Shown: positions 1 to 64,000 of the stretch, piece by piece
How the letters are laid out: every line of letters starts with the position of its first letter
Position numbering within the stretch: the first letter of the stretch is position 1
From: an uncultured Bartonella sp.
Lineage (GTDB): Bacteria > Pseudomonadota > Alphaproteobacteria > Rhizobiales > Rhizobiaceae
Direction: 5' to 3'
DNA length: 64,000 nt
Assembly (NCBI RefSeq): GCF_946479275.1
Contig: NZ_CAMLFE010000002.1
Span: forward strand, 222,482 to 286,481
The notes under the pieces: generated by a model
What the model saw: the letters and a program-made list of their open reading frames with translations, nothing else
Database searches by the model: none
Told to the model about the DNA's origin: nothing
Position numbers and translations under genes: made by a program

Positions 1-958
1 TGACGTCGACAGAGCGTTCAGTCATACGTTGTGCGAGTTCCTGAATAGTAATGGTTTCAGGAATTGTCACCTCGCGGGAAATCTTTTCACGCGGTTCCTG
101 CATCTGCGAGCGTTTGAATTTTTCCTGACGACGACGCATAGCAGCCATTGACCGGCCACGCGAATTTCCTTCCTCGTCAAGTGCACTATTCAGTGTCAGT
201 TTGCTGCGGCGGCGTTGTTCGCTACCTTTCACTGCTTTTGGAGCACGTACCTCGGATTTATTGCCACCGCCACGACGCGAGCGACGATCATCTTCATCAT
301 CATCAACAATATTGCGTTTTGCGACAGGAGCGGCTGCACGTTGTTTGGTAACGGGCGCAATATCAAGTTCAATCGGTCGGTTGGCGGCCTGCTTGTCGGT
401 TTTGGGACGATAGCCATCCTTGACCTTATGGACTTCGTGCTTTTTAACCTCAGGCTTATGCGCTTCAGTCTTTTCAGCCTCGTGGGCAGCACGGGCTTTT
501 GCATCCTCTTCCGCCTGCTTGCGTAAAAGTTCTTCGCGCTCTTTAGCGCGTTTTGCTTCTTCAGCCTGACGACGCTTGGCTTCTTCCTGAGCACGTTTAT
601 GCTCTTCTTCCTCGAGCTTATGTTGTTCTTCGGCGTGAAGACGGGCTTCTTCCAGTGCACGCATGCGTGCTTCCATTTCAGCCGAGGAAAGATTGCTGTG
701 CGGGTGCTGCAAGGAAACTTTGGGGGCCGTTTCTGTACGTGGCTTTGCTGTCTGAGCGACACGCGGCTTGGTCACAACGTGTTTGACTTCGACCTTTTCA
801 TCCGGACGGGTAATCTTGCGCCGTTTCGTTTCGACAACGACCGCCTTTGTACGTCCGTGACTGAAATTCTGCTTGACTGTACTGGTTTCAACCCCGGGGC
901 GTTTTAAGGTCAGCGTTTTCTTGGCTGTTTTCTTGTCGTTATTGTTTTCCGTCATTCC
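1..958 (-). CDS. infB: Translation initiation factor IF-2, N-terminal part (gene runs off the left edge)
   Basis: Not in the ORF track because it is open at the window edge. My minus-strand translation from the ATG at 956-958 gives [47 protein letters not shown]..., a typical alphaproteobacterial IF-2 N-terminus. It continues into a Lys/Glu/Ala-rich region. A GAAGGAAAC Shine-Dalgarno lies just upstream. Synteny nusA-ylxR-infB fits. Confidence 0.9.
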
Positions 959-994
959 GTTTCCTTCACGGCTTCTACCGTCTTCTTTTCCGGC

Positions 995-1588
995 CTAGTG
1001 CTTCCCGTCGCGGTAGGCAACAAGTCTTTGCACTGTTTTGATGAATCCTTGTGCAAGCTTCAAATTCAATAATGCAGCATGTACCACAGGATTATCACCA
1101 AAAGCCACACCCATTTCATCACTGTTGAATAAAGTTACAACCGGAATGTCTTGCTTATCCGGTCGCCTGACCGAGTAAATTGCCTGTTCAATCTTGCGTT
1201 TACCATCAAAAGCAGCTTCTTTCGAATGTAAAACAAGACATGCTTCACCTGAACGTATTGCCTGTTCAACTTTGGTTGCACCGGTGACAACAGCACCTGC
1301 CTTTCGAGCCAGAGCAAGACGACCGAGTGCCGCTTTGACCAAAAGTTTGTCCACAAGTTCGACAAGCCCTTGATCCACGATAATATCAGTCTTCAGGCTA
1401 TGTGTAAAAGCCTTGCGTTTTATTGCTTCTTCAAGAACAGATTTCGAGGCGGAAATCCAGGCTCCCCGCCCTGGCAAATCGGCTTTGATATCAGGCACAA
1501 GATGACCGTCAGGTCCGGCAACAAAGCGGATAAGCTCTTGCGCCTCACCACTTTTTCTTGTCAGGATGCATGTACGGTCATTCATCAA
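995..1588 (-). CDS. YlxR/DUF448-type RNA-binding protein with L7Ae-like C-terminal half
   Basis: 197-aa ORF. The N-terminus RTCILTRKSGEAQELIRFVAGPDGHLVPDIKADLPGRGAW matches the YlxR/DUF448 signature. It sits between nusA and infB, as in most bacteria. Confidence 0.8.
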   Translation of the reverse strand: MMNDRTCILTRKSGEAQELIRFVAGPDGHLVPDIKADLPGRGAWISASKSVLEEAIKRKAFTHSLKTDIIVDQGLVELVDKLLVKAALGRLALARKAGAVVTGATKVEQAIRSGEACLVLHSKEAAFDGKRKIEQAIYSVRRPDKQDIPVVTLFNSDEMGVAFGDNPVVHAALLNLKLAQGFIKTVQRLVAYRDGKH

Positions 1589-1602
1589 TCAGTCCATCTT
1601 TC

Positions 1603-3255
1603 CTATTCAGCCGGTGTTTCTGTTTCAGCCGTTTTTGTACCATCTTCAGGCTTTGCTGCTTGTGTATTTTCCTCAGCCTCATCGTTCTCTTCCGGCTTAT
1701 GAAGATCTTCTTCTGTCATCCAACCGGCTTTCAAACGGGCTGCGACAACCATTGCTTCGGCATCGGCACGGCTTATATCGAACGGCGTAAGGACACCTGC
1801 AAAATTTTGTGTCTCGCCATCCTTGCGTTCACGCCAACCGGCTAGATCATCAACTGCATAACCTGCAAAATCCTCGATCGTTTTGACTCCATCCTCGCCA
1901 ACGGCAACCATCATCGCTGTTGTCATTCCCGGCAGCTCGCGTAATTCGTCGGAAACACCAAGTTTCTTACGTTTCTTGTCGAGTTCGGCTTCCTGCTTGT
2001 CGATATAGTCTTTTGCACGTTGCTGGATTTCAGAAGCGGTTTCTTCGTCAAACCCTTCAATGGAGCTGATTTCATCCGGATCGACATAGGCAATTTCTTC
2101 AATAGAAGCGAAGCCTTCGGAAGCCAGGACCTGTGCAACCATCTCGTCAACATCCAAAGCTTCCATGAACAATTTGCTACGTTTTGCAAACTCTTTCTGC
2201 CGATTTTCGGATTCTTCCTGTTCTGTAAGGATATCGATATCCCAGCCTGTCAATTGTGAAGCAAGACGGACATTTTGACCACGCCGTCCGATTGCAAGGC
2301 TAAGCTGGTCATCAGGCACAACAACTTCGATACGTTCTGCATCTTCATCAAGAACAACTTTGGCTACTTCTGCCGGTTGCAAAGCGTTAACGATAAATGT
2401 CGCTGCATCAGGAGACCACGGAATAATATCGATCTTCTCGCCTTGAAGTTCGTTGACAACAGCCTGAACGCGGCTACCCCGCATACCAACGCATGCGCCA
2501 ACCGGATCAATCGAGCCATCACGCGAAACTACGGCAATCTTTGCACGTGAACCAGGATCGCGGGCAACCGACTTGATTTCGATAATGCCGTCATAAATTT
2601 CCGGAACTTCCATAGTGAAAAGCTTGGCCATAAATTGCGGATGGGTACGCGAAAGAAAAATCTGCGGCCCGCGTTGTTCGCGCCGGACATCATAGACATA
2701 AGCACGAATACGATCGCCATAGCGGAACGACTCACGCGGAATGAGTTCGTCACGACGAACAATTGCTTCACCACGTCCCAGATCGACAATGACATTGCCA
2801 TATTCTACGCGTTTGACAGTGCCGGAAACAATTTCGCCAACTTTGTCCTTATATTCTTCATATTGGTGATCGCGCTCGGCCTCGCGCACTTTCTGGACAA
2901 TGACCTGCTTGGCCGATTGGGCAGCAATGCGCCCGAACTCCATTGGCGGCAGAGGATCCGACAAGAAATCGCCTATTTCAGCATCAGCTTTGCGTTTTCT
3001 TGCGTCTTCAAGAGAAATCTGCGTTGCATAATCGTCAACAGTGTCGACAACTTCCAGCAAACGCTGCAACTTGATTTCGCCGGTTTTGGAATTGATATCG
3101 GCACGGATATTGGTTTCCTGACCATAGCGTGACCGCGCAGCTTTCTGGATGGCATCGGCCATTGCAGAAATGACAATTTCACGGTCAATCGACTTTTCGC
3201 GGGCAACGGCATCTGCAATTTGCAGAAGTTCAAGCCTATTAGCGCTTACAGCCAT
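1603..3255 (-). CDS. nusA: Transcription termination/antitermination factor NusA
   Basis: 550-aa ORF with N-terminal, S1 and KH domains and a C-terminal acidic repeat region. Motifs include LEVVDTVDD, GPQIFLSRTHP, GACVGMRGSRVQ and AIGRRGQNVRLASQLTGW. Confidence 0.97.
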   Translation of the reverse strand: MAVSANRLELLQIADAVAREKSIDREIVISAMADAIQKAARSRYGQETNIRADINSKTGEIKLQRLLEVVDTVDDYATQISLEDARKRKADAEIGDFLSDPLPPMEFGRIAAQSAKQVIVQKVREAERDHQYEEYKDKVGEIVSGTVKRVEYGNVIVDLGRGEAIVRRDELIPRESFRYGDRIRAYVYDVRREQRGPQIFLSRTHPQFMAKLFTMEVPEIYDGIIEIKSVARDPGSRAKIAVVSRDGSIDPVGACVGMRGSRVQAVVNELQGEKIDIIPWSPDAATFIVNALQPAEVAKVVLDEDAERIEVVVPDDQLSLAIGRRGQNVRLASQLTGWDIDILTEQEESENRQKEFAKRSKLFMEALDVDEMVAQVLASEGFASIEEIAYVDPDEISSIEGFDEETASEIQQRAKDYIDKQEAELDKKRKKLGVSDELRELPGMTTAMMVAVGEDGVKTIEDFAGYAVDDLAGWRERKDGETQNFAGVLTPFDISRADAEAMVVAARLKAGWMTEEDLHKPEENDEAEENTQAAKPEDGTKTAETETPAE

Positions 3256-3297
3256 TGATTCTCTCCTTCTTTGTGCCGCTTCACGGCATCGACTAAA

Positions 3298-3990
3298 TTA
3301 TTTCTTTTCCGGCTTGGACTTTTTTCGACTGTCCCCGCCTTTCAAACTCTTTTGTGCCTTGCCCGAATTCTCCGGTTTCTTAGAACCGCTATCGGGTCCA
3401 AGATCATCATCCGGAATGAGCTGCTGACGCAACGCTTTGTCTTTTGCCAGTGCATCACGGATAAGATCATCGGTCAAAACAAGATGTGCATCAGCTATCT
3501 CGCTGAATGGAACTCGCACAGCCAAAGCTTCACCATAGGCTGCCTTGTCTGTATTAAGAACAAAACCATCCCCATCGACATCGCTGATTGTCCCGCGAAA
3601 TTTCTTTCGCCCATCTATCATTCCGTTTATTTCTATTTTTGCAATATGGCCTTGCCAACGCGAAAAATCGGATTTTCTGACCAGCGGACGATCAATTCCG
3701 GGCGAAGAAATTTCCAGATGGTATTTTCGCTCGATGATATCTTCAACATCAAGAATAGGAGAGACGACACCACTGACTTCCTCGCAATCCTTGATTGTCA
3801 TTGTACCATCGCCACGTTCGGCCATAATTTGCAACGTAAGCCCATTAAGACCGGATAAGCGGACACGAACAATCCGGTAGCCAAGAGGTTTCAACACCGG
3901 AGCAACAATTGCAACGACACGTGCTTCAACGCCTTTTTCTTCAAAAAGACGTGGTTCATCCAAATCAATTGCTTGTCCGCTCTCGCTCAT
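3298..3990 (-). CDS. rimP: Ribosome maturation factor RimP, with Lys-rich C-terminal tail
   Basis: The ORF-track version (3298..4032) begins at a TTG that overlaps a terminator hairpin. The first ATG at 3988-3990 gives [45 protein letters not shown], which is RimP-like. It lies immediately upstream of nusA. Confidence 0.88.
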
Positions 3991-4028
3991 ACCCAACTTT
4001 TCCAAATATAAATCAAACCATTCCGGTA

Positions 4029-4061
4029 ACAAAAAAGAGCGGGCTCGGAAAACCCACTCTT
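4029..4061 (-). terminator. Intrinsic terminator hairpin in the trmB/rimP spacer
   Basis: The minus-strand RNA reads AAGAGUGGG-UUUUCCGAG-CCCGCUCUU followed by UUUUG. That is a 9-bp stem with one G-U pair, then a run of six U. Confidence 0.55.
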
Positions 4062-4086
4062 CATCAAATGATCAAGAATTTTCTGT

Positions 4087-4115
4087 AATATACACCTGAT
4101 GAATTTTGTTTTCAA
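4087..4115 (-). promoter_or_regulatory. Sigma70-like promoter candidate for rimP-nusA-infB
   Basis: The minus strand reads TTGAAA (4110-4115), exactly 17 nt, then TATATT (4087-4092). It lies upstream of the hairpin and of the rimP ATG. Confidence 0.3.
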
Positions 4116-4188
4116 GCAGAACATTTCGAATGTTTAAAACTGTTCTTTGGGCAATATTTCCGCCCGATATTTTTTGGGGGGTGTGCTG

Positions 4189-4908
4189 CTATCTTCTGAC
4201 AAATGTGAGATAAGCGGGTGTGCGCCCTTCCCGCAATGCTTTTTCTTCATAGCGCGTTCCCGGCCAGGCTTCAAAAGGCATTTTCCAATCTGCCGGTCCA
4301 TTGGCTGCCCAGCTAAAATCCGGATGATGTGCACAGTTAAAAAGCGTCCAGTTCACATAAGTATCGATATCGGAAGCAAAACGGAATTTGGCACCGGATT
4401 TCAAAACACGCGCAAAACGATCAAGATTCTTCATATTCACAAAACGGCGTTTCCAGTGTTTCTTCTTCGGCCACGGGTCAGGATAGAAGAGATCTATTCC
4501 GGCAATTGATGATGGCGGCAACCAGTCGAGCAACCGCGTAGCATCATCATCATAAAGCCGTATATGCTTCAATCTTTCTTGATGGTCTTCCAAAGCACCG
4601 AGCATTTTGGCCATTCCGTTAATAAATGGCTCGACACCGATAAAACCGGTTTGAGGAAATCGATCCATTTCATGGGCGAGATGTTCGCCGCCGCCAAAAC
4701 CGATTTCAATACGTATATCGTCGAAACGATCTTTAACGTCGCCGGAATTATTGAATAAGTCGGCAAGCCTTTGAGGTGCAGGCTTTGACAAATCCAATTC
4801 AAGAACGGGAAGCAATGTTTCTTCGCGTTTTATTTGGGCGGCGCGCAAGGCCTTGCCCCGACGCCGTCCAAAGAAAGCCTCGCTTGCCCGTTCTTTATGT
4901 CCGTCCAT
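4189..4908 (-). CDS. trmB: tRNA (guanine46-N7)-methyltransferase
   Basis: 239-aa ORF with the TrmB signature [15 protein letters not shown]...GVEPF...[15 protein letters not shown]. Its start overlaps the metK stop by 1 nt. Confidence 0.93.
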
Positions 4909-6176
4909 TACGCCGCCTTAATAGCCTCTTTCAGCGCTTTGACAAGATTTGTCCGCTCCCACGAGAACGAACCATCCCGCCCCGGTTTACGACCGAAATG
5001 TCCATAAGCAGATGTTTTTGCGTAAATTGCTTTGTTAAGCTCAAGATGCTTGCGGATACCTGATGGTGACAAATCCATGACTTTGCGGATTGCAGCTTCT
5101 ACGACACCTTCATCAACCTTGCCGGTTCCATGCAGATTGACATAGATCGAAAGAGGCTGTGCGACGCCGATTGCATAAGAAAGCTGGATTGTGCAGCGAT
5201 CGGCTAGTCCTGCGGCAACGACGTTCTTGGCAAGGTAACGCGCAGCATAAGCTGCCGAACGGTCAACTTTCGTGGTGTCTTTACCAGAAAATGCACCGCC
5301 ACCATGAGGAGCAGCACCACCATAAGTATCAACAATGATTTTACGCCCCGTAAGACCGGCATCTCCATCCGGACCACCAATAACGAATTTTCCCGTCGGA
5401 TTGATATACCAATTACAGTTGTCGGCAATTTTTATATCGCTCAATGCTTGACGTATATATGGTTCCACAACCGATCGTACCTTCTTTGAATCCCATGTCG
5501 GATCAATATGTTGGGTGGAAAGAACAATGGAGACCACTTCTACCGGTTTGTCGTTTTCATAACGAACAGTCACCTGACTTTTTGCATCCGGTCCAAGCTT
5601 GCTTGCTTCGCCTTCATCAAGATGGCGGGCAATCGACAATGTTTCGAGAATTTTATGGGCATAGTAAATTGGTGCCGGCATCAAATCCGGTGTTTCCCTG
5701 CAGGCATAGCCGAACATAATGCCCTGATCACCTGCACCTTCTTCTCCCTGACGGTCAGAAGCGTTATCGACGCCTTGGGCAATATCTGCAGATTGGGAAT
5801 GCAACAAAACATCAATCTTCACTGTTTTCCAGTGAAAACCTTCCTGTTCGTAACCGATTGCGCGAATTGCACGACGGGCAGCCGAACGGAAGCGTGACGG
5901 GTTGATAACCGGATCTCCCTTCTTGTCATGGACAAGCTTGCCATTTTTATCTTTTTTCAAAAGTGTATCAGGCACACGGACTTCACCGGCAATAATAACA
6001 CGATTTGTGGTTGCCAGAGTTTCACAGGCAACACGGACAGACCATGGATCAACACCCGATTTGGATGCTTCCTTATAGATCATATCGACGATTTCATCCG
6101 AAATACGGTCACAAACTTTATCGGGATGACCTTCCGATACCGATTCACTGGTAAAAAGATAATTCTGATGAGACAC
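4908..6176 (-). CDS. metK: S-adenosylmethionine synthetase
   Basis: MetK motifs are present: [49 protein letters not shown] and GGGAFSGKD. The ORF-track start (6257) adds 27 non-conserved residues. A GTG at 6174-6176 preceded by GAGGGG gives the canonical (M)[13 protein letters not shown]-terminus. Confidence 0.95.
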
Positions 6177-6514
6177 GGGAAACCCCTCTAGAAAGACGAC
6201 GTTTGCATTCTTTCCGGATACTCCGGAACGAAAAACGACAATTGCCTTATTTGCCAAGCTTGTCGAATTGCGTCAATGCCGTTTTAACGTGAACCATGAA
6301 ATAAATGTGATATTTGTCATTCAAATAGCAATTTTGATATACGAGCTATCAATCAAGTCTGCTCGAAAAATAGTGCGGCGACAAAAGCACAGAAATTTCT
6401 TTTAAAAAAATCAATAAATTTCAAATTGGATTTTAAATAATTAATCGGAAAATACCGTTTGACTTTTTCCCAGCCTCTTCAATGAAGAACGTACCTACAA
6501 GAAGAAGAACGCAT

Positions 6515-6928
6515 CTACAAGGAATTCGATTTTTCGTCTTCAGAAAGTGCCTTTGCCAAGTCGATAAGTTTGCGTCGGACTTTCGGATCCTTGATATTGG
6601 TAAAAGCACGCAGAAGCTGAATTCCCTCATTACTCGAACAAAAATCCATGAAGTTATTATCTCCCTCATGAAAACCTTCCGACGTACGGGTGCACGGTGC
6701 TTCCTCGAAAAAATAGGATACCGGCACATCAAGAATTTCGGAGATCGCCTGAAGGCGGCTGGCACCGACACGATTGGTGCCTTTTTCATATTTTTGTATC
6801 TGCTGGAAGGTAATGCCGAGCTGCTCCCCCAATTTTTCCTGACTGAGCCCAAGCATATTTCGCCGTAGTCTGATGCGGCTTCCCACATAAACATCAGTCG
6901 GGGCGGGTATTTTTTTGGGTGCGGACAT
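6515..6928 (-). CDS. XRE-family helix-turn-helix transcriptional regulator
   Basis: 137-aa ORF with an HTH_3-like segment VGSRIRLRRNMLGLSQEKLGEQLGITFQQIQKYEKGTNRV. Confidence 0.8.
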   Translation of the reverse strand: MSAPKKIPAPTDVYVGSRIRLRRNMLGLSQEKLGEQLGITFQQIQKYEKGTNRVGASRLQAISEILDVPVSYFFEEAPCTRTSEGFHEGDNNFMDFCSSNEGIQLLRAFTNIKDPKVRRKLIDLAKALSEDEKSNSL

Positions 6929-7059
6929 GATCTAACTTTCTCGCGTCAATACTTATCCATCTTCATAAGCCTGAACCAATGTAGATGATTTTGTTATTTA
7001 GGGGTTTTAGTATCGGTCCCCCGCTGGAACCAATTTTCATGCCCATAACACCCCATTGA

Positions 7060-8670
7060 TTAGCACTTGTCAATCGAGTGTTCCTTTTTTACGAAACCAA
7101 ACATTAAACTTAATATCAGTATAACAAAAAATATCGTGAAAGCTTGAATAAATTTTGTTTTCATGTTCCATATCGGAACAATGGAAGAGGGTAATGGTAC
7201 ATCAATTAAACCGATTTGATCAAGATCCAAACTCCGTACGATTCGCCCATAGGGGTCAACGACTGCCGAAATTCCATTATTGCCTGCACGTATAAGTGGA
7301 ATTCCCATTTCAACAGCACGTAAACGCGCCTGATCGAAATGCTGGTATGGTCCCGGTGTGACACCAAACCATCCGTCATTGGTAACGTTTAATATCGCTT
7401 GAGGTTTTTCACCTTCATAGTCCATACCATCAGGAAAAATCACCTCATAGCAAATCATCGGTAGAAAGACAAAACCATCCGGCATCTTCACAGTTTTTCG
7501 TATCGGCGTGCTGCTATACCCGCCTGCCATTACAGCCAATGCATGAAGGCCTATTTTGTCAAAAAAACTCTGGAAGGGCAGATATTCACCAAACGGCACC
7601 AAGTGCACCTTGTCCGAAGACGACAGGACATTGCCATTACGATCAATTGTTTCAATTGTATTGAAATATTTATTGTTTTCATCATTTGGTGCGCCGCTGC
7701 TTCTGACTGCACCGACAATAGCCCATTGATGCGGTTTGAGAATAGAAGCGATGCGCATTTTTGCTTCCGGAACATAATCGAGTATGTAGGGCACTGCGGT
7801 TTCTGGCCAGACAATATAGGCGGGTTCATGCGCACCTTTTGTAAGCGGTTTTTCGCTCAGTCGCATATGTGCGTCGAACATTGCATAGCGAACCTGATTG
7901 TCAAGTTTCTCGTCCTGTTTAATAGACGGCTGTACGAGTCTCACCCACTTATCTGTATTGTCATAATCATTGATCGAAGGTGCTTCATAAAGCCGGATAG
8001 CACCGAACCCCGTATGCGCACCAAAAAGAATAACGCCGATTGTTAAGGCAAGCCACTGGTGGTTTTTGTCAAAAAAAGTGGCTGGTAGTGAATAAAGAAG
8101 TACAGCGAGCGCATTCATTCCGTAAAGACCAACCACTGCGTCGGACTGCATAAAAAGCGGCGTCGGCATAATTGTGTAGCCGATTGCATTCCAGGGAAAG
8201 CCGGTAAACAAAGTGGAACGCAAATATTCGGCAATACCGAGAGCAAACGCCAAAGCGAACAGACGGGATAGCCCCTTTTTCCAAAACAGAATAACAAGCC
8301 CGCCTGCAAGCCCCCAGTAAAGCGCCAGATAAAAGGGGAGTCCGAAAATTGCAAAAGGAATAGCCCATGCAAAGCTGATCGGGTCTACAAGCATGGCACT
8401 TGCAAGCCACCAGAGTCCGAAAACGAAATAGCCGAAGCCAAAACTGAAACAAATTAGAAAGCCGAGCTTGAAGCGTTGCTTCATGCCGAACGCGACATCG
8501 ACTTTATCGAGCAACAAAACCAGAACGGGGAAAGTTACAAAAGCCAGAGGGAAGAAATAAAAAGGCGCAGTTGCAAGAGCTGTTATTCCACCACAGATAA
8601 AGCTTACGACCTGTTGCTTCAGACCGTTAAGCTTTCCGATATAAGTGGTTGCTCCTGCCAAAATCTGCAT
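7060..8670 (-). CDS. lnt: Apolipoprotein N-acyltransferase
   Basis: 536-aa ORF with a multi-TM N-terminal half and a C-terminal nitrilase-like domain (WPETAVP, LVPFGEYLP, ICYEVIF). It follows corC in the conserved miaB-phoH-ybeY-corC-lnt order. Confidence 0.93.
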   Translation of the reverse strand: MQILAGATTYIGKLNGLKQQVVSFICGGITALATAPFYFFPLAFVTFPVLVLLLDKVDVAFGMKQRFKLGFLICFSFGFGYFVFGLWWLASAMLVDPISFAWAIPFAIFGLPFYLALYWGLAGGLVILFWKKGLSRLFALAFALGIAEYLRSTLFTGFPWNAIGYTIMPTPLFMQSDAVVGLYGMNALAVLLYSLPATFFDKNHQWLALTIGVILFGAHTGFGAIRLYEAPSINDYDNTDKWVRLVQPSIKQDEKLDNQVRYAMFDAHMRLSEKPLTKGAHEPAYIVWPETAVPYILDYVPEAKMRIASILKPHQWAIVGAVRSSGAPNDENNKYFNTIETIDRNGNVLSSSDKVHLVPFGEYLPFQSFFDKIGLHALAVMAGGYSSTPIRKTVKMPDGFVFLPMICYEVIFPDGMDYEGEKPQAILNVTNDGWFGVTPGPYQHFDQARLRAVEMGIPLIRAGNNGISAVVDPYGRIVRSLDLDQIGLIDVPLPSSIVPIWNMKTKFIQAFTIFFVILILSLMFGFVKKEHSIDKC

Positions 8671-8763
8671 GTCCGGTCTTCCCCCACTTGTCTTTTACCT
8701 CTGGAATTTCAACATCCGACAAAAAGATTGATCACGACAGGAAAAAAATGCGAGACACCCGTT

Positions 8764-9774
8764 TTATAATTCGGACGGGGTGTTTTCTTTTTCCTGCTTT
8801 GGATGGTTCTGTAAAGGTTGAATTCTGATCCGTTTGATGCGGCGCTTATCGGCTTCCAGAATACGGAACTGGTAGCCGGGAACTGCTTCGACAACTTCAC
8901 CTTTTGCCGGTATCCGATCCAATGTTGAAACAATAAGTCCGCCGATTGTATCGACGTCCTCACCATGTTCGCCTACCTTGAAATTGGGACCCAGCGCTTT
9001 TTCCACCTCATCAAGATCGGCACTAGCATCAACAAGCCACCTGTTATCCGCCTCTTTGATAATGGACATGTCGACATCATCGTGCTCGTCTTCGATATCA
9101 CCGACAACAAGTTCGACAATATCTTCCATTGAAGCAAGGCCATCCGTTCCGCCATATTCGTCAATAATCAGCGCCATCTGGGTTCGGGTTGCCTGCATAC
9201 GTGTCAAAAGTTGCCCTGCCAACATCGAGCCGGGAACAAAAAGGACAGTGCGTATCAAATCGAGATCGCCGACAGGTTGTGACAAATCCACTTTGGAAAA
9301 ATCAAGGCACCCCTCTTTTTCACCACTTTGGGCTTTGTGCGTAATGTAATTCAAAACATCACGAATATGCAGCATGCCGCGCGGATCATCGAGACTTTCC
9401 GAATAGACCGGCATACGTGAATGACCGGATTTTTCGAATTCTATCAATGTTTCAGCCAGAGTCGTTGTAATATCCAGCGCTTCGATTTCCGAGCGCGGTA
9501 TCATCACGTCTTCTACACGGGTTTCCCGAAGGCGCAAAATATTGTTCAACATGAGACGCTCTTCCGGCGAAAACAGCGAATTTGCATCTCCCTGCCCATC
9601 AGAGAGGGCATCTGTCAGATCTTCTCGCAAAGTAGAATTATTGCGGGAACGCATAAAAGAAAAAAGATTGGCAAATAAAGACTTCTTTTCACTGCTTCGC
9701 GCTCGTGAAAAACTCTGCCCGGACGATGAACGATTAGACTCGTCTTCAATTGGATTATCTGTTTTTTCTGTCAT
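8764..9774 (-). CDS. corC: CBS-pair plus CorC/HlyC domain protein (HlyC/CorC family, TlyC-like)
   Basis: 336-aa ORF containing RVEDVMIPRSEI (start of the CBS pair), ALIIDEYGGTDGLASMEDIVE and a C-terminal transporter-associated domain. Its position between ybeY and lnt matches E. coli ybeX/corC. Confidence 0.85.
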   Translation of the reverse strand: MTEKTDNPIEDESNRSSSGQSFSRARSSEKKSLFANLFSFMRSRNNSTLREDLTDALSDGQGDANSLFSPEERLMLNNILRLRETRVEDVMIPRSEIEALDITTTLAETLIEFEKSGHSRMPVYSESLDDPRGMLHIRDVLNYITHKAQSGEKEGCLDFSKVDLSQPVGDLDLIRTVLFVPGSMLAGQLLTRMQATRTQMALIIDEYGGTDGLASMEDIVELVVGDIEDEHDDVDMSIIKEADNRWLVDASADLDEVEKALGPNFKVGEHGEDVDTIGGLIVSTLDRIPAKGEVVEAVPGYQFRILEADKRRIKRIRIQPLQNHPKQEKENTPSEL

Positions 9775-9890
9775 GACTTTTTAAAGTTAGAATATTCAAA
9801 AGTAAAATACTTCACCTTTTTGATACCGCATTAAAACATATATAATTCAATATATGTATAAAACGCCAATAGCAAGATTCATCTTGTTAC

Positions 9891-10364
9891 TCAATCATTA
9901 TAAGGATCGGAAATACCAAGAGAAGCGAGGATTTTTCTCTCGAGAGATTCCATTTGTTCTGCTTCATCATCGTTTTGATGATCATATCCTGTCAAATGAA
10001 GAAGCCCGTGGACAATAAGGTGGCTCAAATGGTCGTCAAAGCTTTTATTTTCTTCCTGTGCTTCATGTTGAACCGTTTCACGTGCAATAACAATATCACC
10101 GAGAATCGGACCCGGTCTTTGGCCTGGTTGAATAGGAAAAGCGGGAAATGACAAGACATTTGTAGCCTTGTCTATTTGGCGCCACTTCGCGTTTATCGTA
10201 CGGATATTTGCATCGTCGGTAAAAACCAGACTGAGCTCGCTGTCGACATCGTCGAATTCGAGGCCATGCAATGTGGCTTCAAGCACACGATCAACGAGCA
10301 TTCTCAAACTGTCTTCGCTTTGCCAGCCATCAGCATTTATTGCAATGTCATAACGCACTGTCAT
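9891..10364 (-). CDS. ybeY: rRNA maturation endoribonuclease YbeY
   Basis: 157-aa ORF with the zinc motif HLIVHGLLHLTGYDH. It overlaps the phoH stop by 4 nt. Confidence 0.95.
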   Translation of the reverse strand: MTVRYDIAINADGWQSEDSLRMLVDRVLEATLHGLEFDDVDSELSLVFTDDANIRTINAKWRQIDKATNVLSFPAFPIQPGQRPGPILGDIVIARETVQHEAQEENKSFDDHLSHLIVHGLLHLTGYDHQNDDEAEQMESLERKILASLGISDPYND

Positions 10365-11497
10365 TTTGATAAATTCTTTTTCCCAGTATTGTCCAAAACG
10401 TGGTTCTTTGCATTTTCACGAGCATCCCGATCATAAGCTGTAACGATAGCCGTTACCAAAGGATGGCGCACAACATCCTTTTGGCTAAAGTGCACTGTTA
10501 CGATGTTATCAATGGAACCGAGAATCCGCATTGCTTCGGTCAATCCCGATTTTTGTCCGAATGGCAAATCGATCTGGCTCGGATCTCCGGTTACAATCAT
10601 TCGCGATCCTTCTCCGAGGCGGGTTAAAAACATTTTCATCTGCATGGATGTTGTATTTTGCGCTTCATCAAGAATCACAGCTGAATGTGCAAGCGTGCGC
10701 CCGCGCATAAAGGCAAGTGGCGCTATCTCTATAATATCGGCAGCCATAGCGCGTTCGATCTTTTCTGCCGGCATCATATCATAAAGTGCATCGTAAAGAG
10801 GCCGCAAATAAGGATCGACTTTTTCCTTCATGTCGCCGGGTAAAAAACCTAATCTTTCACCGGCCTCGACTGCCGGACGGGAAAGAATAATACGTTCAAC
10901 CAGCCCCCGCTCGAGAAGCATTGCTGCGTGGGCAACGGCAAGATAGGTTTTGCCTGTTCCCGCAGGTCCCACACCGAAAACCAGTTCGGCACGTTGCAAC
11001 GCACGCATATAAGCGTCTTGCGTAGGTGTACGGGCATAGATTGTTTTCTTGCGTGTAGAAATATGGGCTGGCGTTACGTTTGATAAAACCTTGTCAATGC
11101 TTTTGCGATCAGCTCTGTCGTCTGATGTTGCAGCAAGGGCTATCGCGCCGTCAACATCGGGCAACCCCGGTTGCAAACCGGTTTTGGCAAGTTCATAAAG
11201 TTGATCAAGGGCCTGGCGAGCCACTTCTATATCCTGTTTGTTCCCACTAATTGACACTTCATTTCCCTGTGCGCGGATATCAAGCCCCAACTTTTGCTCA
11301 ATGCGAGCCAGATTTTCGTCAAATTGGCCGAAAACGACATTTGCTTGTCGATTATCCTCGAAAACAAGTACGACATGATCCGTATCGGATGCACTTGTTT
11401 TAACAGTGGCACCAACAGTTTGCACTTTACCGGATTTTTTTAACTTTCCGGTTCCTTCGATCTTCAATGCTTTCTTTGTTCCGGTTGAATCGTTCAA
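10361..11497 (-). CDS. phoH: PhoH-family ATPase (YbeZ-like) with N-terminal extension
   Basis: 378-aa ORF with Walker A GVGPAGTGKTYLAV, ILSRPAVEAGERLGFLPGD and DEAQNTT. Confidence 0.9.
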   Translation of the reverse strand: MNDSTGTKKALKIEGTGKLKKSGKVQTVGATVKTSASDTDHVVLVFEDNRQANVVFGQFDENLARIEQKLGLDIRAQGNEVSISGNKQDIEVARQALDQLYELAKTGLQPGLPDVDGAIALAATSDDRADRKSIDKVLSNVTPAHISTRKKTIYARTPTQDAYMRALQRAELVFGVGPAGTGKTYLAVAHAAMLLERGLVERIILSRPAVEAGERLGFLPGDMKEKVDPYLRPLYDALYDMMPAEKIERAMAADIIEIAPLAFMRGRTLAHSAVILDEAQNTTSMQMKMFLTRLGEGSRMIVTGDPSQIDLPFGQKSGLTEAMRILGSIDNIVTVHFSQKDVVRHPLVTAIVTAYDRDARENAKNHVLDNTGKKNLSK

Positions 11498-11598
11498 CCC
11501 TATCTCCTCAAAAAACCGTTTCTGTCAGCAATATATGGACTAAAAAACAAAAGAAAACCCGCTTTGATGACAAGCGTTCCGATCGAAAAACATTATCG

Positions 11599-12963
11599 TC
11601 AGTTTACCGCATTGCCAAAAAGGCTGTTCGGAAGAGCTTCAGTGATATCAACCGGAATAATTTCGCCAATTTTCGCATTTGTCGAAACAACGACAGGTAA
11701 CAACCACGGCGAACGGCCAACCATTTGCCCCTCATGCCGGCCTGCCTTTTCAACAAGCACTTCAACACGTTCACCGATTTTCGACTTTAAAAATCGGTGC
11801 TGCTGATCAAGAATGAGAGTTTGCAAGCGTTGCAGGCGCTCGTCCTTAACACTTTCATCAACATGGTTTTTCATCGTTGCCCCCGGTGTTCCAGGGCGTG
11901 GAGAATATTTGAACGAATAGGCGGAGCTATAGCCGACTTCTTCAACAAGCTTCATTGTGGCTTCGAAATCTTCATCCGTTTCCCCCGGAAAGCCGACGAT
12001 AAAATCTCCCGAAAAGGCAATATCGGGACGTGCTTTACGAATACGTTCGATCAGTTTCAGGTAATCAGCGGCTTTATGCTGGCGGTTCATAGCTTTGAGA
12101 ATGCGGTCGGAACCGGATTGTACGGGAAGATGCAGATAAGGCATCAACATTTCAAGATTACCATGAGCTGCGATAAGGCTGTCGTCCATATCGCGCGGAT
12201 GACTTGTCGTATAACGTAACCGTTTCAAACCATCGATCTTCGCAAGTTCGTAAAGAAGATTGCCCAACCGCCAATGGCTCCCATCTTGCGAAACACCATG
12301 CCAACCATTGACATTCTGGCCAAGCAAAGTGATCTCTTTTACGCCTGCGTCAACAAGTTCGCGTGCTTCATTGATTATCTGGTCGACCGGTCGCGACACT
12401 TCAGAACCGCGGGTATAGGGCACAACGCAAAATGTGCAGAATTTATCGCACCCTTCCTGAACAGTCAGAAACGCCGTAACACCGCGTTTTTTCACAGCCT
12501 GACGGTTATGATGCGGAAGATGGGCAAATTTATCTTCAACGGCGTATTCGGTTTCAACAATCTTTTTGCCCTTGTGCACCTTGCGCAACAGTTCGGGCAG
12601 ACGATGATAGGTTTGTGGTCCAACCACAAGATCAACTGCCGGGGCGCGCCTTAGAATTTCTTCTCCCTCGGCTTGGGCAACACACCCCGTCACACCTATC
12701 GTCAACGGCTTTGAAGGATTGCGTTCCTCGCGCATAACGCGCAAGCGTCCCAAATCGGAATAAAGCTTTTCGGCAGCTTTTTCACGAATATGGCAGGTAT
12801 TGAGCAATATAAGATCCGCATCGTCGGGAGATTGCGTTGCAACATAACCTTCTGCGTCAAGGCTATCAGCCATGCGTTCGCTATCGTAGACATTCATCTG
12901 GCAGCCATAGGTTTTGATATAAACCTTGCGGGAATTGCTGTTTTTTTGTTTTGCTTCACTCAT
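11599..12963 (-). CDS. miaB: tRNA-i6A37 methylthiotransferase
   Basis: 454-aa ORF with the UPF0004 N-domain ([13 protein letters not shown]), the radical-SAM motif [15 protein letters not shown] and a TRAM C-terminus. Confidence 0.95.
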
Positions 12964-12994
12964 AACGCATATTTATCCGGTTTTCGGGGAAATC

Positions 12995-13486
12995 TCAATC
13001 GTCTTGCTGAATGGTTCTACGCATGATCAAGGCATCACTGTGGCCTTTTCCGGTTTGATAATATCCTGGCCTGCGGCCGACTTCATCAAAACCGGAACTT
13101 TTATAGAGAGCAAGCGCTGCTTTATTGTTCTCGTCAACTTCAAGAAAAAGTTGTTTTGCCCGCTCCTGATAAAGATACCTGAAAACGGCATCCATAAGTG
13201 TTCGTCCGATACCTTTCGACCGATAACGGGGATGCACGGCAATTGTGATAATTTCTGCTTCGTCAATGACCAGCCTACAAAGAATAAAGCCCAAAACTTT
13301 TTCGGGTTTACCCATCACGCTCACAGTAAAACCGAACATTTTTGGATCAGTCAAAAAAGAAGTAAAAGTTTCTTCGTCCCATGCATGATAAAATGATTTT
13401 CTATGTATTTCGTGTAGAACGTCACTATCATCCGATGTGATAGGAGCAACGGTAAATCGGGATTTTGAAAAAGGAAAACTTATCAT
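12995..13486 (-). CDS. rimI: GNAT N-acetyltransferase, ribosomal-protein-alanine acetyltransferase type
   Basis: 163-aa ORF with the GNAT motif ITIAVHPRYRSKGIGRTLM. It overlaps tsaB by 4 nt, the usual tsaB-rimI pairing. Confidence 0.82.
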   Translation of the reverse strand: MISFPFSKSRFTVAPITSDDSDVLHEIHRKSFYHAWDEETFTSFLTDPKMFGFTVSVMGKPEKVLGFILCRLVIDEAEIITIAVHPRYRSKGIGRTLMDAVFRYLYQERAKQLFLEVDENNKAALALYKSSGFDEVGRRPGYYQTGKGHSDALIMRRTIQQDD

Positions 13487-14151
13487 TCCTTTTTCCTGGG
13501 GAGAGAGAAGCCCATTTGCGGTTTTGCATCCGCTTCGCGCAAATAAAGCGGCTTCGGCGCACCTTCCGACTTTTTTAACTGCGAAAGGATTGCAAAACTT
13601 ATAACATCAGGTGCAGCAATGGAAAAAATTTGATCTTTTGCTATACCTGCAGAATGACCGATCGTCTCGGCAAATGGGCCTGCAATGATAGCCTTATTAT
13701 CAAGGGATGCTACAACGCTTTTGCAAGCCTTTACCTCGGGCGGGATAAGTTGTTCGCCCCTGTCATCAAAATCTTGCCGGTAGACCATGTCACGACCGGC
13801 ATCAATGACTGCTATCACATGGCGATCAGGAAAGTGCTTAAGGGCTTCGAAATCGATCGCTTCAAGCGAGCTCACACCAATTGCAGGTTTTTTAAGGGCT
13901 AAAGCCAGACCTCGTGCTGTTGCTACACCGATACGAACGCCGGTAAATGACCCCGGACCGACATTCACAGCAATGCGGTCAACTTTGTCTAGGTCAAGCG
14001 CTGACATATTTTTCACCGCAATGATTTGGTCAATGAGCTTCTCAGCGTGTCCTTTTCCGATATTTTCGCTTATACGCGCCAGAACACGACTGTCGTTGAT
14101 TAACGCAACGGCACAATTTGAAGAAGCTGTATCTAATGCTAATGTAATCAT
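13483..14151 (-). CDS. tsaB: tRNA t6A37 threonylcarbamoyl-transfer protein TsaB
   Basis: 222-aa ORF. MITLALDTASSNCAVAL...VNVGPGSFTGVRIGVATARGLA is the TsaB/YeaZ signature. Confidence 0.9.
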   Translation of the reverse strand: MITLALDTASSNCAVALINDSRVLARISENIGKGHAEKLIDQIIAVKNMSALDLDKVDRIAVNVGPGSFTGVRIGVATARGLALALKKPAIGVSSLEAIDFEALKHFPDRHVIAVIDAGRDMVYRQDFDDRGEQLIPPEVKACKSVVASLDNKAIIAGPFAETIGHSAGIAKDQIFSIAAPDVISFAILSQLKKSEGAPKPLYLREADAKPQMGFSLPRKKE

Positions 14152-15057
14152 TTAATGTCTATTAAATCATTGTTCAATGAAACAAAAGAACAGAGAGATT
14201 GAATTTGGCACATTTTTCAACCTTTAGCGCACATGGCATTGCTGGCTCTCCTGTAGAAATCGCAACTCACCATTAAGACCTCTGGCGATTTTGAAACCAA
14301 AGTTATGAGTTGCTACGATAGAAGGTAACAAACGTTCAATTCCCAGTCATTTAGGTCTATATAATTTTTTTGTTTTTCGTCGCGGCTTTTGCGTTTAAAA
14401 AAATCGGACTGTCTCATTTCTAAGACTCCCCGTCATCATTCTTTATGAAATATTAAAACAGGTGAAACGGGGACATGTAAATATTATGTGTTGAATAATA
14501 AAATATTATGAACATTTTATGTCTGCGACTGTTTTTAGCTTAAAATTAGAAAAATAATTACCGTTCTTATCTTCATTCTATCGGAACTCGACCGTGATCA
14601 ATTATCAATCTCATAAAGAGTGTTTGATCCAAAGATACGAGTTTTCGTCAACTAAAAATCTTACCTATTAACATTTTTAGTTTTAATTTTCTTATGATAA
14701 TGTATAAATTAAAATAAATATAAAAATTTATTATATTTTATATAACATATATATTTATTATGTAAAATTTGTATAATTCTAAAAAATATAAACATTTTAG
14801 ATTGATTCTAAAAAACTCTAACAAAAAAATCCTTTATAAAATTTGTTTATATGTTTGATAATAGAAATATATCAATCATATGGACGGCAACTATTTTATT
14901 TTTTCGATTGGAATATTGTTTAAAAGGTGTATTCTATATTTGCATCACCGCACTGCCTTTGAGAATGCTTGACAAGGGTAGAAATTCCAAGCGGAACTTT
15001 TTAGCGTTTGGTGCGTTTAATATTACGCAATTCAAATCAAGCGGAGATTAAGACAAT

Positions 15058-15546
15058 ATGTTAAAAACTCATAAAACTCGTAATGACATGCCGTCAAACA
15101 CAAAGACAACTGCAATTGCCTTGTTGAACAAAAACCTGGCAACATTGATTGATTTGGCACTTATCACAAAGCAGGCACACTGGAACTTGAAGGGTTCCAA
15201 TTTTATCGGTGTTCACGAAATGCTGGACGGTTTTAGGGATGCGATTGATGAACATGTCGACATCATTGCCGAACGTGTTGCGCAACTCGGTGGTACAGCG
15301 CTGGGAACCGTTCAAGCTGTTGCCGGTACCTCAAAATTGAAGGCTTATCCGACAGATATTTACAAAGTACACGACCATCTTAACGCATTGATCGAACGTT
15401 ATGGCGACGCTGCCAATGATATGCGTAAAGCTATCGACGAGGCTGATGAAGCCGGAGATGCAGATACGGCTGATATTTTCACTGCCGCATCCCGTGAACT
15501 CGACAAGAGCCTGTGGTTTCTTGAATCGCATGTTCAGGAAGCCTGA
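15058..15546 (+). CDS. dps: DNA starvation/stationary-phase protection protein Dps
   Basis: 162-aa ORF with the ferritin-like Dps motif [19 protein letters not shown]...[17 protein letters not shown] Shine-Dalgarno lies 9 nt before the ATG. Confidence 0.93.
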
Positions 15547-15586
15547 TCGAGCCGCTCTAATGTGGCATAGCAGATCTCTTAATATA

Positions 15587-15616
15587 GGAAGCAGCACTGT
15601 TGCTTCCTTTTTATTT
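15587..15616 (+). terminator. Intrinsic terminator of dps
   Basis: GGAAGCA-GCACTGT-TGCTTCC followed by TTTTTATTT, 40 nt after the dps stop. Confidence 0.65.
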
Positions 15617-16379
15617 GCCAAGTTTCCGCGGTAAAATCGGTGAGTTGCTGGAGTTCGACCACTGGTCAACCGAATTCGGAAGTGTAATTCTTGCACAAAC
15701 TGTAACTAATAAAATATCAATATTTGTAGAAGAATTTGAAAGCGGACTTTGTTGACGCCGAAAGCAGCAGGCTGCGATGAAAACGAAACATTATTCGCGC
15801 GACCTTTGGCCTTCCGTTCTGCCAATGCATAATTTTTCATCTAGCGATGTTTTTGTCGGTTGATCGTTATATCATTGAACAAACGTGGATAACTGTCGAA
15901 GTAGATGCACGTGCTTTATAGACTCCCCGAATTGATGTTCACCCAAAACAATGACAACATATATTTAGAGACGCATAATAGATATTCGCCGATGATCTCC
16001 CCTCCAAATCGGCAAGCACAGAATACATTCCCTACAAATGAGCGCTCCAATCCACCGAAGGTATTTGTCTAAGTCCGTTGGCTACGGTTCCTCCAAATTG
16101 CTACCCATTTGGATTGTCATGGATGTTTTGAAAATTTTTTTAATTCTTTGCGCCCCACGGACGTTCAAGACGCAAGCATATTTGAATATTTGTTACTCAC
16201 ATTCATTGTTAAATTGACAACCGTCAAAATTGATAAAGAGCCATCAGGCCTCGACACCGGGTATATACTCCCCCGAGATTATAGAAGATGCGCACTGTTG
16301 GATGTCTCTTCCCAACCGGAACATTGCCGAATTGGCGTATGTTTGTATTGGTACGGACGCGTTGAATTTTTCTCCTAAA

Positions 16380-16930
16380 TCAATCTACCTTTGTCAAAGA
16401 TTCGAGCAGCTTAGGGTGCTCTCTCTTCGCGAGTGATATTCGCTCAATATCCTCCATTGGATAGGGTAGGGACGGAGCTAAATCGTTCCCCCACGAAAAA
16501 TCCCTAGATGCTCGAGTTTCCGAATACTTATTATTTGCATATGCTTCTAAGTTGACGGACGTAAAAATTGAAAAGCCCACATCAGGTTTTTTTGTGAACT
16601 TATACGTCTGTGATACATTGAAGCGTGCATTATCAAATGCCCTCCGCAATTGACACATCACCTTGTGGGCGCCCTTAAAGCTGTTGACGCAGACCCAATC
16701 GCGGTCGTCACTAACGCTGATGTGGCAACTGAATGCCTTCAAAGTCGGCTTGGATGCTTAGAGCTCGTTCGACAATCTCCGGAATTAATTTTGCTACAGG
16801 AAACTGTTTCTGAGTATTTATTATCTTGCAGGCGCCGTTTTCTAACACCCAAATGTTGCGCCATTGTTTCGCCCATTATCCGGCGCCGCCCCGATAAATC
16901 ACCTGTGAAAGCCAGCCTCGTTTGTAAAAT
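16380..16930 (-). pseudogene. Candidate frame-shifted gene remnant: HTH-like N-terminal fragment abutting a 120-codon orphan ORF
   Basis: One minus-strand frame (about 16739-16930) reads ...AFTGDLSGRRRIMGETMAQHLGVRKRRLQDNKYSETV..., with XRE-like HTH spacing. It stops at 16739-16741. The 120-codon ORF 16380..16742 opens in an adjacent frame with only a TTG start, and the two open frames overlap by about 20 nt. I recognise no family for the 120-aa part. Confidence 0.25.
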
Positions 16931-17242
16931 CTTCTATTTCGTTTTCGAGCGATGTCATGAGTTATTGAGTGTTTACGTCTTTGAGACGCCATTGTCGTTT
17001 TTGCGCGTCGATCACTTGCAGCATGTTCTATAAATCAAAACCACTTGAGAAACGACCAATTTCTCAAAAGCTTGCGTTTACGAAGAGCGTATAACTGTGA
17101 ATGACGGTCAGAATTTTCCCACAACGAATAGCCCGTGGCGACAATATATCAGTCAGAAATCGCCCAAATTTTGAATACTCGCAAACCTTGCAGTTCCCTT
17201 CTGGCGCTAGATCAGTTGCGAGGAATATTAGGAACTTTTGAT

Positions 17243-17270
17243 AAAAAAAAGCCCCGCTTAAGAGCGGGGC
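17243..17270 (-). terminator. Intrinsic terminator of the cyo operon
   Basis: The minus-strand RNA reads GCCCCGCU-CUUA-AGCGGGGC followed by UUUUUUUU. It begins 34 nt after the cyoD stop. Confidence 0.8.
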
Positions 17271-17303
17271 TTCATATCTCTATTGTTTCAGTGACAATAT
17301 TGA

Positions 17304-17741
17304 TTATTGAGCAGGTGTAGCTGGTGTTTCAGGTGCAGCTTCTGTTGAAGGTGCAACCGGACTACCACCCGGAACCTGATCGATAATAGCATCAGGCTGA
17401 ACGATACGGCCCGAACCGCCCATCATATTGTAGTTCAGGTGAGAAATTGCCCACCATGTACCACCAATAACGATGAATACGCAGAGAGCACCAAACCACA
17501 TTGAACCGACCATCCACTTCGCATCCGGACCTTCGTTGAGGTGGAGGAAGAAAACGATCTGGACGACTATCTGAATAAGAGCCATGCCAATGAGGTAAAT
17601 AACCTTGGTGCTGACCGCCCAATTATCAAGCATTCCTTGCATAACAGGAATGAATGAAGCGAGGGTCAATATAACAGCCAGGATAAATCCGACCATGTAT
17701 TTGCCGGTTGTTACACCGTGTGCTTCTTCATGTTCGCTCAT
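17304..17741 (-). CDS. cyoD: Cytochrome bo3 ubiquinol oxidase subunit IV
   Basis: 145-aa ORF with three TM segments and the CyoD-like ending ...WWAISHLNYNMM. About 38 extra C-terminal residues follow. It lies last in the cyoABCD order. Confidence 0.85.
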   Translation of the reverse strand: MSEHEEAHGVTTGKYMVGFILAVILTLASFIPVMQGMLDNWAVSTKVIYLIGMALIQIVVQIVFFLHLNEGPDAKWMVGSMWFGALCVFIVIGGTWWAISHLNYNMMGGSGRIVQPDAIIDQVPGGSPVAPSTEAAPETPATPAQ

Positions 17742-18415
17742 TATAGTGCTCCCAAAAGATAGACGGCGGTGAAGACACCAACCCAGATAATGTCAAGGAA
17801 GTGCCAGAAGATAGAAAGACAGGACAAGCGAGTCTTGTTATCTTTATCCAAACCGTGACGGCCAAGATGCGCAAACATCAATGCCATCCAGATTAAACCG
17901 GTTGTAACGTGAATACCGTGTGTGCCAACCAGCATGAAGAATGACGACCAATAAGCCGACAGAACTTCTTTACCGAATACGCGAACTCCGGTTTCAGGAT
18001 CAACACCCGCATAAGCATTCGGATCAAAGAAGAAAACATTTTCCTTCCCGAAGAGAAGCTCATGGAATTCATTCAATTCCATTCCAATGAATGCGAGGCC
18101 AAGAATGAAAGTAATAGCAAGCCAGGTTTTTACCCCGCCGATATTACCATTACGAACCTGCACCATTGCCATGCCATAGGTGATTGACGAGAACAGCAGC
18201 AAAGCTGTTTCGCAAAGCACGTAATTGAGGCTGATAAAATCCTTACCGGCAGGGCCGCCACCGTAAGCGGAGGCGAACACTGCAAATGTAGCGAACAGAG
18301 TTGCGAAGATGATCAGGTCGGAAAGGATATAAACCCAGAACCCGAACACCATCGTCGAACTACCGTCGTGATGGTTTTCCGCTTGAGCGGTTGTCACTGT
18401 TGCTGTAGCGCTCAT
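17741..18415 (-). CDS. cyoC: Cytochrome bo3 ubiquinol oxidase subunit III
   Basis: 224-aa ORF, polytopic and COX3-like (FWHFLDIIWVGVFTAVYL). Confidence 0.93.
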   Translation of the reverse strand: MSATATVTTAQAENHHDGSSTMVFGFWVYILSDLIIFATLFATFAVFASAYGGGPAGKDFISLNYVLCETALLLFSSITYGMAMVQVRNGNIGGVKTWLAITFILGLAFIGMELNEFHELLFGKENVFFFDPNAYAGVDPETGVRVFGKEVLSAYWSSFFMLVGTHGIHVTTGLIWMALMFAHLGRHGLDKDNKTRLSCLSIFWHFLDIIWVGVFTAVYLLGAL

Positions 18416-20430
18416 GCTTTTACTCCTTGTGCTTTGAGAACAGCGCTGAATTCGTCTTCAGTCTTCTGTACTTCTTCAGCCGAGATGTAATAGCCTGCAT
18501 GGTTTCCATTAAGCGAATGAAGCAGAATGGTTACAATGAAGCCAACGAACGTAATTACAGCCAGCCACCAGATGTGCCATACGAGAGAGAAACCAAGTAC
18601 CAACATCAACATGCCCGAAATAAAGCCTGCAATTGTGTTGGAGGGCATATGGATCTTCTCGAAGCCCGAGGTTTTACGATGCTCACCACGTTGTTTCATA
18701 TCCCAATAGGCATCGTCCGCTTGAACGACAGGGACAGTAGCAAAGTTGTAAGCAGGAGGCGGACAAGAAATTGACCATTCCAGTGTACGGGCATCGCCCC
18801 ACGGATCGTTCTGTGTGATCGGCAATTTGCCTTTATGCTTGATGCCATACCAGATGGCGATCAATACCTGCAGAACAAAGCACAGGATACCGAGAAGTAT
18901 GATAAATGCACCGACGGCTGCTGTAATAAACAAAGGCTGCCAGCTTGGTTCGACATAGTGCTGCAAACGACGTGTTGCACCCATCAAGCCAACTGCGTAG
19001 ATCGGGAAGAATGCTACGTAGAAACCGATGAACCAGCACCAGAATGATGCAATACCCAATGCGCGGTTCGGCTTTACGCCGAAAGCTTTCGGGAACCAGA
19101 ACGCCAATGCACCAAGGTAAGCAAACACAACACCACCGAGAATTGTGTGATGGAAGTGAGCAACCAGGAACAAGGAGTTGTGGAACTGCCAGTCCGCAGG
19201 AACGATCGAAAGCAGAACACCGGTAAGACCGCCACCAACAAAGGTGAACATCATACCCATGCACCACAACATCGGAGGTTCGAAACGGATGCGTCCTTTA
19301 TACATTGTGAAGAGCCAGTTGAAGACCTTAACACCGGTCGGGATAGCAATAATCATAGTTGCAGTACCGAAGAAGGTATTAACGGCTTCGCCGCCACCCA
19401 TTGTGAAGAAGTGGTGTCCCCAAACGATGATCGAAAGGATCAAGATAACAAGGACGGCCCAAACCATCGAGGTGTAACCGAAAAGGCGTTTTGACGAGAA
19501 TGTCGGGACGATTTCGGAAATAATACCGAAAGCAGGAACAACCAGAACGTAAACTTCCGGGTGACCGAAAATCCAAACATAGTTGATCCAGACCATCGGG
19601 TTACCACCGGCAGTATTGGTGAAGAAGTTCATATCAAGGTAACGATCGCCGGCAAGAAGTGCATAAGCAACTGTCAACGGCGGATAAATGATAAGGATAA
19701 GAACGTTCGAAACCAATGCGCACCAGCAGAATACCGGCATTTTCCACATTGTCATTCCCGGAGCGCGGCACTTGACAATGGTGGCAACAAAGTTAACAGC
19801 ACCCATTGTCGTCGCGATACCGGATAGCTGTAGTGACCACAAATAGTAGTCGACACCTGTATCCGGGCTATTCAACAATTCCGAGAACGGAGGATACATC
19901 AACCAGCCGCCGCGGCCGAAGTTACCGATACCGAGCGAAATGTTGATAAGAATTGCACCAGCGCATGTAATCCAGAAGCCAAGGTTGTTGGCAAATGGAA
20001 AGGCCACATCGCGAGCACCGAGTTGTAGCGGCAGAACATAGTTCAAAATACCGAACAATAGCGGCGTTGCCATGAAGAAAATCATGATTGTGCCGTGTGC
20101 CGAGAAAATCTGGTCAAAGTGATCAGGCGGCAGATAACCCGCATTCTCTGATCCAAGCGCGAACGCTTGGTGTGTACGCATCATGATAGCATCTGCAAAG
20201 CCACGAACAAGCATGACAATTGCAAGGACGATATACATAATGCCGACGCGCTTGTGATCAACAGACGTGATCCAATTGCGCCACAATATTCCCCACCAGC
20301 CGAGCAGCGTAATAGCGGCAAGAATAACGACGGCCAATGCAACTACGACAAGGCAGGTGTAAAGGACGATCGGTTCGGTCGTTAGCGCGTGAAACGCTCC
20401 GGCTACAGGGTCTGTAAGTCTTCCAAACAT
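18412..20430 (-). CDS. cyoB: Cytochrome bo3 ubiquinol oxidase subunit I
   Basis: 672-aa haem-copper oxidase subunit I with motifs HGTIMIFF, WIFGHPEVYVLVVPAFG and HHFFTMG. Confidence 0.96.
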   Translation of the reverse strand: MFGRLTDPVAGAFHALTTEPIVLYTCLVVVALAVVILAAITLLGWWGILWRNWITSVDHKRVGIMYIVLAIVMLVRGFADAIMMRTHQAFALGSENAGYLPPDHFDQIFSAHGTIMIFFMATPLLFGILNYVLPLQLGARDVAFPFANNLGFWITCAGAILINISLGIGNFGRGGWLMYPPFSELLNSPDTGVDYYLWSLQLSGIATTMGAVNFVATIVKCRAPGMTMWKMPVFCWCALVSNVLILIIYPPLTVAYALLAGDRYLDMNFFTNTAGGNPMVWINYVWIFGHPEVYVLVVPAFGIISEIVPTFSSKRLFGYTSMVWAVLVILILSIIVWGHHFFTMGGGEAVNTFFGTATMIIAIPTGVKVFNWLFTMYKGRIRFEPPMLWCMGMMFTFVGGGLTGVLLSIVPADWQFHNSLFLVAHFHHTILGGVVFAYLGALAFWFPKAFGVKPNRALGIASFWCWFIGFYVAFFPIYAVGLMGATRRLQHYVEPSWQPLFITAAVGAFIILLGILCFVLQVLIAIWYGIKHKGKLPITQNDPWGDARTLEWSISCPPPAYNFATVPVVQADDAYWDMKQRGEHRKTSGFEKIHMPSNTIAGFISGMLMLVLGFSLVWHIWWLAVITFVGFIVTILLHSLNGNHAGYYISAEEVQKTEDEFSAVLKAQGVKA

Positions 20431-20509
20431 TTTTCAACCCATATTAAATGAATTTCGGTTTGGAGGGGACATTGCCTTTAAAAGGCTAAAAGCCCCTTCC
20501 TTGATGATT

Positions 20510-21514
20510 TTATTTCTTCTGAACCACACCGGGATCAAAGACGGAGCAAAGCTCACCCCACAAAGATTTCGCTGCAGCCAATTTCATCTGATCTTCGTTG
20601 CAAGTGGTGCCTTCATCAACGCAACGGTTTACGATGCGATAATATAGACCTTTTTCAACTTGCGAGAAATAGCGAATCTCTGCGTCTTTCTCTTTGCCTG
20701 CGACATCACCCATTTTCGGGGAATATGAAAGCTGACGGTAGCCGGCGCGATCAAGCGTTTCTTTGCTTTCACGAGCTTTGGCAATCCAGTTGTCAAAATC
20801 AGCCTGGGCTACAGAGTTCCACTTGAAGTGCATTTCAGAGAAGCCGTCGCCACTATAATTGGCTGAAGATCCTTTGAATACACCCTTACGATCAGCAATA
20901 AGATGCAACTTCGCGTTCATTTGCGGCATTGCATACAAAACTGTTCCAAGACGTGGAACCCAGAAGGCGTTAACCGAATTTTCCGAAGTCAACTGCAACA
21001 GGACCTGACGGTTTTCCGGTGCATAGATTTCGTTAATCGAAGCGACGCCATATTGCGGATAGATAAACAACCATTTCCAGTCGAGTGCCACAGCATCGAT
21101 CTGGAGCGGTTCCTGTGCTCCCGCAACAGCTTTATCAATCGGCTTTGAAGGTTCAAGCTTGAATGTAAAATAAGCTGTCAAACTTCCCAAAATGATAATG
21201 ACAAGAATCGGAACCCCCCACATGAAGGTTTCCACTTTATTGGAGTGCCCCCAATCCGGCAGATATTCTGCTTGGGTGTTGGTAGCACGGTATTTAATTG
21301 CGAAAGCGACAACAGCGATCATCACGGGAACGACAATACACGCCATTACGATAACGCACGTAGTAATCAAAATTAGCTCATGGCGCGCCACATAGCCCGC
21401 CGGGTCGAGAACATCGAATTCACAACCCGACAAGAGCAAAGCGGATGCTAAAACGCCCAGCAGCCCTGTTAGTTTACCAAAGTTCTTCATTCCTACCTGC
21501 CTCTTTATATGCAT
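20510..21514 (-). CDS. cyoA: Cytochrome bo3 ubiquinol oxidase subunit II (lipoprotein)
   Basis: 334-aa ORF with the lipobox LLLSGC, two TM segments and a cupredoxin-like domain lacking the CuA ligands (SENSVNAFWVPRLG), as in quinol oxidases. Confidence 0.92.
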   Translation of the reverse strand: MHIKRQVGMKNFGKLTGLLGVLASALLLSGCEFDVLDPAGYVARHELILITTCVIVMACIVVPVMIAVVAFAIKYRATNTQAEYLPDWGHSNKVETFMWGVPILVIIILGSLTAYFTFKLEPSKPIDKAVAGAQEPLQIDAVALDWKWLFIYPQYGVASINEIYAPENRQVLLQLTSENSVNAFWVPRLGTVLYAMPQMNAKLHLIADRKGVFKGSSANYSGDGFSEMHFKWNSVAQADFDNWIAKARESKETLDRAGYRQLSYSPKMGDVAGKEKDAEIRYFSQVEKGLYYRIVNRCVDEGTTCNEDQMKLAAAKSLWGELCSVFDPGVVQKK

Positions 21515-21760
21515 TGCATATTATTGCACGAGGGTATTTCTATTAATTCGTCACGGAAAAGCAGGGTTTTCTACTTTTCCGACATTCCCCGTCAGGCAGA
21601 ATAATTGTCCCAAAAAGACATAGAAGCCCGACTTGGACTGACGTTGTCACAAGTACAATTGTGGCATCATCTAGGCACGTCTTACTCTTTGGGTGAAAAT
21701 TCGCAAGGGTTTTGTCCCCCCCTGCGTCAATATTGCGCGGTTTTTGAGACAATTTTCGAT

Positions 21761-22198
21761 TCACAAATCGTGTTGAACGATATATTCCACTGCAAACTGG
21801 TAACCGGCACTTCCGCAGCCTGCAATGACCGCATCAGCCCGTTCCGACACGAACGAATGGTGACGATAGGCTTCTCTTTTGTGGATGTTCGATAAATGAA
21901 CCTCGACAACCAGCCCTTCAAACATTTTCAAAGCATCGAGAATCGCAATCGAGGTATGGCTATAAGCAGCCGGATTGATGATAATGGCAGCACTTTTCCC
22001 GATGGCATCCTGAATGAAGCTTACCAATTGCCCTTCAAGGTTGCTTTGCAGAAAATCGATATCGAACCCGTGCGCATGTGCACATTTTCGGGTAAGTACC
22101 TCGATATCTTTCAATGTTTCGCGCCCATAGATCTTAGGCTCTCGTTTGCCTAAAAAATTGAGATTTGGCCCATTCAAAATTGTAATCTTTTTTGCCAT
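21761..22198 (-). CDS. aroQ: Type II 3-dehydroquinate dehydratase
   Basis: Motifs [35 protein letters not shown] and HLSNIHKRE. The ATG at 22196-22198 is preceded by GGAGAGGG. The ORF-track start (22225) adds 9 residues. Confidence 0.93.
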
Positions 22199-22264
22199 AA
22201 TTATTTTCCCTCTCCAACTCGACAAACTCGCTTCAAATCATAGAACATCGTCGTCCAATATTCA

Positions 22265-23554
22265 TTAATTGTTCACAACACTTCCGTTCGATAATTCAAA
22301 AAATTGGGCCCGATCTTTCAGATCGGCAAAAAGTTGTTGGTCGGTTCCCGTCATAAAAGTTTGTCCACCAAGCCTTTCAAGACTATCAAACAAAACTTTG
22401 CGACGCCCCGGATCAAGATGGGCTGCCATTTCGTCCAACAGGAGAATCGGTGTCATGCCCGATATCGCCGAAGTCAATTGTGCGTGAGACAGGACAAGGC
22501 CTGTCAAAAGCGCTTTTTGTTCGCCAGTTGAACAAAGACCGGCCGGCATATTTTTCCTGGCGTAATAGACCAGCATATCGCTTCTATGGGGGCCTTCGAG
22601 AGTACGTCCGGCAACACGATCCGACTCACGCTTATCATGAAGGCTCTCTCTATATTCTTCTTCAACATCGACTGCCGATTTGCGCGCCAATGCCCTTTCG
22701 ATCGTTCCTTCTATGTCGAGGACGGGGCTAGGAAACGTCTCTTCACTATCAAAATTTTCAATGTCTGAAATGAGCCGCACAACGTCCATACGGGCAGCCG
22801 CAATGGCAATGGCAAGCTCCGCCATCTGGACTTCCAATGCATTGAACCATCGCTCATCATGACTGCCATCAATCAAAAGACGGTTTCGAGCACGCATTGC
22901 TTTTTCAAAATCCGACACACGACGGGCATGTGCGGGATCAATTGCCAGAACCATACGATCGAGAAACCGTCTACGATCGGCCGCCGGACCTGTAAACAGG
23001 CCATCCATAGCCGGGACAAGCCAACTGATGCGGCAATAATCGGTAAGCCGGTCAGACGCTACGCTTTCTCCATTTATCCGTACTCTTCGGCCAGTCGAAG
23101 CAATGTCACTTGCTGTCCCGATGCTGGCATCGCCATAAAGAACAGAGTGTAATTGGGCAAAAACGACAAACCCGTTGTCTTCCGCCTCATTAATTGGCGA
23201 TGTCAGGCCAGCTGCGACAGCTTTCAAGCTGCCCGTTTCTTGCATCTCTGATTTTTCGATAGCATCGAGAGCCCCATCTTCCCTTTGATTGGAAGCGTTT
23301 CCATAGGCAGAACCCGTTGAACGAATGACATTATCATAGGCTGCACGACGCAAACCCCGCCCGGGAGAAAGAAACGACAAGGCTTCAAGCAGATTGGTTT
23401 TGCCCGCTCCGTTATGACCGGTAAAAACAACAAGCCCGTCCGAAAAGTCGGCAGAAAAACGTCGATAGTTACGATAATTGGTCAGTTTCAGTTGCCGGAC
23501 AAAAACTTTTGCAGCCCGTCCGCCAGTTTTTTCCACCATTCGTTTTCTAAACAC
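22265..23554 (-). CDS. recF: DNA replication and repair protein RecF
   Basis: Motifs LKLTNYRNY, Walker A GHNGAGKTNLLEA, signature STGEQKALL and LLLDEMAAHLD. The start is uncertain: GTG at 23554 or ATG at 23539. There is an insertion after the Walker A region compared with typical RecF proteins of about 370 aa. Confidence 0.92.
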   Translation of the reverse strand: MFRKRMVEKTGGRAAKVFVRQLKLTNYRNYRRFSADFSDGLVVFTGHNGAGKTNLLEALSFLSPGRGLRRAAYDNVIRSTGSAYGNASNQREDGALDAIEKSEMQETGSLKAVAAGLTSPINEAEDNGFVVFAQLHSVLYGDASIGTASDIASTGRRVRINGESVASDRLTDYCRISWLVPAMDGLFTGPAADRRRFLDRMVLAIDPAHARRVSDFEKAMRARNRLLIDGSHDERWFNALEVQMAELAIAIAAARMDVVRLISDIENFDSEETFPSPVLDIEGTIERALARKSAVDVEEEYRESLHDKRESDRVAGRTLEGPHRSDMLVYYARKNMPAGLCSTGEQKALLTGLVLSHAQLTSAISGMTPILLLDEMAAHLDPGRRKVLFDSLERLGGQTFMTGTDQQLFADLKDRAQFFELSNGSVVNN

Positions 23555-24665
23555 GCATTGGCATCAACACATAAAGTGCGTCTGCATCATCACTACCACG
23601 AATAAGAGTCGGTGCACCCGCATCGGCAAGCATAAAAATTGCATCTTCGCCATTCAGCTGTGCCATGATATCAAGAAGATATTTGGAATTAAAACCGATT
23701 TCCAACGGCTCACCCTCATATTCGGCAACGATTTGATCTTCGGCACTACCTGAATCCGGATTATTGACCGTAAGCGTTAATTGACCGTTTTCGATTGTCA
23801 ATTTGACGGCTCTACCACGATCACTGGAAATAGTCGAAACACGATCGACAGCGGCTGCAAAACTTTGCCGGTTGATAGTAAGTTTCTTGTCATTAGCCAA
23901 TGGTATGACACGCTGATAATCGGGAAATGTACCATCGATCAATTTCGAGGTCAGCACGACAGAAGCAATGCTGAAACGTATTTTGGTTTCCGAAACCTCG
24001 ATCTTGATTTCACTTTCGGCTTCTTCGCCCAGCAATTTTTGTAATTCACCAACGGCCTTGCGCGGGATAATAATACCCGGCATACCTTCCGACCCCGAAG
24101 GCGCATCGGTTTCAGCCTCGGCCAAACGGTGTCCATCTGTTGCGACTGTACGTATTTTCAAGCCATTATTATCAATAACATGAAAATAGATACCGTTGAG
24201 GTAATAACGTGTTTCTTCGGTTGAAATAGCAAACTGGGTGCAATCAATGAGTCGCTTCAGGGCTGATGCCGACAACGTAAAACTATGACTGAAATCACCG
24301 GCATTAAGCTCGGGAAAATCTTCCTTGGGCAAGCATTGCAAACGGAAGTTCGAGCGCCCCGAAACAACCTGCATAGCGTTACCGTCATCGGAAACCGAAA
24401 GCATAATCTCGCCACCTTCGGGAAGTTTTCGAACAATTTCGTAAAGAAGATGGGCAGGAACAGTCGTCGAGCCACTTTGTTCAATATTTGCCGTGGTTGT
24501 TTCTGTAACTTCAAGATCAAGATCGGTGGCCTGTAATTCGACACCGGCATTGACCGTATTGATCAGGACGTTGGAAAGAATAGGAATCGTATTGCGCCGC
24601 TCAACGACGCGATGGACACGACCGAGAGACTTTAATAGATTGCTACGATCGACTGTGATGCGCAT
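23547..24665 (-). CDS. dnaN: DNA polymerase III beta sliding clamp
   Basis: MRITVDRSNLLKSLGRVHRVVERRNTIPILSNVLI is the canonical DnaN N-terminus. The ATG at 24663-24665 is preceded by GAGAG. Order is dnaA-dnaN-recF. Confidence 0.95.
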   Translation of the reverse strand: MRITVDRSNLLKSLGRVHRVVERRNTIPILSNVLINTVNAGVELQATDLDLEVTETTTANIEQSGSTTVPAHLLYEIVRKLPEGGEIMLSVSDDGNAMQVVSGRSNFRLQCLPKEDFPELNAGDFSHSFTLSASALKRLIDCTQFAISTEETRYYLNGIYFHVIDNNGLKIRTVATDGHRLAEAETDAPSGSEGMPGIIIPRKAVGELQKLLGEEAESEIKIEVSETKIRFSIASVVLTSKLIDGTFPDYQRVIPLANDKKLTINRQSFAAAVDRVSTISSDRGRAVKLTIENGQLTLTVNNPDSGSAEDQIVAEYEGEPLEIGFNSKYLLDIMAQLNGEDAIFMLADAGAPTLIRGSDDADALYVLMPMRV

Positions 24666-24862
24666 ATTGGACACTCTCTTAACTAATTCTGCCAACCAGA
24701 GAATTTCTTGTTGTCTGTTTTATACAAAATGACTCCTTAAAACCAAAGAATCACCAGACAAGAAAAACAAATAAGAACCAGAATGGCAATATTCTTGCAT
24801 AAAATGCAAGTTTATTACCCTTATATCACTTTTATGGAACCCAAGACTCTGGAAAAACACAA

Positions 24863-26401
24863 TCAGGCCGATTGCTCATCAATCAGACGTTTGAGCAATT
24901 CCAGTTCCTTGGCCAATTGCTGATCTGCACCGACCATATCTTCAATCTTGCGCACGGCATGAAGAACAGTGGTGTGATCGCGTCCGCCAAAGCGACGCCC
25001 GATTTCCGGCAACGACCGCGGTGTCATCATCTTGGCAAGATACATGGCAACCTGACGTGGTTTGACAATTGTACGAGTGCGCCGATTCGACAACAGATCC
25101 TGCTTGGAAACATTGTAATGGCGTGCAACGACCCGCTGGATTTCCTCGATACGAATCCGCTTCGGTTCACCCGAACGGGTGAGATGATCAAGCAATTCAT
25201 CAATGCGGTTCAACGACAAGTCGGGCTCGAATGATTGGCGGAACAGGAGCTGGTTGAACGCCCCTTCGAGATCACGACCCGAACCTGAAACGATTCTTGC
25301 AATATGAGCCAGAACTTCATCAGGAATAGAAATTGAAGGATCATCATGCTGGGCTGTTTTCAAACGTTTGCGCAACATTTCAAGACGCATATCGAAATCG
25401 GGAGACTCGATTTCCAGCGAAACCCCGCCTTGCAAACGTGAACGGACACGCACATCGAGCGACTCAAGCTCTGCAGGAGCGCGATCGGCGGCAACAACAA
25501 CCTGTTTCGCACTATCCAGTAACATGTTAAGCAGATGGCAGAATTCATGCTGGATCGACTTGCCCTGCAAAAATTGCATATCATCGATAATAAGCAAATC
25601 AATGTCGCGCAATTGCTCTTTGAATGACAATGCATTGTTGTCGCGAATTGCGGTTGCAAAACGCCACATAAAATATTCAGCTGTCAGATAAATCACGCGA
25701 ACCGGTGTAGGGCGTTGCAAAGCAGCAGCGGCAATAGCCTGTAAAAGATGGGTTTTACCCAAGCCGACAGCGGCATGAATGAAAAGCGGATTGAAACGCA
25801 ACGCGCTTTTATGGCTTTCCGCAATAGAACGGGCAGCGGCAAGAGCCACGCGATTGGACGGGCCTTCAACAAATGTATCAAACGTATAACGCGAGTCGAG
25901 AGGCGACCCGAAAACACTTTGTTGCGCCTCACCCGAAAAACGTTCGGTCCGGTTATGCATCGAAGAAGATACCATTGCATTTTCTGGCTGGACATGAACA
26001 TGGGCTTCTTCGTCTTTATGCGTAACAGTATGTTTTACTACCCGACTCATACCACGCACAACGACATCGACCCGCAATAGCGTTGGGCATTCCTGACGCC
26101 AGAGCTCGGTAAGAATAGTGGCGTAATGATTGGTAATCCAGGAGCGCAAAAATGCCGTGGGCACCGATAGGCGAACTTGACTGCGACTGAATTCGTCAAG
26201 CTGCAAACGACCGAACCAGCTAGAATACGCCTCGTTACCGACGTGAACTTTGAGCTGCGCCATGACACGTGCAAAAAGTTCATCCCCTTCGTCTTGCGCT
26301 ACCAGATGATGAAGGCCTTCGCCCACCCCTGTTTCACCCGACACTATCCCATTCAAATTTGACATTTTACGCAACATTCTCTCTGACGATAACCGAAGCA
26401 A
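24863..26401 (-). CDS. dnaA: Chromosomal replication initiator DnaA
   Basis: AAA+ motifs [11 protein letters not shown] and [10 protein letters not shown], plus the C-terminal DNA-binding domain ([41 protein letters not shown]). The start is uncertain: TTG at 26401, or ATG at 26377 or 26365. Confidence 0.95.
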
Positions 26402-26417
26402 GATTGGTCAATAACCA

Positions 26418-26426
26418 TTATCCTCA
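26418..26426 (+). promoter_or_regulatory. DnaA-box-like 9-mer TTATCCTCA (8/9)
   Basis: Read directly from the sequence, just upstream of the dnaA start region. Confidence 0.35.
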
Positions 26427-26606
26427 CATCCGCTGACGGTTTTCGCCTTTAACACCAAAATTAAAACAATCCGAACAAAACAGAATTCCGCGTAAACTCG
26501 GTTTCGTTAAACCGATGCACAACCGTTTTGTCCTGCAAATTCGTTTAAACCCCTACAAAACTGCCATTCTCAAGATCAGACGTTACCAACATGTGTTCCA
26601 AACGTA

Positions 26607-26615
26607 TTATCCACT
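26607..26615 (+). promoter_or_regulatory. DnaA-box-like 9-mer TTATCCACT (8/9)
   Basis: Read directly from the sequence, about 200 bp upstream of dnaA. Confidence 0.4.
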
Positions 26616-27075
26616 ACACGTTCGATATACCGGCCGCCTTATCCCAGCGATAGCTCATCAGACCTTTCACAGGCAAAGCACAAATGACATTCTGTCTTTC
26701 AAGCAACTGTAAGGTTGCTTTAATTGCACATCCTTGCCCAGACAAAAATCAAAACGGCTTCACCCTTTCAATTGCACCGATGAGCCTTTGCCCCTAGTTG
26801 GCCAAAGACTCATGAAACAAGTGGAAAAGCTATCATTTTCCGAGAATGAACATACAAAAACGCTTCCCCTAAATGCAAGGGGTGAATGGACGCCCCAAAA
26901 TGGCTTGGGCCGCCGACTCTTCCAATCCTTGCGCGACACAACAAAGCGTAATTACTTTGATTCAATAAGCTTTTTTCAATTATCGGCGCTGACGTTTACC
27001 AGCCGAAAATTTTTTAAAAAAAATTTTAAAAAAAATACTTGACAAAAACCGAACGGAACGGGCTTTCCTGAAGCT

Positions 27076-27084
27076 TGTGGATAA
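27076..27084 (-). promoter_or_regulatory. Perfect DnaA box (TGTGGATAA, the complement of TTATCCACA)
   Basis: Exact match to the consensus R-box. It lies 38 nt from a 32-nt A/T-only tract (27006-27037). Confidence 0.55.
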
Positions 27085-27200
27085 CAATCCTAATTATTTG
27101 ATTTTAAACATTTTTTATACATTTTTTTCAAACGGTATTTCATTCTAAAAATATTAATTTTTACGGTTAATTTTTCTCTTCTTGACATAAGTCAAAGTAC

Positions 27201-27229
27201 AAAAAAACCGGTACCAAAAGATACCGGTT
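27201..27229 (-). terminator. Intrinsic terminator of rpsT
   Basis: The minus-strand RNA reads AACCGGUA-UCUUUUGG-UACCGGUU followed by UUUUUUUG. Confidence 0.7.
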
Positions 27230-27283
27230 GGAATCACCATTTATAGATAAAATACACACTCACGCGAGCGGCTTTTTAAAATA

Positions 27284-27550
27284 TCAGGCCGAGATAGCTT
27301 TCAATTTCTTAGCCAAACGAGAAACTTTGCGCGATGCTGCATTTTTATGCAGAACACCTTTTGTAACAGCACGCATCAATTCAGGCTCAACCGCTTTGAA
27401 AGCAACTTCAGCTGCAGCTTTATTTCCGCCAGCAACAGCATCATCAAACTTGCGTACAAATGTACGAATACGTGTACGACGTGATTTGTTAACTTCTGTG
27501 CGCGCTGCAATCTTACGCACTGCTTTTCTGGACGAAGGTGTATTCGCCAT
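27284..27550 (-). CDS. rpsT: 30S ribosomal protein S20
   Basis: 88-aa [37 protein letters not shown] is classic S20. Confidence 0.95.
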
Positions 27551-27685
27551 AAGTCTATCTCTCTCTTCTTATTGAACGGCCATAAAAGCCTAGAAACACA
27601 AACTGCGGCCAAGAGCCGCTTAATCTTGGCGGGCTTATAACTTAATTTAGCCGAGCACGTCAATGAGATTCTCTTAAATTGTCGT

Positions 27686-27722
27686 TTAAAAAATAAACGG
27701 GCCGTAATTTTACGACCCGTTT
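27686..27722 (-). terminator. Intrinsic terminator of acnA
   Basis: A 13-bp imperfect stem AAACGGGCCGTAA/TTACGACCCGTTT, with a U-tract on the minus-strand RNA. Confidence 0.6.
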
Positions 27723-27760
27723 ATCGTTTTATAACCCGTTTTCGTTTAGTGAGTTGTCAA

Positions 27761-30454
27761 TCAGCCTTCTTTGGCAAGGTTGCGCAAAACATATTGCAAA
27801 ATGCCACCATTATGAAGGTAATCGAGTTCATCAACTGTATCGACCCGGCAAAGAAGCGGAACTTCCTTGACAGTACCGTCACTGAATTTGACCTTGGCAA
27901 CAGTTTTTTGCCGCGGCTTCAGATCGTTGATGCCATCAATAGTGATAACTTCATCACCTTTCAGCCCCAAAGAACGCCAGCTCTGGCCATCCTCGAAGAC
28001 AAACGGAACAATTCCCATACCAACGAGATTGGAACGGTGAATACGTTCGAAAGATTGAGCAATCACAGCGCGCACGCCCAAAAGATTGGTTCCCTTGGCC
28101 GCCCAGTCGCGTGATGAGCCGTTACCATATTCGATACCGGCAAAGACAACCAGTGGCACATGCTCGCTCTTATACTGCATAGCAGCATCGTAGATCGATT
28201 CTTCTTCCTTGGATGGATAATGAATGGTGTAGCCACCTTCTCGCCCATTCTCGCCAAGCATAAAGTTACGGATACGGATATTGGCAAATGTGCCACGCAT
28301 CATCACTTCATGGTTGCCACGACGGGTACCATACTGGTTGAAATCTGCAGGTTTTACACCATGTTCGATCAGATATTTACCGGCCGGAGAATCAACTTTG
28401 ATAGAACCGGCAGGCGAAATATGGTCTGTGGTAATCTTGTCCCCGAAAAGTCCGAGAATACGTGCTCCATCAATATTTTTGAGCGGTGCAGGTACTTTCG
28501 GCATATTTTCAAAATAGGGAGGATTGCGAACATAGGTCGAGTCTTTGTCCCAGGCATAGGTTTCACCTGCAGGAACCTGAACCTTCTGCCAGTTTTCATC
28601 ACCTTTGAAGACGTCCGCATATTTCGATTCAAAAATTTTGCGGGTAACATTCTTTTCGATGAATTCCTGAACTTCCTTGGAAGTTGGCCAGATATCCTTC
28701 AGATAAACCGGTTTTCCATCCTTGCCGGTCCCAAGAGGCTCTTTTGTAAGATCCTTGGTGATGGTTCCAGCCAAAGCATGGGCAACAACAAGTGGCGGTG
28801 AAGCGAGGTAGTTTGCCTGAACATCGGGCGAAACACGTCCCTCGAAGTTACGGTTTCCCGAAAGGACCGCAGCAACGATCAAGCCCTTGTCATTGATGGT
28901 TTTTGAAATTGCCGGCGGTAGAGGACCCGAGTTACCGATACAGGTTGTGCAACCGAAACCAACCAGATTGAAGCCCAAAGCATCAAGATCTTTTTGTAAT
29001 CCCGAATTGACAAGATAGGCTTCAACAACCTGTGAGCCCGGAGCCAATGAAGTTTTAACCCAAGGCTTGGATTTCAAGCCTTTGGCAACCGCGTTTCGTG
29101 CAAGCAGACCTGCTGCAATGAGAACGCTCGGATTGGACGTATTGGTGCAAGATGTGATCGCTGCAATAGCAACATCTCCGTGGCCAATGTCGAAATCCTC
29201 GCCTTCAACCTGATAGCGTGTTTTTTCACCGGTTGTTTTCTTATATTCGTTGTGAAGAGCTGTCGCAAAACTTTTACCGACCTCTTCAAGCGGCAAACGC
29301 CCTTCCGGACGTTTCGGGCCAGCCATTGAAGGCACAACCGTCCCCATATCAAGTTCGATTGTATCGGTAAATACCGGATCATGCGTATGGGAATCATGCC
29401 ACATGCCCTGAGCTTTTGTATAAGCTTCGACAAGGGCAATCCGCTCTTCTTTACGACCTGTCATATTGAGGTAACGGACAGTTTCCTGATCAATCGGGAA
29501 AAAGCCGCATGTCGCGCCATATTCAGGGCTCATATTGCCAATTGTCGCACGATCGGCCAAAGTCATATGTTCAAGACCCGGACCAAAGAATTCGACAAAT
29601 TTGCCGACCACACCTTTTTTACGCAACATCTGTGTTACGGTCAAAACAAGATCGGTGGCTGTTATGCCTTCCTTGAGTTTGCCGGTCAAACGGAAGCCGA
29701 TAACCTCAGGCAACAACATCGAAACCGGTTGACCAAGCATGGCAGCTTCAGCTTCAATACCACCAACGCCCCAGCCAAGAACGCCCAGACCATTGACCAT
29801 AGTGGTGTGGGAATCGGTACCAACACAGGTATCGGGATAAGCTATTGTGTGGCCGTTTTCTTCTCTCGTCCAAACACATTGGGCAAGGTATTCAAGATTG
29901 ACCTGATGGCAAATACCTGTCCCCGGTGGAACAACGCGGAAATTCCGGAAGGCTTGTTGCCCCCATTTCAGGAAGCGATAACGTTCGCCGTTACGTTTAT
30001 ATTCGAGTTCCTTATTGTGCTGGAAAGCCAGAGGATTGCCAAAATCGTCAACGATCACCGAGTGGTCAATGACGAGGTCGACCGGAACCAACGGATTGAT
30101 TTTTTCCGGGTTTTCACCAAGTTTCACCATTGCGTCCCGCATTGCTGCAAGATCCACAACAGCGGGAACGCCGGTAAAATCCTGCATCAAAACACGAGAG
30201 GGGCGATAGGCAATTTCAGCGCCTGCTTTTCCCTTGTCGTCCAGCCATTTGGCGATATTTAAAATGTCGTCTTTCTTGACCGTACGACCGTCTTCAAACC
30301 GCAACAGGTTCTCGAGCAGAACCTTCATTGAAAATGGCAAGCGGGAAATGTCGGGAAAACCGTTCTTTTCGGCTTCCGTCAGACTGTAATAAATATAGTC
30401 TTTGCCATTGACATGGAGTGTTTTGCGGCACTTAAAACTATCTATTTGAGACAC
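27761..30454 (-). CDS. acnA: Aconitate hydratase A
   Basis: 897-aa ORF with aconitase/IRP-type motifs: VGTDSHTTM, the Fe-S ligand regions [10 protein letters not shown] and CTTCIGNSG, and the swivel domain. Confidence 0.96.
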
Positions 30455-30653
30455 GACTGTTCGTCCTTATATCTGTGCGAGCCTTAAGCTCCAGGAACGA
30501 ACGCCACAAACTGCGGGTCAAGATCGCAGCTACGGTGCGGGTGCAGTCATTTCCGCTGTCCGTTCCTCAACCGCCAGAACAAGCAGATTTGGAGACCGGC
30601 CCAAAAATTGTCCACACCGACCGCTGGCATGGTAACCTTGGTATAATTCCTTT

Positions 30654-30670
30654 TCTGGAACTGTTCCAGA
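30654..30670. promoter_or_regulatory. Perfect 17-bp palindrome TCTGGAAC-T-GTTCCAGA (operator candidate)
   Basis: All 8 pairs are complementary around a central T. It lies in the divergent acnA/ccmA intergenic region, about 85 bp upstream of the ccmA ATG. Confidence 0.3.
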
Positions 30671-30752
30671 CGTAATCCATTAAAAAAAATGTGTTTACTT
30701 GTTAAAAGGCTGCGGACATTTTAAGAAAGGTCAAATAAAATCCGGTGGTTAC

Positions 30753-31376
30753 ATGGAAATAACAGCAGTTGATCTGAGTGCAAAACGTGGTGAAGAGGTG
30801 TTGTTCCAGCACCTGAACTTTACAATCCACGATAGAGAATTGCTCACGATTACGGGTCCGAATGGTATCGGCAAGTCGACTTTGCTGCGAATCATTGCCG
30901 GTTTTCTGCAAGCGAATACAGGAACCATAGAAGCAAAAGAAGACGGGCAGATTTTTCCCGTTGCTCTTGTCAGCCATTATCTTGGCAGTCAAAATGCCAT
31001 GAAAACGCATTTGACTGTTTTGCAAAATCTCGAATTCTGGTCGGATTTCAATTTTTCGCGGCTTTTGTCGCCGATGGAAGCACTTGATCAAGTCGAACTT
31101 TCAGGAATTGAACATCTTCCCTTCGGTGTTCTTTCAACCGGACAAAAAAGACGTGTCGCCATTGCGCGGCTCTTATTATCCCACCAACCTCTATGGTTGC
31201 TTGACGAGCCGACATCAGGGCTTGATAAACATGCAAGTTCGATTTTTGCAAAAATGATGGAAGAGCATAGAAACCGTTCGGGTATGATTATTGCAGCAAC
31301 CCATTTACCTCTTGGCTTAGAAGAAAATCGTCATATTCTACTTGACGATTACCTTCCCGATTTCGAGGACAGCTGA
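30753..31376 (+). CDS. ccmA: Haem exporter ATP-binding protein CcmA
   Basis: Walker A GPNGIGKSTLLRI, signature LSTGQKRRVAIA and Walker B LWLLDEP. ATG at 30753 (MEITAVDLS...). The ORF-track start at 30699 adds 18 residues. Confidence 0.9.
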   Translation: MEITAVDLSAKRGEEVLFQHLNFTIHDRELLTITGPNGIGKSTLLRIIAGFLQANTGTIEAKEDGQIFPVALVSHYLGSQNAMKTHLTVLQNLEFWSDFNFSRLLSPMEALDQVELSGIEHLPFGVLSTGQKRRVAIARLLLSHQPLWLLDEPTSGLDKHASSIFAKMMEEHRNRSGMIIAATHLPLGLEENRHILLDDYLPDFEDS

Positions 31377-32041
31377 TGAAAGCCCTTTTCTTGCGCGATT
31401 TGCGTATTGCTTTTGGCCCAGGAAGTTCTTTGCTGACGGGGCTTCTGTTTTTTGCGGCAATTATCATCATAACTCCGTTTGCCGTCGGTCCCGATCAGGA
31501 AATTTTGTCCCGTATCGGACCAGGAATGCTCTGGATCGGAGCCTTGTTATCCATCCTTCTTGGACTGGACCGCATGTTCCAGACTGACCGCGATGACGGC
31601 AGCCTTGACCAACTCATCTTATCCCGACACAGAAAAAGTTTGAGCCTGATCGTTTTTACAAAATGTCTGGCTCATTGGTGTGGAACTATTTTGCCGCTCA
31701 TTCTTTTTACTCCTGTGCTAGGTTTGATGCTCGGTCTTGGTGGAACAGCAATAGGCGGTCTTATGCTCACACTTTTATGCGGAACACCTGCGATTACCCT
31801 GATTGGTGCGGTTGGTGCGGCGCTTGCAACCTCGCTACCGCGTGGCGGCGTATTGATATCCGTTATTGTTTTACCGCTTGCCGTACCGGTTATGATTTTT
31901 GGCGTGTCGGCAGCCTATGCAACCACCGCTCCGGGGATCTCGTTTATAAATCCGTTATTGTTTTTGATCGCACTGTCACTGTTTTTCTCGATCCTCGGTC
32001 CTTTGGCTGCGGCTTTGACACTTGCTTCATTATCGGACTAG
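31376..32041 (+). CDS. ccmB: Haem exporter permease CcmB
   Basis: 221-aa polytopic ORF, CcmB-like (FERDREDGSLDQL-type motif seen as FQTDRDDGSLDQL). There is a 1-nt overlap with the ccmA stop. Confidence 0.92.
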   Translation: MKALFLRDLRIAFGPGSSLLTGLLFFAAIIIITPFAVGPDQEILSRIGPGMLWIGALLSILLGLDRMFQTDRDDGSLDQLILSRHRKSLSLIVFTKCLAHWCGTILPLILFTPVLGLMLGLGGTAIGGLMLTLLCGTPAITLIGAVGAALATSLPRGGVLISVIVLPLAVPVMIFGVSAAYATTAPGISFINPLLFLIALSLFFSILGPLAAALTLASLSD

Positions 32042-32132
32042 ACATCACATCTTTGTCAGATTGGTGTCATATGTTGGTCTCTATGAAGAAAGATAATTGC
32101 GACAAAAACAAAACCCGATAATAAGGGACATC

Positions 32133-32903
32133 ATGGAATTGATACAAAAAACGACAAACTGGCTGCAATCATTAGCCAACCCGACACGTTTTATGGGGTT
32201 GAGCGGTATAATTTTGCCGTGGCTCAGCCTTGTTGCTGTTATTGTTCTCGCTTGTGGCCTTTTCATGGTCATGCGTTCGCCCGACGATTATCAGCAAGGC
32301 ATGACGGTGCGCATCATGTATCTTCATGTGCCTTTCGCATGGCTTTCCATGTGCTGTTACACTTTAATGAGCGTTTCGGCACTCGGAACTCTGGTCTGGC
32401 GCCATCCGCTTGCCGATGTATCACTCAAAAGTGCAGCTCCGATCGGTGCAACCTTTACCGCACTTGCCCTTATAACCGGCTCTCTTTGGGGGCGGCCAAC
32501 TTGGGGTACATGGTGGGAATGGGATGCAAGGCTTACATCTGTGCTTGTATTATTCTTGATTTATCTCGCTATCATTGCGCTTTCACGAGCCTTCGACGAC
32601 GCAACAAAAGGCGCAAAAGCTGCCGCTATCCTGACACTTGTCGGTTTTATCAATATACCGATTATCAAGTTTTCCGTCGAATGGTGGAACACACTTCATC
32701 AACCCGCCTCCATTCTTCGCAAAGGTGGCTCGGCTATTGATAGCGCCATGTTATGGCCGCTCTTTACCATGGCTATCGGTTTCACACTGGCATTTTTTGC
32801 CCTCTATCTTGCCAGAATGCGTACCGAGATTACCCGTCGGCGTGTGGAAACAATGCAAAGAATGGCTGCGCGGCGTCTGCGCCAGAAGGAAACTGTAAAA
32901 TGA
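32133..32903 (+). CDS. ccmC: Haem exporter/haem lyase component CcmC
   Basis: Contains IMYLHVPFAWL and the WWD-type tryptophan-rich motif WGTWWEWDARLTS. The ATG at 32133 is preceded by AAGGGA. Confidence 0.93.
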   Translation: MELIQKTTNWLQSLANPTRFMGLSGIILPWLSLVAVIVLACGLFMVMRSPDDYQQGMTVRIMYLHVPFAWLSMCCYTLMSVSALGTLVWRHPLADVSLKSAAPIGATFTALALITGSLWGRPTWGTWWEWDARLTSVLVLFLIYLAIIALSRAFDDATKGAKAAAILTLVGFINIPIIKFSVEWWNTLHQPASILRKGGSAIDSAMLWPLFTMAIGFTLAFFALYLARMRTEITRRRVETMQRMAARRLRQKETVK

Positions 32904-33115
32904 CCATTGAAAATACAACCGGTTTTTCCGATCGTATCGACATCTTTCTGGGGCAGTTCGACCATAGCCAGATTGTCACCTTGAGCTATATTGTCTCGGC
33001 TGCCATTCTTTTGCTGCTGGTTTTATATATTTTCCTTGATGGCCGTCGCCAAAAAAACCGGCTGCAAAAACTTGAACAATCAAACGCCATCCGTGCCAAC
33101 AAAATAAAATCGTGA
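32900..33115 (+). CDS. ccmD: Haem exporter small membrane protein CcmD
   Basis: 71 codons, from the ATG overlapping the ccmC stop (ATGA). It has a single TM segment VTLSYIVSAAILLLLVLYIF followed by basic residues. It occupies the canonical slot between ccmC and ccmG. Confidence 0.75.
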   Translation: MTIENTTGFSDRIDIFLGQFDHSQIVTLSYIVSAAILLLLVLYIFLDGRRQKNRLQKLEQSNAIRANKIKS

Positions 33116-33741
33116 CGATCATGGACGCGCCGAAAAGAAAAATGAGTGTTCCGGTGATGATTGCCCTTTTCGGGCCATTCATCCTGTTTGTTGTTCTGGT
33201 TGTCATCATGTTCAGCCATATGGAAACAACCAATCCCGACACGGCCAATCTTGTTCCCAATGCACTTGCCGGCAAGCCCGCACCTCGGACAATCCTTCCC
33301 CTTCTTGGTCAAAACGGCTCCTTCAACCCTGAAGATTTCAGGGGGCGCGTTACGCTTGTCAATTTCTGGGGGTCCTGGTGTCCGCCCTGCCGTGACGAAC
33401 ATCCCACCCTTATCGAAATTTCAAAAGACAAACGCTTTGACCTTGTCGGCATCAATTATAAAGATAGAGAAGAAAACGCGATACGCTTTCTTGATAATTT
33501 CGGAAGCCCTTTCAAGCTTGTCGGCTTTGACCCGAGCGGCCGCGCAGCGATTGATTGGGGGGTTTACGGCCCACCGGAAACTTTTCTTTTAAACCGTGGA
33601 GGCATTATTGTTTATAAACATATCGGGCCGTTAACGCCACAAATCTATAAAGATGAGACCTTGCCACAAATCGAGAAAGCCTTGAGCAGCAACAGTTCGT
33701 CGAGCAAGAATACTTCGTCGTCCGATAATTCTGCATACTGA
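33112..33741 (+). CDS. ccmG: Periplasmic thiol:disulfide oxidoreductase CcmG/DsbE
   Basis: 209-aa ORF with an N-terminal TM anchor, the thioredoxin motif NFWGSWCPPCRDEHP and GVYGPPETFL. Alternative starts exist at 33121 and 33142. Confidence 0.9.
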   Translation: MTIMDAPKRKMSVPVMIALFGPFILFVVLVVIMFSHMETTNPDTANLVPNALAGKPAPRTILPLLGQNGSFNPEDFRGRVTLVNFWGSWCPPCRDEHPTLIEISKDKRFDLVGINYKDREENAIRFLDNFGSPFKLVGFDPSGRAAIDWGVYGPPETFLLNRGGIIVYKHIGPLTPQIYKDETLPQIEKALSSNSSSSKNTSSSDNSAY

Positions 33742-33955
33742 TGTTACCCTTACGGTGAAAAAAAGCTTCATCAACGGCAAGACATCAATGCGATCATATT
33801 GGCCATTGCGCTTGCAAATTGGTCTTTTTTTAATCCAATTAATATGCCCGAAAACAGAGCAAATTATTTTCGAAAAAACGCATATCCTTTTTCAAGAAGT
33901 TGATTGACGCGCATTTACGCTCGCTAACGAAATAAAAACAATCCCGATGAAATAC

Positions 33956-33983
33956 AAAAACCGGCAACACATTGCCGGTTTTG
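33956..33983 (-). terminator. Intrinsic terminator (bidirectional shape) after the RimK-like gene
   Basis: AACCGGCAA-CACA-TTGCCGGTT flanked by A-runs and T-runs. It lies 20 nt downstream of the stop at 34003 on the minus strand. Confidence 0.65.
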
Positions 33984-34002
33984 CCTCGTCAGGTTTTTCA
34001 AA

Positions 34003-35478
34003 TCAACGCTCGAGACGCTCGATAAACCAGCGTGTCAGATTGATCCAGACATCGTCTTTTTCCGCCAGATCCTCGACCCCGTGTTCGATATTGGGGTTGT
34101 CGTTGACTTCAATAACCACAATACCTTCATCGGTTTCTTTAATATCAACGCCGTAAAGGCCATCGCCAATGCAACGCGCCGCCTTCAAACCGATCTCGAC
34201 AACTGCCGGCGGTGCATCCGGAATAGAATAGGTTTTAAAACCACCTTCCAGTGGTTCACCACCATTCGGATCATGTTTGATGATTTGCCAATGATGGGGC
34301 GCCATTTCATACTGGCAGACAAAAAGCGGTTTGCCACCCAATACACCGACACGCCAATCGAACTTGGTCGGCAAATATTTTTGCGCCAGCAAAAGATCAC
34401 TGTCTTTGAGCCACTCATGGGCAAGGCGGCGCAATTCTTCCATTGAGCCAACGCGTTTCACCCCGCGTGAAAATGATGAATCCGGAATTTTCAACACCAT
34501 TGGAAAACCGAGAGTATCTGCCGCTCTTACCAGATCATCATTGCCGCCTATCATCACCGTAGGGGGAACCGGTACACCATTCGCGCGCATCAACTCGTCA
34601 AGATAGACTTTGTTCGTACACCGGATCATCGACATTGGGTCGTCGATAACCGGCATATTTTCCTGTTCCGCGCGACGTGCAAAACGATAGGTGTGGTTGG
34701 ATATATTGGTTGTTTCACGAATAAACAGCGCATCGAAATTGGCAAGACGTGCAAGATCTCTTGCCCCGATTGGTTCGACCTCCACACCAAGGCGAGCCGC
34801 AATTTTTGCCCAATGCTTCAAATCGGCAACATTGGTTGGCGGCAACTCTTCTTCCGGATTGCATAAAACTGCAAATGTCCAGCGTGGCGGCACTTTGTGA
34901 CGGGCTTCTTTCCAGGCTCGTGTCGTATAAGTTTCCATAGCCTCATAGAAAGCGTCGCGACTTTCACCTTCAAGCTTTTGCCAATTGGCGAAACCTATTT
35001 TGTGAATACGCGCCCATTCGCCCGGAATAACATGGACTTCCAATGCCGGAGCCCGATACCAGTCAAACAAAAGGTGACCGAATTTTTCAAAGCGGTCACC
35101 TTTTATATCATTTGAGCTATCTGTAATTCCAAAAAATACCCTGATAATTTCCGGTGCGCGTGTACCGTCTCCTTTCAGGGCCTTGTTGAGACAATCTTCA
35201 AGCTCGGGAATAGATTTTTTATAAAGTCGGCGTTCCGACAGATCGATCATGGTTTCCACTGAAGGTAACACACGATGGCCGCGGGCTTCGGCAAGAAGCG
35301 AACAGTAATAGGCGCGGCTTTGATAACGGTAGGAACGTGACAGGTTGATAATGCGAGGACGCTGACCGGCAAATAATGCAGGATTAGCCAAATAGTCGCG
35401 ATGTGTCATGACTTTGTGCGTGGTCGCACCATTATCTACGTCAGACACTCGTCCAGCAAGAATTACACAAATAGTCAT
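34003..35478 (-). CDS. RimK-family ATP-grasp amidoligase with about 190-aa N-terminal extension (RLAN-like)
   Basis: 491-aa ORF. The C-terminal roughly 290 aa look like an ATP-grasp of the RimK type (FPMVLKIPDSSFSRGV..., LLAQKYLPTKFDWRVGVLGGKPL, GLYGVDIKETDEGIVVIEVNDNP). The N-terminal part (RIINLSRSYRYQSRAYYCSLLAEARGHRVLPS) matches my recollection of the RimK-like ATP-grasp N-terminal domain. Confidence 0.82.
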   Translation of the reverse strand: MTICVILAGRVSDVDNGATTHKVMTHRDYLANPALFAGQRPRIINLSRSYRYQSRAYYCSLLAEARGHRVLPSVETMIDLSERRLYKKSIPELEDCLNKALKGDGTRAPEIIRVFFGITDSSNDIKGDRFEKFGHLLFDWYRAPALEVHVIPGEWARIHKIGFANWQKLEGESRDAFYEAMETYTTRAWKEARHKVPPRWTFAVLCNPEEELPPTNVADLKHWAKIAARLGVEVEPIGARDLARLANFDALFIRETTNISNHTYRFARRAEQENMPVIDDPMSMIRCTNKVYLDELMRANGVPVPPTVMIGGNDDLVRAADTLGFPMVLKIPDSSFSRGVKRVGSMEELRRLAHEWLKDSDLLLAQKYLPTKFDWRVGVLGGKPLFVCQYEMAPHHWQIIKHDPNGGEPLEGGFKTYSIPDAPPAVVEIGLKAARCIGDGLYGVDIKETDEGIVVIEVNDNPNIEHGVEDLAEKDDVWINLTRWFIERLER

Positions 35479-35484
35479 AGGTAA

Positions 35485-36585
35485 CTAGCTTTTCTCCAAT
35501 ATGACGGCCGCGCGCAGACCGTCTTTTCCAAAGCGCGCAATATGATCGAACACTTTATAATTCAAAGGCAAGTTTGCAGAATCGGCAATTGTCTCGCCTT
35601 CATCTTCCTCCACCCATGGATCGTGGATAAGGATATGGCTTCCGTCATCACCATGAACCAGTACCCAATGGGGAATTTTTTCACCAAACATATGGTAGAA
35701 ACTGATAAGCACAAGAACCAGAGCACCGCGCGCGAGGGCTGCGCGGATGTCATCCAATGTAAATGCAGCAATCCGCACCGGAATATGGGCAGCATCAGCC
35801 TGCTCGCGAAAATCTGTCTGGGCAACTTCCATAATTTCGCGTTTCTTGGGATCGCGCACCGAATTGATAAATAGAAACTCGTAGCTTGTGACGATGATTT
35901 CGGCTTTCAAGCCATAATTATGGGCAAGAACGGCAAGGCCGAAAGGTTCGCATCCGCCCGGTCCCGAAAGCATGAACACAGTAGTGGCGCCCCGCCACAG
36001 TCTAAGTTCGAACACAGGATCAAGGCGGGACTGGGGATTGAAATATTTGAGTGCCATCATCAGGCAGGCAGCACCACAGGTAAATTCCGAAGTCTGCTGA
36101 TAATAGGGCACAGATGTTTCAACCGGTGTGTCTCCACGCAAGGTTTTTTCGTAACGCAACGCCGGTGTATGATCGGCATAATAATCGAGGTAACGACCGA
36201 TCGGGCGGTAACGGAAGCGTTCGTAAAGCTTGATTGCCCGCTCATTGTCTTCGCGAACTTCGAGCCGCATATAAACGCGCCCTTCATCAAAAGCTGCTTG
36301 TTCTGCCGCTTCCAATAGCCCGGAACCGACACCTTTTATTTTGCCACCCGGTTTGACAGCGAGTGAATAGAGCCGTGCAAGTGCCGTGCCTTTACGAAAC
36401 AAAATCATTGCATAGCCGATAATTGTACCATCAAGCTCGGCAACAATTGTTCGGGCTGTCGGCCGATCTATCAATGTGCGAAAGGAGCGACGGGAAATCC
36501 TGTCACTGTCAAAGCAAGCTTCTTCAATCGCAACCAATGAATCTATGTCATCAATTGTCGCTCGCCGTTTTATCAAATTACCCAT
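35485..36585 (-). CDS. GNAT acetyltransferase fused to a papain/C39-like cysteine peptidase domain
   Basis: 366-aa ORF. The N-terminal about 150 aa are GNAT (LYSLAVKPGGKIKGVGSGLLEAAE..., RLEVREDNERAIKLYERFRY). The C-terminal about 200 aa carry a Cys motif QQTSEFTCGAACLMMAL and a His/Asp motif IPHWVLVHGDDGSHILIHDPW, typical of C39-like thiol peptidases. The stop is 6 nt before the RimK-like ATG. Confidence 0.8.
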   Translation of the reverse strand: MGNLIKRRATIDDIDSLVAIEEACFDSDRISRRSFRTLIDRPTARTIVAELDGTIIGYAMILFRKGTALARLYSLAVKPGGKIKGVGSGLLEAAEQAAFDEGRVYMRLEVREDNERAIKLYERFRYRPIGRYLDYYADHTPALRYEKTLRGDTPVETSVPYYQQTSEFTCGAACLMMALKYFNPQSRLDPVFELRLWRGATTVFMLSGPGGCEPFGLAVLAHNYGLKAEIIVTSYEFLFINSVRDPKKREIMEVAQTDFREQADAAHIPVRIAAFTLDDIRAALARGALVLVLISFYHMFGEKIPHWVLVHGDDGSHILIHDPWVEEDEGETIADSANLPLNYKVFDHIARFGKDGLRAAVILEKS

Positions 36586-36879
36586 TCACCTGCTCTCAAT
36601 TTTTGAACGCCTTTCAACATTTCAGACGTAACACAGTCCATATAAGGGTTTTTTTACGCATGAATAGGCCATATTTCAGCTTTTTCAAGAAAACAGTCAA
36701 AGCTATCCCATGCTTTTTATAAATGGATAGCAAAACATCTTTATCTTCTCTTGAAATCACGCCGTTAACCATGTAAAAACCTTAAATATATGAAAACACT
36801 ATGTTTTCAATTTTAACCATAATTCAAATCTTAACGCGGTGTTGCATTCCTGTCATTGACTAGGAACCAAAGTTGGACT

Positions 36880-36895
36880 TTAACCTTTTGTTAAC
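36880..36895 (+). promoter_or_regulatory. Full CtrA-box consensus TTAA-N7-TTAAC
   Basis: The sequence reads TTAACCTTTTGTTAAC. It ends 35 nt upstream of the BTLCP ATG. Confidence 0.35.
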
Positions 36896-36930
36896 GATCT
36901 TTATCGTGACAGGTTAAATCGAGTACAAAA

Positions 36931-37542
36931 ATGGTGTTTGCGTTCAGAATATTGGGAGTGGCGATTTTAGCAGTTGTCGGCATGACAACGGCAGCTAAAG
37001 CGGCAAGCGAATTTATGACCGTCAACGGCCAGACATCCCAGCCTATCGGACATTATGAATTTTGTGAACGCCTGCCCCATGAATGCAAAATCCGCAACAG
37101 TGTACTCCAGCCTGTCAAATTGACACAAAGCGTCTGGGATATGATGCTTGATGTCAACCACAGTGTTAATGCACGCATTACTCCCGCGACAGACATGGAA
37201 CTTTACGGCAAGGAAGAATATTGGACCTATCCGGTAAATGCCGGCGACTGCGAAGACTATGTTCTGGAAAAGCAGAAAGAATTGCGCGACAAAGGCATTC
37301 CTCTTGCAAGTTTGCTGATTACAGTTGTCCGCAAGCCCGATGGCGAAGGTCATGCGGTTTTAACCGTCCGCACCGATCGTGGCGACTTTATACTTGATAA
37401 TTTGCGCGACGAAGTGTTCAATTGGAAAGATACGGAATATACATATCTTAAACGTCAATCGACGCAATCTCCCGGAAAATGGGTAAGTATCGAACAACGT
37501 GACGATATTGTTGTGAGCTCGGTTAACAATACCGGAAACTGA
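36931..37542 (+). CDS. Secreted bacterial transglutaminase-like cysteine peptidase (BTLCP / LapG-type family)
   Basis: 203-aa ORF with the signal peptide MVFAFRILGVAILAVVGMTTAAKA and the catalytic-triad context GDCEDYVLEK...GHAVLTVRTDRGDFILDN (Cys-His-Asp). Confidence 0.8.
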   Translation: MVFAFRILGVAILAVVGMTTAAKAASEFMTVNGQTSQPIGHYEFCERLPHECKIRNSVLQPVKLTQSVWDMMLDVNHSVNARITPATDMELYGKEEYWTYPVNAGDCEDYVLEKQKELRDKGIPLASLLITVVRKPDGEGHAVLTVRTDRGDFILDNLRDEVFNWKDTEYTYLKRQSTQSPGKWVSIEQRDDIVVSSVNNTGN

Positions 37543-37985
37543 AAAACGCTTCACGCCCGCTTCAAATATTGATAGTTGAACTTTCTCTTGTCTGAGAAGC
37601 TGTCTTCAGTGCCTTTTGCGGCTGAAACCGGGCTATAATTAATTAACTCGCTTCTGCTATATTTCTTTCCACCCGCCACTACAGAACGATCTTGTCCGGT
37701 CCTATGTCACAAGTTTGCCAGATAAAACAGAACGCCCGACAAGTTGAAACTCTTACTTCATAGAAAAATCAGTATCTATTTTGACTGGGATAATATTTCA
37801 TTGCCATCAATTGGCCGTAAACATTGATCCGTTGGTGTGAAGTTTAAGGCAACACTGATTTTCTCGGAAAATTTCATAAGCAACAGGTCAAAGCTCCTTA
37901 AGCCCCGCTCGGCAGGTTCAAAGCGAGTCAGGCAGACTTTAGCCGGTTTGCCCTCTCAAAACCGGCTGAAGACAAAAACCAATAA

Positions 37986-39092
37986 TCAGAAAGGTTTCCC
38001 TTCTATAAAGAGTTGTTCCAAACGCTTCATATCGCCGGAAATATCAAAACCTTTTTTAGCAAGCCACTGATCGTCAAGATAAGTCGAACGATAGCGCTCA
38101 CCACTGTCGCAAATCAATGTTACGAGCGAGCCACGCTGATGATTTTTAATCATATCGGAAATAAGCTCTGCGGCTGCAAAGACATTGGTACCAGTTGATC
38201 CGCCACAGCTGCGACCGATGAGACGACTTATCACACGCATGGCTGCAAGACTTGCCTGATCGGGGACCGAAATCATGCGGTCTATCACATCCGGCATAAA
38301 AGACGGCTCGACACGTGCGCGCCCGATACCTTCAATAACCGATCGACATGACTCTATTTCCTTTATCGACCGGTCGGCATAGTGGAGATGGAAGACGGAA
38401 GCTTCCGGATCGGCCACACAAAGTCTGGTAGAATATTTGCGATATCTGATATACCGCCCCAATGTTGCCGATGTTCCACCGGTTCCGGCACTTGCAATAA
38501 TCCAGTTCGGAACAGGATATGGTTCTTTGGCCATCTGGCAAAAAATTGAATCGGCAATATTGTTGTTGCCACGCCAATCGGTTGCCCGTTCGGCAAAAGT
38601 GAACTGGTCGATATAATAGCCTCGCAATTCATCCGCGAGGTTTTCAGCTGTTACATAAACCGATTTCGGATCGTCGATAAAATGGACGCTGCCTCCATAG
38701 GCTTCAATAGCTGCGACTTTTTGTGGTGAGGTCGTCCGTGGAATAACTGTCACAAAAGGGACACCGATCAATTTGGCAAAATACGCCTCCGACACTGCTG
38801 TCGAACCACTGGAAGCTTCGACAATAGTTGTCTTGGGCCCAATTTTTCCATTGCAAAGAGAATAGAGGAAAAGCGAACGCGCCAAACGATGTTTCAAACT
38901 GCCGGTCGGATGACAGGATTCATCTTTCAAATAGAGCGTTATCCCGCATGAAGCGGGCAAATCATAACGGATGAGATGCGTGTCTGCCGAGCGGTTTATT
39001 TCCGCTTCAATAATTTCTATTGCTTTTTTTAGCCATTCCCGACTGCAAGAATGCGGCGCGTCATAGCTTACAGATAAATCAACTTTATTCAC
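37986..39092 (-). CDS. PLP-dependent enzyme of the cysteine synthase/tryptophan-synthase-beta fold family
   Basis: 368-aa ORF with a PLP-lysine region DESCHPTGSLKHRLARS, nucleotide-like loops EASSGSTAVSEAYF and ASAGTGGTSATLGRY. The exact activity cannot be assigned by eye. Confidence 0.75.
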   Translation of the reverse strand: MNKVDLSVSYDAPHSCSREWLKKAIEIIEAEINRSADTHLIRYDLPASCGITLYLKDESCHPTGSLKHRLARSLFLYSLCNGKIGPKTTIVEASSGSTAVSEAYFAKLIGVPFVTVIPRTTSPQKVAAIEAYGGSVHFIDDPKSVYVTAENLADELRGYYIDQFTFAERATDWRGNNNIADSIFCQMAKEPYPVPNWIIASAGTGGTSATLGRYIRYRKYSTRLCVADPEASVFHLHYADRSIKEIESCRSVIEGIGRARVEPSFMPDVIDRMISVPDQASLAAMRVISRLIGRSCGGSTGTNVFAAAELISDMIKNHQRGSLVTLICDSGERYRSTYLDDQWLAKKGFDISGDMKRLEQLFIEGKPF

Positions 39093-39169
39093 TTCAAATC
39101 TTCCTTCTGGAAAGACCTGAAATTATAAAATCGATTATTAAATTTGAAGAAAATACAGTTCATATTTTC

Positions 39170-39209
39170 TAATAAATAAAATAACCTTGGAATAAACATT
39201 CCAAGGTTA
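39170..39209 (-). terminator. Intrinsic terminator of gcrA
   Basis: An 11-bp perfect stem TAACCTTGGAA/TTCCAAGGTTA with a 6-nt loop. A U-rich tract follows on the minus-strand RNA. Confidence 0.65.
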
Positions 39210-39248
39210 TGATGTTTACTAGAATATTATGCTCTTCTATACCAACGA

Positions 39249-39812
39249 TCAGGCTCTTACGCGACGACGTTCCGAAACCGGTTGAAAAGCAAGTTTTGCG
39301 TGAAAAGCACAATAAGGGCCAGAGTCACCGGCATCGGCACCACAAAAATAGAAATCATCCGATAACGGGTCGCCAATTGGCCATTTGCATGTATTCTCGC
39401 TTAACTGCAACAGGCTCAAATGCCGTGACATCGGAACAACAACATCGGTTGATGGCTGTTCTTCCGCTTCCGAGACAGCATCGGCAACAAAATCCAGTTT
39501 CAAAGCTGTAGCACCAATGCTTGAAGGCTGCGGCTTTGCTGCAGCTGCAACAGCGGCGGCGACCGGCTGAACCGGCGTTGTACGCGTTGCGCGCGGTGCC
39601 TGTGGGGCGGGATTAACAACGGTTTCTGCAGGTTTTTTCGTGCGCGGAGTCGTCTTTGTTGTTTTACCGCGCCCTGACAATTTCAATCGATGAACCTTGC
39701 CGATGACGGCATTACGGCTAACTCCGCCAAGCTGGGCAGCAATCTGGCTGGCACTCAACCCGTCACTCCAAAGCTTTTTCAAAAGTTCAACACGTTCATC
39801 TGTCCAGTTCAT
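39249..39812 (-). CDS. gcrA: Cell-cycle transcriptional regulator GcrA
   Basis: MNWTDERVELLKKLWSDGLSASQIAAQLGGVSRNAVIGKVHRLKL plus the C-terminal CKWPIGDP...FCG...YCAFH signature. The ATG at 39810-39812 is preceded by GGAG. The ORF-track start adds 12 residues. Confidence 0.9.
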   Translation of the reverse strand: MNWTDERVELLKKLWSDGLSASQIAAQLGGVSRNAVIGKVHRLKLSGRGKTTKTTPRTKKPAETVVNPAPQAPRATRTTPVQPVAAAVAAAAKPQPSSIGATALKLDFVADAVSEAEEQPSTDVVVPMSRHLSLLQLSENTCKWPIGDPLSDDFYFCGADAGDSGPYCAFHAKLAFQPVSERRRVRA

Positions 39813-40385
39813 ACCGGCACTCCGTTCCTTATTTTCTATCATTGCCACATATCAGATAAGCGGCATGACAATTAACTTTATCATCTCTTTTATTGCCGGA
39901 ATCCATCCCTGCGCTAAGAAGCGCAAAGCAGTCATACTTGTTATGATAATTATCCGGCAGAACCAAAAATGTTCCAGTTTTACGCTAAGTACTACTATAC
40001 GCTTTGACTCTATGACAAGGGTCTACACGATCTTATATAGGTGTTTTGAGACGTTTTCCCCAACTTGCGAATCACTTTTTTTGGAAAATTCGAAAATTGC
40101 TCGTGAAAAATGTGATTTTTGCAAGATATTTTTTAAATATGGTCTTTCAAAGGCATCAATTGACTTTTTCCCTGACAGGCAGGATAGTGAAAATGGATGG
40201 ATTTTAGCAGCGTCGTGGCAAAAAACGGCGCTGTTGATGTTTTATCTTTGATAAAAACTGTTTTTCAAAAAACCTAACGTTTCATTCAGAAAAACAGCGA
40301 TAATATTGTCCCTGTGATGACAGCCAGCCGGACTGTCGAGCTTTTGTCACAGAGTAAAATTGACGATTGAGTAGGAGACCAGGCA

Positions 40386-41585
40386 ATGACCCAAAACAAT
40401 GCGCAACCACTTTATGATACTTTTGCACGTATCGGTTTGCGCTTTACGCGAGGAAATGGAGCCTGGCTAATCTCCGACAATGGTGAACGCTACCTTGACT
40501 TTACCTCCGGTATTGCGGTCAATGCGCTTGGCCATAACCACCCGAAGCTTGTAAAAGCCGTTGAAGAACAGGCCAACAAGCTCTGGCACGTATCAAACCT
40601 TTTTCAATCTCCCGAACAGGAAAAAGTAGCAGAGAGACTTTGTGCAAACAGTTTTGCCAACAAGGTGTTTTTCTGTAATTCGGGTGCCGAAGCAATCGAA
40701 TGCGCGATCAAAACAGCCAGACGTTACCAATATGTCAGTGGCCACCCGGAACGCTATGAAATCATAACTTTTGAAGGTGCTTTTCACGGCCGTACACTGG
40801 CCACTCTTGCAGCTGGCGGCCAACAAAAATACCTTGAAGGTTTCGGACCGAAAGCGCAAGGTTTCATACAGGTTCCTTTTGACGATGAAAAGGCATTGCG
40901 AGCAGCAATCGGTGAAAAGACTGCCGCTCTTCTTATCGAACCTATTCAAGGTGAAAGCGGATTGCGTCCGGTGCCGAAGGAATTCATGCAATTATTGCGC
41001 CGCATCTGTGATGAAAACAGCCTGCTCTTTATCGTTGACGAAGTCCAAACCGGTATGGGGCGCACGGGCAAACTTTTTGCCTATCAATGGTCAAATATCG
41101 AGCCGGATATCATGGCGCTTGCCAAAGGCCTTGGTGGCGGTTTTCCGATTGGCGCCTGCCTTGCAACCAAAGAGGCAGCAAAAGGTATGACACCTGGCAC
41201 CCACGGTTCGACATTCGGCGGGAACCTTCTTGCAATGGCTGCTGCCAATGCGGTGCTTGACGTCATGTTGGCCGATGGCTTCCTCGACCATGTCAATGCC
41301 ATGGCCAATCTTTTCAAACAGGGATTGGCTTCTATCATCGACAGGTTTCCCGATGTCGTTCAATCCATTCGCGGTATCGGGCTTTTAACAGGGCTTAAAT
41401 GCGTAGTCCCGAACGTCGAACTTATTGCCGCTATGCGGGATGAAAAACTTTTAACCGTTGGCGCAGGAAATAATGTTATCCGCCTCTTGCCACCGCTCAT
41501 TGTGACCGAGGATGAAATCCGTGACGGCCTTCACCGCATTGAAAAAGCTGTCCAATACGTTTCTAATGCCCACAAACAAAAATAG
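40386..41585 (+). CDS. argD: Acetylornithine/succinyl-diaminopimelate-type class III aminotransferase
   Basis: 399-aa ORF with [11 protein letters not shown], the [18 protein letters not shown] region and [11 protein letters not shown]. It lies directly upstream of argF. Confidence 0.88.
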
Positions 41586-41595
41586 GCTTGTTATT

Positions 41596-42519
41596 ATGAC
41601 GAAGAATATTCGCCACTTCACTGATCTTTCAATTCTTTCACCAGAAACTGCACGCGAAATTATCGAGCATGCCAAAAAGGTCAAAGCTCTTCTTAAAAAA
41701 GGGCAGTCGGAAAAACCGTTTATTGGCAAAACGCTTGCCATGATTTTCGAGAAACCGTCAACACGAACTCGCGTTTCGTTCGATGTCGGAATGCATCAAT
41801 TGGGCGGAGAGACTATCATGCTTACCGGCTCGGAAATGCAACTTGGCCACAGCGAAACGATTGCCGATACTGCACGTGTCCTTTCGCGCTTTGTCGATAT
41901 TATCATGATCAGGACAACGGCTCATACCAGAATGCTGGAACTCGCAGAATATGCCGGTGTTCCCGTAATCAATGCTTTGACAGACGACACCCATCCTTGT
42001 CAAATTTTGGCTGACATTATGACCTATGAAGAACATCGCGGACCAATCAAGGGCAAAACTTTCGCGTGGATGGGCGACGGGAACAATGTTTTGCATTCTT
42101 TCATTGAAGCATCCGCACTTTTCAAATTCAATTTGAGAATTGCAACGCCAAAAGGTAGCGAACCGCAACAAAAATACATTGATTGGGCGCGTCAGCATGG
42201 TGCCGATATCGTTCTCACCAATAACGCCGAAGAGGCCGCCAAAAATGCCGATTGCATTGTTACCGATACATGGGTTTCTATGGGACAGGAATTCCGTGCC
42301 CGTGGCCGTAATGTTTTTCAGCCCTATCAAGTCAACGAAGCATTGATGAATTTGGCAAAGCCGGATGCCTTGTTCATGCATTGTCTTCCTGCCCACCGTG
42401 GTGAAGAAGTTGTCGACGCTGTCATTGACGGCCCGCATTCTGTTGTTTTTGACGAAGCAGAAAACCGCTTGCACGCCCAAAAAGCTGTTCTTGAGTGGTG
42501 CTTGCAGGCGTTAAAATAA
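41596..42519 (+). CDS. argF: Ornithine carbamoyltransferase
   Basis: Motifs [27 protein letters not shown] and [13 protein letters not shown] at 41596 ([11 protein letters not shown]). The ORF-track start lies inside argD. Confidence 0.95.
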
Positions 42520-42705
42520 TACCTATCTATAAGACTACTTGCAAAAGGTTCTACTGTTTTATCAGCTTCAGGCATTATGAAGTATTCATCTGAACAACAT
42601 GTCCAGAGACTTCATTGTGCCGGAGCATCTTTATTTTTTATAAAGTAAAACCGGTTGCAACCGTTTTGGCAATAATGCTCTTGCAGTCTTTAAGGAAATG
42701 CGGTT

Positions 42706-43743
42706 TTGACAAAAGAAATGAATGTAAACGACCAATCGGCTCAAAGTAAAAAGAGCCCTTCCCTTGGTGATTTCAATTTTGCTGGCGATGATGCTGTTGT
42801 GCCTTTCGAAGTGGAAGAGCTTGACGCACGTGGCCGCGCTGTACAATTGGGAACCGCGGTCAACAGCATTTTGTCGCGCCACCACTATCCCGAACCGGTA
42901 GCGCGGTTGCTGGCTGAAGCAATGGTTTTGACCGTTTTACTCGGCACATCATTGAAATTTGATGGTAAATTCATTTTGCAGACCAGTTCTGACGGACCGG
43001 TCAATCTTCTAGTATGCGATTTTAAAACCCCGTCCAGTTTGCGCGCTTATGCAAGATTTGATGACAAAAAACTTGAAGAGGCTGTAGCTTCCGGTCACCA
43101 TGCACCTGAAGAACTTCTTGGTAAAGGAACTTTGGCACTCACCATCGATCAGGGCGAACATATGCAACGTTATCAAGGTATTGTTGCACTTGACGGTTCG
43201 AATCTGGAAGAAATAGCGCGTAACTATTTCAAACAGTCCGAGCAGATTCCGACCGAAGTCAAACTTGGCGTTGCAACACTTTTCGACCGCGATGAAAATG
43301 GCCATTCAAGAGAAAGCTGGCGTGCTGGCGGTGTGCTCGTCCAACATCTTCCGAAGTCTTCCATCGAAAACCCAAACGGCAAAAAAATTGATAAAAAAGC
43401 CGATCTCGACCATTGGACAGAAGTCAAGGCACTTGTCGATACGATCGAAAGTTCCGAGATGACAGATCCTCAAGTGGGTGCGGAAAGATTATTGTTCAGG
43501 TTGTTCCACGAACATGGTGTCAGGGTTTTTAATGCAAGAGCTATCCTTGATCAATGTTCATGCTCGCGTAAAAAAATAGAAAATGTCTTGAATACTTTCA
43601 CAGCGGACGAGATAAACTCCAGCATTGAAAATGGCAGAATTACTGTAAAGTGTGAATTCTGTTCGACGGTATATAATTTCAATCCGGAAGAATTCCGGAA
43701 AACTCAAGACAATGTAGCCGATCTGAAGGCTAAACAAAATTGA
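42706..43743 (+). CDS. hslO: Redox-regulated chaperone Hsp33
   Basis: 345-aa ORF with the C-terminal zinc centre CSCSRKK...CEFCSTVY. The N-terminal start is uncertain: TTG at 42706 or ATG at 42718. Confidence 0.92.
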   Translation: MTKEMNVNDQSAQSKKSPSLGDFNFAGDDAVVPFEVEELDARGRAVQLGTAVNSILSRHHYPEPVARLLAEAMVLTVLLGTSLKFDGKFILQTSSDGPVNLLVCDFKTPSSLRAYARFDDKKLEEAVASGHHAPEELLGKGTLALTIDQGEHMQRYQGIVALDGSNLEEIARNYFKQSEQIPTEVKLGVATLFDRDENGHSRESWRAGGVLVQHLPKSSIENPNGKKIDKKADLDHWTEVKALVDTIESSEMTDPQVGAERLLFRLFHEHGVRVFNARAILDQCSCSRKKIENVLNTFTADEINSSIENGRITVKCEFCSTVYNFNPEEFRKTQDNVADLKAKQN

Positions 43744-44479
43744 TAAATGCAATGCAGCCAATTGGCTGCGTTGCCTCATCTTGCTTTTGTGTATGTCCTA
43801 TCACGTAAACCGATGATGTAAACTATTAAGCGCTTTTCGATCTAATCGTGTCGGTTTACAAGGTTTCTGTTTTCTTGAAAATTTGAAAAGGTCGAAGAAT
43901 ATCATTAGGGAACAACCGGATTTAAGCTGGTAACATTCACGCTCTTCCGTCCTTCTCTATTTCTTCCTATCTACCGGATTGGTGTTTCACCTTGTCGCCT
44001 GCTCAAATAATTGTCGAAATGGCTTTAACACTATCGTTTGAGTTGATGCCTTTCGCCATTCATCGGTTCTAAACAAGGGCAAATAAAGTTTTTTAAGGAA
44101 TTTCATCAATCTTTTCTCAAAACAGTTTTCAAATCGGGAAAAGTACAGATGATGAAATGCAAAAAACGAGACTGGTGCTTCCTCTATTTTTGCTCGTTAA
44201 TTTTTTTGGCTTCACCATTAAAGACAAGTGTCCTTTCGCTCCTCAAATCACGTTATTTCATAAATAGTAGTGAGGAAGTTCTTGAAGGGCTTAAAATGAT
44301 TGGATAGTGCAATCGAACCCTCTTAAAATTGCCGGAATCATTCTGCTATTTTAATGATAGAGCGGAGTGAAAAATCCGGTTTCAGATTTAACGCACAGGT
44401 TTTAACATTTTTCAAAATCTTTCCATGTTGGCCACATTCAATAAAAACATTTGTTCAGAAAAATCGGAGCTTTAAGCCA

Positions 44480-46552
44480 ATGCGCTTGACTGATGATGAC
44501 CGCGCATTGCCGCCGCAAAGGGGTTCCCGTTCCAAAGGGGGCAAAACATGGGAAACGGGAAGAAGACACGGGTTCATTTTCCGGCTGGTCAAATGGTGTT
44601 TTGTATTAGCAATATGGGGAGCTATCGCAATTGCCGGCTATGTCGGTTATGTTGCGCTCAGAATGCCGCAAGCATCGACTTGGGACATTCCCCAACGCCC
44701 GCCGAATGTGCGTATTATTGATCGTAACGGATTCCTGATAGCCAATCGCGGCACTACAGGTGGTGAAGCCCTTTCACTAAAAGAGATGAGCCCGTGGATA
44801 CCAAAGGCTGTGGTGGCAATTGAAGACCGCCGTTTTTACGACCATTATGGTGTTGATCCGATTGGAATTGCGCGCGCAATGGTAACCAATATTATCCATA
44901 GCCGCAGCAAACAGGGCGGTTCGACACTGACCCAACAATTGGCCAAGAATTTGTTTCTTTCTCCCGATAGAACATTGGAAAGAAAGGTGCAGGAAGCGCT
45001 GCTTGCGCTCTGGCTCGAGCATAAATACACCAAGGACCTGATCCTGGAAATGTACTTGAACCGCGTTTATCTTGGTTCGGGCGCTTATGGTGTCGAGGCA
45101 GCCTCAAGGCGATATTTCGGAAAATCGGCAAAAGATGTTGATCTGATGGAAGCCGCAACTCTGGCGGGATTACTGAAAGCGCCCTCGCGCCTTTCTCCTG
45201 CTCGTGATCCCAAAGCTGCCAATGACCGCGCCAAACTCGTTCTTGCTGCCATGAAAGAAGAAGGCATGGTGAATGACGCCGAGGTAGCGATGGCAGAAGC
45301 CGAACCGATGGCGAGGGCTGAATCTTATTGGACAGGTTCGGAAAACTATGTCGCCGATCAGGTCGTTCAACAATTACCATTTCTGATTGGCGAGACCGAT
45401 AAGGACATTGTTGTTGAAACCACACTTGATATGACACTTGAAAGGGCTGCCGAAGAGGCAATCCGCACACAAATTTCCGAAAATGGAGAAAAACGCGACG
45501 TTAGTCAGGGTGCACTTGTATCAATTGATAAAAGCGGGGCAATCCGTGCCATGGTTGGCGGTGTCGACTATGCGCAAAGCCAGTTCAACCGCGCAACCGA
45601 TGCAAAAAGACAACCCGGTTCAACGTTCAAGCCTTTTGTCTATCTTGCAGCACTTGAAGCCGGTCGTACCCCCAACACAATTCGTAATGACGCACCGGTC
45701 AAAATTGGCAACTGGACGCCGAGAAATTATGGCGGCAAATATATGGGCGAGGTTACATTGACTACCGCTCTATCCCATTCGCTGAACTCCGTTGCTGCCC
45801 AATTGATTATGGAAGTCGGTACCGACAAGGTTATCGAAGTGGCTCACCGTCTCGGTATCCATTCGGCACTGTCAGATAATGCCTCTATTGCGCTTGGCAC
45901 ATCGGAAGTGAGCTTACTTGAATTGACCGGTGCATTTGTGCCTTTTGCCAATGGCGGTTATAAGCCGCAATTGCGTCTAATTTCGAAAGTAGAAGATACG
46001 AACGGTAAAACAATTTATGATTTTGGTGAAATTACTGCCAATCGTGTTGTCGAACCGGATATTGTCGGCATGATGAATGCAATGCTTGAACAGACTGTCG
46101 AGAATGGCACAGCACGAAAAGCTGCGATCGATCGTCCGTCAGCCGGAAAAACCGGTACGAGTCAGGATTTTCGTGATGCGTGGTTTATCGGCTACACAAC
46201 TGATTATGTAACAGGCATATGGTTCGGCAATGACGATGGCCATCCGATGAAAACAATCTCTGGCGGATCGCTTCCTGTGCGCGCATGGAAATCCTATATG
46301 ACGGTTGCCGAAAAGTCGTTGCCGGTTTCGCCGCTTCCGGGCAATTATAATCTGCAAAATGCAGTTCCAGGAGGCAACGATATTTTGCCTGAAAGTGAAC
46401 AACCGTCGACAACGCCTTATCCGGCTCCACCGCCTGAACCGGGAAGTAGTGACGATTATTGGGCTCCCCGTCCACAAGCCGACGTGAATGGTCAGGCTCA
46501 GCCGGTACAAACCAAAAAACGTTCATTCTTCGACTTTTTACGTGGCCGATGA
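44480..46552 (+). CDS. Class A (bifunctional) penicillin-binding protein, PBP1A family
   Basis: Glycosyltransferase-51 motifs EDRRFYDHYGVDP, GGSTLTQQLAKN and RKVQEA. Transpeptidase motifs STFKP, SLN and KTGTS. The ATG at 44480 is preceded by GGAG. The C-terminal tail is Pro-rich. Confidence 0.92.
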   Translation: MRLTDDDRALPPQRGSRSKGGKTWETGRRHGFIFRLVKWCFVLAIWGAIAIAGYVGYVALRMPQASTWDIPQRPPNVRIIDRNGFLIANRGTTGGEALSLKEMSPWIPKAVVAIEDRRFYDHYGVDPIGIARAMVTNIIHSRSKQGGSTLTQQLAKNLFLSPDRTLERKVQEALLALWLEHKYTKDLILEMYLNRVYLGSGAYGVEAASRRYFGKSAKDVDLMEAATLAGLLKAPSRLSPARDPKAANDRAKLVLAAMKEEGMVNDAEVAMAEAEPMARAESYWTGSENYVADQVVQQLPFLIGETDKDIVVETTLDMTLERAAEEAIRTQISENGEKRDVSQGALVSIDKSGAIRAMVGGVDYAQSQFNRATDAKRQPGSTFKPFVYLAALEAGRTPNTIRNDAPVKIGNWTPRNYGGKYMGEVTLTTALSHSLNSVAAQLIMEVGTDKVIEVAHRLGIHSALSDNASIALGTSEVSLLELTGAFVPFANGGYKPQLRLISKVEDTNGKTIYDFGEITANRVVEPDIVGMMNAMLEQTVENGTARKAAIDRPSAGKTGTSQDFRDAWFIGYTTDYVTGIWFGNDDGHPMKTISGGSLPVRAWKSYMTVAEKSLPVSPLPGNYNLQNAVPGGNDILPESEQPSTTPYPAPPPEPGSSDDYWAPRPQADVNGQAQPVQTKKRSFFDFLRGR

Positions 46553-46658
46553 CAAGGAATGCGCTAAAAATAGCTAATGTCGCTGGCAATTTGCCATCAA
46601 CACGATAAAAGTAATTTTTACGGGCTAAATATTTTCAATTTCCAGATAGAGTAAGCAC

Positions 46659-47624
46659 ATGCCAAAAATCGCCAAGAAGCTGTGTTTTATCATACCGTTA
46701 ATTCTATCGTTCATGGGTGAGGCGGAAGCTTTAACTGTCGTGCCTGCGGGCAACCGTAACGCGGTGCAGCCGCCGGTTCCCGGTGCATCGGCAAAGCGCA
46801 CGCGCGAACTTTCTACAAGTTATGCTGCAAAATATGCCAAAATCTATAATCTGTTAAAGAATGACACAAAATTAAGGGCGCGCATTGTCGCAACCGCAAA
46901 AGATTACGGCATCAACCCTATTCATATCGCAGGAGCAATCATCGGTGAACACACCTATAATGTCGATGTCTATGACCGTTTGCAGACCTATTATGTCAAG
47001 GGCATGTCCTATCTTAATCAAGGTGTACAATTTGCCTATAACGGGGAAGATGTAACGGATTTTGTCAAACGCAAACAGTTTTCCCCGTGTAACGGGCTTT
47101 CCGACAGCTATAGATTATGGACATGTCGAGAAAATATTTGGGACAAGGATTTTCGAGGCAAAACAGTCGACGGGAAAAAATATCCCGATAACCGTTTCAG
47201 TGCGGTATTTTTCCAACCATTTTTTGCCGGTCAAACTTTCGGATTAGGACAGGTTAATCCGCTCACAGCTTTGATGATGTCGGATCGGGTTAACCGGATT
47301 TCCGGTTTGCCCAAGCTTTCTGCGGAAAATGGCGGACAAGTCTATAAAACTATTATGGATCCCGATCAGACCATTCCCTATATTGCAGCAACAATCCGCC
47401 AGTCCATCGACGCTTACCGCCAAATTGCCGACTTTGATATTTCAGAAAATCCCGGTTTGACTGCCACACTCTATAATACGGGAGGAGCAGAAGCACGTGC
47501 ACGGGCACTGGCAGAAGAAAACAAACGGGCAGTGGCACGTGGCGAAAAACCGAAATTGCCGCAAGAAAATTATTACGGCTGGTTCGTCAACAGCAAAATC
47601 GACGATTTAAAAAAACTGTTTTAA
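46659..47624 (+). CDS. Secreted protein of unknown function (possibly the Rhizobiales-restricted DUF1402 family; recollection only)
   Basis: 321-aa ORF with the signal peptide MPKIAKKLCFIIPLILSFMGEAEA. I recognise no catalytic motif. It lies 106 nt downstream of the PBP gene on the same strand. Confidence 0.65.
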   Translation: MPKIAKKLCFIIPLILSFMGEAEALTVVPAGNRNAVQPPVPGASAKRTRELSTSYAAKYAKIYNLLKNDTKLRARIVATAKDYGINPIHIAGAIIGEHTYNVDVYDRLQTYYVKGMSYLNQGVQFAYNGEDVTDFVKRKQFSPCNGLSDSYRLWTCRENIWDKDFRGKTVDGKKYPDNRFSAVFFQPFFAGQTFGLGQVNPLTALMMSDRVNRISGLPKLSAENGGQVYKTIMDPDQTIPYIAATIRQSIDAYRQIADFDISENPGLTATLYNTGGAEARARALAEENKRAVARGEKPKLPQENYYGWFVNSKIDDLKKLF

Positions 47625-48083
47625 GGTCTTGGCCTTTCCCGCTTTGGCGATTTTTACAGCATTTTATTGATCTTACGGACGGATTTTCGTGGTCAGGCTC
47701 ATAGGATTGTTTGATAAGCTTTTTAAGACATCGCCATCACTTGATTAAGATGTCATCGAGAAAGTGATAAAGTCCTGCTCACCATTTTCCTACATCTTAA
47801 CGGAATAAAACGCAGGTATTTTTGCCAAAGCATAGATTAACTTCTGCCTGAACAATGGGAAAAATAGAAAATCAACAGGCAGCTGTGAATCGACAACACA
47901 AACTATCTAAAACGGGTAGTTTATATGAAACAGGTAATCGGCGCAGATTGAACTTGGCTAAAGATATTGTTTTCCATGCTCTATTTTTTAAAGCAAGCAA
48001 AACGATCGACTTACGATCCATCGGAAATTTTTTAAAACAAGCTTGTTGAAATTGATACATTGCCTATTTCGCTTGTCATATAA

Positions 48084-48647
48084 TCAAATTTTTGCTTGCC
48101 GCCTCAACCGGACATAGAGTGCACCTTTTCCGCCATGATTTCTCGGTGCATCGTCAAATGAAGATACAATCTGCCGGAAAGGTGCAGTCTCTAGCCAATG
48201 GGGAACGGCCTGCCGCAAAACACCTTCACTGCCATGTGACAAACCTTTTCCGGTAATGACAAGCACATGACGCAAACCGCGATGGCGTGCAGACTGCAAG
48301 AAGTTGAGGAGCAATGAGTAGGCTTCATCGCGATAAAGGCCGTGAAGGTCGACGCGTCCCTCAATCTCGACACGTCCTTGAGAAATCTTCCGATAAGTCG
48401 GCTTATCAAACGGAAAAAGCTGCAGCGGAGCCTTTATTCCGTCAGTATTGTCATCGTTTATATTGTTAAGCCTCGCCTGTCTGGCGATTTCCATCGAAAA
48501 AAGAGCAGGCATATCCTTGATCTCGACAGTGAGCCGCTCGGATTTTTCCAAGGGAATTGCAGTACTTCTTACCTTGTCCCATAAAATACGGTCTTCAAGT
48601 TTCAGCCGATCGAACTGTTCCCGATTATCGTCACGAGCCATCGTCAT
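48084..48647 (-). CDS. Smr-domain protein
   Basis: 187-aa ORF with a C-terminal Smr domain: VDLHGLYRDEAYSLLLNFLQSARHRGLRHVLVITGKG. Confidence 0.85.
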   Translation of the reverse strand: MTMARDDNREQFDRLKLEDRILWDKVRSTAIPLEKSERLTVEIKDMPALFSMEIARQARLNNINDDNTDGIKAPLQLFPFDKPTYRKISQGRVEIEGRVDLHGLYRDEAYSLLLNFLQSARHRGLRHVLVITGKGLSHGSEGVLRQAVPHWLETAPFRQIVSSFDDAPRNHGGKGALYVRLRRQAKI

Positions 48648-48710
48648 CCAACCTTCACGTTATACGCCCGATGTAATCGGCTGAAGCTCTCCTAGCACTT
48701 TTAAAAAAAA

Positions 48711-49400
48711 TTATTCACCATCTTCTGTGCCGATAATTTTCCAATTCGGATCGCGCGATTTGACATTCCGTGCAAACGTCCAGATATCTTTGATTTCAGC
48801 TATTGTTTGCGGGTCACCATCAATAAGCTTCTGGCTATCATCGTAAGTGGCCGAGATGATCTCGCTCTCGACCCTTATCGTCAGTTGCGCAATATCTGCA
48901 TCACACGAAGCATCGACAATGTCTATTTTATCAATGCCGACAAATGTGAATTTGACATTTTCACCTTTTTTATCACGCTCATCAATTGCAGCAGAAAATC
49001 CGGCATAAACTTCGTCGGATAAAAGCGATTTCAGTGTTTTCTTATCCCCCTTGGCAAAAGCTGTTACGACCATTTCATAAGCCACTCTCGCACCATCCAG
49101 AAATGAATTGGGTGAAAATGTCGGGCCTTCTTTGCGGATAGCGCGCAATCCTTTGTTAAGGTCACTGTCCTCAGGGGCAATTTTATCAATATCAGAAAAA
49201 TCATCAGCTGCTTTGACTTCCGGCTTTGACAATGCAACAACGGTATCGGTTTCCTTGTCTTCCGCTTTTTCAGCTTGACGTGAATAGGGGTCGAAAGGCG
49301 GCCGTTCAAATCCTGTGCGTTTTCCCAACACACTGCGTAGCTGCAAAAAAACCACTACAGCAATAACCAGAGCAATAACCAGTACAATGTCGAAATCCAT
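48711..49400 (-). CDS. Tim44-like domain membrane-anchored protein
   Basis: 229-aa ORF with an N-terminal TM segment (DFDIVLVIALVIAVVVFL) and a C-terminal domain resembling the Tim44 C-terminal fold (FLDGARVAYEMVVTAFAKGD...WTFARNVKSRDPNWKI). It is conserved next to secB/fxsA in alphaproteobacteria. Confidence 0.78.
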   Translation of the reverse strand: MDFDIVLVIALVIAVVVFLQLRSVLGKRTGFERPPFDPYSRQAEKAEDKETDTVVALSKPEVKAADDFSDIDKIAPEDSDLNKGLRAIRKEGPTFSPNSFLDGARVAYEMVVTAFAKGDKKTLKSLLSDEVYAGFSAAIDERDKKGENVKFTFVGIDKIDIVDASCDADIAQLTIRVESEIISATYDDSQKLIDGDPQTIAEIKDIWTFARNVKSRDPNWKIIGTEDGE

Positions 49401-49583
49401 CTGCGCGGCCGATCTCCAAAACTCGAAAAATGGATATCACCACAGCAATGCGGTGATAAAAGTTGATTTAAATATATAGAACAGCAAAAGCCATCATTCA
49501 AATATGGCTTTTTAATCCCTATTTAAAGAAGGAATTGTACTATAGAGCACATTAAGCTCATAAAAACCGTCGAAAGGATAGCG

Positions 49584-50108
49584 TTGGTGGGAAATATCTA
49601 CCGTAACACACCCAATATTGCCGGCGTGATTTTCGTCATAACAATTTTTATCGAGATTGCAGGTTTCATCATTGTTGGAAAAGAGATAGGCGTCCTTGCA
49701 ACATTGGGGCTTATCATTCTGTCTATGATCGTCGGATTTATCCTTCTGCGTATTCAGGGAATTACACTTCTTGCCAAAATGCAGCACGAACTTGCTGCCG
49801 GCCGTATACCTGACCGCGAACTTGCCCACGGTGCATTGCTTATCATGGCCGCTATCCTCCTGATCATTCCAGGTTTTGTTACCGACATTATCGGCCTTTT
49901 ACTCTTTATCCCGCAAATACGTGATCTCTTATGGAAATGGGTATCAAAAAGAATGACCATCCACACCACTTTTTCATCCGGTTTTAGAGAAAATAGTTAC
50001 GATAACAGCCATTCGCAAACAATCGATCTTGATGCCGAGGATTATCATTCATCCGACCCCGAACATTCTCCATGGCGTAAAGACGACGATAACAAGCGTC
50101 TGAATTGA
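49584..50108 (+). CDS. fxsA: FxsA-family inner-membrane protein
   Basis: 174-aa ORF with FIEIAGFIIVGKEIG and LLIIPGFVTDIIGLLLFIP motifs. The start codon is non-ATG and uncertain. Confidence 0.8.
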   Translation: MVGNIYRNTPNIAGVIFVITIFIEIAGFIIVGKEIGVLATLGLIILSMIVGFILLRIQGITLLAKMQHELAAGRIPDRELAHGALLIMAAILLIIPGFVTDIIGLLLFIPQIRDLLWKWVSKRMTIHTTFSSGFRENSYDNSHSQTIDLDAEDYHSSDPEHSPWRKDDDNKRLN

Positions 50109-50233
50109 TAATCAAGCGAAAAATAGTGAAAGGCGGTGCCCCTTTTATTGCAACAATGCCCGCGACATGCTAGCCCGTAGTATCTCTAACCCCTCATGGC
50201 GCATTTTGGCGCTAATAATAGAAGGTTTTCATT

Positions 50234-50713
50234 ATGGCCGAAGGCGAAGCAAATAAAAATGGCGAAGCTCCCGTATTCACGGTTCTAACGCAGTATCTCA
50301 AGGATTTTTCATTTGAAAGCCCGAATGCTCCACAGGCATTGAGACCACGCGAAAAAGCACCCGAAATCAATATCGGTATCAACGTCAATGCAAATCCGAT
50401 GGAAGATGATAATTATGACGTTGTCCTTTCGCTCACAGCCAAAGCTGGCGAAGGCAAGGATATGCTATTCAACGTCGAATTGGTCTATGGCGGTGTTTTT
50501 CGTGTAAAAAACATTCCTCAGGAACATGTTATGCCGCTGGTTTTCATTGAATGCCCGCGCTTGCTCTTTCCTTTCGCACGCCAGATCGTTGCCGATGCAA
50601 CACGTAATGGCGGCTTCCCGCCTTTGATGATCGACCCGATCGACTTTGCAGGACTGTTCCAGAAGCGCGTTGCTGAAGAACAGGCAAAAGCACAAAAGTC
50701 CAATCCTTCGTAA
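50234..50713 (+). CDS. secB: Protein-export chaperone SecB
   Basis: 159-aa ORF with the motifs [13 protein letters not shown] and [32 protein letters not shown]. Confidence 0.95.
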
Positions 50714-50742
50714 GAATCTAAAATTTCTCCGATCAATCCAAT

Positions 50743-50771
50743 ATTCCCGCGAAATTCGCGGGAATTTTTTT
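50743..50771 (+). terminator. Intrinsic terminator of secB
   Basis: ATTCCCGCGAA/TTCGCGGGAAT hairpin followed by TTTTTTT. Confidence 0.75.
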
Positions 50772-51312
50772 ATCTTGTTCCCATTCCCTCACCCAATCCA
50801 TTCCCTCGCCCAACATTGACAAGATAATAGCGTGGCTCGCCCAAGATAGACAAAGTAACGACTGTACCCGTCTTTTGTCGTTTAATTTTCAAAACAAAAT
50901 ATTTTAAAAAGCGGACCGAAGAGCATTTCAGTTAATCGGTTGCAAAACGGAACTTTATTGATTGTTCAAAGCAAGAAAAATCCATTCCCCCTTGCTGTTG
51001 ATAACAGTCAGGGCAACTGACACCACACTTATCAAACCGGATTATATAGTTCGAGTTCCAATCATATGAGGTGAGTATTGGCAAAGAAGTACCTGCCCGA
51101 TTTTTTAAAAGCGGGGAAAACATCCCCATTTTAATCGCTACAACATAAGCTGATAGCCGCTTTGTCCCACAAGGATTTTTAAAAATCCTTCTATTTTGGA
51201 AATCCTTATTGAACGCGCTTTATCTGCCACGCGAATGAAGCTTTAGTAACGCCGCTTTCCCGCTAATAATGAAAAACGGCAACTCAATTAAAAACTGGAA
51301 AAACTATCGTAT

Positions 51313-51340
51313 ATAAAAAACCCGCCTTTTAAGGCGGGTT
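51313..51340 (-). terminator. Intrinsic terminator of rpsA
   Basis: The minus-strand RNA reads AACCCGCC-UUAAAA-GGCGGGUU followed by UUUUUAUAU. Confidence 0.75.
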
Positions 51341-51394
51341 TCCCGATTTTGTCTAAAACCATCGCAGTCACCTGTGACGACAGGAGCGGAACGA

Positions 51395-53095
51395 TTATTC
51401 CTGTTCCTGCTTTTTCAATGCAGCACCCAGAATATCGCCGAGTGAAGCACCGGCATCCGACGAACCATATTGTGCAACAGCTTCTTTTTCTTCGGCAATT
51501 TCCAAAGCCTTGATTGAAACTGTGATCTTGCGGGTCTTTTTATCGAATGCGGTAACACGTGCATCAACCTTCTGGCCGACAGTAAAGCGTTCCGGACGTT
51601 GTTCATCACGATCAAGCGACAGATCCGAACGACGAATTGTTGTTTCAAGATCATGGTCGACCAGTTTTACATCAATGCCATTGTCGTGGATTGCTGTAAC
51701 TTCGCAGGTAACAACAGCACCTTTGCGCAACTCACCGGAAGCAACAGCTTCACCAACCTTGTCACCGGAAAGCTGCTTGATGCCGAGTGAAATACGTTCT
51801 TTGTCAACATCGACATCAAGAACAACAGCCTTGACGACGTCGCCCTTGTTGTATTCCTCGATAACCTGCTCGCCAGGACGGTTCCAGTCGAGATCGGAAA
51901 GGTGAACCATGCCGTCAACATCGCCTTCAAGGCCGATAAAGAGGCCGAATTCAGTTTTGTTCTTGACTTCACCTTCAACAACAGAACCAACAGGGAATTT
52001 GTTGGCAAAAGCTGTCCACGGATTTTCGAATGTCTGCTTGAGGCCCAGAGAAATACGGCGTTTTGCCGGATCCACTTCCAGAACAACAACTTCGACTTCC
52101 TGAGAGGTCGAAAGAATCTTTCCGGGGTGAACGTTCTTCTTTGTCCAGCTCATTTCTGAAACGTGGATAAGACCTTCAATACCCGGTTCGATTTCAACAA
52201 AAGCACCGTAATCGGTAATGTTGGTAACAGTGCCCTTGATCTTCTTGCCAACAGGATATTTGTCGGTAATGCCTTCCCACGGGTCGCTCTCAAGCTGTTT
52301 CATGCCCAAAGAAATACGATGTGTTTCCTGATTGATACGGATGATCTGTACTTTTACAGTCTGGCCGATCGAGAGGATTTCAGACGGGTGGTTAACACGG
52401 CGCCATGCCATGTCGGTAACGTGCAAGAGGCCATCAATGCCGCCGAGGTCAACGAATGCACCGTAATCGGTGATGTTCTTGACAACACCCTCAACAACCT
52501 GACCTTCTTCAAGGTTCTGTACGATTTCAGAACGCTGTTCGGCGCGGCTTTCTTCAAGAACTGTACGGCGTGAAACAACAATATTGCCACGACGACGGTC
52601 CATTTTCAAAATTTCAAAAGGCTGCGGGGTATGCATCAACGGGGTTACGTCGCGAATCGGACGAATGTCGACCTGACTGCGCGGCAAGAAAGCAACAGCG
52701 CCATCAAGATCAACTGTGAAACCACCTTTGACCTGACTGAAAATAACACCTTCAACGCGTTCACCGGCATTGAATTTTTCTTCCAGACGAACCCAGCTCT
52801 CTTCACGGCGAGCTTTTTCGCGTGAAAGAACAGCTTCACCCATCGCGTTTTCGATGCGTTCGACATAAACTTCGACTTCATCGCCGGGTTTAAGCGAGCC
52901 GTCTTTACCCTTGGCACCGAATTCCTTCAACGGAACGCGGCCTTCTACTTTAAGACCGGCATCAATGATTGCCATATCTTTTTCAATTGCAATGATGCGG
53001 CCTTTGACAACCGAACCCTCGACAAGATCATTAGTCTGGAGGGACTCAGCCAAAAGGGCTTCGAAATCCGCTTTTGTGGGATTGTATTGTGACAT
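51395..53095 (-). CDS. rpsA: 30S ribosomal protein S1
   Basis: Six S1 repeats (for example GRIIAIEKDMAIIDAGLKVEG and VKNITDYGAFVDLGGIDGLLH). ATG at 53095 (MSQYNPTKADFEALL). The ORF-track start adds 16 residues. Confidence 0.96.
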   Translation of the reverse strand: MSQYNPTKADFEALLAESLQTNDLVEGSVVKGRIIAIEKDMAIIDAGLKVEGRVPLKEFGAKGKDGSLKPGDEVEVYVERIENAMGEAVLSREKARREESWVRLEEKFNAGERVEGVIFSQVKGGFTVDLDGAVAFLPRSQVDIRPIRDVTPLMHTPQPFEILKMDRRRGNIVVSRRTVLEESRAEQRSEIVQNLEEGQVVEGVVKNITDYGAFVDLGGIDGLLHVTDMAWRRVNHPSEILSIGQTVKVQIIRINQETHRISLGMKQLESDPWEGITDKYPVGKKIKGTVTNITDYGAFVEIEPGIEGLIHVSEMSWTKKNVHPGKILSTSQEVEVVVLEVDPAKRRISLGLKQTFENPWTAFANKFPVGSVVEGEVKNKTEFGLFIGLEGDVDGMVHLSDLDWNRPGEQVIEEYNKGDVVKAVVLDVDVDKERISLGIKQLSGDKVGEAVASGELRKGAVVTCEVTAIHDNGIDVKLVDHDLETTIRRSDLSLDRDEQRPERFTVGQKVDARVTAFDKKTRKITVSIKALEIAEEKEAVAQYGSSDAGASLGDILGAALKKQEQE

Positions 53096-53244
53096 AGAAA
53101 CTCCTGAAGAAGTGCCTTTTGATAGGATTATGAAATAAGGCACGAGCGCCGGGTTAGTGTTAAAACGATGCTATTTTCCTGCCGCCCGCTCTTTGGCGGG
53201 GTAGTTTGGCGCATGGCCGGAAATAACATTTCTCTTAAACTCTT

Positions 53245-55235
<1,991 letters not shown>

Positions 55236-55519
55236 TTATATATAGGAAAAGCATGCTTCTAACATAACGAGTTTCGTACGTCATGAAAAAATACATCGCT
55301 TGAAGGAAATTGAACATGGTTCTTATTGTTTATCTTTGACAAAAGCATATTTTTGCGCTTAAGCACCGTGATCGGATTTTTTGATTAATCTCAACGGCAT
55401 TTTAATGGACGCGTAAATGCTCGTGTCCGGTTAAATTGCTTTCCAACAAAGGAACGTGCTTATTTCTATAAGCTTCATGCAGATAGAAATGTCACGCCCA
55501 ACCAAAAGAGGCTCGGTCC

Positions 55520-55921
55520 ATGGCAAAACCTGAACTTGGAACCAAACGAATAGACCCGGAAACGGGAAAGAAATTCTATGATCTCAATCGTGACCCGATT
55601 ATTTCACCTTATACTGGGATCTCCTACCCAAGATCCTATTTCGACGCCACAGCCGACGCTAAGGGCGAGGATGAGGAAGAGGAGACAGAGACGGAGGACC
55701 TTGACACGGCATTAGAGAAGCCCGAATTCATCTCGCTTGAAGATGCCGATGATGAAACAAAGGGTGGTGAAGACATACCCGACATCGGTGACGATGAGGA
55801 CGTCGACCTTGGCGATGATGATGATGACGCATTCTTGCCGGATGATGAAGACGACGAGGATGACGACGTTAGCGGCATTATCACCGGCGGCAATAAAGTT
55901 CATAAAGACGACGACATTTAA
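55520..55921 (+). CDS. TIGR02300 (FYDLN_acid) family protein of unknown function
   Basis: 133-aa ORF with GKKFYDLNRDP near the N-terminus, followed by a tail that is roughly half Asp/Glu. Confidence 0.75.
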   Translation: MAKPELGTKRIDPETGKKFYDLNRDPIISPYTGISYPRSYFDATADAKGEDEEEETETEDLDTALEKPEFISLEDADDETKGGEDIPDIGDDEDVDLGDDDDDAFLPDDEDDEDDDVSGIITGGNKVHKDDDI

Positions 55922-56060
55922 CAAGATTAAGAGGGGGACGTCGCTTTCTTTATAAAGATTGCAATTTCCCTCTTGATCTTTGGCGCCACTCAATTTAAGA
56001 AGCCGCCAGACAGTTTGTCTTGATCCCGGAAGGTCACGTTGTGATCTTCTCATCTTGAAT

Positions 56061-56136
<76 letters not shown>

Positions 56137-56196
56137 ATTCTTGAAAAACCGGCTGCTTAAAAAAGAGAGCTTCCTCCGGATATAATCCGGAAATTT

Positions 56197-56260
56197 TGCC
56201 GTTTAAATTTTTTGCCGGTTAGCTTATCTGCCGGTTAACTTATTTGCCCCTTAACTTCTT
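56197..56260. repeat. Four tandem 16-bp repeats (consensus TGCCGGTTAACTTATT)
   Basis: Copies are TGCCGTTTAAATTTTT, TGCCGGTTAGCTTATC, TGCCGGTTAACTTATT and TGCCCCTTAACTTCTT. They are head-to-tail and begin 60 nt after the tRNA-Ala 3' end. Confidence 0.85.
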
Positions 56261-56632
56261 TGAATGAAGCCCCGTTTCTCAAAGCTGTTTTATCTTTTGA
56301 TCTTCAACCGGTCTTGTTCATTGCTTTTTCTATCCCGCTGGTTCGGGATTACGATTTTTAAAACTTAACCGTTTTTAATGTCCCGTGAGAGACGGCCTGA
56401 AACATTGGCAAGAAATCCGGATTTCTAAGAATCTTGACCACTTCAATCATGACCAAAAACATGTTCGAATATTTTTGTGCTTTCGAATTGATTCACGAGT
56501 GCGGTGATAAACTTGATCGTTTAACATTATCAATTATAAGACGTCTGTCGGACGACCAAGAAATTTCGAAAAGCTTTCTTATGTCGCCAATACGACAACT
56601 TTCATTTAGTTATCTACGGGTTCAGTAAGGAG

Positions 56633-57283
56633 TTGGGCACAAAATTTATGTTGGAAGATATTTACAAAGTCATCCATGAAAGGCGCGATGTACGCGACGA
56701 ATTTTTACCCCGACCACTCGATGATGCTGTTATCACAAAACTTCTTGATGCCGCCCATTCAGCGCCTTCCGTGGGCTTCCAGCAGCCGTGGAATTTCATT
56801 CTTATCCGCGACAAAAAACGCAAAACTCAAGTCCAAGAAATTTTTGCCAGAGCACAGGCCGAAGAAGCAGAAATTTTCACCGACGAACGGCGCAAGCTTT
56901 ATAACCGGCTAAAATTACAGGGTATTGTCAAAGCTCCGCTCAATCTTGTTGTCACATGTGACCGCTCACGCGATGGTCGTTCCGGCCTTGGCCGTTTCCA
57001 TAATCCGCAAATGTCGGCTTATAGTTGTGTTTGTGGTGTGGAAAATTTATGGCTTGCTGCACGGGCTGAAAACATCGGCGTCGGCTGGGTTTCGATCTAT
57101 CATGATGACGAGCTGAAGGAATTGTTAAAGATTCCCGCCGAAATAGACATTATCGCCTATCTGTGTATCGGCTATGTCAGCCACTTTTACGACAGCCCCG
57201 AACTCGAACAAAAAGGCTGGCGCAAACGCGTACCGCTCGAAAGCCTTGTTTACCATGAAGAGTGGCCCCAGAACGCGCAATAA
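56633..57283 (+). CDS. bluB: 5,6-dimethylbenzimidazole synthase (BluB, nitroreductase fold)
   Basis: Contains ERRDVRDEF..., AAHSAPSVGFQQPWNFILI and GVGWVSI, BluB-type motifs. The start is uncertain: TTG at 56633 or ATG at 56648. Confidence 0.82.
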   Translation: MGTKFMLEDIYKVIHERRDVRDEFLPRPLDDAVITKLLDAAHSAPSVGFQQPWNFILIRDKKRKTQVQEIFARAQAEEAEIFTDERRKLYNRLKLQGIVKAPLNLVVTCDRSRDGRSGLGRFHNPQMSAYSCVCGVENLWLAARAENIGVGWVSIYHDDELKELLKIPAEIDIIAYLCIGYVSHFYDSPELEQKGWRKRVPLESLVYHEEWPQNAQ

Positions 57284-57426
57284 TATTGCGTTTAAATTTA
57301 AAATTGTTTCTGATTCTAATCTAAATGTGATTGAGCATTGATCGAAAAAGCGCTTAAAATCCTTGCGTTTATTTGATCTGTGCGGCAAAACCGTTACTAC
57401 ATTGGAATTATTCAAGGAAATTTGAA

Positions 57427-59265
57427 ATGCCTCCCTATCGCTCAAGAACTTCTACTCATGGCCGGAATATGGCCGGTGCCCGTGGCTTATGGCGTGCCAC
57501 AGGAATGAAAGACGGAGATTTTGGTAAGCCGATTATTGCGATTGCCAATTCATTTACACAATTTGTTCCGGGCCATGTCCATCTTAAAGATATGGGACAA
57601 CTCGTTGCCCGCGAAGTGGAAAAAGCTGGCGGCGTTGCCAAAGAGTTCAATACAATTGCTGTCGATGACGGTATCGCAATGGGGCATGATGGTATGCTCT
57701 ATTCACTTCCATCCCGTGAGATCATTGCCGACTCGGTTGAATATATGGTCAATGCGCATTGTGCAGATGCTTTGGTGTGCATTTCCAACTGCGATAAAAT
57801 TACTCCGGGAATGTTGATGGCAGCCTTGCGGCTCAATATTCCGACGGTTTTTGTTTCCGGCGGACCGATGGAAGCGGGAAAAATCAAATGGAAAGGCAAA
57901 GAGCTCGCCGTTGACCTTATTGATGCGATGGTTGCGGCAGCCGATGACCATAACAGCGATTCGGAAGTTGCCAATATGGAACGGGCTGCTTGCCCGACAT
58001 GCGGTTCATGCTCGGGGATGTTTACTGCAAACTCGATGAATTGCCTGACCGAAGCTCTGGGGCTTTCGCTTCCCGGCAATGGTTCAATGCTTGCAACACA
58101 TGCCGACCGCAAACATCTTTTTGAAAAAGCCGGCCACCTTATTGTTGAACTGGCCAAGCGTTATTATGAACAGGATGATGACAGTGTTCTTCCCCGTTCG
58201 ATTGCAACGTTCAAATCTTTTGAAAATGCAATGACTCTTGATATTTCGATGGGCGGTTCAACCAACACCGTTCTCCACCTATTAGCCGCCGCTCAGGAAG
58301 GCGAAGTTGATTTTACCATGTCGGATATCGACCGGCTTTCGCGCCACGTACCGGTTATTTGTAAAGTCGCGCCGGCAGTTGCCAATGTGCATATGGAAGA
58401 TGTCCACCGTGCCGGTGGCGTGATGGCAATTTTGGGTGAGCTTGACCGCGCAGGCCTTATCCATAACGAGGTCGCAACGGTTTATGAACCGACATTGAAA
58501 GACGCCTTGCGTAAATGGGATGTCAAACAGACAAATAATCCGGAAGTACATGAATTTTATCGTGCCGCTCCGGGTGGTATTCCGACACAAACGCCATTCA
58601 GCCAATCACGGCGTTATGAAACAGTCGACCTCGACCGCGAAAAAGGTGTTATTCGTGATGTCGACCATGCCTATTCCAAGGATGGCGGCCTTGCCGTTCT
58701 TTACGGCAACCTCGCCAAAGATGGTTGCATCGTCAAAACTGCCGGTGTTGACGACTCGATTTTGAAATTCAAAGGTCCGGCGCGGATTTTTGAAAGTCAG
58801 GATTCGGCCGTGGTTGCTATTTTGAACGGCAAAATCAAACCGGGAGATGTTGTGCTCATCCGTTACGAAGGTCCGCGCGGTGGCCCTGGAATGCAGGAAA
58901 TGCTTTATCCGACAAGCTATCTGAAATCGAAAGGCTTGGGAAAGGCTTGTGCTCTCGTCACGGATGGCCGTTTTTCAGGTGGTTCGTCTGGTCTTTCTAT
59001 TGGCCATGTCTCACCGGAAGCTGCTGAAGGCGGCACGATCGGTCTTGTCGAAGAAGGCGATACAATCGAAATCGATATACCGAACCGTAAAATCCACCTT
59101 GCTGTCGATGATGCAACACTGGAAAGCCGCCGCAAGAAGATGGAACAAAAAGGCGACAAAGCCTGGAAGCCGGAAGAGGTTCGCAAACGCAAAGTTTCCA
59201 AAGCTTTACGCGCTTATGCAGCCATGACAACATCGGCAGCCAAAGGCGCTGTTCGCCAAATCTGA
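57427..59265 (+). CDS. ilvD: Dihydroxy-acid dehydratase
   Basis: [28 protein letters not shown]-terminus, [29 protein letters not shown] and [10 protein letters not shown]-type ([11 protein letters not shown]). ATG at 57427. The ORF-track start adds 18 residues. Confidence 0.96.
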
Positions 59266-59277
59266 TTTTAAAATTTT

Positions 59278-59320
59278 CTCTCCCGTTATGATTGGTAAAT
59301 TATAGCGGGAGAGTTTTATT
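59278..59320 (+). terminator. Intrinsic terminator of ilvD
   Basis: An 8-bp stem CTCTCCCG/CGGGAGAG with a 20-nt loop, followed by TTTTATT. Confidence 0.55.
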
Positions 59321-59415
59321 GTAATTTTTTAGTATATATTGTTATTTTTAAATATGCCGTGACATTCAAACGCGAAGTCGGCCTCAAATTATTCCCGAAC
59401 CTACAGGGGGGGCGA

Positions 59416-60990
59416 ATGCCAGTTATTGATGCGTTGTCAAAACATGCCACTTTGACACCCGACAGAATTGCGATTTCAATCGCCGGAAACGAAATCACCT
59501 ATAAAACACTTTACCAGCGAGCCGAAGCTTTCAGGCGCAATCTTTTCAATCTGGAAAAACGCCACCCTGATCGTTTCGGTTTACCTGATGACGGCCGTCT
59601 GGTTCTACTCGCACTTCCAAACCATTTCCGCTTTGGCGAAATTTTTGCCGGTGGTTCGGCTAGTCCACATTGCGTTGCTGTTCTTTCTGTTGCTACGCCA
59701 CCAAACCAGATTGAAGAAATTATGCGTCGGCTCAATCCCGACATTGTTATTTGCGAGAACAAAGACTGCATCATTGCAGAAATTGCCCGAGCGCTTGATC
59801 TACCAGCGCTTTATGTTGAAAAAGATGCCGACACCCAATTAACTTATGACCATTTTCTGGCAACTTATGACCATTTTCTGGAAGGAATTGTTCCCAATAA
59901 AACTATAGCCGATCTACCGCTTGGGCCGTTTTTCATCGGTTTTACGTCCGGCACAACGGGGCTTCCCAAAGCATTTATCAGAAACCGCCAAAGTTGGCGA
60001 AACTCGCTTGTCCCCGGACGAGAGTTCTTCGGCCTTAGCAAACTACATAAGGCGGTTGTTCCCGGTCCCATGGCGCATGGAGTGAGCCTTTACGCACTTA
60101 TTGAAACATTGGATAGCGGCCAGACATTTGAAAGCGTCAGGAAATTTGATCTTGATGAAGTATTGGAGCTTCTGAAGACCGCAGACCGTTTTGTCGGTGT
60201 ACCAACCATGCTCAACGAATTGAAACAACGGGCAGATGAGCATAAGTCGGTTTTTACGGGAGTGAAGCAACTTGTGACCGGTGCTTCAAAATTCGATCGT
60301 CAGCATTATAACGATGCCCGCGCGCTTTTCCCGAATGCAGAAATTTTACAATATTATGGCGCATCGGAATTAAGTTTTGTTGCAGTCAACAAAATGACAC
60401 CTAGAACGCTTTCGCATGAAACTTCCATGTCGCCGGTAGGAAAACCGTTTCCCGGTGTCAAAGTCACAATACGCGATGAAAATTTGTCACCGCTCGCACC
60501 TGACAAAATCGGCACTATTTTTGTCGAAAGCAATTTGATCTCGGACGGATATTTATGGGGTGACAATGGCAAGTCATTTGTCCGCAATCAATATGGCGCA
60601 ACTGTTGGCGACCTCGGCATGATGGACGAAAATGGCGAGCTTTATGTAATGGGGCGTGCCGGCGGCATGATTATTTCGGGCGGCAACAATATTTATCTTG
60701 CCGAAATAGAAACGGCATTGAAAACTATCCCAAATATCAGTGAAGCAATTGCTTTCGGAATTGCCGATGACATTTATGGAGAACGTCTTGTCAGCGTTAT
60801 TTCATTCAAAGATGCCCCGTTAACGGCAGATGAATTGCGCGAGTTTTGCCGCCCGTTAATGGAAAAATTCAAAATCCCGAAAGATTTCTATTTAATCAAC
60901 CATTGGCCAATGACATGGAGCGGAAAAATTGCGCGTGTCATCGTTAAAAAAATGGTTGAAGAGGGCAACCCCGAAGTCACAAGGCTTTAA
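59416..60990 (+). CDS. AMP-forming acyl-CoA ligase (class I adenylate-forming enzyme), substrate unknown
   Basis: Contains the AMP-binding motif IGFTSGTTGLPKAF, then YGASE, TVGDLGMMDENGELYVMGR and WSGKIAR. The ATG at 59416 is preceded by AGGGGGGG. Confidence 0.85.
   Translation: MPVIDALSKHATLTPDRIAISIAGNEITYKTLYQRAEAFRRNLFNLEKRHPDRFGLPDDGRLVLLALPNHFRFGEIFAGGSASPHCVAVLSVATPPNQIEEIMRRLNPDIVICENKDCIIAEIARALDLPALYVEKDADTQLTYDHFLATYDHFLEGIVPNKTIADLPLGPFFIGFTSGTTGLPKAFIRNRQSWRNSLVPGREFFGLSKLHKAVVPGPMAHGVSLYALIETLDSGQTFESVRKFDLDEVLELLKTADRFVGVPTMLNELKQRADEHKSVFTGVKQLVTGASKFDRQHYNDARALFPNAEILQYYGASELSFVAVNKMTPRTLSHETSMSPVGKPFPGVKVTIRDENLSPLAPDKIGTIFVESNLISDGYLWGDNGKSFVRNQYGATVGDLGMMDENGELYVMGRAGGMIISGGNNIYLAEIETALKTIPNISEAIAFGIADDIYGERLVSVISFKDAPLTADELREFCRPLMEKFKIPKDFYLINHWPMTWSGKIARVIVKKMVEEGNPEVTRL
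59841..59882 (+). repeat. Tandem 21-bp duplication inside the acyl-CoA ligase CDS (20/21 identical)
   Basis: AACTTATGACCATTTTCTGGC followed directly by AACTTATGACCATTTTCTGGA. In protein terms this is TYDHFLA-TYDHFLE. Confidence 0.95.
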
Positions 60991-60992
60991 AA

Positions 60993-62165
60993 ATGGATGA
61001 AAGCAGAACACCAGTTATTATTGCGGTCGCGAGAACAGCTATAGCGCGCGCATATGGTGCGCTTTCATCTGTTGACGTGGAATATCTTCTAAGCCCGCTC
61101 ATTCAGGCACTCGTCGAACGCACAAAGATCGAAAAAACCGATATTGACGATGTTATGATCGGTAATGCTGCGGGCGGTGGCGGTAATCTCGCACGCCTTG
61201 CCGCTTTAACCGCCGGACTGCCTGTCGAAATTTCGGGGTTAACGCTCGACCGACAATGCGGCTCAGGTCTTGAAGCAGTGGTTATGGCGTGCAGACTTGT
61301 TGAAGCGGGAGCGGGTGACATTTATCTTGCCGGTGGTGCAGAAAGTGTATCAACTGCGCCTTGGCGCATAAAACGCCCGAAAACGCCGCGCGAATTGCCG
61401 CAATTTTTCTCCCGTGCACGGTTTTCACCGGATAGCGTCGGTGACCCCGATATGGGAAACATGGCTGAAAATATTGCCCGACATTTTGGTGTATCGAGAG
61501 AAAGACAAGACCATTTTGCGCTTCAAAGCCATCGACGAGCTTTGAAAGCTCAGGCAGACCATCGTTTTGATGATGAAATCATAGCACTTCAAACAGCAAA
61601 AGGCTTATTTTCCGCTGACGATTGCCCGAGAGCCGGTTTGAAACTTGAAACTTTGGAGCATTTGCGACCGGTATTTGAAACAGATGGAACAGTCACGGCC
61701 GGAAATTCCTGCCCTTTGAATGACGGAGCGGCACTTGTTCTGGTGACATCTCTCGAAAAAGCCAAACAATTGGGTATTCAATACGGGATTGTGTTCGTTG
61801 ACAGTGCTGTAAGCGGTGTTGATCCCAATCTTGCCGGTATGGGAGCGGTTCCTTCGACAAAAAAGTTGTTACAAAGAATGAAGCTCGACAATTATTCGGA
61901 TTTCAAAGTCATTGAATTCAATGAAGCCTTTGCCGCGCAAGTTCTTGCAGCCATTGACGCGTTGGATATATCGGAAGAACAAATCAATCGTGAAGGTGGC
62001 GCAATCGCCCTTGGACATCCTTTCGGCGCATCAGGGACTTTTCTGACCATACGGCTTTTTTCCCAAATGAAAAACCTGTCAGATGATGCACTCGGCCTTA
62101 CAACAATGGGAATTGGCGGAGGGATGGGAATAAGTGCTGCTTTCCGGCCATATCATAACGGCTAA
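60993..62165 (+). CDS. Thiolase (acetyl-CoA C-acyltransferase family)
   Basis: 390-aa ORF with the active-site Cys region DRQCGSGLEAV, GNSCPLNDGAA, GGAIALGHPFGASG and GIGGGMG. The start is 3 nt after the ligase stop. Confidence 0.9.
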   Translation: MDESRTPVIIAVARTAIARAYGALSSVDVEYLLSPLIQALVERTKIEKTDIDDVMIGNAAGGGGNLARLAALTAGLPVEISGLTLDRQCGSGLEAVVMACRLVEAGAGDIYLAGGAESVSTAPWRIKRPKTPRELPQFFSRARFSPDSVGDPDMGNMAENIARHFGVSRERQDHFALQSHRRALKAQADHRFDDEIIALQTAKGLFSADDCPRAGLKLETLEHLRPVFETDGTVTAGNSCPLNDGAALVLVTSLEKAKQLGIQYGIVFVDSAVSGVDPNLAGMGAVPSTKKLLQRMKLDNYSDFKVIEFNEAFAAQVLAAIDALDISEEQINREGGAIALGHPFGASGTFLTIRLFSQMKNLSDDALGLTTMGIGGGMGISAAFRPYHNG

Positions 62166-62475
62166 ACATCAATTCTCTTGAGCGGAAGCAAAATTGTGAT
62201 ATTTTACCCGAAAAGCGGCTTGTTTAAAATACCGACCTTCTTTTTTCTTCAGCAGAGGCGCGAACGATACAAACCAATGCGATCAATAACAGCATTGGTC
62301 AATGTGAATTGAGAGCCTCCGGATGGTTATTCGATATATTCCCGTTTAACATCATCCCGTTCCTGTTGAACCATCCCGTTCTTATTAAACAAAGACAAGC
62401 CTTGCCCGCTCTTCAAGTGCTTTAAAAAACACGCAATGCCGCCAATTGTTTTTTTCAATCGAGAGCCTCAAGTCT

Positions 62476-64000
62476 TCAACCTTGCCGTTCATTTTCAGCC
62501 AATGAAAGCTGTTTCAAATGATAGAGTTCTTCCAGAGCTTCCTTCGGTGAAAGCTCGTCAGGATTGATTGCCTTCAAGGCTTCTTCGATTTTTGACGTGT
62601 GATGGCTGTTTTCTGCTTCGCGCGCCAAAGCAACAGAAAAAAGTGGAAGATCATCAATCAGCTTGGCAGCTCTACCCGCAACTTCACCTTTTTCCAATTG
62701 ATGAAGCACATCTTTTGCCCGCGACAGAACGGCCGCCGGAAGGCCTGCAAGTTTTGCTACCTGCACCCCATAGGAACGGTCTGCCGCGCCATTTCCCACC
62801 TCGTGAAGAAAAACAACATCGCCGTTCCATTCTTTGACTTTCATCGTCACATTATGAAGGCGATCCAGTTTTTCGGTAAGTGCCGTCATTTCATGAAAAT
62901 GGGTCGCAAAAATTGCACGGCAATGATTGACTTCATGAAGATATTCGATGGCTGCCCAGGCAATGGAAAGCCCGTCGAATGTCGACGTTCCGCGGCCGAT
63001 TTCATCAAGAATAACCAATGAACGCTCGCCTGCCTGATTGAGAATTGTTGCCGTTTCCACCATTTCAACCATAAAAGTTGACCGACCATGAGCAAGATCA
63101 TCGGCAGCACCAACGCGGCTGAAAAGCCTGTCGACAACACCGATATGGGCTGAACCGGCGGGAACAAACGACCCCATTTGCGCCATAATGGCAATCAAGG
63201 CATTCTGACGCAAAAACGTTGATTTTCCCCCCATATTAGGGCCGGTGAGCAACCAAATCGCACCATATTTCGCACCATTTTTGGGAGAAAGATTACAATT
63301 ATTGGCAACAAACGGTTCTTTGGCCTGTTTTCTCAATGCCTGTTCAACCACCGGATGGCGGCCGGCGACAATCTCGAAATCAAGCGACTGGTCGACAATC
63401 GGTCGACAATAGCCCTGTTCTTCCGCAAGGCTGGCATTGGAGGCGGAAACATCAAAAACAGCAAGTGCCATAGCAGCTTGCCGGATAAAATCGGCTTTTT
63501 CGGAAATTTCCTCCACAAGCTTGTCAAACAATTCAAGCTCGATTGTCAAAGCCCGATCGGCTGCATTGGCAATGCGGCTTTCGAGATCGGCAAGTTCAGT
63601 TGTGGTAAAACGCATGGCATTTGCCATTGTCTGGCGATGGATAAAACGGCTTTTTGCTTCAGCCGTTTCTGTCAATGCCGGTGCCTGAAGGGCGGTGACT
63701 TCGATATAATAACCAAGAATATTATTATGGCGGATTTTAAGCGCTTTAACGCCCGTTTCTTCGGCATAGCGGCCTTGCAATTCGGCAATGAAGCGGCGCG
63801 ATTGATCCCTTAAGGTTCTCAGTTCATCAAGTTCCTGATTATAATTTTCGCGAACAAATCCCCCGTCCCGCTTCAACAAGGGCAAATCATCGGCAAGAAT
63901 ACGATCAAGGTGGCTGTGCAAATCAACAGGCAATTTTTCAAGGGTTGCAAAAGCATCACTTAACTCTTGCGGTAGAAGTTTACCCGCAAACAGGTTTCTC
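62476..64000 (-). CDS. mutS: DNA mismatch repair protein MutS, C-terminal part (gene runs off the right edge)
   Basis: Walker [34 protein letters not shown] and ATHFHE. The frame stays open upstream of the ORF-track TTG start to position 64000. Confidence 0.95.

Follow-up and report, generated by a model that had tools for sequence, protein, structure and literature searches.

Organization of the locus

The window, by which we mean the whole 64,000-nt stretch of DNA that was analysed, belongs to a bee-gut Bartonella and carries on its minus strand two adjacent genes, here called gene A and gene B (Table 1). A first-pass annotation had described two minus-strand reading frames with a 6-nt gap and a single terminator, an arrangement that our analysis confirmed with exact coordinates. 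The terminator-like hairpin lies 20 nt from the gene B stop codon. The sole GGAG upstream of gene B ends 15 nt before the ATG and, at homologous junctions, stop and start codons are mostly −8 to +10 nt apart; translational coupling of the two genes is plausible. A promoter scan of the cassette gave no signal above shuffled expectation and no reliable promoter; the promoter presumably resides in the intergenic region upstream of gene A. A 52-aa reading frame at 36614-36772 on the minus strand is 66-70% conserved inside Bartonella and nowhere else. The cassette has native GC content and housekeeping surroundings, and neither protein matched the PADLOC models of anti-phage defence.

Table 1. Features of the A/B cassette and positions in the window
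Feature	Residues or length	Position	Strand	Remarks
Gene A	366 aa	35485..36585	minus	ORF; GNAT domain fused to DUF3335 C39-like cysteine-peptidase domain
GNAT domain, RimI/Ard1-like	aa 1-150	36136..36585	minus	Pfam, NCBIfam, Foldseek
DUF3335 C39-like domain	aa 159-363	35497..36111	minus	PF11814 at 1.6e-77
Q164 of gene A		36094-36096	minus	Invariant
C170 of gene A		36076-36078	minus	In FTCGAACLMMAL
H306 of gene A		35668-35670	minus	In HWVLVHGDDGSHILIHDPW
D322 of gene A		35620-35622	minus	In HWVLVHGDDGSHILIHDPW; invariant
Spacer, gene A stop (TAG) to gene B start (ATG)	6 nt	35479..35484	minus	TTACCT
Gene B	491 aa	34003..35478	minus	ORF; RLAN domain and RimK/LysX-type ATP-grasp ligase
RLAN domain	aa 27-179	34942..35400	minus	PF14401 at 4e-38
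ATP-grasp ligase module	aa ~198-491	34006..34887	minus	Aligns with RimK and LysX
K330 of gene B		34489-34491	minus	Invariant, aligned with RimK
D445 of gene B		34144-34146	minus	Invariant, aligned with RimK
E457 of gene B		34108-34110	minus	Invariant, aligned with RimK
N459 of gene B		34102-34104	minus	Invariant, aligned with RimK
Terminator-like hairpin after gene B		33957..33982	minus	11-bp stem, 4-nt loop, T-run
Intergenic region		36586..36930	no strand	Divergent BTLCP gene on other side

The product of gene A

Homologues of gene A carry the NCBI name 'GNAT family N-acetyltransferase/peptidase C39 family protein'. The proposed fusion of a GNAT acetyltransferase to a C39-like peptidase is borne out by Pfam matches to Acetyltransf_1 and to full-length DUF3335, and the AF2 model of the protein has a pLDDT of 87.9 and a pTM of 0.82. 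Membership of the GNAT superfamily was judged from an Acetyltransf_1 match together with an acetyl-CoA loop of the form (Q/R)xxGxG/A. Gene A has such a match at aa 20-124 (6e-17, 62.4 bits against a cut-off of 20.7) and the loop KGVGSG (aa 84-89), part of the motif KGVGSGL (aa 84-90) quoted in the annotation. At the level of prediction, AF2 and Foldseek confirm the GNAT fold, with 9mto, 4pv6 and 2cnm as top structures (target-normalised TM 0.87-0.91); the amino-acid acetyltransferases PAT, ArsN and PaiA are also among the structural matches. By both sequence and structure, the nearest relatives are the N-alpha-protein acetyltransferases RimI, bS18 acetyltransferase and Ard1/Naa10. E109 and Y121 align with the catalytic Glu and Tyr of RimI, which we take to be E103 and Y115 in Salmonella numbering. 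Together with Y135-Y136 they are conserved in the family and align with LEV / LY / GYY of the RimI encoded in the window, to which the domain is 27% identical; the motifs common to the two are LEV / LY / (D/G)YY / DAL. RimI itself, the bS18-alanine N-acetyltransferase, was rejected as an identity for gene A: the equivalog TIGR01575 scores 69.5 bits against a cut-off of 86.4, and a canonical tsaB-rimI pair is present elsewhere in the window (12995-13486). In some clades of the gene A family the GNAT is degenerate or absent, and some members have tandem Cys domains; the GNAT is thus dispensable in parts of the family.

The match of the Cys domain to PF11814 (DUF3335, 'Peptidase_C39 like') reaches 260.1 bits against a cut-off of 25 and spans profile positions 1-205 of 206. 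PF03412 also matches, at 30.4 bits against 22, but residues 159-193 cover profile positions 2-36 of 133 only. The catalytic-looking Cys reported in FTCGAACLMMAL and the His and Asp reported in HWVLVHGDDGSHILIHDPW are real, and with Q164 they make up the papain-type Gln / Cys / His / Asp constellation. Across 43 aligned sequences, the most distant at 26% identity, Q164 and D322 never vary, and at least 90% of the sequences keep C170 and H306; a few DUF3335 members have Ser in place of Cys. Weak profile matches connect the domain with the double-glycine peptidase LahT150 (6mpz) and with the BtrH-like 9quz. Of the solved relatives that align at both motifs, the best is LahT150, a leader peptidase. 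The profile matches BtrH-like structures (among them 9quz, at E=0.003) about as well as C39 peptidases, in an alignment limited to the His/Asp segment. The family has been placed closest to Guanylate_cyc_2/GUCD1 (PMC10318531), and GUCD1 matches gene A at 21 bits, under the cut-off of 28. Papain-fold relatives can act as transacylases (PMC7183216) and, by analogy, the Cys domain of gene A could be a transacylase instead of a hydrolase.

The product of gene B

Gene B, whose homologues are named 'RimK family protein' at NCBI, is by Pfam a RimK-like ATP-grasp protein with an extra N-terminal domain, as annotated. This domain is RLAN (PF14401, 130.7 bits against a cut-off of 25), and its hallmark motif NLSRSYRYQSRAYYCSLLAEARGHRVLP, which begins at aa 45, is invariant across distant homologues, including an orphan protein of P. 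aeruginosa. Comparison by hhalign gave no relation of RLAN to the other domains, no relative was found in the PDB and its predicted structure is too poor for interpretation. The Pfam match of the ligase covers roughly aa 244-466. The catalytic region of RimK aligns completely with gene B, and K330 and the Asp/Glu/Asn ligands of Mg-ATP are invariant. The RimK substrate loop FRSNLHRGG is replaced in this family by HWQ...EGG, with the family-specific H396-W397-Q398, so that specificity for Glu is not assured. LysX/ArgX and RimK are the top Foldseek matches, the graspetide ligase PsnB ranks 32nd among the structural matches, and the RimK-family proteins MptN and CofF appear among the NCBIfam matches. 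Gene B scores 76.3 bits against TIGR00768, the RimK family of alpha-L-glutamate ligases (cut-off 143.4), 28.3 bits against the RimK equivalog NF007764 (cut-off 331) and 81.7 bits against the LysX/ArgX model TIGR02144 (cut-off 275.6). Neither gene reaches any of the curated cut-offs for RimK, LysX, RimI and NAGGN synthetase. An identity of gene B as LysX/ArgX was rejected on the missed TIGR02144 cut-off and because no gene for a LysW-like carrier is nearby. Since all three catalytic centres look intact, the A/B system is, to judge from its sequences, almost certainly active.

Conservation of the pair

Homologues number in the hundreds at 40-97% identity, which places the two reading frames far beyond chance, and a one-genome-per-species collection holds at least ~590 matching stretches. 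Carriers include Brucella/Ochrobactrum, Mesorhizobium, Azospirillum and bee-gut Bartonella, and identity across an order is 60-75%. The informative loci, drawn from metagenomes and from Alpha-, Beta- and Gammaproteobacteria, number 146; in 142 of them (97%) gene A has gene B as its neighbour, so that the pair co-occurs well outside this genome. They are co-directional in 81 loci, where stop and start codons mostly overlap, and divergent in 61, nine of which have an inserted gene for a DUF2817 M14-like carboxypeptidase that abuts gene A and is absent from this window. The linkage therefore survives rearrangement into two gene orders, and the operon envisaged by the first-pass annotation holds here and in the co-directional loci but not in the divergent ones: a fixed A/B operon is lineage-specific. 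Gene A occurs without the ligase at four loci (L008, L083, L099 and L116) and P. aeruginosa has the ligase alone, near ggt and a Glu/Asp ABC transporter, which indicates that the activities are separable.

No other gene is conserved around the pair. In no lineage was a conserved small reading frame (at least 12 aa) found within 800 nt on either side beyond close relatives, and no third conserved frame of at least 50 aa was found within 6 kb. Near the A/B loci there is no conserved gene for a precursor peptide, a carrier protein or a transporter, and none for an amidotransferase, PCP/ACP, decarboxylase or other biosynthetic protein, in agreement with the earlier remark that a substrate or precursor gene is not evident nearby. 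The statement that the product has no experimental definition also stands: the searchable literature holds no experimental paper on the pair, and the family appears only in classification work. The searches tied the cassette to no characterised pathway, the two genes co-occur elsewhere and the catalytic residues are retained, the three points on which the annotation had said its proposal could fail. The two functions that it put forward, an N-acetylated oligo-Glu/Asp metabolite and reversible C-terminal tagging of a protein, figure below only as candidate readings. Its description as an undescribed system cannot be kept, as DUF3335 and RLAN are Pfam families, the proteins are named at NCBI and the GNAT fusion is recorded in a 2023 papain-fold classification (PMC10318531). 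The A/B pair is a typical member of a catalogued, biochemically orphan system.

A model for the A/B cassette

What might such a cassette do? We tentatively propose, at somewhat less than even confidence, that the two gene products work in the cytoplasm as an add-and-trim module, building and cutting back an alpha-linked peptide extension, probably an acidic one, on a substrate whose gene lies elsewhere. The product of gene B would turn a substrate carboxylate into an acyl-phosphate at the expense of ATP and would then ligate an amino acid, most likely L-Glu and possibly repeatedly, while RLAN may serve in substrate docking or regulation. Gene A would act on the same peptide or protein: its thiol-peptidase domain would cleave the substrate, to cut back the added tail or to create a new N-terminus, and its RimI-like GNAT would acetylate a free alpha-amino group. 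A peptidase fused to an N-terminal acetyltransferase makes sense if one substrate is cleaved and then capped. In some lineages, the DUF2817 carboxypeptidase could supply a second, C-terminal trimming activity; its recurrent insertion fits an activity that takes residues off the C-terminus and so undoes what a RimK-type enzyme does. The enzyme classes, the intact catalytic residues, the strong linkage and the lack of any substrate gene beside the pair are features of the loci themselves; we infer what each step does chemically, that Glu is the residue added and that the substrate is a protein or peptide and not a metabolite.

The add-and-trim reading draws on the A/B linkage in three proteobacterial classes, on the ligase relatives LysX/ArgX and RimK, both of which extend a protein C-terminal Glu, on the proximity of the GNAT to N-alpha-protein acetyltransferases, and on the family-wide Gln-Cys-His-Asp set with a double-glycine leader peptidase as relative of the Cys domain. 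An unlinked substrate gene has precedents in rimK/rpsF and rimI/rpsR. Against it we count that the RimK-family proteins MptN and CofF and eukaryotic RIMKLA/B act on small molecules and that RimK polymerises free Glu. Small GNATs often match RimI best by default, and amino-acid acetyltransferases occur among the structural matches. The replaced RimK loop, the degenerate or missing GNAT of some clades, the separability of A and B, the resemblance of DUF2817 to AstE/aspartoacylase and the transacylase activity of papain-fold relatives (PMC7183216) weigh on the same side.

Much of this evidence bears equally on a small-molecule pathway, which we regard as unlikely, though to be taken seriously. 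Here the GNAT would acetylate free Glu, Asp or Gln, the ligase would add Glu once or repeatedly to its carboxylate, and the N-acetyl di- or oligopeptide so formed, for instance an osmolyte, storage compound or signal, would be hydrolysed by the thiol peptidase, aided by DUF2817 where present. The pathway would be a bacterial analogue of NAAG, which is degraded by a peptidase and an aspartoacylase, or of NAGGN, made by the same 'trio' of GNAT, RimK-type ATP-grasp and peptidase. The weak match of the gene A GNAT to the NAGGN synthetase TIGR03103 (31.8 bits, 5.5e-8) points this way, but it lies far below the cut-off of 569 and gene B has no match; a NAGGN system proper was rejected on this cut-off and because no amidotransferase is conserved nearby. 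DUF2817 matches the catalytic-domain model of AstE/aspartoacylase, whose members deacylate N-acyl-Glu/Asp. A small-molecule product is also consistent with the MptN and CofF matches, with a substrate gene linked in no lineage, with the neighbours of the orphan P. aeruginosa ligase and with the synthesis of poly-alpha-Glu from free Glu by RimK (Kino 2011, cited in PMC13419641). However, it would be futile for a metabolite pathway to carry synthesis (the acetyltransferase) and degradation (the peptidase) on a single polypeptide, the GNAT is nearest to peptide N-terminal acetyltransferases and not to ArgA, NAT8L or Ngg, C39-type peptidases recognise extended peptides, and the GNAT is dispensable in some clades, with neither amidotransferase nor exporter as partner. 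We judge it improbable that the cassette runs a hitherto unrecognised bacterial cycle of reversible post-translational modification, in which an RLAN-targeted ligase would tail a specific cellular protein other than bS6 with an amino acid or oligo-Glu, the thiol peptidase, joined in some lineages by the M14 carboxypeptidase, would remove or process the tail, and the GNAT would mark the target.

The remaining readings carry still less weight. A biosynthetic transacylase, in which the Cys domain would take up the ligase product, a peptide or acyl group, as a thioester and pass it to an acceptor amine, the GNAT capping the result, seems distinctly improbable, although it stays in contention. Its models are CtaG (closthioamide) and BtrH (butirosin), which work beside ATP-grasp ligases, and it finds support in the tight linkage of ligase and Cys-domain genes, in the BtrH-like profile matches and in the link between CtaG and PF11814 (PMC7183216). 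Yet carrier proteins provide the thiotemplate in the Cta and Btr systems, and no gene for a carrier or other biosynthetic protein is conserved here; the BtrH match spans the His/Asp segment only, a peptidase would account just as well for the invariant oxyanion-hole Gln and for the alignment with LahT150 at both motifs, DUF2817 is of a hydrolase type, and the housekeeping context and conservation across an order are unlike those of secondary-metabolite clusters. Microviridin clusters combine ATP-grasp ligases, the GNAT MdnD and C39-type leader peptidases. The same enzyme classes, and PsnB among the structural matches, could suggest a graspetide-like RiPP whose precursor is cyclised by the ATP-grasp enzyme, relieved of its leader by the C39-like domain and acetylated at its N-terminus by the GNAT. 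With no small frame within 800 nt conserved beyond close relatives, no third conserved frame of at least 50 aa within 6 kb, no transporter, a ligase nearest RimK and LysX and not MdnB/C, native GC, a housekeeping context and high conservation, this reading is largely refuted and very improbable. That gene A and gene B are functionally unrelated neighbours, as the few genomes with one and not the other might suggest, is refuted by the neighbourhood statistics and retains hardly any probability: the genes are adjacent at 97% of loci in three classes and two gene orders, their stop and start codons mostly overlap where they are co-directional, and no other gene is conserved around them.

Defining the chemistry of the A/B system would yield either a new bacterial N-acetyl peptide metabolite or a new protein-tailing cycle, and would give a first function to DUF3335, RLAN and DUF2817. 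With two genes and genetically tractable hosts, the system is directly testable.

Comparison with known systems

In E. coli, RimK adds poly-Glu tails to the ribosomal protein bS6, and in the Pseudomonas rimABK system it has the protease RimB as partner. Gene B belongs to the same family of ATP-grasp alpha-L-glutamate ligases and keeps the catalytic Lys and Asp/Glu/Asn; in both systems a peptidase gene accompanies that of the ligase and the substrate gene lies apart. Gene B differs from RimK in its extra 190-aa RLAN domain and its substrate loop, RimB is retropepsin-like whereas gene A joins a papain-fold thiol peptidase to a GNAT, and the A/B cassette is without an EAL/c-di-GMP partner. LysX/ArgX, which extend a protein at its C-terminal Glu by an amino acid, are the best match of the ligase module in sequence and structure, although no genes for a LysW-like zinc-ribbon protein or for lysine or arginine biosynthesis are near the pair.

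The NAGGN pathway (the GNAT-ATP-grasp fusion Ngg, AsnO and a peptidase) and the NAAG pathway (NAT8L and RIMKLA/B) yield N-acetylated acidic or amide dipeptides. The trio of GNAT, RimK-type ligase and peptidase is the same as in A/B, but Ngg fuses the GNAT to the ligase whereas gene A fuses it to the peptidase, an amidotransferase is missing from A/B and its GNAT is RimI-like. With the C39 leader peptidases (ComA, LahT, PCAT1) gene A has in common the papain fold and the order Gln...Cys...His-(16 residues)-Asp; its domain is about 60 residues longer and has no attached transporter, and neither an ABC exporter nor a double-glycine precursor gene was found, as no locus has a transporter or conserved small reading frame. 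CtaG is a Cys-His-Asp transacylase that works with the ATP-grasp CtaD in the closthioamide system, has been linked by HHpred to PF11814 and BtrH, and has a triad (C11/H128/D144) with the same 16-residue His-Asp spacing as H306/D322 of gene A (PMC7183216). In A/B as in CtaG/BtrH, a papain-fold Cys-His-Asp enzyme is coupled genetically to an ATP-grasp ligase (CtaD/BtrJ); beyond this, the catalytic triad and the weak BtrH-like profile match are all that they have in common, and Cta and Btr enzymes work on a carrier-protein template within secondary-metabolite clusters whereas A/B has no carrier. In tubulin glutamylation, TTLL ATP-grasp ligases are opposed by CCP M14 carboxypeptidases. That cycle is eukaryotic and uses other ATP-grasp and M14 subfamilies, but the A/B loci with DUF2817, and these only, may by analogy set an ATP-grasp ligase against an M14-type carboxypeptidase. 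Reversible tailing by the cassette, if true, would give bacteria an equivalent of the glutamylation and deglutamylation cycle of tubulin, present in Brucella, rhizobia, Azospirillum and the Bartonella of the bee gut.

Linkage of gene A and gene B across genomes

The cassette formed by gene A (a GNAT domain fused to a C39-like cysteine, or Cys, domain) and gene B (an RLAN domain followed by a RimK/LysX-type ATP-grasp ligase) typifies a ligase/peptidase module that is widespread, recognized by computation and biochemically uncharacterized. A one-genome-per-species scan with a profile built from 14 sequences returned at least ~590 matching stretches, the best 80 of which belong to Hyphomicrobiales, Rhodospirillales, several Gammaproteobacteria and Methyloversatilis. 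In 79 of the best 80 loci gene B directly follows gene A in the same orientation, and the distance from the stop of A to the start of B is in most cases −8 to +10 nt. Deviating loci are degenerate: L008, from a MAG, lacks gene B, and in L073 inserted genes truncate gene B after 129 aa. A metagenome scan provided 80 further, more diverse loci, which were annotated with domain HMMs. In these, gene B is mostly divergent from gene A at a distance of ~200 nt, an arrangement that is not visible in the window. Across all informative loci, 81 are co-directional and 61 divergent versus 4 with gene A only; the pair does co-occur outside its source genome. The persistence of the linkage despite a changed gene order is strong evidence of shared function. 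The ‘operon’ of the first-pass annotation holds here and in the co-directional loci, and represents one of the two arrangements.

The cassette is also found on an Azospirillum chromid. On the Pseudomonas aeruginosa plasmid pZYPA1927 (L081; NZ_CP133752.1 32344-46922) a gene B homologue of 41% identity is present, with no GNAT-peptidase gene nearby. This 179-kb record is typed as a plasmid, yet it contains a chromosome-like block comprising ggt, a Glu/Asp ABC transporter, pagP, an SDR gene and the RLAN-RimK ligase. By PAO1 gene order, the lone P. aeruginosa homologue would be PA1345, described in the literature as a hypothetical ATP-binding protein and no more. In L073, the stretch 11141-13460 holds the ligase homologue and then three foreign-looking genes, the first HTH regulator-like, and looks like a disruption by inserted DNA.

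Organization and surroundings of the cassette

The two minus-strand ORFs, their 6-nt gap and the 3′ hairpin terminator are present as the first-pass annotation claimed. The A/B junction reads ...GGAGAAAAGC TAG TTACCT ATG. In the stretch preceding gene B (35479-35500, minus strand), the sole Shine-Dalgarno-like GGAG ends 15 nt 5′ of the ATG; gene B lacks a well-placed Shine-Dalgarno sequence and may be translated via reinitiation by ribosomes that terminate on gene A, a reading that fits the stop/start overlap seen in most co-directional homologues.

Coordinates of features in the window and in homologous loci (L-numbers)
Feature	Position	Strand	Description
gene A	35485..36585	-	366-aa ORF, matches the first-pass description
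gene B	34003..35478	-	491-aa ORF, matches the first-pass description
HWQ loop of gene B	34285-34293	-	H396-W397-Q398
terminator-like hairpin	33982..33957	-	11-bp GC-containing stem, T-run, 20 nt past gene B stop
BTLCP	36931-37542	+	203 aa, full-length Peptidase_C93 match (LapG-type transglutaminase-like cysteine proteinase), divergent from gene A
tsaB	13483-14151	-	canonical tsaB-rimI-miaB locus (11599-14151)
rimI	12995-13486	-	canonical tsaB-rimI-miaB locus
miaB	11599-12963	-	canonical tsaB-rimI-miaB locus
DUF2817 gene directly 5′ of gene A	e.g. L117:4396-5511, L145:4436-5539		L087, L092, L095, L109, L116, L117, L122, L132, L145, L161

The GC content of the cassette (0.485-0.493) equals that of its surroundings and no tRNA or island boundary is found at the cassette; a horizontal-transfer island was rejected on the native GC and the lack of a tRNA. 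The neighbours are housekeeping genes (acnA, ccmABCDG, gcrA and an argD-like gene), and the gene A protein shares 97% identity with that of Bartonella apihabitans, a honey-bee gut bacterium. The divergent BTLCP gene was rejected as a member of the system because its synteny is restricted to Bartonella and Brucella/Ochrobactrum loci; by eye, the N-terminus of its product has a hydrophobic segment resembling a signal peptide. Neither protein of the cassette matched the PADLOC defence-system models.

Gene A: an N-terminal acetyltransferase-like domain and a C39-like Cys domain

Pfam profile searches bore out the domain architectures proposed for both genes, GNAT plus C39-like in gene A and RLAN plus RimK-like ligase in gene B. 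Acetyltransf_1 covers aa 20-124 of gene A (6e-17), with the acetyl-CoA loop KGVGSGL at aa 84-90, and E109, Y121 and Y135-Y136 are kept family-wide. A good AlphaFold2 (AF2) model (pLDDT 87.9, pTM 0.82) yielded as best Foldseek matches the bS18 acetyltransferase 9mto, Ard1 (4pv6) and RimI (2cnm), all N-alpha-protein acetyltransferases, with target-normalized TM scores of 0.87-0.91. The top NCBIfam match is also RimI, at 69.5 bits under a cut-off of 86.4. The canonical tsaB-rimI-miaB locus in the window indicates that the genome has a separate housekeeping RimI, with which the GNAT domain shares 27% identity and the motifs LEV, LY, (D/G)YY and DAL.

The Cys domain matches DUF3335 ‘Peptidase_C39 like’ over the entire model (aa 159-363, 1.6e-77), and an exhaustive search at E<=1e-10 recovered homologues in 407 clusters at the 50% identity level. 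In a 43-sequence alignment no substitution is seen at Q164, E193, W307, D322 or P323, and >=90% of sequences have C170 and H306, which upholds the Cys/His/Asp previously picked out as catalytic-looking; the His-Asp spacing is 16 residues. Structural relatives of this domain were sought by profile against PDB sequences, since GNAT proteins filled the Foldseek output for gene A. Two types of match emerged, both weak: LahT150 (6mpz, E=0.002), a double-glycine leader peptidase, aligned at both motifs, and BtrH-like proteins (9quz, E=0.003), aligned at the His/Asp motif.

The GNAT domain is optional in some clades of the Cys-domain family. Two tandem C39-like domains, with Gln/Cys/His/Asp intact in both, and no GNAT are found at L083:5974-7215 and in proteins P0271, P0279 and P0316; at L083, the single such locus recovered, there is no RLAN ligase within 6 kb. 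Other family members have an N-domain that Pfam does not recognize as GNAT. An apparent C39-like(DUF3335)-RLAN fusion, P0333 from the representative search, was dismissed on sequence inspection as a frameshift read-through/gene-calling artefact, in which the tail of a gene A homologue is joined through frameshifted segments with the beginning of a gene B homologue.

Gene B: a family-specific ligase

In gene B, RLAN (aa 27-179, 4e-38) precedes an ATP-grasp module (aa ~198-491), which is complete and can be aligned to RimK and LysX across the entire catalytic region. K330, D445, E457 and N459 are invariant even among 40%-identity homologues. None of the curated models reached its cut-off (LysX 82 of 276 bits, rimK_fam 76 of 143, RimK 28 of 331). 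Where RimK has the substrate loop FRSNLHRGG, gene B has instead a family-specific HWQ...EGG, whose HWQ is almost invariant. A second nearly invariant element is the Arg/Tyr-rich RLAN motif NLxRxYxYxxxGYYxSLLAExRxxRxxP (aa 45-72). Neither element has a counterpart in RimK or LysX, and both probably serve as determinants for a substrate or ligand. For gene B the AF2 model is poor (pLDDT 61.6, RLAN core <50) because the alignment was limited to close homologues, and with it Foldseek matched the ATP-grasp half only, with LysX/ArgX and RimK on top. No solved relative of RLAN was found, and its derivation from a diverged ATP-grasp, GNAT, C39-like or DUF2817 domain was rejected at hhalign probabilities of <=0.3%. 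These domain definitions reportedly go back to Iyer et al. (2009).

Further partners

ORF clustering across loci revealed no third gene of >=50 aa within 6 kb and, up to 800 nt away, no small ORF (12-70 aa) that is common beyond close relatives, in agreement with the earlier remark that no substrate or precursor gene is evident nearby. The absence of a shared flanking ORF implies that no precursor peptide, carrier protein or transporter is linked to the cassette. A 52-aa ORF upstream of gene A was considered as a precursor and is not conserved. An occasional partner is a 365-376-aa gene that in nine divergent loci is inserted between B and A, on the strand of gene A, whose start it abuts; L116 also has it 5′ of gene A, with no ligase nearby. 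The inserted gene encodes DUF2817 (E 1e-79 to 1e-93), an M14-type zinc carboxypeptidase-like protein to judge by the AstE/aspartoacylase catalytic domain, MpaA and REP34, all of which it matches weakly. The 64-kb window has no DUF2817 gene.

Proposed function and relation to known systems

What could such a cassette do? It contains three intact catalytic centres, an acetyltransferase, a thiol peptidase-type centre and an ATP-grasp ligase; the linkage of A and B is tight and rearrangement-proof, no substrate is linked and an M14-like partner is occasional. Our best reading, offered tentatively, is an add-and-trim module for peptide or protein termini. Gene B would add an amino acid, probably Glu, onto a carboxylate, the peptidase domain of gene A would cut the substrate also modified by gene B, the RimI-like domain would acetylate the exposed alpha-amine and DUF2817, where found, would strip C-terminal residues. 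This proposal draws on the nearest characterized relatives of all three domains (RimI/Ard1, C39 leader peptidases and RimK/LysX), which act on peptide or protein termini, on the sense that a peptidase-acetyltransferase fusion makes as ‘cleave, then cap’ and on the fact that rimK and rimI, as a rule, have unlinked substrates. The main rival, which we regard as somewhat less likely, would be a pathway to an N-acetyl-oligo-Glu/Asp metabolite, with NAAG or NAGGN as the analogue. Such a pathway is favoured by the affinity of DUF2817 to AstE/aspartoacylase and by those RimK-family members that use small molecules; against it, synthesis and degradation would be fused in one protein and the GNAT of gene A is RimI-like, not of the amino-acid type.

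A different role for the Cys domain is suggested by the closthioamide study, in which experiments proved the papain-fold CtaG, a protein that HHpred connects with PF11814 and BtrH, to be a Cys-His-Asp transacylase acting in concert with an ATP-grasp ligase (PMC7183216). A transacylase is improbable here; the cassette is without the carrier protein by which Cta and Btr systems are defined. The lack of a precursor all but excludes a RiPP cluster.

The cassette is small, conserved and apparently active. Its description as an undescribed system has to give way to that of a catalogued, computationally recognized family, DUF3335/PF11814 being treated in a 2023 papain-fold classification (PMC10318531). 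Its orphan status stands: a literature search found no experimental study of DUF3335/PF11814, RLAN/PF14401, DUF2817 or PA1345, nor of RimK combined with GNAT and/or C39, and two leads, on CfmP of Klebsiella and TrcR of Anabaena, proved irrelevant. The cassette is directly testable and would hold no surprise for a specialist, and it is related to known amidoligase-plus-peptidase systems.
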